Source of the DNA: Selaginella moellendorffii
Taxonomy: Eukaryota; Plantae; Lycopodiophyta
Direction of reading: 5' to 3'
DNA length: 64,000 nucleotides
NCBI RefSeq assembly: GCF_000143415.4
Contig: NW_003314263.1
Span: forward strand, 3,354,956-3,418,955
This document shows positions 1 to 64,000 of this stretch, piece after piece. The translations under genes and the position numbers were made by a program. The number at the start of each line of letters is the position of its first letter. Within the stretch, counting starts at the first letter, position 1. The notes beneath the pieces are model-generated. The model had not been told where the DNA came from and made no database searches. It saw only the letters and a list, made by a program, of their open reading frames with translations.

Positions 1-1
1 T

Positions 2-320
2 AATCTGATGGGGCCTTCTCCAAGGTTGACTATTGGTAACGAGTATGTCATTATTGTTTCTAATCACTTAACTCATTAAGTGGAAGTTAATGCTCTTGCT
101 AATACATCTACAACTGCTGTTAAATACTTCCTCCTTAATCGAGTGGTATTTTAGCATTTATGTCCGAAGTGAGCTCTTTCAGATAATGGTTCTATATTTA
201 TGGTTAAGGTATTTCATGTTTTAACATCTCAATTGGGAATATGCCACACTTTCACGAGTGTTTATCATTCACAATCAGATAGTTTGGTGAAATGGCTCAT
301 TCGAACCTTCAAAGGGACGA
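2..320 (+). pseudogene. Degenerate Ty3/gypsy integrase core (old host element)
   Basis: Frame from nt 2 reads LMGP..GNEYVIIVSNHLTH*VEV..RVVF*HLCPK*ALSDNGSIF..LGICHTFTSVYHSQSDSLVKWLIRTFK, matching the rve pattern (P..+.SDNG..F; H..S.YHPQSDG..ER..+T.K), with in-frame stops. Confidence 0.8.
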
Positions 321-411
321 ACTACCAATAATAATCTTGGGATTAATATTTGTGAAGCATTATTCCACTGATCCAAGTAGAGTTTATTGAACACTTAGGC
401 CACTTACAAGT

Positions 412-1558
412 TGTAGCGCACGTGGTTTTGACCCTTTATCCTATGGTGATTTACCATAGGATAACACCACGAAGCGGAACCTAAACCCTCTTTGTGCCAC
501 GTGACAGATGCCACGTGTCACATACCACGTGTCCATGCCACGTGTCCATAGGAACCCGAGGTTCAGGGCCTTGGGCCACTGAACGAAGGAACGGTGCCAA
601 ACTCCCAAGCGTGACGCCAAGGAGTGATGAAACCGGACCACGGAGCAACTCCCGAGCATATAGCCCAAGGAGCGAGGGACAGGGGCCCGGAGCAACTTGG
701 AACAGTCCTAGAGCAACCAGCATCCCAATGCCAGGACCAGCACGCAAAACGGAGCCAAACGGAGTCTGGCGCTATTTCGGCATACCGGTGGCCTAACGTG
801 AGAATATGGGTACTCCACCAGCTAGCATGGAATGGAACTTGGGCTTAGACCCAAGCCGGACGCAGAACAAGGACAGGCACACAAGCAGGAGCTAGACTAT
901 GCCTCAGGTTGGTCGGCCATGCCCGACCTACCCACTATCCCTACTATACATTTGGAACCCCCCATAGCCCCCCCCCCCCCCCCTTGAGGAACACACGCTT
1001 TGGGCTTTCACCCCAAGCCTCCCTTAGTATCAGGAGTTAGTCTCTGGGACAAACTCGAAACTTACTAAATATGGAATGTCCTTAGATTGCGAATTTGGAC
1101 ACGGGACAAACACCATTGTGTTCAGGCCGATCTCTACATTCCATAGATATGCCAAATGAGCAAATCTGGACACTTTCCATAAATAGCATCTGGGACAAAT
1201 TGAGACTAACACAAAGGGCATGATAGCGAGGGTGTTTGGCAGACACGGTAAGCTATCATCTAGCGATGTTGAGGGACCAAGCTCAATATCGCGGGGGTTC
1301 CCAACACTAGCAAGTGCAAGTCAACGAATGAGTTTCTCTAACCAGGTCAAGTATGCTTGACTAATAGCACTTAGGAATTCCGTCCTTATGCCCATCTGGT
1401 CAAGTGCACACGCAAGGACCAGTTTCTCAACTAGCTTAGGCGGAGACTAATAACGGGTCCAGCAATACCGACCTCCTGCCATCGTGACAGTAAGGTAAGA
1501 GTGTCCGTAAGGACTAGCCGACAGGTAACTTTCGATACCCAAAGTCACATGCGCGACA
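412..1558 (-). repeat. 3' LTR (1147 bp)
   Basis: TGTAGCGC...GCGCGACA; matches 6537-7677 except five substitutions and a 16 vs 10 nt poly-C tract. Confidence 0.95.
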
Positions 1559-1571
1559 CTCTCCCCCCCTT
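1559..1571 (-). other. Polypurine tract
   Basis: + strand CTCTCCCCCCCTT directly abuts the LTR, i.e. AAGGGGGGGAGAG on the minus strand. Confidence 0.85.
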
Positions 1572-4500
1572 GGGAAGATCGACATCCTCGTCGATGCATA
1601 CTCCAGTCTAGAATACCGCCAAGGAAACAACTCCATAAAAAGTTCACGGTACTCACACTATGTGAGAAATGCACCAACTTAAATGAGTTAGGGGGCAACC
1701 TCTTTGTCTAACGCAGATGCGCTACCAGCTCAGACACCTTCCGGCCGTCGCCGACAAGGAAATGACCAACGGAGTCAGCCACCCCTGCTGCTCTGGGAGT
1801 CACCCAGCTGACAAAAGTGTGATATGCCCTGCCCGCAGAGACATAGAGAGAGAAGCCAGAGGCCCCAACCCTCCTGAGCAAAGAAACCAAACCCGTCGGT
1901 AAGGTTTAGATAGACTACTGTCAACAGGCAGTTTAGAGTTGTTTACACGGTCACGCCCTTTCACGGAACAAGGAACATCGACAAAGAGGCGGGTTATGTG
2001 ACCAGTCGACAATAGCTACCCCATGACTAGAGATTTCACCATGCACACGAAGTGCCGAAGCCAGTCTGCCTATACTGGCCCAAACTCAAAGATCAATAGA
2101 TGGACAATATCAAAGTCATAGACAATGATATCTTAGAGATTTAATTATCAGTGAATAAAGCTTAGATTAGAACACAAAAGTATTCCAAGTAAGTTATCAT
2201 CCGATAAACCAGTAGTATTGTAGATAGGACCCACCAAGATCATCATAATTGGTAAACATAGGAATCACCATCTAACAAAATTGAATAGCAAGTATATCAT
2301 CAAGGAAACGCAATGATGAAACTTAACTATCGAAGATAGTAGACAGTAAGCCAACAACTTACTAGAGAGAACTCAAAGAACATAAAGTATCATTGACTAA
2401 CAAGCACAATGCTCGCGAATGTATCACCCAAAGGAAATAACATCCAAATCTATCAAAACTAACTCGAGCAACAATCAACAGAACAAAATGAATGTTGCAA
2501 AGCAAACAAACGCTTGTTCATATTAACCATTACACTAGCCAATCCGAATAGATCCCAACCAACAACACGAAGGAACTCAAGTTGCCTAAGCAAGTGTTAG
2601 CAACATCCTACGGATGTTTCAAACCCAAGAGACCAATCCAGAGCAAACCACAAAGAATATGTGGTATTGTGAAAAGCCATAAGCCATCAAAGAGAACAAC
2701 TAACTATCATGAAAGATCGTCAATCATTCCATCAATAAAGAGATGCATAATCATCGTCTAAGAAGGAATCCACCATCCCGAAGAACGGCAAACCATTCTA
2801 TACTAACAATAATCAAGCAAAACTTTTTGACATGGATAATCAACTTTCCTAGATGATAGTTAATCATCACCAATGATTGCTAGATGCAAAAGCCAACTTC
2901 AACATCGAAGCTAATGAGCCAAAATGCCTTCCCCAACAACTTCTAACAAATGGAACAATGAGCACAAAACTCAAGAACCAAAAGCTCGAAGAAGCCTATA
3001 ACTAAGTCTTGCCTAATAATGATCACGAGTCTCATAGAAGCTAACTTCAATGCTAAAGAAGAAATCATGGTGCAACCCACAATATCTTCCTCAACACATC
3101 CATAAGCCAAACTTCATAATGCCAAAGCTAATGAAGAGCATTTCTGCATCAATCCAAAAGCTAAGCATAACGAAGCTATGCTTAACAAGTGATCACCAAA
3201 CGATCCTCCATGAATCCATCTATAGCAAGACGTAACTCACTTCATAGCAAGCACAAGAAGAATCATCAATGATTGATATATTTCAACTAAAATCCCATAA
3301 GGATTCAAAATATTCCAACATCGATCACTAACTCTCCCATTTGTAGAGTTAGCATAGTCCATGACTAAATCACTTTTCAAGGAAAAGCTCAAAGCTCAAC
3401 CCCTACTAAATAATCTCGTTTAGAACACAACTAACTCAAACTTGCCACTCAGTTCATTTGAACGTCAACATAGTTGCTAACTAGCAAACGCATGAATGCC
3501 AACAACACAAAGCTAAAGCCAAATCATCAACACTTTTCATTAAAACTAATGAAACTCAATATCAATCCTAAGGAAAGACATTTCATTTCACTCAAGTCTC
3601 AATATCAACAATATCAATGACAAGGCCTCACTTCAATGCCATCAACACCAGGACAAAGCTAGAAGGAAGCAAGAGTGAATCACCACTTGGAGCTTTCCAG
3701 CAACCAAGCTAACCAAAGTCGAAGATACTATACTTAGTATCCGAGACCAATCCTTCAGCAAAACTCAGTGACAGATAACACATCATCAAGGAGTGAATCA
3801 CCACATCCAAGACTCAATGAAATCCAACACCACGGACTAAACGTAACCAAATGATATCGACAGAGATAGAATCGATATACTAACATAGGAAAGCTATGCA
3901 AGTCTAACGACACGATCCTCCGCAACACCATCCGGTAAAGCAAGCCCATCACTGCTAAATCATCATCGAGCAAAGCAAGTGTCAATTGTCCTTGATGAAG
4001 TCTACAAGTAATCACTAGTCGCAAAGCAACTAACAATCACTCCTCAACTTGCGTTCACAAGACCCAAACACCAACTCAAATCATCGAGTCACATACTCAT
4101 CCAATATGAACGTAATACCCCAAGTATGAGATAAAAGTTCATAGACAAGCACAAACTAAATGACCACTCGAATCCAACTCAACCGCAATAAGCCCACTAA
4201 TGCATTTAGTCAATAGCTCTGAGCATGCCTTGAAGAGGCTAGCTATGTGATCAACACTCAGTCGAAACTCAAGTGAAGACCATGAGATGGACTCATATCG
4301 GTACACAACCTCCTCATAGACAAAGCTATAGTACGGGTACCAACATCTCAACCTCAAACAACTAAGTTGGACATCACCATCCTCAGCCAAGGTGCAGGGC
4401 CACCAAAACCAAGTCAAGATCAGTGAGAGCTCACTACTCTCATAGAGTCTAACGTAATGCAAGGTGCAAATTGCCACCAAGCACAATGCTACAAAAGAAA

Positions 4501-6523
4501 GGCACAAGGGTCACCTTTCTCAGAAAAGCGCAACAGCCACTTTTCTACACCAACTCTAGACTCTATCCAACTCAATTGCCTTAGCCCCAAAAGTCAGCAT
4601 CCCTTTCGGGCCGCATCATACAAACTACTTACTAAGATCTAAGCCAACCGAAGTCAACTCCAACCTCTTCACTAGTTTGTACTGGCTTTCGAAAATGGAA
4701 TGGTTTTCGAGCAAAGTGATCAATAGATCAGCCATTAGAAAGTCTAAGAAAATTTGTGGAAAATTTTCCATCCTAGAGAAAGAATGACTCTCAATCCAGA
4801 ATTGCAAACTTTCAAGACTCAACCAATTTCCTCCTACCAACAACTTCACATAGGCTCACTTCAACACAAATTCTCATGATCGAACAACATGCTTAAGCAT
4901 TGAACATCTTTGCCCATTTAACCGTTATCCAACACCGATATCCGCAAAGTGCAAAATGAACATCCAAGGCTTGATCACGAAGACCACTTCTTCGGATATC
5001 CATATTGCACTAACACTCTTCTTCAATCACCTTCAAGATCCAATGTGAAGCCAAAACACTAACAAGAAAAATGACATGGAAAAATCAAGGTCCAAGGAAA
5101 ATTCCTCATCACTTGAAATAACAATGCCACTTCCACTAACACAAGTGCTAGTGATATCAATGCCCCAACTACACATCTTCTCCATCCAACAATCTACTCC
5201 AAGTGCTAACGGATCAACCGACAAGCCATAGCAAGTAAATGCTATAACCCTTTTCCAACACTAATGGACAAACTCAAGGAAACAAGGAACCAACTTAAGC
5301 TTAGCATAATGAACCACCACCGAGAATCCAGTCAAAGCTACTACAATGCTACTTCGTGCAAGTAAACTAACTTCTCCATCCACCACTTTGGGGGTTGATC
5401 ATCATTTATCCAAGCAACTTCGTAAACACATTGCTCATTATCACATGGATATGATATATAATCACAATGACTTGATCATCAATCGAGCAACACTACGAGC
5501 ATCATCCATGTCACTACTACAAAGGTTTACGTAAATATCAAGTGTCGACTCAATTCAATAAAATGTAACATAAATGCCACACTCCACTGATAGAGATTTA
5601 TAACACCAAATACCACCAACTTTTGTTCACAACACAGATAAGCTCATGCCACCCTCTTTCTGACCAAACTCAAAACTAATCCAACACCAAGCTACTCAAG
5701 GAGCAATAGCAAGGTTTCCCGGAAAAGAATTGAGCATTGCAACCCAAGTCTTCTAATAGCAAGCCTAGACAAAATGGATTAGCGCTTCACTGCTATCCAT
5801 CCCATAACTCACCATTGTAAGACCATCATTTCCAACATGCATCAAGGTAGGGACTCTTGATTGCATAATGTGAACACAAGCAATGAGTTAACACCTCATT
5901 GCAAATCATCTCTCCTAGAAGAGAAAATGATTTACGTATTTGATCCTCCGTCCCCGATAAGTCTCTTTCGGGTCTCATCTTTGACTAAACCTCAAGCTTG
6001 CTTTCGCACTGCCTTTAGTCCAGTCCAAGAAAAGCTTATGAGAGAGCACGGCAATGATTACTTGAACCAATAGACTAATCCCTACAGTCTTAATTGATCC
6101 ACTTGTAGTCTTGCCTAGGAAGGATCCACTAGTGCCGTGCTAAACAGCTACGGACCAGCCTATTTGCCACTCATAGCAAACCCAAGGAAAGTTTACTTTC
6201 ACCCACGGTACATGAAACAACTCATGGAACCAACAATAGGCTAACATTAATCCTGCCAACTCAAAGTGTAACCTAGAGTTGCTAATGTGCCTCACTCACG
6301 AGCCCAAGCGCAAACTCGTGTAACGGAACAACTCAGTCCACCTATGAGCCCAAGAGCAAGCTCACATAATATGGAACAAAAAGGTAACCAAAACCATACC
6401 CAAGGAACGATTGCGAAGTCTTTGCACCCAAACGTGTACCCACTCGGATCATCGTTTTCATCTCTGCGTATGCAACGAGACTAGTTGCCCAATCTCATTG
6501 AATAGTATTCGCTGAGACTCATT

Positions 6524-6534
6524 CTCTGATACCA
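6524..6534 (-). other. Primer binding site complementary to tRNA-iMet
   Basis: Minus strand TGGTATCAGAG, 2 nt inside the LTR boundary. Confidence 0.9.
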
Positions 6535-6536
6535 AA

Positions 6537-7677
6537 TGTAGCGCACGTGGTTTTGACCCTTTATCCTATGGTGATTTACCATAGGATAACACCACGAAGC
6601 GGAACCTAAACCCTCTTTGTGCCACGTGACAGATGCCACGTGTCACATACCACGTGTCCATGCCACGTGTCCATAGGAACCCGAGGTTCAGGGCCTTGGG
6701 CCACTGAACGAAGGAACGGTGCCAAACTCCCAAGCGTGACGCCAAGGAGTGATGAAACCGGACCACGGAGCAACTCCCGAGCATATAGCCCAAGGAGCGA
6801 GGGACAGGGGCCCGGAGCGACTTGGAACAGTCCTAGAGCAACCAGCATCCCAATGCCAGGACCAGCACGCAAAACGGAGCCAAACGGAGTCTGGCGCTAT
6901 TTCGGCATACCGGTGGCCTAACGTGAGAATATGGGTACTCCACCAGCTAGCATGGAATGGAACTTGGGCTTAGACCCAAGCCGGACGCAGAACAAGGACA
7001 GGCACGCAAGCGGGAGCTAGACTATGCCTCAGGTTGGTCGGCCATGCCCGACCTACCCACTATCCCTACTATACATTTGGAACCCCCCATAGCCCCCCCC
7101 CCTTGAGGAACACACGCTTTGGGCTTTCACCCCAAGCCTCCCTTAGTATCAGGAGTTAGTCTCTGGGACAAACTCGAAACTTACTAAATATGGAATGTCC
7201 TTAGATTGCGAATTTGGACACGGGACAAACACCATTGTGTTCAGGCCGATCTCTACATTCCATAGATATGCCAAATGAGCAAATCTGGACACTTTCCATA
7301 AATAGCATCTGGGACAAATTGAGACTAACACAAAGGGCATGATAGCGAGGGTGTTTGGCAGACACGGTAAGCTATCATCTAGCGATGTTGAGGGACCAAG
7401 CTCAATATCGCGGGGGTTCCCAACACTAGCAAGTGCAAGTCAACGAATGAGTTTCTCTAACCAGGTCAAGTATGCTTGACTAATAGCACTTAGGAATTCC
7501 GTCCTTATGCCCATCTGGTCAAGTGCACACGCGAGGACCAGTTTCTCAACTAGCTTAGGCGGAGACTAATAACGGGTCCAGCAATACCGACCTCCTGCCA
7601 TCGTGACAGTAAGGTAAGAGTGTCCGTAAGGACTAGCCGACAGGTAACTTTCGATACCCGAAGTCACATGCGCGACA
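6537..7677 (-). repeat. 5' LTR (1141 bp)
   Basis: Direct repeat of 412-1558; adjacent to the PBS. Confidence 0.95.
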
Positions 7678-7682
7678 CAAGT

Positions 7683-8230
7683 GGGATAACAATGATGCTA
7701 CAACTCTCATTATTGTTCACTTATAGAGTACAAAGTGGATGACTTGGTGTTAATCTATTTTCTTAATCTTACGGCACATGGTTTGTTTAAAGGGCTCTTT
7801 GCTCATTATAAAAGACTATATCGTGTATTGTGGCAAATTAAACCACAAGTTTATGAGGTTTGGCATAATGTCCAATAGGCTGATCCTTTAGAAACTGTAG
7901 CGCATGTGATCATGGGATGAAATTTGGATATATTGTCACCGTGAATCTTTGGAACCTTGGGAGATAAATGGGGATAAAATAGCCACTAAGGGCTCTCTCA
8001 TTAAGCAATTGCCCTTTTTTCAGTTAGTTTTTCTCCCCGGAAAGAAATAAGGTGCACTACATTAATTATACATATGCAATAGTTGAAATGCTTCATACAA
8101 AGGGATTAGGAAAAATTAATATCACTTATAGATCCACTGATGTTTGTTCCTCTAGATCTCAGCCTATCCACTAAAGAATCTTAATTATTTTCCATCATTC
8201 TAAAAGGAGGGGATGATGTGATGTCCAAGT
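7683..8230 (+). mobile_element. Continuation of the old gypsy relic, ending in a PPT and probable LTR start
   Basis: AAAAGGAGGGGATGA (8202-8216) followed by TGTGATG is a typical gypsy PPT/3'LTR junction; lies downstream of the interrupted integrase relic. Confidence 0.5.
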
Positions 8231-8999
8231 GTATGGCTATGATGCTATATATTAATATTAGTGTAGTGGGATTTTGATAGCTGTCAGATTGGTTTTAATC
8301 AGGACTAATTGCTCTTGCATATAAGTTAGAGTTTTTAGGTTAATTAATATGCATATTTCTGTATTCCATGCACTTATAAAACTTAATATATTAATAAAAT
8401 TATAATAAAAGTTAATAAAATAAAATAAAATAATTAAATTTAGAAAACATTAGCAAATTATAGTTACAAGATAATTATATTAAAAATATTTTTCTTTTAA
8501 AATAGAGGAAATTTTTTTTAGCAAAATTTATGATTCTCTAAATACTATATATCTGGTATATCTGGGAAAGCATTTGATAAGTAAGTCATTTATGAGAAGT
8601 TTATAGTAATAATGTTTAGAGTAAGTTTTTAATTTGCTTAAGCAAATAAACATGTGGATGATAATGAATATACCTAGAATATGCTTGAATATTCGAGAAT
8701 ATTCTACCATCTAACAGTTGTTATTAATCTAGATTAATCTTGTATTTATAAATTATAAACAAACTTTCCTAAACACTTCCTAGTATATTCTAGTTATTCT
8801 ACTATCTAATGGTTGATATTCAATAAATGTTTATAAATTATAAACATGTTTATAATTATATACTTCCATTTGATTAATTGGATTAATAAATCAGATTAAA
8901 CAAGCCAAGCGGTTTTAGAAAAAATTAAAATATAATTTTAACATATAAAACATTAGTAACATTTTTTAGTTACTAATTACTAAGTTCTTCCAAACCCTC

Positions 9000-9520
9000 T
9001 GTAAACTTCACTTGTATCCAGAGCTCACCCATTACCACTTGGCTCAAGGTAGATGTTCTCAATCCCGCTCCCTTGAAACACAAGCTCGAGCATGCCTAAC
9101 TCTTCCCTCTGCCAAGGCCTCCACGATCTGCCATCTTACACGTTTCTGTAAGGCAAACTATTCTAAGCACATCATCAAGAAAATCCTGCCAAACAGCTTG
9201 AACTCATGAAATCTATGCAAAATTCATTCAGCGAGGTTTGGGTATATGCTGTTTACTTTAAACTCTGCCAACTTTGTGATGGATTTTCTTAAAGAGAAGA
9301 GACAGCAACGGGTAGCATTTCGAGTCTCAGCGCGCTGAGTTTGTGTTTCACGGGAACTCGATTCTTAAACAAGACCTTGATCCCAGCAAAGCCAAGTGGA
9401 GAAGTTCTAATAGAACCTGCAGATCTTAACAGTGTCTTAAGAAGAAAATATCCAGCAAATTAAACTTGGATCTTCCATACACTGTGAATTCAGCTGAAGC
9501 TTCCATTGCTCGTTTGCCGC
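9000..9520 (+). pseudogene. Decayed copy of the WWE-PARP-like gene
   Basis: GAGTTTGTGTTTCACGGG...CTTAAACAAGACCTTGATCCCAGCAAAGCCAAG (~9337-9396) aligns with 10223-10300 (EFVFHG..ILK..LDP.KAK), with deletions. Confidence 0.7.
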
Positions 9521-9607
9521 TAAAAACTTATCTGTCTAGAGAAACAGACGCCAGTTTGTGCATTCCAGATTAAATATTACAACTAATTAGGTTTTGTCTA
9601 TCCAAAA

Positions 9608-10519
9608 ATGGCCATGCCGATGGAGCCGGGAGTTTACTGGCGAGTCAAAAACAAGGCCTGGAAGCCATACAAGCAAGACGTTGCTCTAAAGATCCTTGTC
9701 AAATATTTTGAGGTACTGTTCCTTCTTCAAAGATTGCTTTTCTTTTTCCAATTCATATTTTATAGTGGTTGAATAGCGCACTGCAATCCACAATGCCATT
9801 GGATTTGGGTGAACGAGGTTGGCACAGTATCAATTTCGGGACAATGAAGCTGAAGAGTAGACTCGGAAGATACGATAGAAGCGTCAAGATAATCCTCGCG
9901 CCCGTAGAGGACGAGCTCATCAAACTGATGGATGCCAAGTTTTTGGAGTCGACTGTCCTCCCTTATCATTCCGGGATTACTTTTTCGCAAATCCATCCAA
10001 ACAAATTATCCCCGGCTACAAAGATCTACAAGAAGTTCGTGAGAGCTCTCCAATGCTACGCCACCCTCCACGACAAGAGCATCTTGGGTACGTAAACTCT
10101 ACAAGTCTGCCAGCTTTTCACGCTCTTCCTGCCAACCTTTGTGCTAAGTTTCTTTGGTGGGTAATGCAGATGAGATGCGGCAAGCGGTGAACAAGTGCAA
10201 CATCTCAAGCCTCAAATCGTTGGAGTTTGTGTTTCATGGAAGCTGGCAGAAAAACATAAGCTCCATCCTTAAACGGGGTCTTGATCCCAAGAAAGCCAAG
10301 GACAGTGGCTTTGGACCCTTTCTGTGGGTTGGAAAGACTCCACGGGTGAGCTGGAGTTACTGTGGTTGCGACCCACGTACAATGGTGCTGTTTTTGGAGC
10401 TCAAAAATCATGGCGAGAGCGACTGGACCTGGGATGGCAGACGAAGTGTACCACTTAACAAGAGCCATGTCTTACTGCCAGTTGCAAAACTAGTTATAAA
10501 CTCGCTCTACGATAGCTGA
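9608..10519 (+). CDS. WWE domain + PARP-like ADP-ribosyltransferase domain protein (exons 9608-9712, 9766-10087, 10149-10519)
   Basis: GT-AG introns keep frame. N-term YWRVKNKAWKPY...HSINFGTMKLK...RSVKI fits WWE. C-term FVFHGS..NISSILKRGLDP...GFGPFLWVG...SWSY...MVLFLEL...VLLPVAKL fits the PARP catalytic fold. Confidence 0.75.
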
Positions 10520-10611
10520 TACTTCACCATCTTTTTTTTGTATGCCAAAAGTTGATTGACATTGTGTGTGTCCATCGTTTTTTTGTATGCCAGAAGTTGA
10601 TTAACATTGTG

Positions 10612-10615
<4 letters not shown>

Positions 10616-10651
<36 letters not shown>
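10616..10651. repeat. (GA)n microsatellite
   Basis: Uninterrupted GA run. Confidence 0.95.
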
Positions 10652-10655
<4 letters not shown>

Positions 10656-10687
10656 ACGCCCAAGAATACCAGTGAATATTCACAAAA

Positions 10688-10738
10688 CACGTGGCACTAT
10701 GCCATGCTGCCAAATGTAAGCCGTTGAAGTCCACGTGT
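10688..10738 (+). promoter_or_regulatory. Paired G-box/ABRE elements upstream of USP
   Basis: CACGTGGC (~10688) and CCACGTGT (~10731) within 80 bp of the ATG. Confidence 0.5.
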
Positions 10739-10763
10739 TTGGCTAGGGCAAAACATCTGCGCC

Positions 10764-12019
10764 ATGAGCGACGAGGAAGTGAGCGAGGCGGTGGTGATGG
10801 CGGAGGCGCCGCCGGTCAAGAAGAAGAGCGTCAAGATCGCCGCCGCTGCCATCGCCAGCGACGAGGCAGCGGATCCCAGCGGCGCCGTCAATGTGGGCGG
10901 CGATCGCAAGGCCAAGAAGGTCATCGTGGCCATCGACGAGAGCCAAGAAAGCATCCGAGCTCTCCGCTATGCTCTCGACACTGTCGTCCAGCCCGGGGAT
11001 GGGCTTGTGCTGCTACACTCGCAGTTCATGCCCCATAGCTACGTTGGTCCCGGCGGCCCAGGTACTAATCTTCTTCTCGTTCTAGCTTTTTCCATAGAGA
11101 ATGTGGGGCTTGCTCCTCTTCTTTTTCTCTTTCGAGCTATGGTTTGAGTTCTTTGCTATGGTTTCCTCCTTGCTCCTTGAGTGTGGATGTCTTTCTCGTT
11201 GGGATTAGAGCTATGGGTGTTAGATCTTTTGTCTTTGGCACCAAAGTTTGGTCCTTGTGATCTGCGCTTCACACGCATTTCCGTCAGCTCTAAAACCAGG
11301 TAAAGCTTCGTTGGTTTTTGTTAGAGGATCCAGTCTATAGAGTTTTTGTGATCTGCGCTTCACACGCATGTCCATCAGCTCTTAAACCAGGTAAAGCTTC
11401 GTTGGTTGTTGCTAGAAGATTCAGTCCATAGAGTTTTTTTTTGTGATCTGTGCTTCCATCAGCTCTAAAACCAGGTAAAGCTTCGTTGGTTTCTGCTAGA
11501 GGATTCAGTCTATGCTTTTCTACTAGCTTTCATTCCTTGAGCTTTGGCTTTGGTAGATCTTTTCTTCCTTGGCTTTTAGCTTGAAACGCAAAGACATTGG
11601 TTCTGTAGGCTTCTACATCACTCCCGACTTGGTGGCCGCCACAAGGAAGCACCAGGAGAACTCAAGCAAGGTCTTGCTCGACAAAGCCAAGAGGATTTGC
11701 GGCGATGCCAATGTGGGCTCCTCTTCTGTGTTTAAGATGGTCTTTTATGCACGTTTCTCGCAGGTCCACCACCCAGAGCTTCTGATGGCTACTGGAGATC
11801 CTCGCGACAGTATCTGCGACGCCGTGGAAAAGATCCATGCCGACTTGCTGGTGATGGGAAGCCGCGGTCACGGAGCCATCAAACGGTGAGCTCTCACTTT
11901 CTTCTCGAAGATCACTAAAGCTCTTTTACTTTCTCGACCGACACAGGACTTTTCTTGGCAGTGTGAGCGACTATTGTACTCACAACGCGAAATGCCCGGT
12001 TTTGATCGTCCGAAAGTGA
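10764..12019 (+). CDS. Universal stress protein A-like (multi-exon)
   Basis: KVIVAIDESQES..AL; GDPRDSICDAVEK..ADLLVMGSRGHGAIKR/TFLGSVSDYCTHNAKCPVLIV USP motifs across four exons. Confidence 0.93.
11257..11512 (+). repeat. Three ~90-bp tandem repeats in USP intron 1
   Basis: TGTGATCTG.GCTTC...TCAGCTCT(A/T)AAACCAGGTAAAGCTTCGTTGGTT...CAGTC repeated three times. Confidence 0.9.
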
Positions 12020-12133
12020 GCCAAAGTGGATGGCTTTGTTTTTCTTTCTTTCGTGTATATATACGGTATGGATCTGCAAGTTCTCTCGTTTCCTTATTTC
12101 TCTCAGCTGCACAAATCGGAGGCTTTACTTTTT

Positions 12134-14357
12134 TTACAGTGACAGCAGCCTCCGCTGCTTAAAGAATAATACGAATGCGAGAAAGATCGCGATGCCAGCA
12201 ACGCCAGACGTGATGAGAATCCACTTGAAAGCTCGCGGCTCGTCAAAGAGGTCAATCTGGATGTTCATCCCGAAAACACCCGCAATCACGCCAAAAATCG
12301 CCACCACGAACGTCGCGGTCGTGAGCAGCAACTCGAACTGGATCAGCTGGTTCCTCACATTGTCCTGGACGATCAAAACCAAAGACCATCGATCAAAAAC
12401 CGAAAAACCTTGGATCGACAACTTCTCGGAAAGTACCAGTTGGATGTTGATGAAATCCTCGGTGTCGTCAATGTACTCCTTGAGCTGTGTATAACCAGCG
12501 AGATTAACACGGATAACACCACGAGCCTTTCTTTTTTTCACTCGAAAAACTCGAAACCTTCGCCTTACCGAGGTGAGCTTGTTGAGCGTGCCATCGATGA
12601 CAACAAAGTAGGCCTCGAGCAGCATCTCCAGCTCCTCCACTCGCTCCGTTTCACTGTCCGAGCCGGGTGGCTGGACCAAGAGGTTTCTTCCCAGGCTCAT
12701 CGTCTTGTCCAGGCTCTTGATCTTCTCGGTCGGCGGGCTGCCAACCGGAGACACAGGGGCCGACACCGACGCACAGACGTTGTTTGAGTACAAGAAGCCC
12801 TCGGCTCGCTCCTTCTTCTCGGTTAGATACATCTCGGCCATGTCACCGTCGTCGTCCATGAGGTGCTCGATCTCGTCCCGGACCTGGAAGTTCGTGTGAG
12901 ATGAAGTATCAATGAGGTTTGTGAGCTTGGGAGGCTCGAACAAACACCAGTGAAGTTGGAACGAAGATGAAAGAGCAAGGAGTGTGAACAGAACCAAAGT
13001 TCGTGTGAGAAGAGAGAAGCAAAGATCAACAAGTGAGGTTTGTGAGCTCGGGAAGCTCAAGAAGATGGAGTAAAGTTGGAACGAAGAACAAGGTGTGACT
13101 CCAGCAAACTTATAGGAGAGAATGAGAAGAGAGAAGCAAAGATCAACAATGAGGTTTGTGAGCTTGGGAAGCTGGAGGAAACACCAGTGAAGTTGGAACG
13201 AAAATGAAAGAACTAGGAGTGTGACTTAGTGGTTTCAATGGAAAGAAATGAAAGAACTAGGAGTGTGACTTAGTGGTTTCAATGGAAAGAAAGCTTCCAA
13301 AGGGGAAACGGAGTAAAAGCAGTACCTTTTGGACTCTCCTGGTGAGTGCCACGAGCCTGCTCTTAAGCCTACGAACTCGCTCCAGGTTGAGCGTGCTGAT
13401 CTTCGAGGTTAGATCGTCCAGAACTGGATACGCTTCCTCTTCAAGCTCTGTAGCCTGTCAAAAAGAGCAAAAAGACCACCGGTGAGTAGCAAAAAACGTG
13501 CCACAGGAAAGAGGAGAAAGAACAAAAGAGAAAAAAGAAGCAATCAGTAGTAGTATCACAGAAAAAGCAAAAGGCACCAAAAGAGAAAAAAAAAATATTG
13601 AAAAATCTCAGAGAAGAAAAAAAGAAAAGCATGAAAGTTCTTCCAAAGTTTTCTTCCAAGAATCGAGGAACTAGAACTTGGTTACCTGTGTGTCAAGATA
13701 CGTGCACGCCGACTCCAGCGCCACCTCGAGCGCTCGAAACTCGAACGGCAAATCGTCCGCTGCCGACGATCCGCTAAACATGTCCGTCTCTCTCATCAGC
13801 GCCGCCCTCCTCATCTCCTGCTTGGCCGGATGATCCTCAGTCCCACACTCCCAGCTCCCTCCTCCACCACCTCCACCACCTCCAAATCCAATCGCTCCAA
13901 TCCCACCACCACCACCATATCTCCCGGCGATGTTGCTACTGCTCGAGGAGCTCGTCATCCTCGGCATCAATCGCCGCTGGAGCTCGCTCACGTACTGGAG
14001 CACGTAGTGATCCAGCGAATTCAAGAGCAGCACCTCGTCCGCGGTGATGATACACCGGATTTGCTCCAAGTTGACAACGATGGCCTTCTCTCGTCCCAGC
14101 AGCGTGGAAGGATAGACAAAGAGTGGATCCAGCAGCCGCAAGTCGCGAGCCGGAAGCTCACACCTCCTCATGATGCTGAACTTGTCCATCTCTAGCACCT
14201 GGGAATTGCCCGCGCGGTCGATCCGGATCCACGACCGGATGCCCTGCCCGCGCTTCTTCAATCCCACCACGTCCATCCCCTGGAAGAGCGGCTTGGGCAG
14301 ATTGGAAGTGGGCGATTGCGCGCGATGGAGGAGCTTGTATCTCAGATGATCGCCCAT
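12134..14357 (-). CDS. MRS2: MRS2/MGT (CorA-family) magnesium transporter
   Basis: LPARDLRLLDPLFVYPSTLLGREKAIVVNLEQIR; LPFEFRALEVALE; GVFGMN motif in the last exon. Confidence 0.95.
12910..13292. repeat. Tandem repeats in an MRS2 intron (three ~120-bp units plus an exact ~45-bp duplication)
   Basis: TGAGGTTTGTGAGCT.GG.AG...AAGTTGGAACGAA occurs 3x; AAATGAAAGAACTAGGAGTGTGACTTAGTGGTTTCAATGGAAAGAAA occurs 2x. Confidence 0.85.
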
Positions 14358-14821
14358 GCTTGGTCGCGTGCTCTTGTTCTTGCTCTTGCTCTTCCATCAA
14401 CGCCCTAAAACGTCCTGGCCGGCACTACCACCCCCGGGCGGATTGAATTGCTGGATTTGGAGCGTACCCATTTGCGAGCGGTGCCGGGGACTCACACCCA
14501 ATTCGCCCGATCCATCGCCCACGGCCTATCGCGCCGCCTCTCCATCGCCGCCGCCATCGCCGCCCAGGAAGAAGAAGATGGCCGCATTTGGGCAACCTCT
14601 CGATAGGGAAAAGTTTACTGGCTTCGTTTTTTCCCCTTTTTTACCTACTTATCCTAAAAATCTTTGTGTGTGCGTAGTTTACTCACTGTGGCCACCATCT
14701 TCCTCCAGGAACTCCATTTATAATGCGTGGAAGTTCTTCTTCCTTGATCTCTTCCTCCAAGAACTTTGGAGAACTCCATTTAATGCCTGTGAGTTCTTCC
14801 TCCTTGGATCTCACTGCTGCT

Positions 14822-17800
14822 CTAAAGATCTTTGTCTTTCGGCGATCCAGCAGCAGTAATAGCGCCCCTTGTGTCCGAGTCCCCCGTGATCTTATCATCG
14901 CCATCGCCGCTCAGTGAAAGCGTGCGTTTGGATCCAGCGAGTGCTACTCCCAGCACTAGATTGTCTTCTCCAAAGTTTGCTGGAGGAGATTTCTTGAGCT
15001 GTTGTTCCTCGTTGTTACTTCCCTGGCCTGTGCTCTTTGTTGTTGGAGGAGATTTCTTTGCCAGTAGTTCCTCGGTGCTCTTTGTTGTCGGAGGAGATTT
15101 CTTTGCCAGTAGTTCCTCGTTGTTACTTCCCTGGACTGTGCTCTTTGTTGGAGGATATTTCTTTGCCTGTTGTTCCTCGCTGTTACTTGTGCTCGCTTGA
15201 TTCGAAAAAGAAGAAGGAACTGTTCCTGTTACTGTTGCTGTTGCTGACCCCGTCTCTTTCCATGGATCGTCCACCTGTTGGTGCTGCTGCCTGTCTCTAG
15301 CTTCCTTTTGCTTCACTTTCAAATCTTTCGCTGTCTCGGATGGTCTTGACTTTGTCTCTTGCAACTCTTTCGCTTTCCCTGTGCTCTCGTTGCTCGCCTC
15401 CAGCTTGATCTCTCGTTTCGGCGAAGCTGGGGGTTCCTTGGGCGATGTCGACGCCTTTGGTGGCTTGCTGCTGTCTTTGATCGCTTGCTTTCCTAAATGC
15501 TGCTTTGTGTTTTCGCCGGTCTCGCTGCTTTTCTGGTCCTCGGCCTTAATCGTCGCTGGCTCGCCACCACTGTCAGCCGAGACTTCCGAGATCTTTGCTG
15601 GAGGTTTTTCGAAAGCCGCACCTAGCAAGCTCATGTCTTTAGCATTAAGTCCCATGGAATCCAAACCTTCGAGAGGTGTCTTTGGAGAAGGCTGTGCTTC
15701 TTCCATATCCTGTTTCGGAACTTCGATAGGAGCGACAGTGTTTGGCGCCTCATGCTTCGCCTTCCCAGACTCGGCTGGTACTGCGGATGCGTCTACGAGG
15801 AGCAACGGCCTGCCATCTTCGTTGACACGTTTCTGTAAGGCGACTGGCGAGTTTCTGCTTCGTCGTATACCCTCTGGATAGAGCGAATGGGAGTGGCAAG
15901 TCGGGCATTGTGATGGCTGATGACTTTGAGCAGGTTGAGAAGAATAATTTCCTGCCATGAAGAATCATAAGAACGCAAGTAGCGGCAGAACAAATACTAA
16001 CCTTCACACTGAGATATCTTCGTAGTGGGAAGTTTTTACGAAGCAAGAAATCATGATCTGCATTCAAAGAAAAAAAAAGGAATTAGTAGAAATGAAGATG
16101 TTTTCCTACCATAAGCGACTGGTTTGACGGGTCGATGTTGTCAAAGAACACTCTTCGATGCAATCGTCTGTGCTCCACTTGGGGATGCTTGGAAAGAACT
16201 TTTCTCATGTCTGCGACGATAACCTGAAAGGAAGAGCAAGTGTTTAGAGAAAGAAAATCAATAAGTGTTTTCTTACGTGGATCTTGCTAGCATCCAAATG
16301 ACTGAGACCAATGTACGTCTTAACACGCCAATGAGTTTTTTGACTTAAATTGCGGACAACGCTCATCGTGAACTTGTGGTTGGGTATATGCACAGCTTCG
16401 CGATCTTCGCCTCTGATAACTGTAGGAGACCACCAGCCAACATGCTGAAAACATCGAAAGGCATTAGATTACCATTTGCTATAACACACGATTTACGTAT
16501 CAACCAACCTCGACAGTACCAGAAACTTCCTGCCCATCGATTTTAGTTTGTATCCACTCGTACTCAACAAACGGCCGGGTAGCATGGATCATAACACTGG
16601 ACAAAAAGTTCGTAAAAATCTACAAAACATAAAATCCTGTCATTTGTTTTGAAGAAAACAGAAAGGAGAACGTAATCTAACCTCTCGACCTGCTAGAGTC
16701 AGCAACACTGTACCGAATCCACCGGCCGTCAGCCATTTTTGAGTCGAGAAACCAAGGAGCTCCATAAACAAGCAGACAGCCGCCACCCACACCGAAGTGG
16801 ACACTGCACTGCCAATAAAACGAATTCCAAGCTGCAATCACTAACCAGATTTTCATGACACAGAGAGTAAGTAGCATACAGTACATACATTGCGAGAGTC
16901 TTCATTGTTGTGACGATCCATCATGACCCTTTGAATTTGTTGAGTCATCCTGAAACACCCAAAAAAAGAAGAAGAAGAAAGAAATCCATGATCCGAGGCA
17001 AATAAGCTTTATACCTCGCTGTGCAAAACGCAAATGTCAGGACAGTTGAAAGAGATCGTAGAAAATTCAAGAATCTTTCCTTGACAACTTGGCTTGTCTC
17101 GGACGAAAGAACAACGGGGTCTAGAGCCCTGCAAGATCTCAAGTTCTAGAAAACATAAAAAGAAAAGTTACACCAAGATATCTACCTGCATATTCCGATG
17201 ATCGCAACCCACAATAACACAGGCTTGACATAGGACGTAAGTATGTACTTCGTTCGACTCTTGTCCCATTCACGTCGCTGATTGAAACACTCCAATATCA
17301 GCTAGAAAGAAACAAAAATTCACGAACTCTATCTTTCCACCTGGAAGATATTGCGACGAATGAGTTGGATGGAAGGCAAGAGTCCCCAAAGAGCAAATGC
17401 TATGACCCCAGCAGCAGCCACGCATTGTACTGGACAAGGGAATTTTCCAACCGTCGCGAGCGTACTGGAAGAAAAGCTAAACCAAAACATCACAAAGAAA
17501 AATTTCTAGAACCTTGTGAGCGCTCTCTGCGTGATCCTCAGCGATGTCACCGCGATTTCCTTGGGCAATTCCAGCGCAATCGCTGCTCTTGAGCAGCACA
17601 GGCCGCGGCATTTCGCCAATCTCGCGAGCTGGACGCTTTGCAGCGACAAAGAATCCTGCCAAGCACGCCAATTACCACAAAACAATCCCGAGAAACCTAG
17701 CTTCAGCCTACCCGTCGAAGGAAGGAAGAGCTCAGCTCCAATCCACGCGCTCTCGATGGAATTCGCGGCAGCCCCTAATCCATCCATCGCCAAGAGAATC

Positions 17801-17889
17801 CGAGCTGAGAGAGGAGTAGCGGCATTGGAAAATCCCGCGCCATACCTTGAGGGAGTTGGGGCGTGGTAGCGCCAGTCCCCGGCCTCCAT
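14822..17889 (-). CDS. MscS-like mechanosensitive channel, MSL2/MSL3 (plastid) type, multi-exon
   Basis: [28 protein letters not shown]; [24 protein letters not shown]; C-term [17 protein letters not shown]; long charged tail with [15 protein letters not shown] repeats. Confidence 0.92.
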
Positions 17890-18099
17890 TCATCGCGCCA
17901 TGGAAGAATGGAACCCTAAATTTCCTCTTTTAGAAAAAGTACGTTTAGCCCTTTTATGCCGCTTAAACCCTAAATCCTCGTGATGATGGACATTATTTCG
18001 TTCTCACTACCTCTAAGTCAAACCATTAAGCTTATTATTGCAAATATGATATCTCATCAGTTGAGAACTTGGAAACCTCTATTTTCTAAAAGATGGGCT

Positions 18100-18700
18100 T
18101 AGCCTTTATACTTGTGCGACTGGCAGGAAAACATCAGCCTTGTCAAGCGGCAAAATTCGTCTGTCATCAGTCCGGTTGGATTTACCATGATTTGTGAGTT
18201 CCAAGAACCATTGGTTTCTCACAGCTCTGGCTCCTGCAATACTCTGCACTCACAACTGGAGTTTTTCCAACCCACAAAAAACGGCCATGGCCAGTGTCTT
18301 CAAGCTCTCAAGGATGGAGCTTATTTTTTGCAGCGGGCTTCCATGAAACACAAACTCCAAAGATCTGAGACCCAAGATGCTGCATTGCTCCACCATTCGA
18401 TCCAAGTTTCAGTAATCATGTAATCAGGCCTTTGTAAAGGAAAAAGGTGGCAAACATTGGTTTGAGTGGAATTCCATGGTTGTCGTGGGATGAGCGTGAT
18501 TGATGACTTGATCCAGAAAGCTGACATTGATCAGTTTGCTGAGACAATTCACGAGGTCGACCAGGATGATCTCGAGACTCCATTCATGCTTTGTGCATGT
18601 ATTTTTCACCTTCATCGCTGAAAAGTTGATGGTGTGCAAACCCCATGGATGTAACCGAGATAAAACTAATGACATTGTTGTCGGCATTCCACACTCCATC
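18100..18700 (-). pseudogene. Decayed WWE-PARP-like copy
   Basis: Minus strand gives GLHTINFSAMK, LEFVFHGSPLQKISSIL, GHGRFLWVGKTP..S..Y and LPLDKADVFLPVA in shifting frames; exon 1 not found. Confidence 0.8.
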
Positions 18701-18829
18701 CAAAAAGATAAAATAGAAAAGAATGGTGTACTTGGAAAGTATACTTTGAGCATATACTTTGTTATATGGCTAACGCTAATAACCATCATGTAATAGAAAA
18801 GGAATGAAAAATCAATATTAATTATGTAT

Positions 18830-21660
18830 CACATCAGAATACCCAACAGATATGGTGAAATTCCAATGGAAATGTGATACCCCAACAGATACAGTGATTT
18901 TCAGATGGCAAGTTTCCTGATGGGAGAGAATGTACCTAATAGGTAAATCTCCTATTGGGAAAATGTTTTCCTGACGGGTAGATTAATACTGAGAGGCAGA
19001 TGCTCCCAATGGCATATATTTCCTTTGTAATTCCCAATGGGTTTTCATGTTTTCTATCAGACAACTTGAAGTGTTCCTTTGTTTCTTGTCATTGTTAGAT
19101 GCGAACGCAAGGGCATGGACAAGCACAAGGGGTGGTGGAGGTGGTGTTTTGTTTTTATTCATAATTAGTTCTCATTTTTGTATTCTTTTTATTATTTGGA
19201 TGCTAGGATTTGTGTTTGAGGCAAAGCTTTTGGCTATAACAACTTTTCTATTTCTCTTTTGAGGCAGGAGGCTAAGCCACAATCTGTAAATTCTTTCTAC
19301 AAACAAGGATTGAATATTCTTTGCTTTAATCAGCTATATGACCACCTTGTTAGCTATGAACATGTGGTTGTTCTTACAGCTACCTTATTAGAACATATCC
19401 AAAGTGCACTTGAGATTGCTCATGAGGGCAGGAGGACAATCTAACAATTAGCTCTCACCAATGCATTATAAAAAAACTGGGGCATGATGAGAAGGACCAT
19501 GTTCACTGCAAAAGATGTTTATGATTTAGTTGGTGATAGAAAAGTTAAAAAACATATAGACCCATCATGCAAAGGCTCTTCTTTTATCTAGATAAGAGGA
19601 AGTGAAAGTAAACTTAATTGAAATCAATGCTTCTTATCACTACATCCAAGTGAGAATATATTTTTCACTTTTATCCTTTTCAAATTCTTTTATCTCTGCC
19701 ATTGTTTTGGCATTGTAGGTATACAGCAAGCACCTCCATAGCCTCAAAGTGATTTGTGGATGTGGTCAATAAGGAACAAATGAATTGGAACTAAAAAATC
19801 TTTCCACGATGTTTATGGTTGATGACTTGAGCCAAAGTTTGTGTAGTACCTTTGCAATGGATTTGGTGCCTTGACATCAAATTTACATGCTACTATCAAC
19901 TCTATTAGTGCATCAAGACAAATCACAACCTTTAGGAGTAGGTGGTGTATGAGAGGTTGAGAGCAGAGAACCTAGATGATGAGTTGGTTGTAGTAAAGGA
20001 TCATATTATGACCCTCATAAATACTGTCAAGGCATCTAAAGAGTGTCTACTTCTGCTACATGCATGTCAACTTACAATTTTCCAAAAATCATAGATTATA
20101 ACAATTTTGAGTGATATATGCTTCTTTTGGTATGAAGTCTTGGATGAGATTAGCTTCTACACTTACAGTTATGACCACTCCCTGCATTTACTATAGTGTG
20201 CTTTGCCTCTCTCCCCTTCAACTAAAAAAAAAGGATAATTGCTTGATTAGAAAGCTTTTAATAATTTTAAGGTCTCAAAGATTTATAGTGACAATATATT
20301 TAAATTTTATCATATGATCTTTATTAATTATTTTTTTGATCATATTGCACCATTGCAAACATTGTTAAAACTGTCAATAATGTCTTTCATTTGGTTTATG
20401 GACTGTGAGTAAGTATTTATGGATCTCAAAGAGTTGTTAATGACTTCTTTAGTTTTGGCATATCTTATCCACTACACTTACCATATAGAATGAAAATGTT
20501 CAAGATAAAAAACCTTTTAACATATATGGTGTACAATTATAAATTTCACAATCAAGATACTTATTAACCTATAATAACAAATGCTAAACAAGTTAGTGGA
20601 GATCAAGTGCAAGACACACTCTAATTTGTGCATTTATATTTAACTAGCATGAGTAAATCTTTAGAATATATCCCTTCCTCACCACATGTGAGCAATATAT
20701 AACCCATGTTACTTACAAAATCATTATTTATGGGTTTATAACATATTAGCAATCCAAAAGGTTCAAACAATAGTCAAGAAGCAATTAAAATCAATTGCAA
20801 GAACTTAGAAGTCACAAGAAAAAAAGACAGCCAACAATATTATTTTTAAAATTTTAGAGTTTTATGATACTCAAATATCCTTTTAATTTGCAAATAGCCT
20901 GTCAAAAAGCTCATTTCTAATTGTTTATCTTTCTATCAGTAAACCTGACCAATTATTTTTTTTGATAAAATTTAGCATGTTGGGAGGAAACACATCCTAT
21001 TTGGAAGATCTTTTCATTCTTATTAGGAACTTTCTCCCATCAATAAGAAATCCCTAACCTATTAAAAGAATTTTTACCAATGAAAAGAAAAAATTGAATT
21101 TGATTCATTGGGAAGTCCTCTTTTGTTGGGAATATAATTGTCCATCAAGAAGTAAATCTCCTAACATGAGCTCCATTAGAAGAAAAATCTTCCTAACAGA
21201 ATATATCATCAATAGAAAATGTCTCAACAGGAGGTTTCATTGGGGTTTTTTCTCTTGCCAAGGGAATTTTCCATCTTGTCAAGAGAAAATTTTGACCTAT
21301 TAGGAAAATATAGCAAAAGGAAATGATTCATTGTCTTGTATTATGGAAGATTCCATTTCATTGAGGAACAACCATTTGATGTGGCAAATTTCAATTGCCA
21401 CATCATGCCACATAACTAGGATATATTCATCTGAAAGATTCTGATAGGAGATTTCCCATTAGGAAGTCTGAAGTGAAAAATATTGTAGAACTGCTACTAA
21501 AGGATTGCAAGACTGAACTGGAATGTAATCCATTGTGATCGACTATGGCAATCCAAGTATTCCACAATGAGGAATGTTCTTGTCAGGAAGATTTACAATT
21601 TAATGGATCACTCCTAGCCATTGGATTAAGAATATCCTCATGCTTTTCCAATGGAAATTT
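18830..21660. mobile_element. Possible degenerate DNA transposon with subterminal repeat arrays
   Basis: Clusters of quasi-palindromic CC(Y)A(W)(Y)(R)GG-like motifs at 18840-19045 and 20980-21660 flank AT-rich ORF-less DNA; no TIR or TSD identified. Confidence 0.35.
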
Positions 21661-21956
21661 ATAGATATACAAAGCATATGCCATTTAAGGCCATGTACCA
21701 AAACTATAGAGAAAAATACTTTTCAAAGATATTAATTCAGGCTGAGATTTTTAAAAAGTAATAAAAATGAAAAGTAAAAATGCCGCACCTAGATGTGCAA
21801 ACAACAATAATGACAAATAACAACAAAAGAAAGAAAGCAATACAGCTTTCTTGCATGACACAAAAGTTACCAAATCTATTGGTTCTTAGAGTTACATCCT
21901 TTCCATAAGCCTTGTTCTCCAATCAAAAAGCTTTTAAAAATTAAAGATATTAAATG

Positions 21957-22767
21957 CTAGAAGATTTTAGTAAAGACTACTTTTGCCACAGGCAGTAAAA
22001 CATTGGCCTTGTCAAGTGGCAAAGCTCGTCTGCCATCAGTACTCCAGCTGGATTCACCGTGATTTCTAAGCTCCAAAAACAGCACCATTGTTTTCTCACA
22101 GACATCCTGGCCTTTGGAATACGCTGCACTCACAATAGGAGTCTTTCCAACCCAGAGAAAACGGCCGTGGCCTTCCACCGCTTGCCGCATCTCATCTGAT
22201 CCAAGTTTCAGCTTTTGAAAATAAAAAGGTGGCAGAACTTCAAACACGTACCTATGATGCCCCTATTGACAAGGATGGTGTAGCGCTCGAGAGCTCTCAC
22301 AAACCTTCTGTAAGTCTCTGTAGCAGCAGGAGAGTCGAATTGGTTTGGTTGGAATTCTAGGCTTGACTCATGATGAGCTCTCTGAATGACTTGCTCCAGA
22401 AATTTGACATCGATCAGTTTTCTCAGACAATCCACGAGGTCGACAGGTATATTGAGGATGATCTTGAGGGTCCATTCACGCTTTGTGCATGTGTTCTTCA
22501 ACTTCATAGCTGAAAAGTTGACAGTGTGCAAACCCCGTGGATATAACCGAGATAAAGCCAATGGCATTGTAGTCGGCCTTCCACAATTCAGCCACTGTAG
22601 CTCGAAACACAAAAGCAAACGAAACTAGGAAACAAAAAGTCAAGAAAAATAGTCTGTACCTCAAAGTACTTGGCAACTATTCACCGAGCAGCTCCTCTTT
22701 TGTACGGCACCCAAGTCTTGTTGGTCAATCCCCAGTACACAACTGGTTCTATTGGATCCTTGGACAT
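21957..22767 (-). pseudogene. WWE-PARP-like copy with nonsense codon and deletion of the FHG segment
   Basis: MSKDPIEPVVYWGLTNKTWVPYKRGAAR*IVAKYFE; same intron positions as the 9608 gene; MRQAVEGHGRFLWVGKTP lacks ~38 aa including FHGS. Confidence 0.8.
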
Positions 22768-23013
22768 TTTTAGCCTTAAAATTTTATTCGAACCATTGCT
22801 ATCGCTCATGTAATTTGAAAATGATCCAAAGAAAAGTTGAATAGAGGAATTCATACAAAAATTTGGATCCTGATCGTTCACAAGCATCACAAGATAGAAT
22901 GCAAGTAAACAGTCATTTAGCAACATTTGGTCGCTTTTCATTCTCAGTAATTCGTTGATAGGAAATACAGGTGAAAAACTCTTCTTCAGGACAAGTTATT
23001 TGTTAAATTGTAG

Positions 23014-23086
23014 GGGATGGTGGCGCAGTTGGTCTCATAGCTACTGAGAAATCCTGAGGTCGAGAGTTCGAGCCTCTCTCATCCCA
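23014..23086 (+). pseudogene. Intron-containing elongator tRNA-Met(CAT) pseudogene
   Basis: GGGATGGTGGCGCAGTTGG|TCTCATAGCTACTGAGAAATCCTGAGGTCGAGAGTTCGAGCCTCTCTCATCCCA; ~12 nt of the D-arm/anticodon stem are deleted relative to plant tRNA-Met-e. Confidence 0.85.
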
Positions 23087-23623
23087 ATCTTTTGTTCAAG
23101 GACAGTCTTAACCACGAAATTTTCTCGACTGTGAGAAAGAGACATAAGTTCTTTGTTTTACCTAGACAGTTGATGAGCAAACGCTTTAGAAGTGTTGGGC
23201 TTCTGATGCTCTTTTCCTTTCCTCCGTTAATGACTTATGCGATCATGAAGATGACAGAGTTGGCGTGAAGTTAAGAAACTTAAAGATCACATCGTCACAT
23301 TTCCGTCCTCCTAGATCCGTGCTGGGAAGAGACACTCCAAATTCTTTCTTAGACCATTAGCATAATCGAGAGCTTTACTTGAAAAGGATATAATCCACAA
23401 AACGGATGGCGTCGAGAAGAAACTAAACTAAGGAGTGAGTAGTTTCCCGAGGAAGAACAGAAAGAAGAACAAGATATTCACTATGTCAAAAAACGATCAA
23501 AGTTTCGACATATTTACATACCTCGGAGGACTTGCGAGCCGCTGTGAACGATGGAGAAAGAAGTAGAAGATCGAGAAGAAATGGAGAAGACAAAGAAGAA
23601 GGAGAAGAACCGAAGAAGCTTTC

Positions 23624-24385
23624 CTAGTCGTAGCAAAGATGGTTATCGACGAGATTGGACGGCTTCCCTCGCAGCAGCACGGGGCACCTCCTCACCGGCG
23701 GAGGCCTCGTGAAATCGATGTTGTAAGTCGTATCCCCATCGAACTTCTGCGGAGGAGGCGCGCTGCGAGTCGGCCCTCCTCTCACAGGCCTCTTCACCTT
23801 CCAGTCCTGGAAGCCCACATTATACGTAGTCTCATCCACGAACTTGGCCCCGGAGTTCCCGAGCGAGCAGCCATGCTTTTGGGGAGCACACCTCTTGGGC
23901 ATCTGCTTTGGGCAGTATCCCACTCCATACGTGGTCTCGTCGTAGAACTGGCCCGACTCCACCTTGTGTGGCTTCTCGGCCCTCCTCGCGGGCTTTTGCT
24001 CCTTGGATTTGTCCCAGTAGTCCACCTTGTAGGTGGTGGCGTCCACGAATGGCCCAGTGTCTTGCTCGCGCGCCGGAGGCCTCATGGGCGCTCGCTTGGG
24101 CATGGTTTTCTTGCCATAGTCGAGCTTGTAGGTGGTGTTGTCGTCGAAGGGGCCGTCGTCCTTGCGCGCCGGTGGGGGCTTGTGTGGGAGGCGCTTGGAG
24201 ATGGGCCACTCCGGGTAGCGCTCGCCATACTCGGACAGGATGTTTGGGTCGTAGTGATTCGTCTCGCGCGACGGGCATTTGTGGAGGCCGCAAGTGCACA
24301 CCACGCACATACACTCGCTCTTCCTGGAGCCGCCGCCACCGCCGCCCGAGGTGGATGCCTTGGGCTCCTCGAGAAACGTAGCCAT
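23624..24385 (-). CDS. SAXO/FAM154 (STOP-family) axonemal microtubule-stabilising protein
   Basis: CMCVVCTCGLHKCP...LSEYGERYP N-term followed by five F.D.TTY..DY/F repeats, the FAM154/SAXO architecture. Confidence 0.82.
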   Translation of the reverse strand: MATFLEEPKASTSGGGGGGSRKSECMCVVCTCGLHKCPSRETNHYDPNILSEYGERYPEWPISKRLPHKPPPARKDDGPFDDNTTYKLDYGKKTMPKRAPMRPPAREQDTGPFVDATTYKVDYWDKSKEQKPARRAEKPHKVESGQFYDETTYGVGYCPKQMPKRCAPQKHGCSLGNSGAKFVDETTYNVGFQDWKVKRPVRGGPTRSAPPPQKFDGDTTYNIDFTRPPPVRRCPVLLRGKPSNLVDNHLCYD

Positions 24386-24640
24386 TGTCTTCTTCGCTCC
24401 CCCGGAAGGGAGAACGTGGAGGGATTAGGGCTTATGTGGTGAAAAAAGGCGCGTCGGTTGGAAATCGACGGCCCATGGATGGCCACGTTGGAATTAAACC
24501 ATCTACGTGGCAGGAGTTGACTAATGTTTGACCGAAAAAAATTGAATTTCTTTTTCTAGCACAATTTCAGAAAATTACAGAAACTTTACAAGGAAATCCT
24601 CATGAATGAATGAGACTTCCTTGAATCTGTCTCATTGAAA

Positions 24641-25924
24641 CTACATCTCCTTTTGTATCTTCTTTTGGATTTCACAAATGGTGGTGATTGCTAGAAAGAG
24701 TCCAGTTCCAGAACCAATCACTCCCATCATATTTGCAGCCACGGAAACAACACCAATACCAAACCCTCCAAGCGCTGCTGCCACTGGAATGTACCGGTCG
24801 AGCTCCTTTTTGGTCTGGGAGCTCCTGTGTCCTGGGATTGTCAATCCTTGCTCTTTCCACTCTTTCGCTATATCCTTGGAAGACGATCCAGACAATTCAA
24901 GCCATGCCTTGGAGATTAGAGTGCTAGACACCACCGTGAAGACTGAGTAAATGAGAAAATGGAATGGCTCTTGGATCATGCTCGACGGTGGATGAAAAAC
25001 CTTGTATATAGTTCCTCCCAAAGCGCCCATAATAAAATTCCTGTAACCAAATACGTGCCCCAGGCCTTCGTAAACCTTGCCCACGCTACTTGCGAGCTGA
25101 GTTAAGAACATAATTGGAGTCGTTGCCGTGTAGAACAGACGGATTGAATGATTCATATACTGGCCCCTTCCGTTTGTCACTCTGATGATCATGTTGAGAG
25201 ACTGAAGATATAATATCCCACAAATCACAACAATTGTCAAGATCAGTGTCGAGAGATTTGGGAGATAATATCTGAAGAATGAATGGCGAACTGTCCTTAC
25301 GTTGCAGCTGGATATCAACCCCCGAACCAACTCTACAACCGATCCTTCAAATTCGTCGACTCCTCGAAAGTTGGCGGTGACAGGGCTAAACGCGTGCCAA
25401 ATCACGTCCTCACAAACGCTGCACGCAGTGAAAACGGAAATTGCTGATTGCCCAACACCATATCCCTTTTCTAAAAATTCGTCCATGTAGATTAGCATCA
25501 TAACTGCTAGAACCAGCTGCAAGATCACCAACAGCGAGCTAATCATACCAATTGGGCCATACACTCCCCCAACAATGTTTAAGATCGCCAACACGACTGT
25601 GAAACACACCCCCGCCATCTTTTGTAGCTTGTTGATGGAGTCCTTCTCTTTGATGCAAATAATCTTTCCACCAACTAAAAGCTGGATTGCCATACTTGCC
25701 GTTGCAATCGGACCAATACCCAAATCCATCAGTGTCCCATTTGCGTAGATCCCATAGAGTGGCAATCTACTGCTAATCATGTACACAGACACACACAAGA
25801 CTGTGTTTGCGACCTTTGTTCCCAGTGGAATCCGCAACTTTGGACTCTCAATCTCCACACTGAAAAGCTTGGTGGCCCCTGCAAACAGTCTACTCGCAGC
25901 TCCCTTCATTGTGGACAAAGCCAT
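24641..25924 (-). CDS. Divergent, intronless Sec61-alpha (SecY family)
   Basis: GTLMDLGIGPI, DEFLEKGYG, AFSP...EFEG, IRLFYT, ELSGSSSKDIAK..KEQ...PGHR...ELDRYIP.AAALGG, GSGTG; TATA-like TTATAAATA ~40 bp upstream. Confidence 0.92.
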   Translation of the reverse strand: MALSTMKGAASRLFAGATKLFSVEIESPKLRIPLGTKVANTVLCVSVYMISSRLPLYGIYANGTLMDLGIGPIATASMAIQLLVGGKIICIKEKDSINKLQKMAGVCFTVVLAILNIVGGVYGPIGMISSLLVILQLVLAVMMLIYMDEFLEKGYGVGQSAISVFTACSVCEDVIWHAFSPVTANFRGVDEFEGSVVELVRGLISSCNVRTVRHSFFRYYLPNLSTLILTIVVICGILYLQSLNMIIRVTNGRGQYMNHSIRLFYTATTPIMFLTQLASSVGKVYEGLGHVFGYRNFIMGALGGTIYKVFHPPSSMIQEPFHFLIYSVFTVVSSTLISKAWLELSGSSSKDIAKEWKEQGLTIPGHRSSQTKKELDRYIPVAAALGGFGIGVVSVAANMMGVIGSGTGLFLAITTICEIQKKIQKEM

Positions 25925-26239
25925 CACTTGGTGTTTAGGTTTTTCCTTAGATCGGTCTACTTATTTATAAGATCCGGGGAAAAGGTTCCGTTATTATAAA
26001 AAAAAAGGCTTAAGTTTTAACTCTTTCAAAAAAAAAATTCCGCGATTCTTAGAAAAGGCAGTGACTCTGGCATCATTTTTTTTCTTTGGACAAATTTCTT
26101 CCCTTTTAAGAGAAGAAAATAAGCGATTATGTGTAATCTGGAGACATCTTAAATTACTAAACACAAAAACTTCTTATTCTTTTCTATTAGCAAAAGAGTA
26201 TATGAGAAAACAAAGTAGAACAATTATCTATAAGTCGTC

Positions 26240-27464
26240 CTATGCGTCTTTGAGCGTGTAAAACGATTCAAGGTGGCTCTTGCCGACTGCTCTTCGCTCT
26301 CCATAAGATTTGCGATAGTCCCTGTAGATGAAAGGTGGGTGCCTCACCGGATGTTCGTCGTCCACGAGCCCTTTTGCCGGGACGATGAGAGCGTCGGCCT
26401 CGGGGATGAGGAAGAAAGCCATGGACAGTCGGCTCCGCTCGCTGTTGAGCACAACCTGGTGCTGGACGCTGGGATAGATGTCATTGCTCAGCACCTGTGA
26501 GTAAATCCGAGCATCAGAGGAGAGAAACTATACAACGAAGAAGAAAGGCTTTCTTACCTGGAGAGTGTCTCCAACGTTGACAACCACGGTGCCAGGCTCG
26601 GGCTTGACCGCGATCCATCGGTTGTTCTTGAGAATCTGGAGGCCGCCAACGTCGTCTTGGTGAACGATGGTGATGAGGATCGGGTCGGCGTGTGGACGCT
26701 GTCCCAGGGTCTGCTGCGGCTGAGGACAGGGCGGATAGTAGCAAACGCGAACTGTAGACTTGTCGCCTTTTGTAGCAGTGTACTTGCTAAACGTCGAAGG
26801 CTCCAGTCCAAGCGCAATGGCCATGAGCTCGACGACCTCGATCGCGAGCTTTTGGTAGGCATCGATGTAGTTATGAACGCTCGCACTGGGAAAGAAAAGT
26901 GAGACAGGCACAACGAGATGAAAAACAAGCTAACCTTAGCTCATTAAAGTTTTCGGGAGAAACTTGCCGGATCATGTTGTCTGTGACCTCCTTGTCACCC
27001 GAGAAATGAAACGCTTCCAGCCATGCTTTGGAGAAGACGGACTCGGCTCCAAAGTAGTAACCAATTATGCTATCTGGAAGCCGCACTGCCTTCTTCTTTT
27101 GCTCCAGCGGCAGAGCAAAGAGCTCCTTCCCCTCCGACTCCAGCTTTTCAGTAACATCGCTTAGAACCCCGTGGTTAACAAGCCGGAAGAATCCCCACTC
27201 TCTGGCGGCTTCCATGAGATCCTTGAGCCCCTTTGACCTGGTTGCGGCATCCTCGGACCTCAGCAACGAGATATCGATGATGGGGACGGTGTCCTCGTCG
27301 TTGTAATCGTTGTAAGCAACCTTTGGCCACTCCTCTTGAGACCAGACGTAGTCATCCAGAGTTAAAGAGCCTTGCAAAAACGTAGTGAGCTTGTAGTCAA
27401 CACCGCCTTGAGTACCGCCTTGAGTAGGAGCCATCTTCGAATGCTTGGGAAGCTTGACCACCAT
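26240..27464 (-). CDS. 2-oxoglutarate/Fe(II) dioxygenase (DOXC; GA20ox-like), 3 exons
   Basis: VPIIDIS...EWGFFRLVNHG; YYPPCPQP..HADP; H(QVV) and RLS motifs. Confidence 0.92.
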
Positions 27465-27957
27465 CTATATAGCAGCGCGGAGCTTCTACTCTGGGCCCTG
27501 GTCTTTTGTCCACAACCATGCTGCCACCGGACTACGTAATTGTCTAAAACGAATAGTTGACGACCCCAACGTATCCTGTCCGCACCCTCATTCTTGCGGC
27601 TCCTGTTTGGCCAGCTTCACTGCCGGACAATCGTATATGCCACCATGTGGATACTCGCTCTAAAGTCTACTCGTAAACTGTGGCAAAAAAGAAACAAGGA
27701 CGTAAGTTTCACGACATGACCAAAATGACAGAGGCTACCTTACAAGGATGTTCTGGTGGAGTCAAGGCGGAAGAGCACTGTAGTATAGCAAAGGAAGGTT
27801 ATTATATTTATAAAACGCCTGAACAAAAAAGAAAGCACAACAAAAAAAAAAAGAAAAAGAAAAAAACCACTACATCTTTAGCCACAGGGTCAGAATCGGT
27901 GCGTGCAGGCAAAAAATGTGATCCCATATACATACTACACCAAAGTTTCCTTCCCTT

Positions 27958-29496
27958 CTAAATTGTAGCACCTACAACGTTGCGTGCTGCCTCCCTCTTC
28001 AGTTGTGCCGCTTTGCCTGTACCCCGGAAGTACGCATACACCTCCTGCCAAGCCATAGTCATTAGTAGGATTCTTACGTAGATTGAGATTGCAGTGTATT
28101 ACCCGGAGAACCCATAGGCTGAGGAGAGATTCCAGGACAAAAAGGCCAAAGCCAACGAGATAGAATATCTGTTCAACCAAGACTCAATAACAGAACATAT
28201 TATAACACTAAACATACCCCGATTATGACACTGTCAGAGAAGATCTGAATCGCTGGTAGAATGCCCCTGCATAGAATATGAAATTAGTATAGCAGTAGAT
28301 AGCACATCGCCGCTTACGTCAATGATCTTCCTTTGAACACAATGGGAGGAGCGACGGCGCAGAAGATGCAAAACAATATGTGAAACTGCACGCACACCAA
28401 CATTACTAAGCTAACAAAACGTATCAAGCCACTAACAACGTACCAAATACGCGATGAAGAACCATCCGAACTTAAGAGCACTCTCTGACCTGCAAGGAAC
28501 GTGTGATTTCCCTCGTGGCTAGCAAACGACAATTGCCTCCAACGCACCTCATAGCCCGATACAGGGGTCTGTACCAGAGGAAATATGATCCGGGAAAGCC
28601 TGCCAGGATGTAGATGATGGCCAGAAACCATATCTGCACACCTGTAAACACGAACGCTCGTAAGCACAAAGCTTCCAAAAGCTTAGAAAACCATTACCAT
28701 ACGAGGCACTGACAGTCTTCTGGATCCAGGCTCCGGTGACGGAAATGAAGTTCCATGTCAGGCACAGGAGAATTCCGAGCCAGCTTCCGTAAGCAAAGTA
28801 CTGCATGCGCTGCAAGTAGGCCGGGATATCAGCCGCAATGTCATGGTGTAGGATCGGGAAAAAGCGTGGCCAGTTCTTCTCCTCCAACACAATACCAGCT
28901 GGTTAAAGCCGAAGTGTTAGCAAAGAGGAGAAAACGAAGAACACAAAGCACTAAAGAACCTCTTGCAGCAGCATCCTCTCGCCTTTTCACGTCGGCTTCT
29001 CGCTTTCGAAGTTGTTCCTCCTTGTCTTTCAGTTCCTTCTCGCGCTTCTTGAGATCCTAGAGAGAGAGAGAGAGAAAGAGTTAAGACCATTCGCGTAGCT
29101 TTCGTCTCGCTCACCTTCATGTTGCCCAAGGGAATTTCCACGGTAGCATCGCCCACCGAGGTACGCTCCGGTGCTAGCGGAGATATCGAATTCACCTGAG
29201 GAACATTGTATGGTTTCTGGAAGAACAAAAAAGTTTTATCTTTTAGCTCGCATCCCCGAGGGAAAAAAAAAAGAGAGAAAGGAGACAATTCTAGCGATAC
29301 CGATTCATAGAAATTGTTGCCGAGATAGGATGGCTTCCCAGTCATTTGAGCACGCACAGCCGGATCCTGGAGTAGGAAAAAAAGAAAGAAAGAAAACCTA
29401 TCAATTCCAGACCATCTGCTTCTTCCTAGAATTTCTCACCGAGAAGGGATTGACGTCTTCCTCATCGAATGGATTCGAATCGTAGCGGGACGCCAT
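27958..29496 (-). CDS. Secretory carrier membrane protein (SCAMP), multi-exon
   Basis: [19 protein letters not shown]; [16 protein letters not shown]; [11 protein letters not shown]; [11 protein letters not shown]. Confidence 0.93.
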
Positions 29497-29825
29497 GCCT
29501 GGGGACGAGGATTGGAAGATCTAGACTCACTTCAGCGCCAAACGCCGGTGCATTTGCCGCGGAATCCACAACCTAGCTACAAATCCAAACCCTAAAGCCT
29601 GTTGCCGCAAAGATCTGAGCTATAGCTCACCGGATCCGCGTCCTTTTGCTTTCTTGGACTTCGGCGCGGAAGGACCGCCGCTCTTTCACTTCCCCGCAAA
29701 AGCCCTGGGAAAAAAACTAAGTGGCTTTGATATTGGAAGCATCTCCACCGTCCGAGGGCGTCCAATCGCCACCGTCGATCGAAACGCACTAAAGACTTGT
29801 CATTCGTTTCGACTCAAGAAAAACT

Positions 29826-30310
29826 CGAAACGAAAGTTACAGTCTAAATCTTTTGCAAGCACTGAAAGTTCATGGAAAAGCAAAAGAACCATTCGCGAAA
29901 AATTTGAACCAGTTTACCTTGGATCGAAACGAAACTGAGAGATCTTAGCTTCCTTCTTAAAATCGTTTGTAAGCATTGAAAGTTAATGGGTAAAAGAAAT
30001 GAATCATTCGCGAAATTTTGAACTAGTTTACCTTGCAAACTTAGAGATCTTCGCTGTTCTTCTTAAAATCTTTTGCAAGCTAGGAAACATTCGCGAAAAC
30101 TTGAAACTAGTTTACCTTCTATGAGGTATATCATCGAAACGAAACTTAGAGATCTTTGCTGCTCTTCTCAAAATTTGGCAAGCACTGATGAAAGTTCAAG
30201 GGAAAAAAAAAAATGAATTACTCGCAAAACTTTGAAACTAGTTTACCTTGTATGAACTCTTCTCAACAAACACTGCAAGGGAAAAGAAAAATGAATCAGT
30301 CGCAAAAACT
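29826..30310. repeat. ~4.5 imperfect tandem repeats of 100-115 bp
   Basis: CGAAACGAAAC..AGAGATCTT...AAATCTTTTGCAAGC...CATTCGCGAAA...AGTTTACCTT recurs. Confidence 0.85.
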
Positions 30311-30714
30311 ACCAAAGAATTATATCATCTTTACTGTTTCACTTAAGGACATCTCCTGATGTTGGTCTTTGGGATGGTCCCAAGCTTTTCCCTTCTGGGG
30401 ATCATGAAATCTCTCTACCAATCTTCACTCTTGCTGACACCGTGTGAGTGTATACTCGACGCAACTCGGCGTCTAAAGCACCACACCTGAATAAAATCCA
30501 TGTATCTTCGTTCGTAAGTCATGAAATGAGATGTTTGTAGATAGTAACGCTTTGTATCTCCCTAAGGAAGCGCTCTCTGTCTTCTCGAACAAAGAAGGGC
30601 TGGTTGCCACAAATACGTATAGGTACCTTGCTTGACGATCCTCAACCAATCTCTCAAAGAAAAGCAAAGTGGTTATTAAAGAGAAAGTAGTATGCTTCCT
30701 CCCTGTATTGGCTG

Positions 30715-30965
30715 CTTGTTGTGTGACTTTAATTTGGTAGTCCAAACTCATTGACACAGAGATTGTCTTCCCAAGCATTAAGTTTCCTTCTCCACTCCAG
30801 CACTTCAGATGTATAATTGATTTGCTTGCTATCTGCATAAGTTTGTAAATCCAATGCCATATGTTCTAGGGGTTGTGGAGTGGGTATGTTTGTTATCTTC
30901 TTCTAGAAATTATAAGGATTCCAAGCAAAATTCTAGAATTGTTTAGAGATCATGAAGCATCGTAT
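30715..30965. pseudogene. Rearranged relic of the PPR gene 3' end
   Basis: ~30720-30797 is an inverted copy of ~41891-41965; ~30797-30965 is a direct, deleted copy of ~41968-42180. Confidence 0.8.
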
Positions 30966-31003
30966 AGTATGAACTTTTAACAAAGTTTAGGTTAATTTAA
31001 GGT

Positions 31004-32231
31004 ATGGCGTATAGGAACTGGGATGGCATGCTAGACAAGAAGAAAAGCAGGAAATTGGATCCCTCAATCTGGTCGCGGCTTCCCCAGGACATCCAACACC
31101 GCCTCATCACTTTCCTCCCATTCCCCACGCTCTGCCGCTTCCGCTCCCTCTCCAAGGATTGGTGCGCAGCAATCCAGCAGCAGCCACCGCGGCAGCAGTG
31201 GTACATTGCCCTTGGCGACGTCTGTGGCAAGTTTCTCATCTCACCCAACGCCATCTCCTGGAAGGAGTTCACTCTCCCCCTTCCAAGGGAAGCCCGGATC
31301 TTTGCCTTGAGCACTTGCTCGGCAGGCTTGGTACTGAGCTATGACTCGACGTTTGCGAGATATTTTGTGGTGCTGAATCCGCTACAACAGACGAGGCGAG
31401 AACTGGGGTGTCCGATGCTGGAGGGTGATCACGAAATGATCTTCGCTGCTATTCAGTCGGCACCACCCTCTGGATCATGGTTTGTTGTAGTCGTGACCAT
31501 AGAGACCAGCTATGGGGTCATGGTGTTCCACCTGTACGATTCGAGGGCCGCGGCGTGGATATCTTCTACGGAATTCACCCCTGTCCAGGAGGATGAAGAC
31601 CTCGTATGCGGTGTCAGAATGAATTGCATCAACTATTCCAACAACTGCATGCTGCTCCAGAACGATCACTTGTACTTTTTAACTGTTTCACCGGGCAATG
31701 TGAGGAGGCTTAAATCGTTCAACGTGTGGAACCCTAAGGCCACCCTTCGAACTCTGGCAACCTGGAATAATCTTCCCTTGGGATTTGAACGGCAACCTTG
31801 GTACGAGGTGGACATGTCCCTCGTCTCAAGTGGAGGTAAGGAAAGAGAGTTGTTTTGTATATGCTGACGACTTTGATTTTGCAGGGAAGATAGTGATTGG
31901 CATGCTCGAAACACATGACAGAAACACAGACGTTAGAACCCTCAGGGTTTGTTTTGTGTATCTGGACGAGGAGAGTTGCAGCTGGCGGGCAATGGCATCC
32001 TTGAGCTTGGGCACTGTTAAAATTCCCAAGTTGATCAAAAAACCCGGAAGAATCTTTATGGTGGCTGCTGGAAATGAACACACTACGGAGGTGACACTGC
32101 TCTTTCATTATAGGTGGAGCTGCATCTTTGATTTGGCTTCTGGAACGTTGCGTAGCAGTAGAAGTTCAAAGAAACAAATGCCGGCTTTTGTTCCCTTCCA
32201 GCCCTCCTTCCATCCCAAACTTTTCCTTTGA
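31004..32231 (+). CDS. F-box protein (2 exons, intron 31836-31884)
   Basis: LDPSIWSRLPQDIQHRLITFLPFPTLCRFRSLSKDW; C-term PFQPSF. Confidence 0.88.
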
Positions 32232-33339
32232 CATATTATATAGTTTTCAAAACTTCGCTGCTCTCTTGGCAATTAAACTTAAAATTAATATAAAAATCTA
32301 AGAGTGAGAACCCATGTATAGAACAATATAAATCAGCGCCAAGAACACACCCAATCCATTAAAATGTGTTAGCGAGAGAAACTGCCTTTTGACTACTTAT
32401 CAAAGCATTGTAAAAGTCAATGCCTTATGCTAATCTTTTAATTTTCTTTTAACTTCTCGCCACCTTTTAGCGACAATGCCAAAGACAACTATAGGAATAG
32501 ACCGCTGATTATTCGTGCACTACAGATCTATGCTAGAAAAGTAAATAGTGGTCAGAGTGGAGAAGTGCTCAAGAGGGAGATGAAACGACTCACTAGAGAA
32601 CAAGAAAGGCCCTGTTGTAAGGGCTTGAGGTCAGATATTGAAGGGAGCTACAAGCTCGAGGAGAGGCTACTCTTTGTTGCGATGAGCGATGGCTTCCCAG
32701 TGTTGTGGCAAAAACCATTTTGATGGAGAACTCTAATGTGGATGAAGAGGAGGTGCTGGATCAGATCCCCAAGAGGGCACGACACTGGAAGGAGTGCAAG
32801 GTAATGGATGAAAATTCTCTTGGAATCAAATGACTAGAAGAGAAAGAAGAAGCTAGTGGAGGATTGAAATTAGTGTAGTGAACTAAAAGTGAGGTTTGAG
32901 CATATTTTAGATTTACTTCAATGCTATGCACATATCAACGTTGCCTCTAGTAAATGGGTATATATACTGAAAAGAACTTAAGAGTTGCGAAGATGGCCTA
33001 GCTTGTCAAAAACATCCTCCTGGAGCCTCAGTTCCGCGCCAGTCATGCACAAATTAAGGTGAATTGGGATGCTTGAGAAGGTAAGTTGGCAATATTCAAT
33101 CATCTAACTATTTGTTAATCCTTAATTGAATCAAAATCAATCCAGAGAGATAATGAAAAGTATCAAACTCTTCCCTCATCATAGCACGGAGCTTCTGTAA
33201 TGGTAGTAGTGCGATCTTGGCAGCCTGCAACAAAATCATCAAAATACACAACAGTTGCAAAGCATTTGTGCCTTGTGTGCGTTCCTTCCTTTATCTTCGT
33301 GCTTTTGTTTTCGAGGGAAGTCCCAAAAAGAATGTGATC

Positions 33340-34513
33340 TCACTTGTTGACGAACGTAGTTTTCACGCCACCTAAAAATTCTCGCCGTGAGAACAATCCC
33401 ACAGACCGACCTTGTCAATCCATACCTGGGACTTCTTCGAAGATAACTTCGCGGATATTTTCCGAGTCCATGTAGTACTCGAAGCTGCCAAAGCTCTCTA
33501 CTCAATGCATAGAACGATGGAAAGCGAATGAAACTACTGACCGATTCGAGAAGCAAACTTCGAGCGGTGTGTCGAGCTTTCTCGTGGCCTCCTGGAGGAT
33601 GGTAACGATCTCGGTCTTGTGCGTGCTGGCGAAGAGGCAATCGTACTCGGTTGACACGGACAAGGCGAAGAAATTGTCGTTGAGCTCGCTGAGGAGGACT
33701 TTCTCGATGGCTGAGAGGGAGATTCGGCGCTTGAGTGTGAACCAATCCGCGTCAAGGCTGTAGAGAGCCACATCTGTGATGAGAAGGACGCGCTTGCGAA
33801 CTTTGGATCGGCGGTTCACTTTGATCACGTTATCCGCAAACAATACTTGTCTATCACCTGGAGGAAAATCAAGACAGCATATATGGATCGCAAAGGAGAG
33901 GAGAAAAAGGAGAAAAAAAAAAGGTCCAGGAACTCAAAAATGGATCCAAAGAAGGAAAAGAAAAAAGAGAAAAGAAAAGAGGAAGGAAAAAAAAACAACT
34001 TTTCACGTTTTCTAGCAAAATCGAGCATCGCACCATCCAGGAAAATGGATGCAAAAGAGAGAGGAAAAAAAAGTGGAATCTGAGACGAAAGCACGCAAGA
34101 ACAACGACAAAAACAAGCCTTTCACGCTTTCCAAACAAGATAAAAACAAGAGCACGCAAGAAAGAGCTTCTATCAAAATCGAAATCATCACACCCTCCAG
34201 GAACTCAAATTGGATCCAAGAAAGTAAGAGCACGAAGAAAAACTAGAAATCCAACTCCACGGGACAAATCCGAGCGAGAATTCATACCTTGCTTGGTGAG
34301 GAGCTTGAGAATGTGCTGATTCCCCGCGACGTTGATGTAATCCCCCTGGAACTGGCGATACATGGAAGATCGGCGCCGGACCTTGACACCCATGAATGGC
34401 TCCTGGGCCTCCGTGGTAAGCGTGGGATTCGCACGGAGGCGCGGCGCCTCAACCTCGCCGCCGTCAGCGGCAGCGCCATTCTCCCCCTCCTCGACACGAA
34501 CCCTCCTCGCCAT
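33340..34513 (-). CDS. Stand-alone Myosin_TH1 (class I myosin tail) domain protein
   Basis: EPFMGVKVRRRSSM..FQGDY; LFADNVIKVNRRSKVRKRVLLITD..LY; LKRRISL..I..V.LSELNDNFF; four exons in frame. Confidence 0.85.
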
Positions 34514-35435
34514 CGCCAAAATAACAAGAACAAAAGGGACAGAATATTCGCCACTTATCCTTATTCCTAAAAAGCCCGTACGAAATTCCTGGGGAAAAAG
34601 AATCTCGAATCTCTCGGACCATGTCATAGTCGCCACGTCACTTTCAGCGATTTGCTACCACGTGTCATTGTCTAGGGCCACCCATTAATGCTGGCGCCAT
34701 TAAGTGCATGGATGTATGGGTATGGGTATGTATGTATGCTGACCCATGGATGGGCATGGCATGGCATTATGGAGGGCTGCCTCCATAGCCAGTGGAGCCA
34801 GAGTAGCTCTATAGCCTCTGCGAAGAACAAGCGTTCTCCCTCTCCAATGCCGAGGGGATGGGAGATGGGATTCTCTCTGGCGCCCTCGTCCTAGGGGCTG
34901 GGCAGTAGGGTTCTTGCGCGCTTTCTTTCTCCCGTGTCGCGGCGATGGCGTGTTTGATCGGTGTTTGATCCTATGAAGCTGGAAATCGCAGGTGAGCGAG
35001 CAATGTGTGGCGAATTCGTTGATTGATGCCCGTTTGTGGTGTGATCCTACTTTCCAGGTGGAGCTTTTGCTGCCTGTTGATGGAGGAGACAATGTGAGTG
35101 GAATTTGGATCATGGCCGAGATTTTTCTCTCTTTTTTTTTCCTTCTCTCTCGCTAAAGTGGTGGTGTTTTGTAGAAGGGATTTTTCCTCGACTAGAGACC
35201 ACCACGACTGTGAGAAAGAGATGTAAGTTATAAGTTCTTTCTTCTCTTTGTTTTTGCTAGCTCTAGTCTCTTGGGCTGTGATGAGCAAACAAATCACCGA
35301 GAAGGACAAGCAAAGCTTTGCTAAATGGCTGCTCACTTGCGCTCTGATGCTCTCTTCGTTGTTTCTTTTCCTTCCTTGCATAGCTACTTCTTTGTTTAAG
35401 CTTTGTGATGTTTGTGACTTTGGCAGCCTTTTGGT

Positions 35436-37107
35436 ATGGCTGCAGATCAAAGACCGTCCAATTCTCCTAGATCAAGCAAGGTACATTTCGTCCTTTTGGA
35501 TCTCTCGTTTTTTCTTCTCACGCTTGCTTTGCTTGGTTTGTGTGATCCACAGCCAACTTCCGCGTCCATTACAAGCGTGAACTCCACCGAGATTTACTAC
35601 TCGCGTCAAAAGGCTGCGTCCGATAGGAACTTGGAGCTCGACAGTAACGCTAACACAAACTGGGACAACCCTTGCATGGCTGACACCAGTCCACTTACAG
35701 ACAACTCCACAGACGTTGAGCCTTCCCCAAAGGTATCCAATCCTCCTCGAGTTTCTTTGCAAGGAATTCTTTTTTCTTTCTCTTGGAAATGCGCTAAAGT
35801 TTTGCTTGTGTTTCAAGGCCGGAAAATCAGCTATAGTTTCCACTGTTCATGACACCAACAAGAATGCAGATACCAAGGTAGAGCTTTCTAAGCGTGCTGG
35901 ATCAGTTTTCACGAGTTTCTTTGTTTGCAGACGCTGAGGAGACTCGCGCAAAACCGAGAAGCAGCACGCAAGAGCCGGCTAAGGAAAAAGGTGTGTTTTC
36001 TATAGAAAAAAGAATCTTCAGTGAGTTCTAAATCTTCGAAGTGGTGTCCAGGCGTATGTGCAGCAACTAGAGTCCAGCAGAATTAAATTAAACCAGCTTG
36101 AACAAGAGCTCCAACGTGCTCGACAACAGGCAATCATAGAAATCTATTTTTCTCCTCCAAACTCATAGAATAATCTGCAGGGGTTTTACTTTGGAGGCTC
36201 GTCCAGCGATCAAAATGGAGGCAACACCAACAATACCAATGCTGCAAACTCTGGTCAGTCCAAACTTCTGAACTTCCGAAAGTTTATCTCATCAGAGTTT
36301 TTGTTTGTCCCAGGTGCATTGGCATTTGACATGGACTACGCGCGATGGATGGAAGAACACCAGAGGCAAGTTAGCGAGCTCCGATCCGGCTTGCAAGCAC
36401 ACATGGCTGACAACGAGCTTCGTGTTCTAGTCGACGGCTTTATGTCGCATTACGACGAACTCTTCCGCCTTAAAGGCGTTGCTGCGAAAGCCGATGTCTT
36501 CCACCTCGTCTCTGGGATGTGGAAAACTCCCGCCGAGAGGTGTTTTATGTGGATGGGTGGCTTCAGGCCATCAGAACTTCTCAAGGTACTTGGTCTTTCA
36601 GTTTTTTCTTAGCTTGGGTCTTCGTTTCCATCGTTTTCCATATACTGATCGATGGTTTTGTTTGTCTCCAGATATTGATTCCACAGCTCGAGCCTCTCAC
36701 CGAGCAGCAGCTTTTAGGAATTTGTAACTTACAGCAGTCGTCACAGCAGGCCGAGGACGCTCTCTCGCAAGGGATGGAAGCTCTCCAGCAATCACTCGCG
36801 GACACACTGGCTGCCGGCTCCCTGGGAAACTCCCCCAACGTAGCGAACTACATGGGACAAATGGCCATGGCAATGGGAAAGCTCGGAACTCTCGAGAACT
36901 TTGTTCGCCAGGTAACGCGAGCCGCGATCTTTCTTTCTCGCTGATAATTCTTTGGCGCAGGCAGATAATCTCCGCCAGCAAACGCTGCAGCAAATGCACA
37001 GGATTCTAACCACGAGACAAGCCGCTCGGGGGCTCCTTGCGATGGGGGACTACTTCGCGAGGCTGCGAGCTCTAAGTTCTCTATGGTCGGCGCGGCCCAG
37101 GGAGTGA
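35436..37107 (+). CDS. TGA-class bZIP transcription factor (bZIP + DOG1 domain)
   Basis: TLRRLAQNREAARKSRLRKK; KADVFHLVSGMWKTPAERCFMWMGGFRPSELLK; LQQSSQQAEDALSQG; RLRALSSLW. Confidence 0.96.
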
Positions 37108-37559
37108 AGTATCTCGATCGCAAAGAGAAGTTCTTCGCGGGCTCCATAAACAAAGTAAGAGCTCCTCAAAGCTGGCGATGCTTTTCTTCATTGTTTTTGC
37201 TTTGCTTTGCTTTGCTTCACAGGAAATAGCCAAAGTGTTCACGTGAAAGGAAAAACATCACGATTCACGGGTGTATGATATCAAAAGCTGTTTAAACTGT
37301 AAACTGGTTGGTTGGTTTTCTCCGAGTTTTGTTTTCCAATTGTTTTTCTTTTTTCCAGAATTTTTCGCTTTTGTACTGTAGAGCCAGCTATACGCTGTAG
37401 TCTGCGGCTTTGGATTCACATACATAACTTTACCTCGAGGACTGGAGCTGTAAGTGTACGGAAGTGGCCAGCTTGCAAGCGGACATTATCCGTCCATGCA
37501 AGGCATGCCTCAAAGGAATATCTTCTGGCTTTGGGTACGTACGAGGGCAATTCTTGAGT

Positions 37560-37930
37560 GGCGCGACCTCTTCAAGAGCGGGCATTTTGCTCGAGCATAA
37601 TGCCCTGGATAGAACCGTGGCTTGCATGAGAACTCTTGACAATCCCGTCGTTAGCAGGAGAGAATGGCTCCTGGAGATGCAATCCTGCAACAAAGATCCA
37701 CCAAGCGCTGGAAATTCGAGCGCAGACATTTGATCCCAGGAATACCACCCTCTGCAAGAAGCTCCTGGAACTCAAGAAAGGGTTTGATAGCATGCATGCT
37801 CGGGACGCTCACTCGTGGGTGATTATGCTATGCCCTAGATTTTACTTACATTGAAGTCTTGCACGGCAATGATAAGCTCGTACGCGGGCAACGAACATGT
37901 TTGGCGAAATAACTATGTGGAATATGCTGT
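37560..37930 (+). pseudogene. PPR 5' relic
   Basis: Deleted copy of 40490-41120 (TAGCAGGAGAGAATGG, TGCATGCTCGGGACGCTCACTCGTGGGTGATTATGCT). Confidence 0.85.
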
Positions 37931-38006
37931 TCTGTGTAGACTAAGCTTTCCTTTTCGAAACTAAGCCTATTTAAGGGAAGGAATAATATAAGGCAAGAAC
38001 GATGAT

Positions 38007-38245
38007 ATGCCGAATAGGAAGTGGGATGGCATGGTCGACAAGAAGAGCAGGAAATTGGATCCTTCCATCTGGTCGCGGCTTCCCCTGAAGATCCAATACC
38101 GCCTCATCAATTTCCTCTCATTACCCACGCTATGCCCCTCCAAAGACTGGCACGCAGCGATCAAGCAGCAGCAGCACCTTTCGCAGCAGCAGTGGTTGGA
38201 TCTCCTGGAAGGAAATCACTGTCCCCCTTCCAGAGCAAGCCATGA
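38007..38245 (+). pseudogene. F-box relic
   Basis: NRKWDGMVDKKSRKLDPSIWSRLP, a truncated copy of 31004. Confidence 0.85.
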
Positions 38246-38799
38246 TCTTCATACTTTGCTACAACCATACACAAAATCAACTCTGAGTTCAGTGTTTTCT
38301 CTTGTGTTATTGATGGTTTTTTAACTTGCTGTTCAAGTTCAAACCTTCTCCTCCTTGGCATATAATCATTTCTACTCAAATTTAATGTAAATTAGAGAGG
38401 ACGAATCTCAACATCAGGGAAGACAATAAAAACTCAGGGCCAAGAACACACTCGATCCACCAATGGCTCACTTTGGAACTTGGATCCCTGCAAAATAGAG
38501 GGTTCTCTCTAGCATTCTAGGGTTCCAGAGAGAATTCTTGTGGCATATTCTGACGTAAGTTTCAAGTAGGTGGAGGAAATGGAGCAGTACAGTTTCCACG
38601 AATCTCCAAGAACGCCAAGAACTACGCATTGTCATCGGTGCTCCACGGAAAGGTTTTATCCTCTCTCTTTCTTTTTCCTTACTCGATGTACAGAGGTAAA
38701 GAGATGGTACGATAAAGCAGATTGAGTGAAACAGAGAACGTTTAGCAACTTTCTCTTTGATAAGCACTTCGATTTTCTGCGAAAGGCTCGTCAAGCAAG

Positions 38800-39420
38800 G
38801 TACATGAACGCATTGTCCATAGCCAGGACATCAAACATCCTCGTCTTTTTTTCCGCAACGTGTATGAAGCTCGTGACGTGCTCTGTGCTATGAAAATGAT
38901 CAGCAAGCAGACTTCCATAGGGAGACACAAAGTCAACGTAAAATCTTACAGAGGATGGCATCCAGATGGGACGATGGCCTCTCTCGCAACTATCTGGATG
39001 CTGCAACAGGCAATTGACGAGAACAAGGTACATACAAACTTCTAGCTTGCATTTCATAGATCATAGGTTTTGTTCAGGTGTGGTGTTTTATACGCCAAGT
39101 TGTGTCGGGTCTGGATCTCACATACAGTCACACGGTGTCCTGCACCTCGATAAAACCGCGACAATGAAGATCTGTTTGCTACTTGGTGAAGAAGTTATTT
39201 GTCTGATGGCCACGTACTTCCAGCTACACTTAAACTATGTGACTTTGTTCCAGAAGCAAATGTGGGTGGGAAGAAGGTGGAGGTCTTCGCTCCCAAAGAA
39301 CAGCAGCTCTTCTAGATCTCGTCTCATCGTTACTGAGCTTGGAGCCATCTGCTGTTGGTACTGAAGTGGAAACATTAAAGTCGCGTGGAAAGTGAACGAT
39401 CGATTATATGATTCATACAA
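38800..39420 (+). pseudogene. Protein kinase relic
   Basis: FRNVYEARDVLCAMKMI (subdomain I-II-like) and QVVSGL...HGVLHLD(I)K.DN (subdomain VI-like) in broken frames. Confidence 0.5.
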
Positions 39421-39459
39421 GGTACCGCGCTCTTCCTTTTTTTTTCTTTTCCTTCCACA

Positions 39460-40410
39460 GCTGGAGCCTTCTCCAACAATCCTTCTCGAGTTCTTTGCAA
39501 TAGAAAAAGTTTTGCTTCCTTCTAAGGATAGTTTCCACTGTTCATGACACCAACAGGAATGCAGATTCCATGGTAAAGCTTTCTAAGGATCGGTTTTGAC
39601 GAATTTCTTTGTTTCCAGACCCTGAGGAAACTTGCAAAACCGAGGCTCGTCAACGATCAAAATGGAGGCAACAACAACAATACCAATGCTGGAAACTGGT
39701 TAGTTCCAAGCTTTTAAAGTTCCGAAAGTTTATCTCGAGATTTTTTCTTCCCCTTAGGTGCTTGGCATTTGACATGCGCGATGGATGGAAGAACACCAAA
39801 GGCAAGTTAGCGAGCTCCGAGCCGGCTTGCAAGCACACATTCACATTACGACGAAGTCTTCCGCCTTAAAGGCGTGGCTGCCAAAGCCGATGTCTTCCAC
39901 TTCGTCTCTGGGATGTGGAAAACTCCCGCCGAGAGGTGTTTTATGTGCTTCAGGCCATTTGTTCTTTCAGTTTTTTCTTAGCTTGGGTCTTTGTTTCCAT
40001 ATACTGATCGATGGTTTTCTTTGTTTCCAGATTTTGATTCTTGATACTTGATCTGCTTGGCTTGGATGTTTGACCCATGGTTTTCTTTGTTTCCAGCTTT
40101 TGATTCCACAGCTCGAGCGCAACAGCTTTTAGGAACTTGCAGTCGTCACAGCAGGCCGAGCCAAGGATGGACGCTCTCTCGCAAGGGATGGAAGCTCGAT
40201 ACACTGGTTGCCGGGCTCTCTAGGAAACTCCCCCAACGTAGCGAACTACATGAGACAAATGGCCATGGCGATGGGAAAGCTTGACATTGTTCATATGTAA
40301 CGCGAGCCGCGATCTTTCTTTCTCGCTGATAATTCTTTGGAGGATCTTCGCCAGCAAACACTGCAACAAATGCACAGGATTCTAACCACGAGACAAGCCG
40401 CTCTCCTGGA
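39460..40410 (+). pseudogene. TGA bZIP pseudogene with many deletions, introns retained
   Basis: Colinear with ~35720-37030, including intron sequence; frameshifts. Confidence 0.9.
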
Positions 40411-40510
40411 TGGTAAGGATATCTTTTGAAGAATTCCCCTAGCTTGAAAATAAAAGGGAAAGGATCCCAGTTTGACTTATGCCAAGAACGGGGCATTTTG
40501 CTCAAGTATA

Positions 40511-42214
40511 ATGCCCTTTATAAACCAGGATAGAACTGTAGCTTGTCACGCTCCCTTCGCTAGCAGGAGAGAATGGTTCCTGGAGATGCAATCCTGCAAG
40601 ACGATCCACCAAGCCCTGGAAATTCGAGCGCAGACATTCGATCCCAATGACACCATCCTCTGCAACAAGCTCCTAGAGATGTTTGGGAGATTTGGCACCA
40701 GAAACTCGCGAGAGGTTTTCGATAGCATGCATGCTCGGGACGCTCACTCGTGGGTGATTATGCTTTCTACCTATGCCAAGAATGGGCATCTGGAACAATC
40801 GGAGAAAATCTTTCAGGAGATCCCTGAGAAGAACATTGTCTCTTGGAATGCAATGCTCACCGCATATTCTAAAAACGGATGTATGCTTGAAGCTGACCAA
40901 TTATTTAACTCTATGCCCCAGTGGGATCTTGTCTCTTGGAACGCTATTGTTTCAGCATATGCCAAATCTGGGCATCTTGAAATGGCCAGATTTTACTTTG
41001 ACCGCATGCCCGTGGCCACAATGAAGTCCTGTACGGCAATGATAGGATCGTACTCGGAGCATGATTTTTTTGACAGGGCAAAGGACATGTTTGACGAGAT
41101 GCCTATGTGGAATATGCTTTCCTGGACATGCATATTAGCAGCATATGCTCAAAATGGGCATCCAGTAAAAACTCAAGAACTTTTCGACTCTATGCCACAA
41201 CATGACCTTATTTCCTGGACTGCGTTGCTAAGTGGTTACAGTTCTCTTGAAATGATACAAAACGTTTTTGATGCCATGCCTCAAACAAATGTTGTTTCCT
41301 GGACAGCCGTTCTTGCAGCATATGCCCAAGAGGGGCAATTACACAAGTCAAAGACTTTGTTTGAGAATATGCCCGAGCACAACCTTGCATCCTCGACTGC
41401 TCTCCTATCAGCTTTCTCTCAAGCAGGACACCTTGAAGAATCTAAAAGTATCTTTCTTGGGATGAGAGAAAGGAATTTTGTTTCCTGGTCTGCTATCTTG
41501 GCTGGGTATATCCACAATGGCAGACTCGATGAGGCGAAGCACGTCTTTGATGTAATGCCTGAGTGGAACATTCGGTGCTGGAATTCCTTGTTATCGGGAT
41601 ATGCTGCTCTTGGGCATATTGACCAAGTTAAATCTTTATTTGACAAGATGCCTGACCACAATAGAGCTTCATGGAGTTGCCTACTGACTGCTCACCAAAG
41701 AAGCGGAAACCTTGTAAAAGTAAGAAGAATCTTCAATTTAATGCCTGAAAAAGATATAATAGCTTGGAGCTCGATGATTGGGGCAAATACTAGCACTGGG
41801 TGTTGCAAAGAGGCAGTTGCTTTGTTTGATTTGCTCAAGTGTGTGGATATCCCTGAGCAACTGTGTTTCCTCTCTGTGTTAGCTGCTTGTAGTGGAGAAG
41901 GAAACTTAATGCTTGGGAAGACAATCTTTATGTCAATGGGTTTGGACTACAAAATTGAAGCCACACACCAGCACTTCAGATGTATGGTTGATTTGTTGTG
42001 TCGAGCGGGTTATCTGGATAGTGCTGAGGAGCTTATAAATTCAATGCCATATGTTCCAGGGGCTGTGGAGTGGGCATGTTTGTTATCTTCTTGTAGAAAT
42101 TATAAGGATTCCAAGCAAAATTCTAGAATTGGTCAGCATGTTTTAGAGATTCTGTTGAGAAATCATGAAGCATCATATGCTTATTCTTTGTTGTTTAATT
42201 CTCATATAGTATAA
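40511..42214 (+). CDS. PLS-class PPR protein (31-aa S-type repeats, E-like C-terminus, no DYW)
   Basis: Repeats F..MP..++.SW..++.AYA..GH; HFRCMVDLLCRAGYL..AEELI..MP..P....W..LL..C; start codon uncertain. Confidence 0.9.
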   Translation: MPFINQDRTVACHAPFASRREWFLEMQSCKTIHQALEIRAQTFDPNDTILCNKLLEMFGRFGTRNSREVFDSMHARDAHSWVIMLSTYAKNGHLEQSEKIFQEIPEKNIVSWNAMLTAYSKNGCMLEADQLFNSMPQWDLVSWNAIVSAYAKSGHLEMARFYFDRMPVATMKSCTAMIGSYSEHDFFDRAKDMFDEMPMWNMLSWTCILAAYAQNGHPVKTQELFDSMPQHDLISWTALLSGYSSLEMIQNVFDAMPQTNVVSWTAVLAAYAQEGQLHKSKTLFENMPEHNLASSTALLSAFSQAGHLEESKSIFLGMRERNFVSWSAILAGYIHNGRLDEAKHVFDVMPEWNIRCWNSLLSGYAALGHIDQVKSLFDKMPDHNRASWSCLLTAHQRSGNLVKVRRIFNLMPEKDIIAWSSMIGANTSTGCCKEAVALFDLLKCVDIPEQLCFLSVLAACSGEGNLMLGKTIFMSMGLDYKIEATHQHFRCMVDLLCRAGYLDSAEELINSMPYVPGAVEWACLLSSCRNYKDSKQNSRIGQHVLEILLRNHEASYAYSLLFNSHIV

Positions 42215-44488
42215 ATTTAAAATTCTCAATATTAAATTATATATTTTTCTCTTTCTATTCTTCAATTTAATTTGAAATTAAATTAGTGTTAATTATCTAA
42301 GATGACATTGAGAATTAAGATCAACATGTACAGAATTATATAAATCAGTGCAAAGAACACAACTCTATCATTTGCTTAAAATGTATGAAACTAAAGAAAT
42401 AAAAAAGCAATATTATATAAGTTGGTTTTAAGATAGATAAGAATATCGTTTTAATTAAAAATATTTAAATATTAAATAATATAATAACATTTAAGATCGA
42501 GATCTGGGTATGTCTAACATGTCTAGTCTATTAATGATTTTATAGCATTGTCTCATGAAGCAGTGAATTTCAATGAATGGTTTCATTATAGGAAATTTAA
42601 CACTTTGAGCATGTGTGATAAAAAAAGTTTGTCAATAATCTTTGTGATCCAAATTGAGAGTGAATGTGATTAAGCATTAAAATGTGTGTGGTTTTGTCAA
42701 ACTTGTAATAGAGCCATCATGATTAAAAATTCTTTTACATTCTACCACTAGAATCTCCTAAAATGCTAAAAACCACATTATTTTTTAGTGTCTGGTGCTC
42801 TAAGCATTCATACATGAAATTTCTTTTTTTTTTCCCTCTACTTGATGCATTTCCTTTCTAAAATTAAAGATGGTACAACAAAGTAGTGAAACAAAGAATG
42901 TATAGCAACTTTCTCTTTGATAAACACTTTGATTTCTTTGGGAGATTGGGATTAGGCTCATCAAGCAAGGTACATGATATGATACTTTCAAATATTTGTA
43001 ATACCTATCAAAATAAGTTTTTGAAATTAAAATTATAGTGATTATTGATAGGAAGCCCTTCACTCTCTTGCAATAGTTCTTTATTATGGGTGTTTAGTTG
43101 TAAGAAACCAGAAAGAATAACTTGAAAGATCATTTATTAATTTAAAAGGTACTAAGAAAGGTTCATGAATAAGAGTGCACCTTTTTTTTCATTATTTAAG
43201 GTTTTTGAGATATATGGAATTCAACATTCTTGAATTTGAGTGTATGTGACCTCATGGGACATCTTTACTTTTTAATAAGTGTTGTCACTCACTAATATAA
43301 TATTTATCTTTTTAAAGCTATATAATAGGAGATAATATAGGTACATTTAGTGGTGAATTGTGGATAATGTTCATACCTTTATGTTCTTTATAGTAGATGC
43401 TACACCTACTTTATAATGAGTGCTACCAAATGTATTTCAGTGCCCAGCTAGACCAAAGTATAATATAATTGATTTCAACCATTATTAATGGACCACAAGC
43501 ATGGTTACGTGAGCCAATTGTAGCATACAACTCTATCCACTAGAATTTCTGGGAAAAGGTTGCAAACTTCTTTCTATACCAGTTTAGGCTAAAAATATGA
43601 TAAACAAGAAATTTCCTTTTATAATTTCCAAATATCTCCATTTAGCTTCCTGTACAGCATACAATGTTATTTGCTCGCAAATTGCTCTCATATCATTTAG
43701 CACTAAGATCACTATATAAAATGGGATGTAGCAAATGGTTTCAACTAGCAACACCTCATGTACTACATCTTTAAAACACTAAACAAGGATCACTTCCCAA
43801 AGAGCAAAAATGTGTGTGGCAATAGGTCGAGCAATAGAAAATAAATTAATATCAACAATATCATTTAGCACTTCAAGAAAATTATCCATAATTCACCACC
43901 AAATGTGCTTATATTATCATTCATATACATGCAACCAGTGGGTGCTACTGCTAAGCACCCACTATAACAGACCTACTGCAGGAGGTGAATGTCTACTACA
44001 GATCTTAAGCTCAAAAACGTGGGTGTGCATTACACATTGCAGTGTCTCTTGCAAACAAGAATATAGCGTTGATTTGGAGAATGTACAGTGCTGATTTGGA
44101 GAATGGAGTCATCTCAGGTTAAATTTGTTTGCCCTGTAGCTTCTCTGTCATAACACAGATCTTAGCACATTGCTCAAATGCTTTCATTTTACACACCTAG
44201 CTTTGTTTTTAGCGCCATTTGAGTGACAAAATCAATAACAAGGGGCCATATAGCTTTAACACTTGGCTTCTCATTGAATCGGTTGGCTAATACAATGTTT
44301 TCTTTGGATAGTGCCAGGTACCAGGTTATGCGGCACTTCACAATGACCAAGCATACCGGAAGAGACGACAGGTGGCTGGGAACAAACTATTGCTTTAGCA
44401 ATGGCAAACTGAGTCAGTTCTCTTTCTTATTGAGCGATCAGCAGTACAATCATCAAGTTATTCTGGTTTGGTTTAGACATTGTTAGAA

Positions 44489-45642
44489 CTAATACATTTT
44501 GAGAAACACAGGATGCAATGGAGGCATAGATGTTCTAATACACTCATCAAACTCGTCCAGAAGCTTTGAATAAGTACCTTTCTCCAAGTAGAGTGGAATG
44601 TGATCAAAACCAACGTCTTGTCTGTTGGAAAAAAACCGCCCTGTTGTAGATTTGGAGGCTGGAAGCAATGCCAACCAAATGACAGTGTCGGCCCCAATTT
44701 GAGCCGAATGGCCATTATTCCTTGACATATCTGTGCTAGTCAGACCTGGACACATGCAATTCACAAAGAATTTACCACCCTGTTTAGAGAGATCCCTTGC
44801 CAGCACTCTTGAGTAAGCATTCAGAAGAAGCTTTGATAAGCAGTAGTCGTATGCTCCAAAGATCCCGGTCCACCCTTTTACTATAAGTCGGCCATGTTCC
44901 ACGTCCTCTATAAATTCGCCTACCACTTCATCCAAAGTTTCCATTGAGAGCTTGGAAACCTTTTGTACCACAGTTTGGTTTCGAAGAGCCTAAAGTGCAC
45001 CAGATAGTTAGGATGCTTGAAGTTATAGAGACTTACATCCATCCGGCTTGTTGCTGAACTCACGTTGATGATGCGAGCTCCATGGTGAGATTGTGATCTC
45101 ATTAGATGAAGCAAGCACTCGGTCACCATCCGGGTTCCATAGAAGTTCGTGCTTATAACATCCTTGGAACCCTCCACTGTTGGATTGCCCAAGTGCTCAT
45201 TTCTTGAGATTCCAGCATTGTTGACCTGTAATTAATTCAGTAGTGCCAGAAAGGAGAAACCTCGAACATACCAGAATATCTAAGCCACCAAACTTAGTTT
45301 CAATCCATTTAGCAAAGTTTTGGATGGATGATGTGCTTCTCACGTCCAAGACGTGGAACTGAAGTGTTGCCGGATTGATCCTTTGATCCTGCTTGAGAGA
45401 ATTCAGAGCTGCCAACCCTCTCTGCTCGTCTCTGGCAGTCAGGACCGTCATCACGCCCTTGAGTGCCAGGCCTTGAGCAATGGCAAATCCGAGCCCCTTG
45501 TTGCTTCCAGTCACCACAGCAATTGTATCTTTAGACCACCATCTTATATTGAAGATTTGGATCCAGGAAGAGCATTCCAAGAGACCAGTCAGGTGATGAA
45601 AGAACTTCCTCTAGACACTTACTGATTGCAAGAGTCCACCAT
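44489..45642 (-). CDS. Short-chain dehydrogenase/reductase (carbonyl/neomenthol-dehydrogenase type)
   Basis: WWSKDTIAVVTGSNKGLG; LDILVNNAG; TNFYGT; RIINVSS; YCLSK; CPG...TDM; four exons in frame. Confidence 0.9.
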
Positions 45643-45852
45643 AGCTCAAGAAGATACCTATGTGGTTGGAAGTGCGATAATTTATATTTTAATGGTCTAG
45701 TCTTCATGCGCTTCCAACTGGTGACAAATGACAACTGTGGTGAAACTATTGTTAATCGTGACACTATTGTTAAGCTGGAACTTCTCAAGGATTTGTCAGT
45801 TAGCAGTTAGCAACTACAATCTTTTTCAAAATTTGAATTCAGTGAAGGAGAC

Positions 45853-45880
45853 ACGGAATTCTAACCACTAAACAACACTG
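45853..45880 (-). pseudogene. tRNA-His 5' relic
   Basis: Minus strand GTTTAGTGGTTAGAATTCC vs GTTTAGTGGTGAGAATTCC in tRNA-His; same position upstream of an SDR as the intact copy at 62959. Confidence 0.55.
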
Positions 45881-45979
45881 ACTTTGTAGAAGATTCTAGT
45901 CAATGGGTTCAAGTACCCAAAGTGGGCATTTATTAAAGACAAGGTTTGCTATTCCAAGTCGCTTGTGGGATGAGTAAAA

Positions 45980-46034
45980 TGGGATGAGAGAGGTTCGAAC
46001 TCTCGACCTCAGGATTTCTCAGTGCCACCATCCC
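45980..46034 (-). pseudogene. tRNA-Met pseudogene (central deletion)
   Basis: GGGATGGTGGC|ACTGAGAAATCCTGAGGTCGAGAGTTCGAACCTCTCTCATCCCA. Confidence 0.8.
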
Positions 46035-46149
46035 TTATCATTGTAATAACCATGCTCTCTTAATGATTGATATAACTTATTATCGAGGTTCCATCTTGAA
46101 ACAAAACCGGAGTTATGGATCTTTTGTTTGGTAGGTAACCACAAAAAAG

Positions 46150-47010
46150 AACAAGGAAAAGAGCTTACATTCTTGTGTTGATTTTTTTCTTGTCCAGGTC
46201 TTGGTAGCAAGAGCCTGACTCTCGCAAAAGATTCATTACGTCTTTGTTTGAGGTTAACAAGAATGACTCCAAAGTTTTTTCTTTCTTTCTTTGCTTGCTC
46301 TTTTTCTTTTTTTTTCCTTTTTATTTTATTTTATTTTTTCTTTTTGAGGTGATGGTAACTTTTTGAAGGTAGCAGGAGTGATTGGAAGTGCTACTGCTCT
46401 TTGCAAAGCCTTGGTACGTTTTGTCTCTCACTTTTGAAAATTTTTTTGTACGACCTGTGAGCTTTTTTCACTCCATTGCAGGATTAGTTCAAGGTGTTTA
46501 TGCATCAAGTTCATTGTTCTGTTTGCTAAGTTCGAAATTTTCTAGATATTCTGTTTTTGACAATTCTTGGAGGTATATAGTTTCAAGCTAAGCACAAACC
46601 CACTGTTACTCCAATGGACCATAGCAATGGTATCGGCCTTAAATGTTACGAGTTTCTTTAGGTTCATTTCCTCTTTTGGTCTTGTAGCAAGATCTCTGAA
46701 AATGAGAATTCATTGAAAGAACTTCGCATGCCATGCATTTGGTAAGTGAGAACCAATCTTTCTTTTTCCTACTTTTACATCTTGTTTTGTGCAGATAGCT
46801 TTGAGCCTTGGCATTCTTTACGGCTTTTCTTGTTGATAATATCGTGATGGTAGGTTTTCAGCATTCCACCTGTCGTAGAATCTCAAATTTTTCGTCTTAG
46901 CTGAGAAGCATGGCTATACTTCAGGTAGCTTCAGAAGAAGAAAAACACCTAAGTTGATAAAACCATCCTCTTGATCCAGCTGAACACTCGAGTGCTTGGC
47001 TATGGAATGT
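46150..47010 (+). pseudogene. MurJ 5'-half pseudogene
   Basis: Colinear with ~52120-53230 (GGTAACTTTTTGAAG.TAGC.GGAGTGATTGGAAGTGCTACTGCTCT; AAAACCATCCTCTTGATCCAGCTGA). Confidence 0.88.
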
Positions 47011-47329
47011 AGTTGAAAAGAGATTGAGAGGTTTGGGCGACCAAGCTTGTGATAGCAAACACATCAGTAGATGCTCAACAGCGTTCTCAATAAAAAGTCA
47101 ATAGAAAGTTAAGAAAAACCCCCAATCTTCTAGTGCATGGTGAATCGTCCAAGACTTCCCGAGTTGCCGGATTGGCTGCTGCTGCAATTCAGGTATGGTA
47201 TCAATATTTTCTTGCTGCTTCTTTGTCTAAATGAGGCTGCTGATGAGAATTTCTTACAGCAAGTGCGAAGATGATGGTTTCGAGCTGCTCCATCGTCAGA
47301 TTGCAGAGAATAATCACAATCTACAACTG

Positions 47330-47940
47330 GCAGTTGTTGTTGCGATTTCTGTATAGTGTTATTCTCTCTTAGAATCAAATTGGTGATCAAAATGCTCGCA
47401 CTAATATGCTGTTTTTAGTTCAAATTCAAAGTGCCATTGCAACAACTAGGTTGAAGCTGATGAACCAAGTACGTGGATTCTGGTTCGGACTGCTGCGTCC
47501 GGCCCGGTGCTTTCCCGGAGAGGGCCGCTTCCCGTAGGCTCTCCTCGGCCGGGGATGCTAATTTAAGAAAGATTTCCAAGATTGATCACGAGCTCGAACT
47601 AGTGGCACTTGAGGTACAATACCTGTTCTTTTCTCAAATTGTTCTTTGAGTAAATATGCTCTCAAACATCAGGATGGCTTCTTGAATGATGAATAAAGCA
47701 TATGGTGAATATATGATATAGTGTAGAAAAGTAGTAAAAAGTACCAAGCCACCTGGGAGAGAATTTTGCAGAAGGTGCAAAATCCTAAAATCCTGGAGCA
47801 TCACAAACTGTCCTGTGGGAAAAGGTCATCCCATCAGAATTGATCACGCTGTCCCTTGTACTTGCACATGGTGGCAAAAAGGTGATTGGTTGCTACACAG
47901 GTTGCTCATTGAGTTTGAGAAGATCCCATGCCCAAGCTTA
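47330..47940 (+). pseudogene. Possible TFIIIA relic around the P5SM-like element
   Basis: Fragmentary zinc-finger-like pieces (CDFC; C+K..KY.SHL-like; EKIPCP), no open frame. Confidence 0.35.
47450..47613 (+). ncRNA. P5SM-like (plant 5S rRNA mimic) structured cassette exon
   Basis: TGATGAA...TGGTTCGGACTGCTGCGTCC closing with GGATGCTAATTT; inner purine-rich GGAGAGGGCCGC, CCC loop, GGCTC; AG at 47448-9 and GT at 47614; matches my recollection of TFIIIA P5SM. Confidence 0.65.
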
Positions 47941-48857
47941 AAGCTGGACTTAGCTTAGCTATTCAACTGGGGGTAGTAACTACTACTCTTCATATGATGC
48001 ACCTGTAAGAGCTGGAGGAGCCATTGTGTGACTTACCCAAGGAAAGTGTAACCATGATTTGAAATGAGGATTGTAGGGACGCTGAAGTGGCATATGATGT
48101 ATTTGTAAATGAAGTGTGCCATGGAAATCTAGTCAGCATGCTGAAAGATGGTCTAGTATTTACAAGGTAAAGGATTTGTAGAAGATTTGCAAAGAATTGG
48201 GGAATCTCATCAACATAAAAGCAACTAAGCCTGGGTAGGGTATAAGCTATGTTATATAGTAAATCTTTTAAGTTGAACCAACAGACTTCACAATGTAATA
48301 CAAAATAAGCATTACATTTATTTGATCCGGAAATGATGGAGAAGCAAATGCATGTTAGCATTTTGTGGCTAATGTGTATAAATCAATGCAATTATAGTAA
48401 TTATATAGTAAGGCGTTGTTATTTGTTGTTGTTTTTTGTTACTACTAGTGTTCTTTACTATCTCAAAATGTGAAATTCTAATATTGGGGGTTGTTTTTCC
48501 AAGAATAGCATATATATTTAGCCACCTTTTAATGTCAAAAGCTACTTTGGTCATTTATGACATGTATATTATTGCGAGAAATGGGAGGGAAAAATCTCTA
48601 AAATAACTTTACAAAAGAGTTTAACCTTATCAAAGTGGACATAAACAAGTTTTGGGAGATAGAAAGTGTCATTTATTTGAGGTAGGTTTTACGAAGAGAC
48701 AAAGTGTTTTTGAAGAGTGTCATAGCTAAATTAAGCTCATTTTCACTCTTGTTTTTTCTAGCTTTTAGCTCTTATTGCCCTTAGGTTGTTGTTGAGCAGC
48801 TTTAGAAGGAGATTTTCAATAAAGTTGCTTTACATTTTATAGAATGTCATAATATGA

Positions 48858-48965
48858 TGTGTGTGTGTGTGTGTTTTTTTCTGTATATATATGTTTGTAT
48901 ATATATGTATATGTATATGTATATGTATACATATATGTCTATATGTACATATATGTGTGTGTGTA
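48858..48965. repeat. (TG)/(TA)/(TATATG) microsatellite complex
   Basis: Direct reading. Confidence 0.9.
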
Positions 48966-49482
48966 TTATTGATCTTTCTATAAAAAAAAGTTTGAAAACA
49001 AGTTATGTAGTCACATAACAGCATTTAAGGGCTTCATTCATAGATTCTCAAACAAATAAGAAAAGAAAAAACAATTGTCAATTAAATCGTTTTGCAGGGA
49101 GATGTGTTTCAGTGACGACACCATTGCTTTTTGATAGCTTTTACTCACTTTGGTTCTTTCAAATCCTACGATAATAAGACTCTTTGTAACTTGAGAATCC
49201 TTTTTAACACTGATGAGGTGTTTTTACAGGTATGATCTCGGTTGATTTTTTGGAGGCTACTGACAAAGAATTTTCCTCGTCTCTTCCTTTGGCGTCAACA
49301 TCGCTGACTGGAGCAGCGTCGTGAGTGAGCATGACTTAGGCGGTGAGCTTGACGAGAAGAGTTCTCAGACTTTCGCGGAAGCTGGCTCTTGTTCTTGAAG
49401 GGAATGTTCACCAGAATAAGAGTGAGGTGGCAAGGTCAGATTTTTCTCATTCTCGCAGCAGCAGCAGCAGCAGCCGAGCAAG

Positions 49483-50910
49483 ATGGCAATGGCAGGGGGG
49501 TATTTCTCCCATCTCGGTTCTCTCATGGGCTTCATCATGATCCTCAACCAGATAGTTCCGCGCCACGTCTGGTTCCTTCTGGAGCTCAAGCTCAAGAGGT
49601 TTGTCACTTTGCTATGGTGGGAGACAGAGCTCTCAATCCCAGAGTACGTCCGCAACAACACCAACGAGATCTACGACCTGGTCGACCTCTACGTTGCTCA
49701 CCTCACCGACACCAACACCAAGAGCTCGGCAAACAGGATCCAGTTCACGCGAGTGAAGAACGCCAGCAAGCCGAATTGCAACCTCACCAGGGGCGAGCGA
49801 GTGGAGGACAAGTTCAAAGGCGTCACATTCTCCTGGGTCTTCAACGTCACCGAGCCCTCCAACGGCGGAGGCTTCAGCTATTTTGATCGAAGTGGAGGAA
49901 CACAGCGAGAGTACGTTGTCCAAGTTCACAGGAGGCACAAGTATACACTCTTGCCCGAGTACATGAGGGAAGTGATCAAGCTCGGAGAGAGCTTGAAGCA
50001 CCAGAACCAAGACCGGCAGCTCTACACCAACATAGGAAGCTCGGACGACTACAGGAACCAGCCGTGGAGATCGGTGCCTTTCAAGCATGCCTCGACGTTC
50101 TCGAGCCTGGCGCTGGATCCCGAGCTCAAGAACAAGATCGTCCAGGACCTGGATTCCTTCATGGCTGGTAAGGATTTCTTTGAGAGAGTTGGGAGGGCTT
50201 GGAAGCGCGGGTATCTCTTATACGGGCCTCCGGGGACTGGGAAGTCGTCACTCATCGCTGCCATAGCAAACTACACGCAGTACGATGTCTATGACATGGA
50301 GCTGACGGAGGTGAAGAGCAATGCCGACTTGAGGAAGCTGCTCATGGGGATTTCCAACAAGGCGATCATCGTGATCGAGGACATTGACTGCTCGCTGGAG
50401 CTCAAGAAGAGGGGAAAGCCAGCGCCGGAGGAAGAAACCAGTGAAGAGTCCAAGGAGAAAGATGGAGCGTTGCCAGGGAAGCAAGCCAAGAAGAAAGATG
50501 AAGAGAGCAGCAGGGTCACACTCTCGGGGCTACTGAATTTCATCGATGGGCTGTGGTCTTGTAGCGGGAGCGAGAGGATCATCATCTTTACGACAAATCA
50601 CAAGGAAGATCTGGATCCCGCACTGCTGCGGTCGGGCAGGATGGACCTTCACATTTTCATGGGCTACTGTGGATTTGAGGCGTTCAAGGTGCTGGCGTGG
50701 ACTCACCTTGAGATCTCGCAGCACGGCGAGTTTGAGAAAGAGTTTGGAGAGATCGAGGAGCTGATCGCCAAGGTTGAGATCACTCCTGCTGATATCGCGG
50801 AGGCGTTGATCCAGAACAGGGGGAACTCGAGAGGGGCTCTAGAGAAAGTGATTGAGGCTCTTCGGGATCGAATGGAGCAGGGTGCGAAGAAAGAGGGAGA
50901 AGAGGGGTAA
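49483..50910 (+). CDS. BCS1-clade plant AAA-ATPase (ASD/OM66-like), intronless
   Basis: FKHASTF..LA; GRAWKRGYLLYGPPGTGKSS; IIVIEDIDC; TLSGLLNFIDGLWS; LDPALLRSGRMD. Confidence 0.95.
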   Translation: MAMAGGYFSHLGSLMGFIMILNQIVPRHVWFLLELKLKRFVTLLWWETELSIPEYVRNNTNEIYDLVDLYVAHLTDTNTKSSANRIQFTRVKNASKPNCNLTRGERVEDKFKGVTFSWVFNVTEPSNGGGFSYFDRSGGTQREYVVQVHRRHKYTLLPEYMREVIKLGESLKHQNQDRQLYTNIGSSDDYRNQPWRSVPFKHASTFSSLALDPELKNKIVQDLDSFMAGKDFFERVGRAWKRGYLLYGPPGTGKSSLIAAIANYTQYDVYDMELTEVKSNADLRKLLMGISNKAIIVIEDIDCSLELKKRGKPAPEEETSEESKEKDGALPGKQAKKKDEESSRVTLSGLLNFIDGLWSCSGSERIIIFTTNHKEDLDPALLRSGRMDLHIFMGYCGFEAFKVLAWTHLEISQHGEFEKEFGEIEELIAKVEITPADIAEALIQNRGNSRGALEKVIEALRDRMEQGAKKEGEEG

Positions 50911-50999
50911 AAATAAAATACCTTAAACGTTGCACTAATCGTAATTAAACCAACATTTAACTATGTTTTTTGTTGTTTTAAAAAGGATTATGAGGTAGA

Positions 51000-51250
51000 T
51001 CGGTCAATTGAGATTGAGTCCCAGATGGATCGTTGGCTATGCGATGCGTTTGCAATGAGGAGGAGAACTCTTCGTGGAGGAAGTTGGTGGTCACTGTGGC
51101 TCATTTGACCGCTGAGGACACCGACATGGAGGCTCAGTATGAGAGCTTGATGATTGCGTAAATTCTTCCATGCTGCTGTTGCGGGATTCTTCCATAGCGC
51201 CAAACTGTGATCACAATGCAAACCACCGATGAGATTAGGAACTGGTACTG
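51000..51250 (+). pseudogene. RING E3 ligase relic
   Basis: TCTTCGTGGAGGAAGT...CACTGTGGC.CATTTG.CCGCT...CGACATGGAGGCTCAGT matches 55210-55295. Confidence 0.75.
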
Positions 51251-51288
51251 TTGCATAGCTTACTGATTTGTAGAGATCTTCATTGTTA

Positions 51289-51554
51289 CTAGTGTGGGCA
51301 TGGTTGTTTTGGAGAGAGGTATAGTTCTCGGAAGTCGTTAGCTCTCTCGTTGAAAATGGGCCTCAGGGTCCTCAACGGAGATCCCAGATCAGTAGCGGAA
51401 AGATAAACTCCATAACCAAAATGCACGTTTTGGGCAGCGACTACACACACATTCATATATATGACATCAAAGATGGACTCAAAAGACAATAGATGATACC
51501 TGCAGAAGCGTAGAGAACAAAAAGAACAAAGAAGAAAACTCCTGAAGAAGCCAT
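51289..51554 (-). CDS. Putative small secreted peptide precursor (~68 aa, 2 exons)
   Basis: MASSGVFFFVLFVLYASA|VAAQ.. signal peptide; 59-nt GT-AG intron (51499-51441) joins in frame; ends YLSPKQPCPH*. Confidence 0.6.
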
Positions 51555-51879
51555 TCTTGTGTGTTGCTTGAAGATTTTACCCTGGGTTCTAAAGCAGCCC
51601 AGGATTTCAAACTGCCATATGTTGTTTACAGACATAAGAAAAACGTGTGGTACGATGTGATAGCAATGGGTTAGTGCTCAATTTCATAACATATACTCTC
51701 CATTATGAAGCTTTCAGACAAGGGTGAAACATGAGGCTAAAAAGCCATCCGGTCCGTGGAACAGTGCCGGAGTTATAAACTGTTACAAACAAGCTTGCTG
51801 CAACAATACAGACCTTTATTGAAATTTAAAGAAAAGGAAAAGAAAAAAGTAAGAATAATAATAAAATTCTTTCTTAAAG

Positions 51880-51953
51880 TGGGGTGAGATGCTCGAACTC
51901 TCGACCTCAGGATTTCTAAGGAGCTAAGCGCTGACCAAATGAGCCACCATCTC
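51880..51953 (-). pseudogene. tRNA-Met pseudogene
   Basis: Minus strand GAGATGGTGGCTCATTTGGTCAGCGC...AAATCCTGAGGTCGAGAGTTCGAGCATCTCACCCCA; anticodon arm destroyed. Confidence 0.75.
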
Positions 51954-52048
51954 TTACATCTTATTCAATCAGTAAACTCTCTTAATGATCGACATAGCAC
52001 ATTTCTCGGTTTTGTTCGTTAGGCTTTGATGTCCAAAACCCTCTTAGG

Positions 52049-54513
52049 ATGAGCGACTTGTGGCTCTTTCTCTCGAATGGATCGCTTCGTCAGTGCCCAG
52101 GTAAGAAGAAATAGAAATGGGGGGAAAAGCTTACATTCTTGTGTAGGCTGCTTGTTTCTCGGTAGGAAGGCCTCCCTCTCAAGTGGGCTTTTAGTTTCCG
52201 GCAAACGAAGTGCCCAGCTATGCTGGAAACGAAGACTCTCGCAAAGGATTCGTGCTACGTCTTTGTTTGAGCTCAACGAGAATGACTCCAAAGGTTTTTC
52301 TTCTTTCTCTTTGTTCGTTTCTTCTCGAGATTGTTTTCTTCTCAGGTGGTGGTGGTAACTTTTTGAAGCTAGCGGGAGTGATTGGAAGTGCTACTGCTCT
52401 TAGCAAAGTCTTGGTAAGTCTTGTTGTATCCCTCTCGTGTTAAAAATGTTTTTCATTCTTTGCAAGACTTTTGAGTTTTTTCTTTTCACCCCTTTGCAGG
52501 GATTACTTCGTGAGCTTGTTCTTGCTGCTGTATTTGGTGTTGGTCCTGTTGTAGATGCGTTCGGGTATGCATCGAGTTCATGGTTCTCTTTGCTCAGTTC
52601 GAAATTTTGTAGATATGCGTCCATTGTACCAGGATTTTTTCTGACAATCCTTGGAGGTATATAGTTTCTAGCTGAATCATCAAGAAAAACTCACCGTTAA
52701 TTCTGACAGGAATCAATGGACCAATCCACATAGCAATGGTATCGGCCTTAAGGTATGTTTCGAGTTTCTTTAAGTTCATTGTTTTCATTTTTTTTCTTCC
52801 TCTTTTGGTCTCGTAGCAAGATCTCTGAAGAAGACAGAAAACGAGAACTCATTGGAAGAACTTCGCATGCCATGTTTGTGGTAAATGAAAACAAGTATTT
52901 GTTTTTCCCCTACTTTGACACCATCCTCTTTTTTATCAGATATCTTTGAGCCTTGGCATTCTCATGTACACATTAGCGGCTTTTCTTATTGATGCAATCG
53001 CACCAGGGTAAGTTTTCAGCATTCCTTTCTGTCGTAGAATCTCAAAAGCTTTCCAAACAGATTGTTATTGAAAACAAGCGGTGGATTGATCACGAGAAGC
53101 ATGGCTATACTTCAGGTAGCTTCGGAAGAAGAAAAACTCTCAAGTTGCAAAAACCATCCTCTTGATCCAGCTGAGAATCATGGCGCCTTGTGCAACACTC
53201 GCGTGCTTGATGGGAATTGGCTATGGAAGTTTGAGGTACCAAGCTTTTACGTCCAGTTTGTAGCCAAACTTCGTGTGCAGTGCCTCGGGAAGATACGGGA
53301 TTGCATCCTTGAGTCCTGCTCTATCAAGCATATCGATCATTCTCGCTGTAAGTTTTGGTTACAAGACAAGAGATTCGTGTAGTCTTGACTGTATTCTTGG
53401 CTCCATGCAGGCTGCGATTCACTGCAAGCTTTGCGATCCTTTGAACTTAATGAATGGTTTGCTGCATTGCCTTGAGCTTTAAAGTCGATTCATACAAAAG
53501 CTTCGTTTTTGGTACTTGACAGGAGGTGTTTTACTCGCTTTGGCCTCGACAGTGGGAGCCTTGGCTCAATGGCTTTTGCAGGTTGGTATCAACTCTTTCG
53601 ATAGTTCTCGCGTTTAAGCTTTTCTTTTGGATCAATCAGATCTTTGCTCAAGATGATCGAGGTCGTGTAGTTTTGAGATGGGAAAATCCTTTTGCAGACA
53701 AAGATGTCAAGGAGGTATGAAGTTTTATTTTTGCTATGTAGTCTTTCATGTCTTCGCTCTCAGGTGTTGTTACTTATGATGCCTGCGACCATATCCTCCG
53801 GAATGCTTCAGCTCGCTACTTACACAGACCTTTACTTTGCATCATACTTTCCAAACGCTGCTGCAGCTCTCGGATGTAAGCTCGCGAAAAACAAACATCA
53901 AAACTTTGAGATCTTCTAACGAAACTTCTACCAGATGCAAATCTTCTCGTCATGGCTCCCTTGGGAATCATCTCCAGCGCGGTCCTGTTACCACTCGTTC
54001 CAGTTTTCTCCAAGCTTTCACAGGTACGCTCGTCTAGTTTTTACGTTCTCTAGAGAGACTCGAAGAAAAGCCTTCGAACTGGCCAGAACTTCGAGCTAAG
54101 ATCCACCAAGGCATCACGCTTTGCATGGCGCTCACGCTTCCAATGACCGCTCTCGCGATCCCTCTCGCAAAACCGATCGTCCGAGCTCTCTTCCAGCGCT
54201 ACGCATTCGACGACTCCGCCGCTCAAGCCGTATCATCGCTCGTCAAGCACTGTAAGTTCTCCATTTTTTCTCGTTTGGATCGCTGGTTTTCATCTTTTCT
54301 TCTTCGATCGATCTTAGATGCGTTGGGCTCTACGTTCTACTTGCTTCGCGACCTCCTTGTGCGCGTTTTCTACGGTCTCGGCGATGGCCAGGCTCCATTT
54401 TACGTGAGCTTGGCTGCCATCTTCGCGAACGCTCTCTTGGACTGGGTGCTCGTTGCAAAACTTAATCTCGGTCCCAGTGGCTTGGTATGTGGAAAATCTC
54501 TACTTGGTTCTCT

Positions 54514-54550
<37 letters not shown>

Positions 54551-54640
54551 TCTCTTGCTCTCCAGATAATGGCCACTTCGATCGTGAATCTTCTCTCCAC
54601 CGCTGCGCTCTGGCAAATCCTCTCGCGTAGAATTCAATGA
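52049..54640 (+). CDS. MurJ: Lipid II flippase MurJ/MviN, putative plastid-targeted, many exons
   Basis: ATALSKVLGLLRELVLAAVFGVGPVVDAFGYASIVPGFFLTILGGINGPIH; PATISSGMLQL..YTDLYFAS; PIVRALFQR.AFD; LVRVFYGLGD..PF; cyanobacterial-type MurJ with a Ser/Arg-rich N-extension. Confidence 0.9.
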
Positions 54641-54798
54641 AGAAGATCCACCACCGTCGATTTTTTATTCCCATCCATGCGCTACATGGCATTACCACAA
54701 GCGTCCAGCTTCCCAAGGGTTAGGGTTTTTCGCGCTATGCGCGCTCCGGCAAGGATTCCAGGTACTGGCGCTGTGTAGATCGATCGATTGCTCGAAAT

Positions 54799-56173
54799 AT
54801 GGAGTCGACGGATCACGTAGCTCCACTCCTGGGATCGAATGGAGCGATCAACGCCGATTCCTCGCGATCCTTGGCGCCAGGGCACAGGAGAGCAGTCCAT
54901 GGCGCTGCTAGGTATTTGCGGCAGGCCACAGGGCGGCGGCCGATGCGCGAGCCGTCGATGCTCGTCCGCCAGACCGCGGCGGAGCAGCTGGAGGAGCGGC
55001 AGAGCGATTGGGCCTACTCGCGGCCGGTGGTGGTCCTCGACTTGATGTGGAATCTGGCATTCGTGGTGGTAGCAGTGGCCGTGCTCGTCAATAGCAAGGA
55101 GGAGCGTCCAGAGACTCCTCTCAGGGTGTGGATCGTGGGCTATGCGGTGCAGTGCCTCGTCCATATGGTGTGCGTTTGCTCGGAGTATAGGAGGAGGAGG
55201 AGAAGGATTCTTCGTGGAGGAAGTGGTCCCGCCGAGAACACTGTGGCGCATTTGTCCGCTGGCTCGGAGTCTGAGATCGACATGGAGGCTCAGTCTAGCG
55301 AAGAAGAGAGCTTGGTTGAGCAAGTCAGGTAAGCTATTCGTAGCTCTTTCTCTTGTCTGTTCTAACTTTTTCTTTCTTTCTTTGCGAGCAGTTTATCAAA
55401 GCGACTAGAGTCTGCCAATACGATGTTTTCCTTTGTTTGGTGGGTGATTGGATTCTACTGGATCACTGCCGGTGGTCAAGCTCTCACGCAGCACTCTCCA
55501 CGTCTTTACTGGTATGGTTTTTGGTTGGTCTTTTGGAGGCTACTAACGGAGTTCTTCTTGCAGGCTTTCAGTGGTTTTTCTAGCGTTTGATGTCTTTTTT
55601 GTCGTGTTTTGCGTAGCGCTCGCATGTGTTATTGGGATTGCCGTATGCTGCTGCCTGCCGTGCATCATTGCAATATTATATGCCGTCGCGGACCAGGTGA
55701 GATCTACTGCTTTAACAGCTTTTGTATTTTTTTTTATGAGGAACTAGAAAGAAATCTTTTTCACGTTCCAGGAGGGTGCGTCGGAAGAAGACATCAATCT
55801 CATTCCCAGATTCAAGTTTCGTCGCTCTGGGTCCATCGATACATGCATTATTGAGAAAGCGGACAAAGCTCCTTCCCTCGGTGGAATCATGGCGCTGGTT
55901 GGTTCGTCGGATCCTAGCTCTGAACGAGGCTTGTCTTCGGAAGATGCGGTAAGGCAATCGTTCCTTTTCGGAAAGGACTTGACCATTTCCATGGACCAGG
56001 AATGCTGCATCTGTCTCTCTCCATATGACGATGGAGTTGAGCTCCGGGAGCTTCCTTGCAATCACCACTTCCACTGTTCTTGCATAGACAAGTGGTTGAG
56101 AATCAACGCGACATGCCCGCTATGCAAGTTCAATATCATTCACAACAGCTCGGAACGAAGAGATGACGGGTAG
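54799..56173 (+). CDS. Transmembrane RING-H2 E3 ubiquitin ligase
   Basis: [33 protein letters not shown]; [43 protein letters not shown]. Confidence 0.95.
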
Positions 56174-56635
56174 AAGTTCCTCGGTAAAGGTTTCGTTTTT
56201 CTTGGGCTTTCCACTGTATGTATGTATCCTGTTTGGTACAGTAAGAAGGTACAAATGCAGCCTTGTCTCATTTTTTGCTTTTCTACTTAGTGTTACATTT
56301 ACTGACAGTCTTTTCAACTTCAAGATTGGTTACGCAAGCTGGAGTGGTGTTTTGTGTGGACAAGGTTCCCTTTGCATCAATCTTCTCGAAGGATCTAGCA
56401 TTTGAGTAACTTGGAACGAGCTCGCATTTTCCTGGACTGGGAACAGTTCAAAGTCTCGGTCACTGACACTTACATCTTGACCCCAGTTTGGAGCTTCTTC
56501 AACAAGTTATGTGATCTTCGCTATGACTGGCAACTGAAGACATCGTGAACATGACGTAGAAACTCGCACGCCAGAATATAAAGGGGGGTGGAGGTCGGAT
56601 TTTTCTCATTCTCGCAGCAGCAGAAACAGAGCAAG

Positions 56636-58057
56636 ATGGCAGGCGGCTACTTCGCCCATCTCGGTTCTCTCATGGGCTTCATCATGATTCTCAAGCAGAT
56701 AGTTCCTTCTCACATCTGGTTCCTTCTGGAGCTCAGGCTCAGGAGGCTGGTATCCTGGCTCTGGTGGGAGACAGCGCTCTCAGTTCCCGAATACGTCCGC
56801 AACAACAGCAACGAGATCTACGACCTGGTCGACCTCTACGTCGCACATCTCACCGAGACCAACACCAAGAGCTCGGCAAACAGGATCCAGTTCACACGAG
56901 TGAAGAACGCTAGCAAGCCGAATTGCAACCTCGCCAGGGGCGAGCGAGTGGAGGACAACTTCAAAGGGGTGACATTCTCCTGGGTCTTCAACGTCACCGA
57001 GCCGTCCAACCGTGAAGGCTTCAGCTATTTTGATCGAAGTGGAGGAACACGCCGAGCGTACGTTGTCCAAGTTCACAGGAGGCACATGTATACACTCTTG
57101 CCGGAGTACATGAGGGAAGTTATCAAGCTCGGGGAGAGCTTGAAGCGACAGAACCAAGACCGGCAGCTCTACACCAACATGGCAAACTCACGCGAGTGGG
57201 TCTACAGGGACAAGCCGTGGAGATCGGTGCCTTTCAAGCATGCCTCGACTTTCTCGAGCCTGGCGCTGGATCCCGAGCTCAAGAACAAGATCATCCAGGA
57301 CCTGGACTCGTTCAAAGCTGGAAAGGATTTCTTTGAGCGGGTTGGCAGAGCTTGGAAGCGTGGGTATCTCTTGTACGGGCCTCCGGGGACTGGGAAGTCG
57401 TCACTCATCGCTGCCATTGCGAACTACACGCAGTATGATGTCTACGATATGGAGCTGACGGAGGTGCAGAGCAATGCAGACTTGAGAAAGCTGCTCATGG
57501 GGATTTCCAACAAGGCGATCATCGTGATCGAGGACATCGACTGCTCGCTGGAGCTCAAGAAGAGGGGGAAGCCGGCACCGGAGGAAGAAACCGAGGAGAA
57601 AGATGGAAAGTCCGAGAAGAAAAACAAGAAAAAGGAGCAAGAGAGCAGCAGGGTCACACTTTCGGGGCTACTGAATTTCATCGATGGGCTGTGGTCTTGT
57701 AGCGGGAGTGAGAGGATCATCATCTTCACGACCAACCACAAGGAGGATCTAGACCCTGCGTTGTTGAGGTCCGGCAGGATGGACCTCCACATTTTGATGG
57801 GCTACTGTGGATTTGAGGCGTTCAAGGTGCTGGCGTGGACTCACCTTGAAATCTCGCAACAGGAGCAGTTTGAGGAGGAGTTTGGAGAGATCGAGGAGCT
57901 GATCGCCAAGGTTGAGATCACTCCTGCTGATATCGCAGAGGTGTTGATCCAGAACAGGGGGAACTCGAGAGGGGCTCTAGAGAAAGTGATTGAGGCTCTC
58001 CAGGATCGAAAGGAGCAGGCTGCAAAGAAAGAGGAAAATGAGAACAAGCAGGAATGA
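56636..58057 (+). CDS. BCS1-clade AAA-ATPase, close paralog of 49483
   Basis: Same motifs and near-identical sequence; TATAAA at ~56577. Confidence 0.95.
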   Translation: MAGGYFAHLGSLMGFIMILKQIVPSHIWFLLELRLRRLVSWLWWETALSVPEYVRNNSNEIYDLVDLYVAHLTETNTKSSANRIQFTRVKNASKPNCNLARGERVEDNFKGVTFSWVFNVTEPSNREGFSYFDRSGGTRRAYVVQVHRRHMYTLLPEYMREVIKLGESLKRQNQDRQLYTNMANSREWVYRDKPWRSVPFKHASTFSSLALDPELKNKIIQDLDSFKAGKDFFERVGRAWKRGYLLYGPPGTGKSSLIAAIANYTQYDVYDMELTEVQSNADLRKLLMGISNKAIIVIEDIDCSLELKKRGKPAPEEETEEKDGKSEKKNKKKEQESSRVTLSGLLNFIDGLWSCSGSERIIIFTTNHKEDLDPALLRSGRMDLHILMGYCGFEAFKVLAWTHLEISQQEQFEEEFGEIEELIAKVEITPADIAEVLIQNRGNSRGALEKVIEALQDRKEQAAKKEENENKQE

Positions 58058-58750
58058 GATGTTGTGAAGTCCGTAAATAATGGCTATCATGCTCACATGA
58101 TCTTAATAGTATGAAAATGAAAGAATTGACTTGGGATTCAACGCTAGCTCCCTTGAGATTCAACGGTGACGCTTGATCAAGGCCCAACTCCGCACAAAAC
58201 GTTGGCCCACTGCCTGTCTCATCTGGAAACTCTCAAAGCATTGGGCTTGATAACTTGACAGCGGCAGTTGTAAGAAGCTAGACTAGTTTTCAAAAATAAA
58301 AACCAGAATAGCGTACTAGCTACAACAACCTTTATTTTTTATAAGGTTTTGCACTTATTATATCAACATTTCTTTCTTTAGATGTCTTTTTGTTAAAATC
58401 ATTTTAATAAAAGATAATTGTATTACATTTATAGTGAATAATATATATATATATATATCTTTGTGTGTGTGTGTGTGTATTCTAGAAAAAATGATTTCAT
58501 TCCTATTTGAGAGCTCATTGGGTAAAAGAAAAGAGATATTTATGGATCAACAACATATCAGTTTACTTATAACAATAATTGCTCTTGATATACAAGACTA
58601 AAAGCAAATTATAATATATTATGATATTATATTATTTAGTTTTATTAATAAATAAAGGTAAATCACTACAAAAAAGTTTTGAATTAATGTTTGAAATATT
58701 TTTTGAAATTTATTTGATAGCATATATCCATAGAGTATATAAAAGGTAAT

Positions 58751-58753
<3 letters not shown>

Positions 58754-58793
<40 letters not shown>
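58754..58793. repeat. (TA)n microsatellite
   Basis: Direct reading. Confidence 0.95.
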
Positions 58794-58798
<5 letters not shown>

Positions 58799-59499
58799 AT
58801 ATAGAAAGTAAAGATATTAAATATTTTTTAAAACAATAGTTTACTATTAAAAAAAATTTAGATGAAATAAAATATTTTTTAATTCATAAAACTGGTATAA
58901 AAAGTGGAGCAAATTATTTTTATTTTTCTTGCCTTCGCAAAGAAGATTTTCTTCAATCACCAAATCAAATGTATATTTTATATATACAATTCAACTGTAA
59001 TGTTCTCTATTATGAAAGATTTTAATATGAAAAACTGAAACATCAAAAAAAGGTATTGAATGTTTTCTTTATATACAAAAAGATACGAATCTTGTAATTT
59101 ATGATAGAAAATATATTGTTATATGGTCTAATAATTTATAACATTTTCATGTTGTGTAGAAAATACAAGTTATATAGCTGTATTTAACAAAAATAGACAA
59201 GCTTTTATATGGAGATCTAAACTAAAAATGAATACACTTTGAAACTAATTTATTTAAAATTATAAGTTCTTATAAGATAATTACACTACTAAATGAAAAT
59301 CTTGAAAAAGCTTTTTAGAAGTTAATTTAAATATGTTAATAAAGAGTTAATATAATGAAACAGTCAATTTTTGTGGATAATTTCCTATTAAATATTATTT
59401 TGCAATAAAAATGGATTAAAAATAACTTGACTATGAAAGCTTTGTTTTTACTTGAAAAGACAAAGTGGGGGCACCCTATAAAATTGAGGTATATGCAAA

Positions 59500-60650
59500 C
59501 CCTAACATGTATACTAAACTTTTAAAAGTAAAGTTAGATATTCTATCACAATTTAAACTCAATAATTTATCAAAGAGAAATTATCATTGATTCAAACAAA
59601 ATGATAAACAGTCAAACACACTTTGTCTACCATAGAGAACACTGGTAAGAGTCTAAAAAACACCCTCACCTCTTCTTTACCTTCTTTGGTATGAGAAACA
59701 AGACTCATTTATGTCAAAGTATATTACCATACTTGGAAAAAGTTGTGACAGTAATTGTTCATACAACTAAACATAGCATTCTTTCATAAATAAACTTTGC
59801 CTCCCCACAAGTGGGTCAAATAGTCTTGTTCCTTTGTTGATCAGGTCAATTTAGCTGAATACTGCTTCATTGTATCAATTAACAATCAAGTGGGCATGCT
59901 TGCAAGGTTGCAAGGAGCTCTAATAGGCATTTGGGTTGAGCGGATCAACTAAGAAACTTGACCACATTTTTTTCTTTCTACTTTGTAGCAATCCTCCAGA
60001 AATGTGGGAATTTGAGAGCTTATACTAAGGCTGAAGAGTAGCAACAGATTTTGAGCTTGACATTTTAAATACATGCTATGTGGATTTAACTAGGGTGTGG
60101 GGAGGTTTTTGACGAGCAATGTCATATTTGCAACTCTTAGGACCATTCTTTTTACTGCATATACTTATAGGGTTTTTGTTAACTCCAACAGAGGCAAAAG
60201 GTAATACCTTTACTGTTCCTGTATCAAATCTTTGATAAGAAGATAGTTCAAGGCTTGTTCAAGACCTGGGACTCTTTTGGTAGCCTTTATTAAATAACTT
60301 TAGCTTAATTTCACATAAAACTTTTATTTATTTAGATCCAAGAATGAATGGATTAGATTGAATCCAATCCATATTTAAGTTAGTGTTTTACTCCCAGCAG
60401 GATTTGGCAAAACACAATTGTATCATTTATTGAAGAGCTTATTAAAGATATGGGTAAACAAAGACATATGTTTGAGGTTTTCACACTCAACTGCATCACT
60501 AGAAACTGGAACTAAAACATCATGTAAACAGCAGGTTGTCCCTACAAATACTGCTTCATGTGAGTGAGGTTTTTGTTGCAGAACAACATTAAATTAACAC
60601 TAGAGCCTCTTTAAAGCTGCTACTAGTTAGATTTTTTATTTGTATTCAAA
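59500..60650 (+). mobile_element. hAT transposase relic
   Basis: ~60537-60615 reads VPTNTASCE*GF..QNNIK...RASLK, the hAT C-terminal dimerisation motif (TA.CERGFS.QN.IK...R..L); boundaries approximate. Confidence 0.5.
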
Positions 60651-61099
60651 TGACAATTTTAATTACAAACTCAACCACTAAAAAAACTTTTACTAGTCAA
60701 GTTTTTTTTTAGTAGTTGGCCAATATTAAGCCCTGGTTTGGTACGTTCCTTCACGGATTCAGGTGTTGAGCTAAAAGATCCAAGGCTTTTCATTTGAGTT
60801 TGAATTTGTTTTAATTCGTTCCAGGTTTGCAATTTGAAGATCATTGAGAAGAGTGGCTACCAAGCATTGCCATGGGTGCGTTACATCAGAACAGCGGGGC
60901 GAATACGAAGAATGATCCAACTTTTTAACTTGTCAAATAACTTTGGATATTCCCGCCAAAACCTTAGGCTTAGGTTTTCTGCCAGGACGTCCGATCTTGC
61001 TCGAAGGTCTGTTCTTCCGGAATTGCAGTTTGAACGGTTTTTAATCAGTGATTTTGAGAGTGGCGGGTCATACTCCCCATATCAACTTTCGTGAAACCG

Positions 61100-62900
61100 C
61101 TCGTGAGAAGTTTCCTACTGCAGAACCATCGTTATAGCAAATAACATTCCAATTTTCACAAATGAAGATCTCAAAAATATTCGGAGCATCGGAAACAGGG
61201 AGGATTCGTTTAATTTACTTGCTGAGATGGTCATTCCCTGGTCAAGAAAGCCGTTATCGGTGGATTGGAGAAAAATCTAGTAAAGCATCCAGTACGGAGC
61301 ACTATGCAGTTTCTTCAACATTCTTTTGTTGCACTCGTTGCAAAGCCGCAGGAATTATGAGCGTTGCACAGCTTGCAATTTCTACTACTGGCCGAGGATC
61401 GTCTGGAGCAAGACTCAGCTGCAAGATCCGTTCAAGAGACTGGTAGGCCTTTTAATGCACTTGTGGCTTGACTCTTTTCATCCTCAGGTGAAAGACGTCT
61501 TGAAGAAGGAGCAATGGTGCTGGTGGACAGGTGCGTGGTCTGTAGTTTGACAAAATGAGCGACATTGATCGCGTTGCCATTCACGAAGTTATGGAACAGC
61601 AAACAGTATGCCCGTTGCAGTGTCGTGGCTGCAGCGAATCCTATCTACAGAACTGTAAGTCTTGAACGCAATGCTAATCAATCACTGATGTTTGTTCCAG
61701 TACGATCGATCACTTACTCCTACAAAACTTGTAACAAAAGATATAGGGCTTCCGGACTCCCTTCTGTCACGATTCGACTTATTGTTTATTGTTCTTGATC
61801 AATTGGATGCAGATACTGACCGCAAAATTTCTAAGCATGTGCTGGGAATGCACCGTTTTCGAGCACCCGGCGAAGATGGAAGTAAATAGCGAGCCTAGTA
61901 TGTTTTTGAATGGTGACAATGGCTTTTCAGGTCTGCCCGCTGTAGGAAATGTCGAGAACGATGAACATGAATTAGGAACTACGATGTTTGTGAAGTATAA
62001 TCGTTTCTTGCACGGGGCAAACAAGAACTTCGCGCGAAAAGTCTACAAATAACGATAAGTTTTTTAAAAAGTTCATAAATCATGCCAAGAGTAAGTGAAT
62101 GAAGAGGTAAGTTTTTCCCTCGTGTGTCGTTGGCGCTTTGATTCCCATGCTTTGCAGGCATCAACCGAAATCATCAAGGCTTACGCAATTATGGAAAGTC
62201 GTAGTTCTGAGGTACGTAAATAACTGGGGTCACTCTCTCATGTTTTCTCCCACAGTCAGGAGGCACTTTGCCAATCACGCTCGAGACCATGATACGTCTT
62301 TCAACCGCACATGGAAAGCTCAAGGCAAATATGGTGTTTCTTCATCAGGAATGACATGATAACTTCATCTCTCTCTTTTTACAGGTGCTGAAGGAGGACG
62401 TGAAAGAAGCTCTAATAGTAATGAGATTTGCTACATATGACGAAGCGCTAAACGAGAGAAGGAAAAAAAAAAAAAAACAGGATGCGGAACAGGAAACCCC
62501 GGGTACAGAGAGGTATGTTCGATCAATCCTTTGCCTTTCTCGGCTCATGTTGATCTTTATTTGCAGATGGAAACGGCGTAGAAGTAACGGTGGCACAGCC
62601 GAGGAGCCTCCAATAACAAGGCTCATTTCATTCACATCTAGGAGTACTCAATGCTGAACCCCTCTCTTCTTTCCCAGTTGACGCTGCAGACGCTCCGCAA
62701 AGCGTCCAAGATGTCACTGTTCTCTAAGATGGGACCATGAAGTTCATGTCATGTTTCGTTTGAAAGGTTCTTGCTTATTTCTCCTTGACGTTCTTCATAG
62801 GACCAATCTCAAAGTAGGACAACATCCCTAGTGCAATCGACCACAAAAGATGGGATTGCACCGACAATCCACCACCATTCTCACGCAAGGAGATCAATTT
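61100..62900 (+). pseudogene. MCM3: MCM3 pseudogene (intron-containing, deleted/frameshifted)
   Basis: STTGRGSSG; GAMVLVDR..FDKMSDIDRVAIHEVMEQQT; ARCSVVAAANPIY; [28 protein letters not shown]; key segments missing. Confidence 0.85.
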
Positions 62901-62958
62901 TTTTCTCAGGAAATAAATATAAATCTAGTGGAACTATTTAACCCACTTAACAAGTAAT

Positions 62959-63030
62959 GTGGCTGTAGTTTAGTGGTGAGAATTCCACGTTGTGGCCGTG
63001 GAGACCTGGGCTCGAATCCCAGCAGCCACA
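62959..63030 (+). tRNA. tRNA-His(GTG)
   Basis: GTGGCTG/CAGCCAC acceptor stem, CCACG-TTGTGGC-CGTGG anticodon arm, plant tRNA-His sequence, downstream TTTT. Confidence 0.95.
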
Positions 63031-63226
63031 TCCATTTTGTGCTAAACAAAATTGTAGTCTGGTTCTTTATTCTTTATTCTTTGTTTGAGTTGCTAATCGA
63101 CAAATCCCCGAGAAGACTTTTCTTTTCCAGCAATAACCTCACTGTCCTTTCACGCAAATAAAAGCACAAGACCAGCACCACAATATCACATCTCAATCGT
63201 GCGTGCAACTGTTGCCTTCTTGAGCT

Positions 63227-64000
63227 ATGGCGGACTCGCAGTAAGTGTTCTGGAGAAATACTTCTTACATTTGCTTGACTCAAGTCTCTTCCATGTAAAT
63301 CAATGCTCTTTTCCTGGACAACCAAGATGGTGGTCCAAAGATACAATTGCGGTGGTGACTGGGAGCAACAAGGGGCTCGGATTTGCCATTGCTCAAGGCC
63401 TGGCCCTCAAGGGAGTGACTACAATCCTGACATCCAGAGACGAGCAAAGGGGATTGGCGGCTCTAAATTCTCTCAAGAAGGATCAAAAGATCAATCCGGA
63501 AACGCTTCACTTCCATGTCTTGGACGTGAGAAGCCCGTCATCCATCCAAAACTTTGCTAAATGGATCGAAACTAAGTTCAATGGCGTTGACATATTGGTA
63601 TGTTTGAGTTCTCCCCTGAATTCTGGCAATAATTAATGAATCTATGTTATAAAGGTTAACAATGCTGGAATCTCAAGAAATGATCACTTGGGAAATCCAA
63701 CAGTGGAGAGTTCCAAGGATGTTATCAGCACGAACTACTACGGAACGAGGATGGTGATCGAGTGCTTGCTCCCTCTCTTAAGATCACAATCTCCCCATGG
63801 GTCTCGCATCATCAATGTGAGTTCAGCAACAAGCCGAATGGATGTAAGTCTCTTCTGGATTTAGCTATAAACTCTCGGTGCTTAACAGGCTCTTCGAAAC
63901 CAAGCCGTGGTACAAAAGATTTCTAACATTGACAAGCTCTCAGTCGAAACTTTGGACGAAGTGGCAGAGGAGTTCATCGAGGACGTGGAGCATGGCCAAC
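63227..64000 (+). CDS. SDR paralog of 44489, runs off the window end
   Basis: WWSKDTIAVVTGSNKGLG..., same exon structure. Confidence 0.92.

Follow-up and report, generated by a model that had tools for sequence, protein, structure and literature searches.

Within the window, that is the whole stretch of 64,000 nucleotides of Selaginella moellendorffii that was analysed, the locus at 9608..10519 on the forward strand is, as judged from its sequence, an intact nuclear gene of the Selaginella genome. The gene is real and probably functional, and it appears to encode a WWE-like head joined to a compact, non-canonical PARP-like ADP-ribosyltransferase (ART) domain. We consider it very likely that this is a real gene whose product has the ART fold. 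The explanation as a whole, which comprises the intact gene, the WWE-like plus compact ART architecture and the binding of NAD, is the best one we can offer and is put forward tentatively. The product is laid out as a WWE-like head of ~80 aa, a helical linker and a compact PARP-type ART of ~150 aa which ends the protein; no RST, transmembrane or regulatory domain follows the ART domain in the 258-aa product.

The gene is composed of the following parts:

9608..9712, forward strand: exon 1, 35 codons, first half of the WWE-like head, with the donor GT at 9713
9713..9765, forward strand: intron 1, 53 nt, GT..AG, phase 0, with the acceptor AG at 9764-65
9766..10087, forward strand: exon 2, 107 codons and 1 base, with the donor GT at 10088
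10088..10169, forward strand: intron 2, 82 nt, GT..AG, phase 1, with the acceptor AG at 10168-69
10170..10519, forward strand: exon 3, 2 bases, 115 codons and the stop, ART core

Joined together, the three exons amount to 774 nt which remain in frame and encode 258 aa. The codon split between exons 2 and 3 (G followed by AT) gives Asp and the stop codon TGA lies at 10517-19; the frame of exon 1, when read into intron 1, leads to a stop at 9770-9772. An earlier note on this DNA had proposed three in-frame exons and a product of about 265 aa; the exons, with canonical GT..AG introns, were found as proposed, and the length had to be corrected to 258 aa. All sequence motifs quoted there could be located as well, with small errors in their spacing, namely YWRVKNKAWKPY, SINFGTMK, RSVKI, FVFHGSWQKNISSILKRGLDP, GFGPFLWVGK, SWSY and the terminal LLPVAKLVI. 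In detail, exon 1 includes two Trp in VYWRVKNKAWKPY and a helix ending in KYFE, and exon 2 provides the second half of the WWE-like head up to ~9894 (HSINFGTMKLK...RSVKIIL), then the helical linker and, from ~9973, the strand and helix with which the ART begins (ITFSQIHPNK...IYKKFVRAL). The wider ART family has an F..NP...Y.RF..A element which aligns with this start of the ART in exon 2.

Further copies of the gene bear on this model. The start of exon 2 (WLN....TMPL.L) is kept in frame in two pseudogene copies of the window (copies 2 and 3), the position and phase of intron 2 are common to copy 2 and to a paralog at another locus (L001), and the ATG together with the ~23 nt before it is conserved between the gene and L001. 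As the exon structure and the phase-1 intron 2 recur in L001, the three-exon model represents more than chance. All searches were performed with single exons, or with the database protein of this paralog (P0003) as a proxy for the 258-aa spliced product.

The claim that the C-terminal part is a compact PARP-type ART is supported by relatives that match Pfam as well as by the predicted structure. Exon 3 alone matches the Pfam PARP profile (PF00644) with an E value of 6e-4 and 19.8 bits, which is below the gathering cut-off of 26.7. A phmmer search of exon 3 against 1.84 billion representatives returned 55 matches at E<=1e-3, the best at 1.9e-8, and none of these 55 was a close one except P0003. 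Pfam PARP was matched at E<=0.001 by 50 of the 54 phmmer relatives that were scanned, and the nine non-Selaginella relatives scanned singly all exceeded its cut-off. The compact domain of the relatives reads VFHGT..NI..IL.NGLDP..R.GQAYGPGEYF...P..S.SYC.GG..MLVF... VVV....HQLP.

To search the solved structures, a family profile was made from the relatives and the two Selaginella exons. It matched ZAP/PARP13 at 7.6e-8 and PARP16 at 1.2e-7, as well as PARP12, Tpt1, PARP1, PARP10 and PARP15 with values up to 1e-4, while phmmer with exons 2 and 3 against the same structures gave noise and a weak Tpt1 motif match only. An AlphaFold2 (AF2) model built on the family alignment, which spans exon 3 only and thus excludes the first ART strand and helix encoded in exon 2, reached a pLDDT of 79 and a pTM of 0.72. 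The best 50 Foldseek matches of this model were all ART folds (PARP or Tpt1), with PARP16 in first place, and VIA-align superposed 100–112 of its 115 residues on the catalytic domains of PARP10/12/14/15/16 and tankyrase with Z scores of 8.5–9.0 and an rmsd of ~3 A.

For the N-terminal head, the WWE domain which the earlier note had read from the sequence should be regarded as probable only. The Pfam WWE profile (PF02825) matches residues 1-125 of the paralog protein P0003, and only there, with an E value of 0.0043 and a score of 17.8 bits, where the cut-off is 21.1, covering profile positions 4–63 of 67. Exons 1 and 2 of the gene itself, in which the WWE-like domain is split by intron 1, gave no Pfam match when they were scanned separately. 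By direct reading, the two Trp are present in the head and the eponymous Glu is apparently missing. In the ESM Atlas, whose own model of the P0003 N-terminus is of low confidence, nine of the ten nearest structural rows are WWE-bearing (TM 0.41–0.53), including the non-PARP Deltex and MIB/HERC2 clusters (E3 ligases), and the best match by language-model features is the PARP11 cluster (0.81); both results serve as leads only. AF2 of P0003:1-126 on an alignment of 6 rows gave a pLDDT of 45.7, too low for use. A profile of the N-terminal region found no match among the solved structures, Atlas features of exon 2 alone yielded noise only, and hhalign of the family N-terminus with that of a relative from the alga Mesostigma recovered our by-eye alignment at a probability of only 2.5%. 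Taken together, we think that the head is probably a WWE homolog.

The elements of the putative NAD site are listed below, with residues numbered from the first full codon of exon 3:

His22-Gly23
helix NISSILKRGLDP
strand FLWVG, with Trp52 at the position of the triad Tyr
Ser60 and Tyr63
strand MVLFLEL
loop of 11 residues
strand RRSVP, with Ser92 at the third triad position
strand LLPVAKLVI

Of the 31 alignment columns whose conservation among the relatives reaches 85% or more, the protein keeps 17, including His22-Gly23, Asn28, Ile32, Gly-Leu-Asp-Pro 36-39, Ser60, Tyr63, Cys64 and Leu-Pro 102-103. The columns of H22, G23 and Y63 are 100% conserved among the relatives and that of S60 91%; the Ser-x-x-Tyr is the equivalent of S904/Y907 of PARP1. 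Eight of the 14 lost columns cluster at 42–53, where R.GQAYGPGEYF has become A..S.GFGPFLWV. The three statements of the earlier note on the H-Y-E triad agree with this alignment. The His is retained in a column that is invariant; the Tyr is replaced by Trp52, which occupies the column of PARP1 Y896 (100% Tyr in the relatives), and the neighbouring conserved Glu is lost as well; and the third position (E988 in PARP1) holds Ser92, or Thr in L001, with neither a Glu nor a conserved acidic residue nearby, an equivalence drawn from the alignment and the predicted strands and not from superposition. Where the predicted catalytic strand (residues 90–94) starts, the sequence is Arg-Arg-Ser here and Lys-Arg-Thr in L001. 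In proven mono-ARTs, the third triad position is occupied by I, L, V or Y. Each of the four copies in which this part survives (the gene, L001 and both pseudogenes) has FLWVGK, which is thus a trait of the family and not a sign of decay in one copy.

The nicotinamide pocket would be largely kept, as the His-Gly and the Ser-x-x-Tyr are present and the stacking Tyr is replaced by another aromatic residue, Trp. A loop of 11 residues leads to the catalytic strand, compared with 6 (short) in human mono-ARTs and 38 in Arabidopsis PARP1 (PMC2848248, Table 2). From the pocket and the mono-ART-like short loop we infer that the protein most likely still binds NAD+, a prediction towards which we lean with some caution. 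Actual transferase activity is possible and yet rather doubtful: the NAD-site strand is so heavily remodelled that a pseudo-enzyme appears about as likely as an enzyme. If the protein is catalytic, single ADP-ribose units would be transferred in the absence of a catalytic Glu by a PARP10-like, substrate-assisted mechanism, and the WWE-like head would dock the protein on ADP-ribosylated partners.

A tblastn search of the three exons against the window identified three copies besides the gene, which is the only intact one of the four:

9331..9400, forward strand: relic of another copy, located ~210 nt before the start codon of the gene (tblastn E 5e-4)
18109..18702, reverse strand: copy 3, a pseudogene with exon 1 missing, exon 2 truncated and exon 3 disrupted by two or more frame shifts
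21957..22767, reverse strand: copy 2, a pseudogene with the three-exon layout and the intron phases of the intact gene

In frame translation the relic reads AEFVFHGNSILKQDLDPSKAK, with an internal deletion. Exon 1 of copy 2 contains an in-frame TGA (22683-22681), and an in-frame loss has removed the His-Gly..GLDP block from its exon 3; copy 3 shares 78–79% nucleotide identity with copy 2. Both pseudogenes and the relic lie within 13 kb and, when L001 is included, two intact copies, two pseudogenes and one relic are known to us from the window and this locus. This is a small Selaginella family which is gaining and losing copies and is decaying. Carriage of the copies by a transposon was considered and rejected: the similarity between them is limited to the exons and ends at the exon borders, suggesting old gene duplicates rather than transposon cargo.

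The paralog L001 is located on the S. moellendorffii scaffold GL377648.1 between a BRCT gene and a peptidase M16 gene, its downstream neighbour being on the opposite strand. It is the gene of SELMODRAFT_426508 (P0003), which is named 'WWE domain-containing protein' in UniRef. The amino acid identity between SELMODRAFT_426508 and our protein is 74%, 53% and 66% in exons 1, 2 and 3, respectively, and both have intron 2 and FLWVGK in common. Unlike the gene described here, L001 lacks intron 1 and ~16 codons of the WWE-like domain; its intron 1 has been lost, so that exon 1 reads through into exon 2. The database model of P0003 excises a false intron of 76 nt within exon 3 (L001:10615-10690), which puts the last 37 residues of the protein out of frame; without this splicing, L001:10485-10835 forms an open frame whose product is 66% identical to that of exon 3. 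At the nucleotide level, the identity between the two genes is 72–87% in the exons (87% in exon 1 and 78% in exon 3), compared with 57% in intron 2 and 49–55% in the flanks. The dN/dS ratio, summed per exon, is 0.58 with a bootstrap range of 0.40–0.85, which points to weak but real purifying selection.

Our analysis confirmed that the protein has no RST domain and that there is no room for one. The frame stops 6 residues past the last ART strand, no Pfam match to RST was found in exon 3 at E<=10, and the 245 nt after the stop contain a 34-nt direct repeat and a (GA)18 run, after which a Usp gene starts at 10764. Another neighbouring gene encodes a Sec61-like product. L001 and copy 2 end at almost the same point, even though other genes surround them.

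Outside Selaginella, the relatives that can be named come from the diatom Seminavis robusta (P0034) and the streptophyte alga Mesostigma viride (P0036); the others are metagenome or transcriptome proteins of microbial eukaryotes. One of the relatives, P0010, is encoded on a dense intronless contig together with DNA polymerase B and ParA genes. None of the 54 phmmer relatives scanned had a Pfam match to WWE.

In the IQ-TREE analysis the Selaginella pair groups with Mesostigma with a support of 95/87, on a stem of ~3.4 changes per column which calls for a long-branch warning. In a tree calculated without Mesostigma, the pair sits on a deep polytomy outside every microbial subgroup. The ART belongs to an old short-looped PARP-like lineage of diatoms, microbial eukaryotes and Mesostigma, and the grouping with Mesostigma together with the position outside the microbial groups makes vertical descent within the streptophytes plausible. 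When profile searches were started from Selaginella and Mesostigma, no further annotated plant protein emerged, and a collection of 5.8 billion proteins yielded none that corresponds to the spliced product. The suggestion of a lineage-specific family is upheld in so far as one Selaginella paralog and the Mesostigma protein are the only close annotated plant proteins, and the family looks lineage-restricted within the protein collections searched. In a literature search, no paper was found describing this WWE-like plus compact ART family.

Several other explanations have to be weighed. The protein might be a pseudo-enzyme in which the ART fold has been kept for binding or scaffolding (of NAD+, ADP-ribose or a protein partner) with no transfer, as is the case for RCD1/SRO and ZAP/PARP13. 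The replacement of the triad Tyr, of the adjacent Glu and of three more near-invariant residues of the NAD-site strand, as well as the Ser/Thr at the third position, would fit with this, and the conservation of FLWVGK across the copies suggests a settled new function rather than drift; in addition, the best solved match of the family profile, ZAP, is an inactive domain. However, the nicotinamide contacts His-Gly and Ser-x-x-Tyr are kept, while RCD1, which does not bind NAD, has lost its His and Tyr (PMC2848248), and a Trp may stack on nicotinamide as a Tyr does. We therefore regard a pure pseudo-enzyme as somewhat unlikely, though well worth considering. A silent or decaying gene, whose frame is intact by luck in a dying family and which serves no present function, could account for the two pseudogenes and the relic close by, the absence of the protein from the protein collections, the weak constraint and the partial loss of the WWE-like domain in L001. 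Yet a frame of 258 codons has remained intact across three exons with canonical splice sites, the bootstrap range of dN/dS stays below 1, and the exons are conserved far above intron and flanks, all of which makes a silent gene improbable.

The origin of the gene and its completeness allow for two further alternatives. The ART could have come by horizontal transfer from a microbial eukaryote or giant virus and then been joined to a WWE domain of the host, instead of being inherited within the streptophytes, given that nearly all relatives are of diatom or of metagenomic or transcriptomic eukaryotic origin without a WWE match and that P0010 resides on a contig of the kind described above. The nearest outside relative in the tree is nevertheless a streptophyte alga, the Selaginella pair is not nested within any microbial subgroup, and the introns are short, spliceosomal and host-like, so that we consider such a transfer very unlikely. 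A truncated allele or fragment of SRO/RCD1, or a part of a longer gene with missed exons, is suggested by nothing more specific than the combination of WWE and PARP-like domains, which is found in SROs too (PMC2848248), and is extremely improbable. Three copies at different loci have their stop at nearly the same position, the downstream neighbour of L001 is on the other strand, a separate Usp gene follows our gene, and the ATG with the nucleotides before it is conserved in L001. Moreover, the His is kept unlike in RCD1, and the best solved matches of the family profile are ZAP/PARP13, PARP16 and PARP12, whereas RCD1 is not among the best 60; the earlier note was therefore right in separating the protein from the SROs. 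The preferred reading remains that of an intact gene for a WWE-like plus compact ART protein which may bind NAD.

Plant ADP-ribosylation biology rests on PARP1-3 and the inactive RCD1/SRO proteins. A separate lycophyte family of WWE-like plus compact ART proteins, possibly rooted in streptophyte algae, would extend plant ADP-ribose signalling by a new branch. It would also offer a natural experiment on how much the NAD site, here with Trp for Tyr, very short loops and no Glu, tolerates change without loss of the fold. In practical terms, its value is limited by the family being small and decaying. A role in host-pathogen conflict has been proposed for animal WWE/macro PARPs. In a more far-reaching and speculative scenario, which we think is unlikely to hold in full, streptophytes would have built a PARP11-like 'reader plus writer' independently of animals, the Selaginella branch would be an active mono-ADP-ribosyltransferase with a previously unseen His-Trp-Ser/Thr site, and the rapid turnover of copies would reflect a role in host-pathogen conflict.

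Among known plant proteins, those of the RCD1/SRO group (clade 2) are similar in the WWE plus PARP-like arrangement and in having a non-canonical triad. They differ in possessing an RST domain and in their length of 300–600 aa, compared with 258 aa and no RST here. In RCD1, which does not bind NAD, the first two triad sites hold Leu and His (PMC2848248); the Selaginella protein keeps the His-Gly, while RCD1 has lost both His and Tyr.

The animal WWE mono-ARTs PARP11, PARP7/TIPARP and PARP12 constitute clade 3E of Citarelli et al. 2010 (PMC2964712). That survey of eukaryotic PARPs assigns no plant protein to clade 3, which bears WWE, and places land plants in clades 1 and 2 and, for bryophytes only, in clade 6 (PMC2964712). 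Clade 3E resembles our protein in a WWE(-like) head placed straight before an ART that ends the protein, in the lack of a catalytic Glu and in the shortness of the loop that precedes the catalytic strand. By sequence, PARP12 and ZAP rank among the top matches to solved structures; by fold, PARP10/12/14/15 do so. However, the ART of clade 3E comprises ~190 aa instead of ~150 aa, its triad is H-Y-I (PMC2848248, Table 2) or Y-Y-V instead of H-W-S/T, and the similarity is only ~1e-7 at profile level, with ZAP/PARP12 tied with PARP16 (clade 6) in the profile search. PARP16 is the top Foldseek match and the second in the profile search, but its helical regulatory domain and transmembrane tail are absent from the Selaginella protein, which has no hydrophobic tail and a WWE-like N-terminus.

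The closest sequence relatives of exon 3 are found in the 'GQAYGPGEYF ... HQLP' ART family of diatoms, Mesostigma and microbial eukaryotes, of which no protein scanned matches WWE and many have a coiled coil at the C-terminus instead. This family and the Selaginella ART have the short loop, VFHG[ST]..NI..IL..GLDP, S..YC and the final ..LP.. strand in common, and on the Selaginella branch GPGEYF has changed to GPFLWV and HQLP to (V)LLP.

In the paralog of the focal gene on Selaginella moellendorffii scaffold GL377648.1 (locus L001), the database model SELMODRAFT_426508 removes a 76-nt GT..AG 'intron' from exon 3 (L001:10615-10690), and the last 37 residues of the model are frame-shifted by this removal. 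Read without splicing, exon 3 of the paralog is an open frame that is conserved with respect to both the focal gene and the wider ADP-ribosyltransferase (ART) family.

The same locus also differs from the focal gene in its head domain, as intron 1 together with approximately 16 codons of the WWE-like domain is missing (L001:10106-10124 versus window 9713-9823) and exon 1 reads directly through the site of the missing intron. Because three of the four copies retain this segment, its loss in L001 is derived. The loss may cripple the WWE-like head of this copy.

In P0036, the relative from the streptophyte alga Mesostigma viride, a hydrophobic N-terminal segment is followed by the stretch PGIYRRKPGSRRW...FLMKIFA (residues 33-67). 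The initial half of the WWE-like head in Selaginella can be aligned to these residues, with an hhalign probability of only 2.5%.

Within the window, the focal gene is accompanied by the following features:

10533-10566 and 10578-10611, 34-nt direct repeat in two copies, just 3' of the focal stop codon
10616-10652, perfect (GA)18.5 microsatellite, next after the repeat pair
10764-11147, + strand, exon 1 of a Usp (universal stress protein) gene that lies 3' of the focal gene at a distance of 245 nt, on the same strand
12134-14357, - strand, MRS2-like magnesium transporter gene, on the strand opposite to the focal gene

The unit of the direct repeat is T7 GTATGCCA[A/G]AAGTTGATT[G/A]ACATTGTG. Further away, the product of a Sec61-alpha-like intronless ORF (24644-25924, - strand) had no exact match in the public gene-position collection.

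Two compact ART relatives come from metagenomes. P0030 (282 aa), a distant one, carries the compact ART domain twice in tandem, and in both copies His-Arg replaces His-Gly (VFHRT). The other, P0010, is encoded at positions 6001-6705 of L002 (ENA ERZ27313297 k141_554141), a gene-dense and apparently intronless contig of 14 kb. The contig also carries ParA and IBR-like genes and a DNA polymerase B gene that lies in two pieces, and it looks like part of a large DNA virus or of a compact protist genome.

Follow-up and report, generated by a model that had tools for sequence, protein, structure and literature searches.

Intronless Sec61-alpha paralogs with shortened plug segments at three loci of Selaginella moellendorffii

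Can a genome maintain a Sec61-alpha subunit from which the plug helix has been lost? The plug, and the gating motif that it forms with the polar cluster, are regarded as near-universal in SecY/Sec61 channels, and dispensability of the plug is known from laboratory deletion mutants only. A plugless ancestral channel has been proposed from such mutants (PMC8675477). The question is raised by an open reading frame in the window, by which we mean the whole 64,000-nucleotide stretch of S. moellendorffii DNA analysed here, carried on scaffold GL377567.1. With moderate confidence, we read the gene, designated A, as a selectively maintained member of the Sec61-alpha family that encodes an alternative translocon subunit with rewired gating.

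Anatomy of the window copy

The open frame 24641-25927 of the minus strand encodes 428 amino acids from a GTG, or 427 amino acids from the ATG at position 25924. The window copy holds neither in-frame stops nor frameshifts. The intact intronless ORF of 427 amino acids claimed by a first-pass annotation of this DNA was found at 24641-25924, and its TAG stop occupies 24641-24643. Features of A are listed below by window position, with paralogs at two other loci (A2 and B) included where they share them.

24641..25924, minus strand: intronless coding sequence of Sec61-alpha paralog A, 427 amino acids plus the TAG stop (ORF, Pfam, phmmer)
24785-24796: RYIP motif
24824..24835, minus strand: PGHR of cytosolic loop 8/9, with the conserved ribosome-contact Arg367 kept (alignment)
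24881-24898: ELSGSS motif
25004..25039, minus strand: shortened lumenal TM7-TM8 loop NFIMGALGGTIY, 6 residues against 21-23 in plants and vertebrates, common to A, A2 and B (alignment)
25085..25087, minus strand: Ser280, the TM7 polar-cluster position (human N300; alignment)
25589..25591, minus strand: Leu112, the TM3 lateral-gate polar-cluster position (human Q127, yeast Q129; alignment)
25736..25747, minus strand: residues 60-63, YANG, the remnant at the 21-residue plug segment (TM2a; alignment and AlphaFold2)
25962..25969, minus strand: TATAAATA box (TATA box), 45 nt before the ATG and unchanged across A, A2 and B

The SecY family of Pfam (PF00344) matches residues 64-418 of A with an E-value of 6.9e-49 and 167.3 bits, the cutoff being 32.2, and the eukaryotic/archaeal plug family PF10559 gives no match. 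A phmmer search of all PDB chains aligned A to human Sec61A1 (8b6l_A) with an E-value of 3.3e-77. Identity to canonical Sec61-alpha is approximately 40%, which bears out the earlier description of a very diverged ORF. An organellar transit peptide at the N-terminus was considered and set aside, as this end is only 5 residues longer than the canonical one and models as the usual N-terminal helix. The window also holds an intronless AAA-ATPase ORF.

The alignment to human Sec61A1 contains one clean 17-residue gap, which lies exactly over the plug, together with gaps of 4 residues in the TM2-3 loop and of about 15 residues in the lumenal TM7-8 loop. The loss of about 17 residues at the plug helix and the shortening of the TM7-8 loop by about 15 residues had both been noted before, and both hold: 4 residues remain between the conserved glycines where plants have 21. 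The motif LPLYGIYANGTLMDLGI had been placed at about 25735-25765; it is present and its position was roughly right, the exact span being 25715-25765 (residues 54-70 of A). The plug segment was counted from the conserved GI that closes TM1 to the T(L/V)M motif that opens TM2b, and its lengths are as follows.

Canonical plant or vertebrate Sec61-alpha: 21 residues
B: 18 residues, TKSLSENPYQLLTNSSHG
A2: 8 residues, SPEHASQR
A: 4 residues, YANG (YANR in the other allele)

The same segment comprises 20-24 residues in 66 of the 70 other aligned Sec61/SecY sequences and 19, 18, 15 and 10 residues in the remaining four, the shortest of which (P0062) appears to stem from a wrongly spliced gene model. 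All plug-segment indels of A, A2 and B are in frame and the ORF of A is intact, as the first-pass annotation had said of its deletions.

The lateral gate is altered as well. The TM3 polar-cluster position is L in A, A2 and B, where 46 of the 70 other sequences have E or Q, and the TM7 position is S in the three paralogs and N in 42 of the 70. A keeps T75 of TM2, and thus departs from the eukaryotic polar cluster at TM3 and TM7. The TM2-3, TM3-4 and L6/7 loops and the C-terminal tail are shortened in A, A2 and B, which also have a new N-terminal helix that differs from the canonical one. Since the loop shortening, the N-terminal helix, the TM3 Leu and the TM7 Ser are common to the three paralogs, they are older than the full deletion of the plug.

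The ELSGSS, PGHR and RYIP motifs, described earlier as retained, were all located in A. Arg367 is shared by the three paralogs with 58 of the 70 others, the L6/7 basic residue R253 is kept in A, and the L6/7 beta-hairpin is seen in the AlphaFold2 model. The ribosome-binding loops L6/7 and L8/9 are thus predicted to be retained. The pore ring of A is formed by I70, A74, I162, T166, M272 and L411, as compared to I, V, I, I, I and L in canonical sequences; it remains mostly hydrophobic, with two positions smaller or more polar, and B has G and A at two positions.

We modelled A with AlphaFold2 from an alignment of 73 sequences. The model has a mean pLDDT of 92.2 and a pTM of 0.87 and comprises all ten TM helices of the Sec61 fold, with a non-helical loop instead of a plug helix linking TM1 (residues 34-53) to TM2b (residues 71-85). 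This agrees with the plug deletion proposed from the DNA. The best Foldseek match is the closed rabbit Sec61-alpha (7tm3), with a TM-score of 0.92 and an rmsd of 2.1 Å, and the engineered plug-deletion crystals of M. jannaschii (2yxq, 2yxr) are also among the matches. In the model of B (pLDDT 88.7), the plug site harbors only a four-residue helix (residues 69-72), within a low-confidence segment of pLDDT 51-69.

Compared with canonical Sec61-alpha (plant SEC61A; human SEC61A1, 7tm3/8b6l), A thus has the same SecY domain, 10-TM fold, L8/9 GHR, L6/7 basic residue and ELSGSS and RYIP motifs, together with a pore ring that is mostly hydrophobic apart from its two smaller or more polar residues. 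It differs by its length (427 against about 475 amino acids), its low identity, the absence of introns, of the plug helix and of a PF10559 match, its 6-residue TM7-8 loop, and the TM3 Q/E to L and TM7 N to S substitutions.

A family of three loci and its origin

The S. moellendorffii assembly contains both haplotypes, and we found six copies of the gene at three loci.

A, haplotype 1: the window copy; 427 amino acids, intact
A, haplotype 2: L003:6001-7284 on GL377609.1; two in-frame stops
A2, haplotype 1: L004:4941-6239, on the scaffold of the window and about 61 kb away; 432 amino acids, intact
A2, haplotype 2: L001:10001-11056 (P0001); open where visible, a run of N hiding the N-terminus
B, first copy: L002:10001-11335; 444 amino acids, intact
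B, second copy: L005:5001-6335; 444 amino acids, intact; RefSeq XP_002991889.2

Every copy is a single ORF without introns, and five of the six are open. Both A haplotypes have the gene order F-box, SCAMP, dioxygenase, Sec61-like, SAXO. A reading of the window copy as the P0001 locus was rejected, as P0001 is A2 on the other haplotype and the true allele of the window copy is L003. That allele carries a TGA at codon 229 and a TAA at codon 238. Both stops sit within ten codons in which two pairs of compensating 1-bp indels are clustered with substitutions; the frame is otherwise kept, and the ORF has the same length as in haplotype 1. The cluster may be a true null allele or, given its paired compensating 1-bp indels, a base-calling or assembly error of a low-coverage Sanger haplotype. 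If the stops are real, A is dispensable in at least one dose.

A is already annotated publicly (NCBI/UniRef) as a 422-amino-acid model that starts at Met6 (P0218). The allele and paralogs are named only hypothetical protein or, automatically in UniRef, "Translocon Sec61/SecY plug domain-containing protein". A full-text literature search (Sec61 with Selaginella, gene IDs, plant Sec61 plug paralogs) returned no paper discussing A, A2 or B, and the gene numbers are absent from the text supplements of two Selaginella expression-atlas papers. What is new is the three-locus family, the stepwise erosion of the plug, the family-wide shortening of loop 7 and the hydrophobic polar-cluster substitution.

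We performed a search for orthologs sharing the deletion in other species. Word-index searches with A and B and an exhaustive phmmer search of 1.84 billion representatives, in collections whose lycophyte coverage is uncertain, found no relative closer than canonical Sec61-alpha outside S. moellendorffii. Matches at 41-46% identity were rejected as orthologs, being canonical plant proteins in fused gene models. The family is so far seen only in S. moellendorffii, and its long-term conservation cannot be shown.

A maximum-likelihood tree built from 77 sequences groups A, A2 and B with full support, inside eukaryotic Sec61-alpha. The stem branch of this clade measures 1.14 substitutions per site, as compared to 0.02-0.04 for canonical plant sequences. 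In the free quick-search tree the clade was drawn among other long branches without firm support for its place, and we therefore used the AU test. When the clade was constrained to group with land-plant Sec61-alpha, the tree gained 41.8 lnL units over that of the free quick search, and its p-AU was 0.91. A land-plant origin is thus compatible with the sequences and favoured.

This placement and the absence of introns would fit a retrocopy of plant Sec61-alpha that diverged rapidly and was then duplicated at the DNA level. For comparison, one canonical plant Sec61-alpha gene, from a species other than S. moellendorffii, spans 11,090 bp for 608 codons (a 1.8-kb coding sequence). No obvious poly(A) tract was seen in the 3' flank of A, read by eye; with a stem of 1.14 the event is old, and neither a poly(A) remnant nor target-site duplications are expected. 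The TATAAATA box is also invariant in the alleles examined (both haplotypes of A and B). A conserved leader follows it at all three loci, although DNA upstream of the box can no longer be aligned, and the box is kept between A and B at a dS of about 1. The common box and leader thus point to DNA-level duplication of a gene that already bore its promoter, and to continued constraint on the core promoter. The most likely course is that a retrocopy of plant Sec61-alpha first gained a TATA promoter and that DNA-level duplication followed. The retrogene of the first-pass annotation therefore stands as an intronless gene under selection, but it is not solitary, being one of three loci.

Selection and expression

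Selection had been proposed for this ORF, with dN/dS as the check. By the NG86 method, dN/dS (omega) lies between 0.18 and 0.35 in all 15 pairs among the six copies, allelic pairs included. Between A and A2, dN is 0.06-0.07, dS about 0.2 and omega 0.27-0.35; between A and B, dN is 0.24, dS about 1.07 and omega 0.22; between the two A alleles, omega is 0.18. A codon bootstrap gave 95% confidence intervals of 0.18-0.41 for A-A2 and 0.17-0.31 for A-B, and none of 300 replicates reached 1. The proposal is thus borne out, the selection being purifying, although values of 0.2-0.35 indicate a far weaker constraint than expected of an essential translocon subunit.

The alleles can be compared in the same way. 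Those of A differ by 20 synonymous and 11 nonsynonymous codons, 8 of the latter outside the stop cluster, those of A2 by 5 and 4, and those of B by 16 and 10, respectively. Since the A/A2 split, 10 nonsynonymous changes can be assigned to A and 13 to A2, with 16 unpolarised; this even split indicates that A is not decaying on its own. About 4% of the point substitutions possible in A make stops, so a neutral branch of 0.1 would stay open with a probability of about 0.006. One segment departs from this picture, namely TM1-plug-TM2b, for which omega between A and A2 is about 0.94, as compared to 0.17-0.50 elsewhere.

The proposed expression check was run on three raw RNA-seq runs of S. moellendorffii from one 2026 study (tissue unspecified), about 12% of each run being read and matches taken at 97% identity or above. 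No reads fell on the A ORF in these runs, and the A sequence was found in no indexed RNA run. In the same data the adjoining 2OG-dioxygenase gene is covered at 10-30x depth, with both introns spliced and heterozygous SNPs at about 50%; the RNA sample thus carries both haplotypes. The downstream SAXO gene likewise has zero reads in the three runs. A lies 256 bp upstream of this axonemal gene, which is equally silent in the sampled tissue.

These data bear on the possibility that the family is a set of retrocopies turning into pseudogenes, once under constraint but by now redundant, silent and in decay, at locus A if not at all three. The absence of reads in three runs, the two in-frame stops of the haplotype-2 allele, the omega of about 0.94 in TM1-plug-TM2b and the restriction of A, A2 and B to one species would all fit such a decay. 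The window copy itself shows neither of the usual marks of a pseudogene, disabling lesions or an omega near 1; the two stops are in its haplotype-2 allele and may, as paired compensating 1-bp indels, be an assembly error. Outside the 10-codon cluster the A alleles differ by more than twice as many synonymous as nonsynonymous codons (20 against 8) at an omega of 0.18, the A branch shows no nonsynonymous excess, no stop interrupts the 427-444 codons of A, A2 and both B alleles, and the TATA box is invariant across the three loci. We thus regard ongoing decay as improbable. Were A, A2 and B all silent, the family would be just a curiosity of retrogene decay.

Gating without a plug

The consequences of these changes can be extrapolated from yeast, E. 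coli and archaeal mutants. In the gating motif, the apolar patch of the plug clamps the polar cluster of the lateral gate, formed in yeast by T87, Q129 and N302 (Trueman et al., PMC3518225). All three positions are polar in each of the 264 eukaryotic Sec61 sequences examined in that work (PMC3518225). In yeast, Q129L and N302L favour the closed channel, so that signal sequences must exceed a higher hydrophobicity threshold, and polar substitutions in the plug patch fully suppress these defects (PMC3518225). Yeast and E. coli survive deletion of the plug, but their channels then switch back and forth between open and closed states and let ions and water leak through (PMC2585858).

In B the plug patch has degenerated, and A2 and A have none, so by analogy the closed state should be destabilised. 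The TM3 Leu of the three paralogs should, by the same analogy, stabilise it. Taken together, these opposing changes may be read as gating rebalanced without a plug, with the seal left to the pore ring. A would then be an alternative alpha subunit of the ER translocon that keeps the 10-TM channel fold, the mostly hydrophobic pore ring and the cytosolic ribosome-contact loops while its lumenal or vertical gate is dismantled, through the reduction of the plug from 21 to 18, 8 and 4 residues, of the TM7-8 loop from about 21 to 6, and the replacement of the TM3 clamp residue by Leu. We infer that A is expressed, resides in the ER and assembles with partner subunits. The pore ring, together with a more hydrophobic contact between TM3 and TM7 at the lateral gate, would keep A closed in place of the clamp between plug and polar cluster. 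Signal sequences would then face a changed threshold, and the seal would probably be weaker. What argues for continued ribosome docking, as judged from alignment and model, is that the GHR arginine of L8/9 and the hairpin and basic residue of L6/7 are kept. Finally, A may be used in a restricted tissue or condition outside the RNA data sampled.

The engineered plug-deletion channels (M. jannaschii SecY 2YXQ/2YXR, yeast sec61 and E. coli SecY delta-plug) are a close precedent, as TM2a is removed and the fold kept in them as in A. It is from such mutants that viability, prl-like gating and leak are to be expected (PMC2585858). They differ in that 6 or 11 residues were removed in the laboratory, whereas A has a natural 17-residue loss that is fixed in a gene under purifying selection, to which it adds the shortened loop 7 and the TM3 Leu, a change that in yeast has the opposite, closed-state stabilising effect. 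Yeast Ssh1 (2ww9), a non-essential paralog which matches A in sequence and structure, is likewise a fast-evolving, lineage-restricted second alpha subunit beside an essential Sec61. Ssh1 arose by fungal duplication and retains the plug, whereas the Selaginella clade is independent, intronless and favoured with land-plant Sec61-alpha.

A rival reading is that of an ordinary spare translocon. Its function would be canonical-like, the short TM1-TM2b loop or neighbouring segments would act as a substitute plug, and the deletions would be merely tolerated. A substitute plug has a precedent in the engineered SecY plug-deletion crystals, the model of A superposes best on a closed Sec61, its pore ring (I, A, I, T, M, L) is still mostly hydrophobic and its ribosome-contact arginines are retained. 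However, 4 residues between the conserved glycines, after a loss of 17 residues where the engineered full-plug deletion lost 11, leave little material for a new plug. The shortening of loop 7 and the Q/E to L change in the polar cluster occur together in A, A2 and B and look like a coordinated remodelling of the gating motif, and the stem of the clade is far longer than the branches of canonical plant sequences. We therefore consider such a spare translocon rather unlikely.

More remote, and in our view very doubtful, is a new function beyond bulk import, such as a regulated leak of ions or Ca2+ at the ER, passage for retrotranslocation, or service as a spare channel unaffected by Sec61-targeting natural products. 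The plug and lumenal loop 7, both lost here, are elements that limit leak, and in mammals BiP acts through loop 7 to close the channel. L and S are the natural residues of the paralogs at the yeast resistance positions Q129 and N302, in addition to which they have no plug. The conserved cytosolic ribosome-binding loops argue for continued co-translational use, and we know of no Sec61 inhibitor relevant to Selaginella. The leaky or neofunctionalised translocon of the first-pass annotation is thus something that we can only infer.

The alternative translocon subunit with rewired gating also has a bolder form. The plug lengths 21, 18, 8 and 4 might record how a channel gave up its vertical gate and made good the loss at the lateral gate (Q/E to L), so that A would be a working plugless translocon with a shifted threshold, insensitive to natural products that act on the plug and lateral gate, and perhaps used in a specialised cell type. 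We hold this stronger version to be unlikely. Each of the seven Sec61 inhibitors tested occupies a pocket that the lateral gate and the closed plug form together, and in yeast both Q129L and N302L give inhibitor resistance (10.1101/2022.08.11.503542). A, A2 and B should therefore, more speculatively, be intrinsically insensitive to such inhibitors.

A three-locus family with stepwise plug erosion is of more interest than a solitary odd retrogene. If the proposed reading is true, the family would amount to a natural experiment in which a protein-conducting channel stays sealed and selective although its vertical gate is gone. It would offer ready variants, including intermediates within one genome, with which to test models of gating threshold and leak, and it would reveal the compensating substitutions that evolution really uses.

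Constraint and alleles of the plug-less paralog

Between the window copy of the intronless, plug-less Sec61-alpha gene (paralog A) and paralog A2, omega is about 0.94 in the TM1-plug-TM2b region (ORF residues 34 to 90, window 25655-25825), as compared with 0.17 to 0.50 elsewhere. The plug remnant is either unconstrained or diversifying. In the haplotype-2 allele of A, the segment allelic to codons 229 to 238 of the window copy (L003:6685-6714) carries two compensating 1-bp indel pairs clustered together with substitutions, and these changes produce two in-frame stops, TGA and TAA. The same allele has another compensated pair at codons 277-278. Two explanations are open to the stop cluster: the null allele is real, or the cluster is an artefact of assembly or base calling.

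Gene models and names in public databases

P0001 (A2 from haplotype 2), P0002 and P0043 bear the automatic UniRef name "Translocon Sec61/SecY plug domain-containing protein", yet all three lack a match to the plug Pfam family. The P0001 gene model is truncated at an N-gap, and that of P0043 at an in-frame stop. Among the other Sec61/SecY sequences aligned, P0062, a vertebrate-like Sec61-alpha representative, has a plug segment of only 10 residues, the remainder being near-identical to vertebrate Sec61A. This short plug is most likely an exon-skipping artefact of the gene model and not a second natural plug loss.

Neighboring genes and expression

Other genes in the window

12030-14357 (-), MRS2-like Mg transporter, exon-sized ORFs
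23624-24385 (-), SAXO1-2 (stabilizer of axonemal microtubules) homolog
26240-27600 (-), 2OG-Fe(II) dioxygenase gene (DIOX_N)
31004-31867 (+), F-box protein ORF
40472-42214 (+), PPR protein ORF, intronless, 580 aa
49483-50910 (+), BCS1-like AAA-ATPase gene, intronless (AAA_assoc, AAA and At3g28540-like lid)
56588-58057 (+), BCS1-like AAA-ATPase gene, intronless, with the same three domains

The PPR, MRS2-like and F-box ORFs are ordinary plant genes. Both BCS1-like genes are part of a family distributed across both haplotype scaffolds, which comprises nine or more members with identities of at least 90%.

The dioxygenase gene is expressed, with an RNA-seq depth of 10-30x and read joints confirming both of its short introns (26493-26555 and 26886-26934). 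Reads from this gene display variants at about 50% frequency at positions 26395, 26708, 26729, 27072 and 27132; the sampled plant is therefore heterozygous, and both haplotypes are transcribed at this locus.

The SAXO1-2 homolog lies downstream of the Sec61-like gene on the same strand, 256 bp from its stop codon. No RNA-seq reads from the three runs mapped to either gene. In a plant with flagellate sperm, expression of axonemal genes is expected to be confined to sperm. Together with the silence of both genes in these runs, this expectation provides a possible lead, namely that the Sec61-like gene and the SAXO1-2 homolog may share a tissue-restricted expression.
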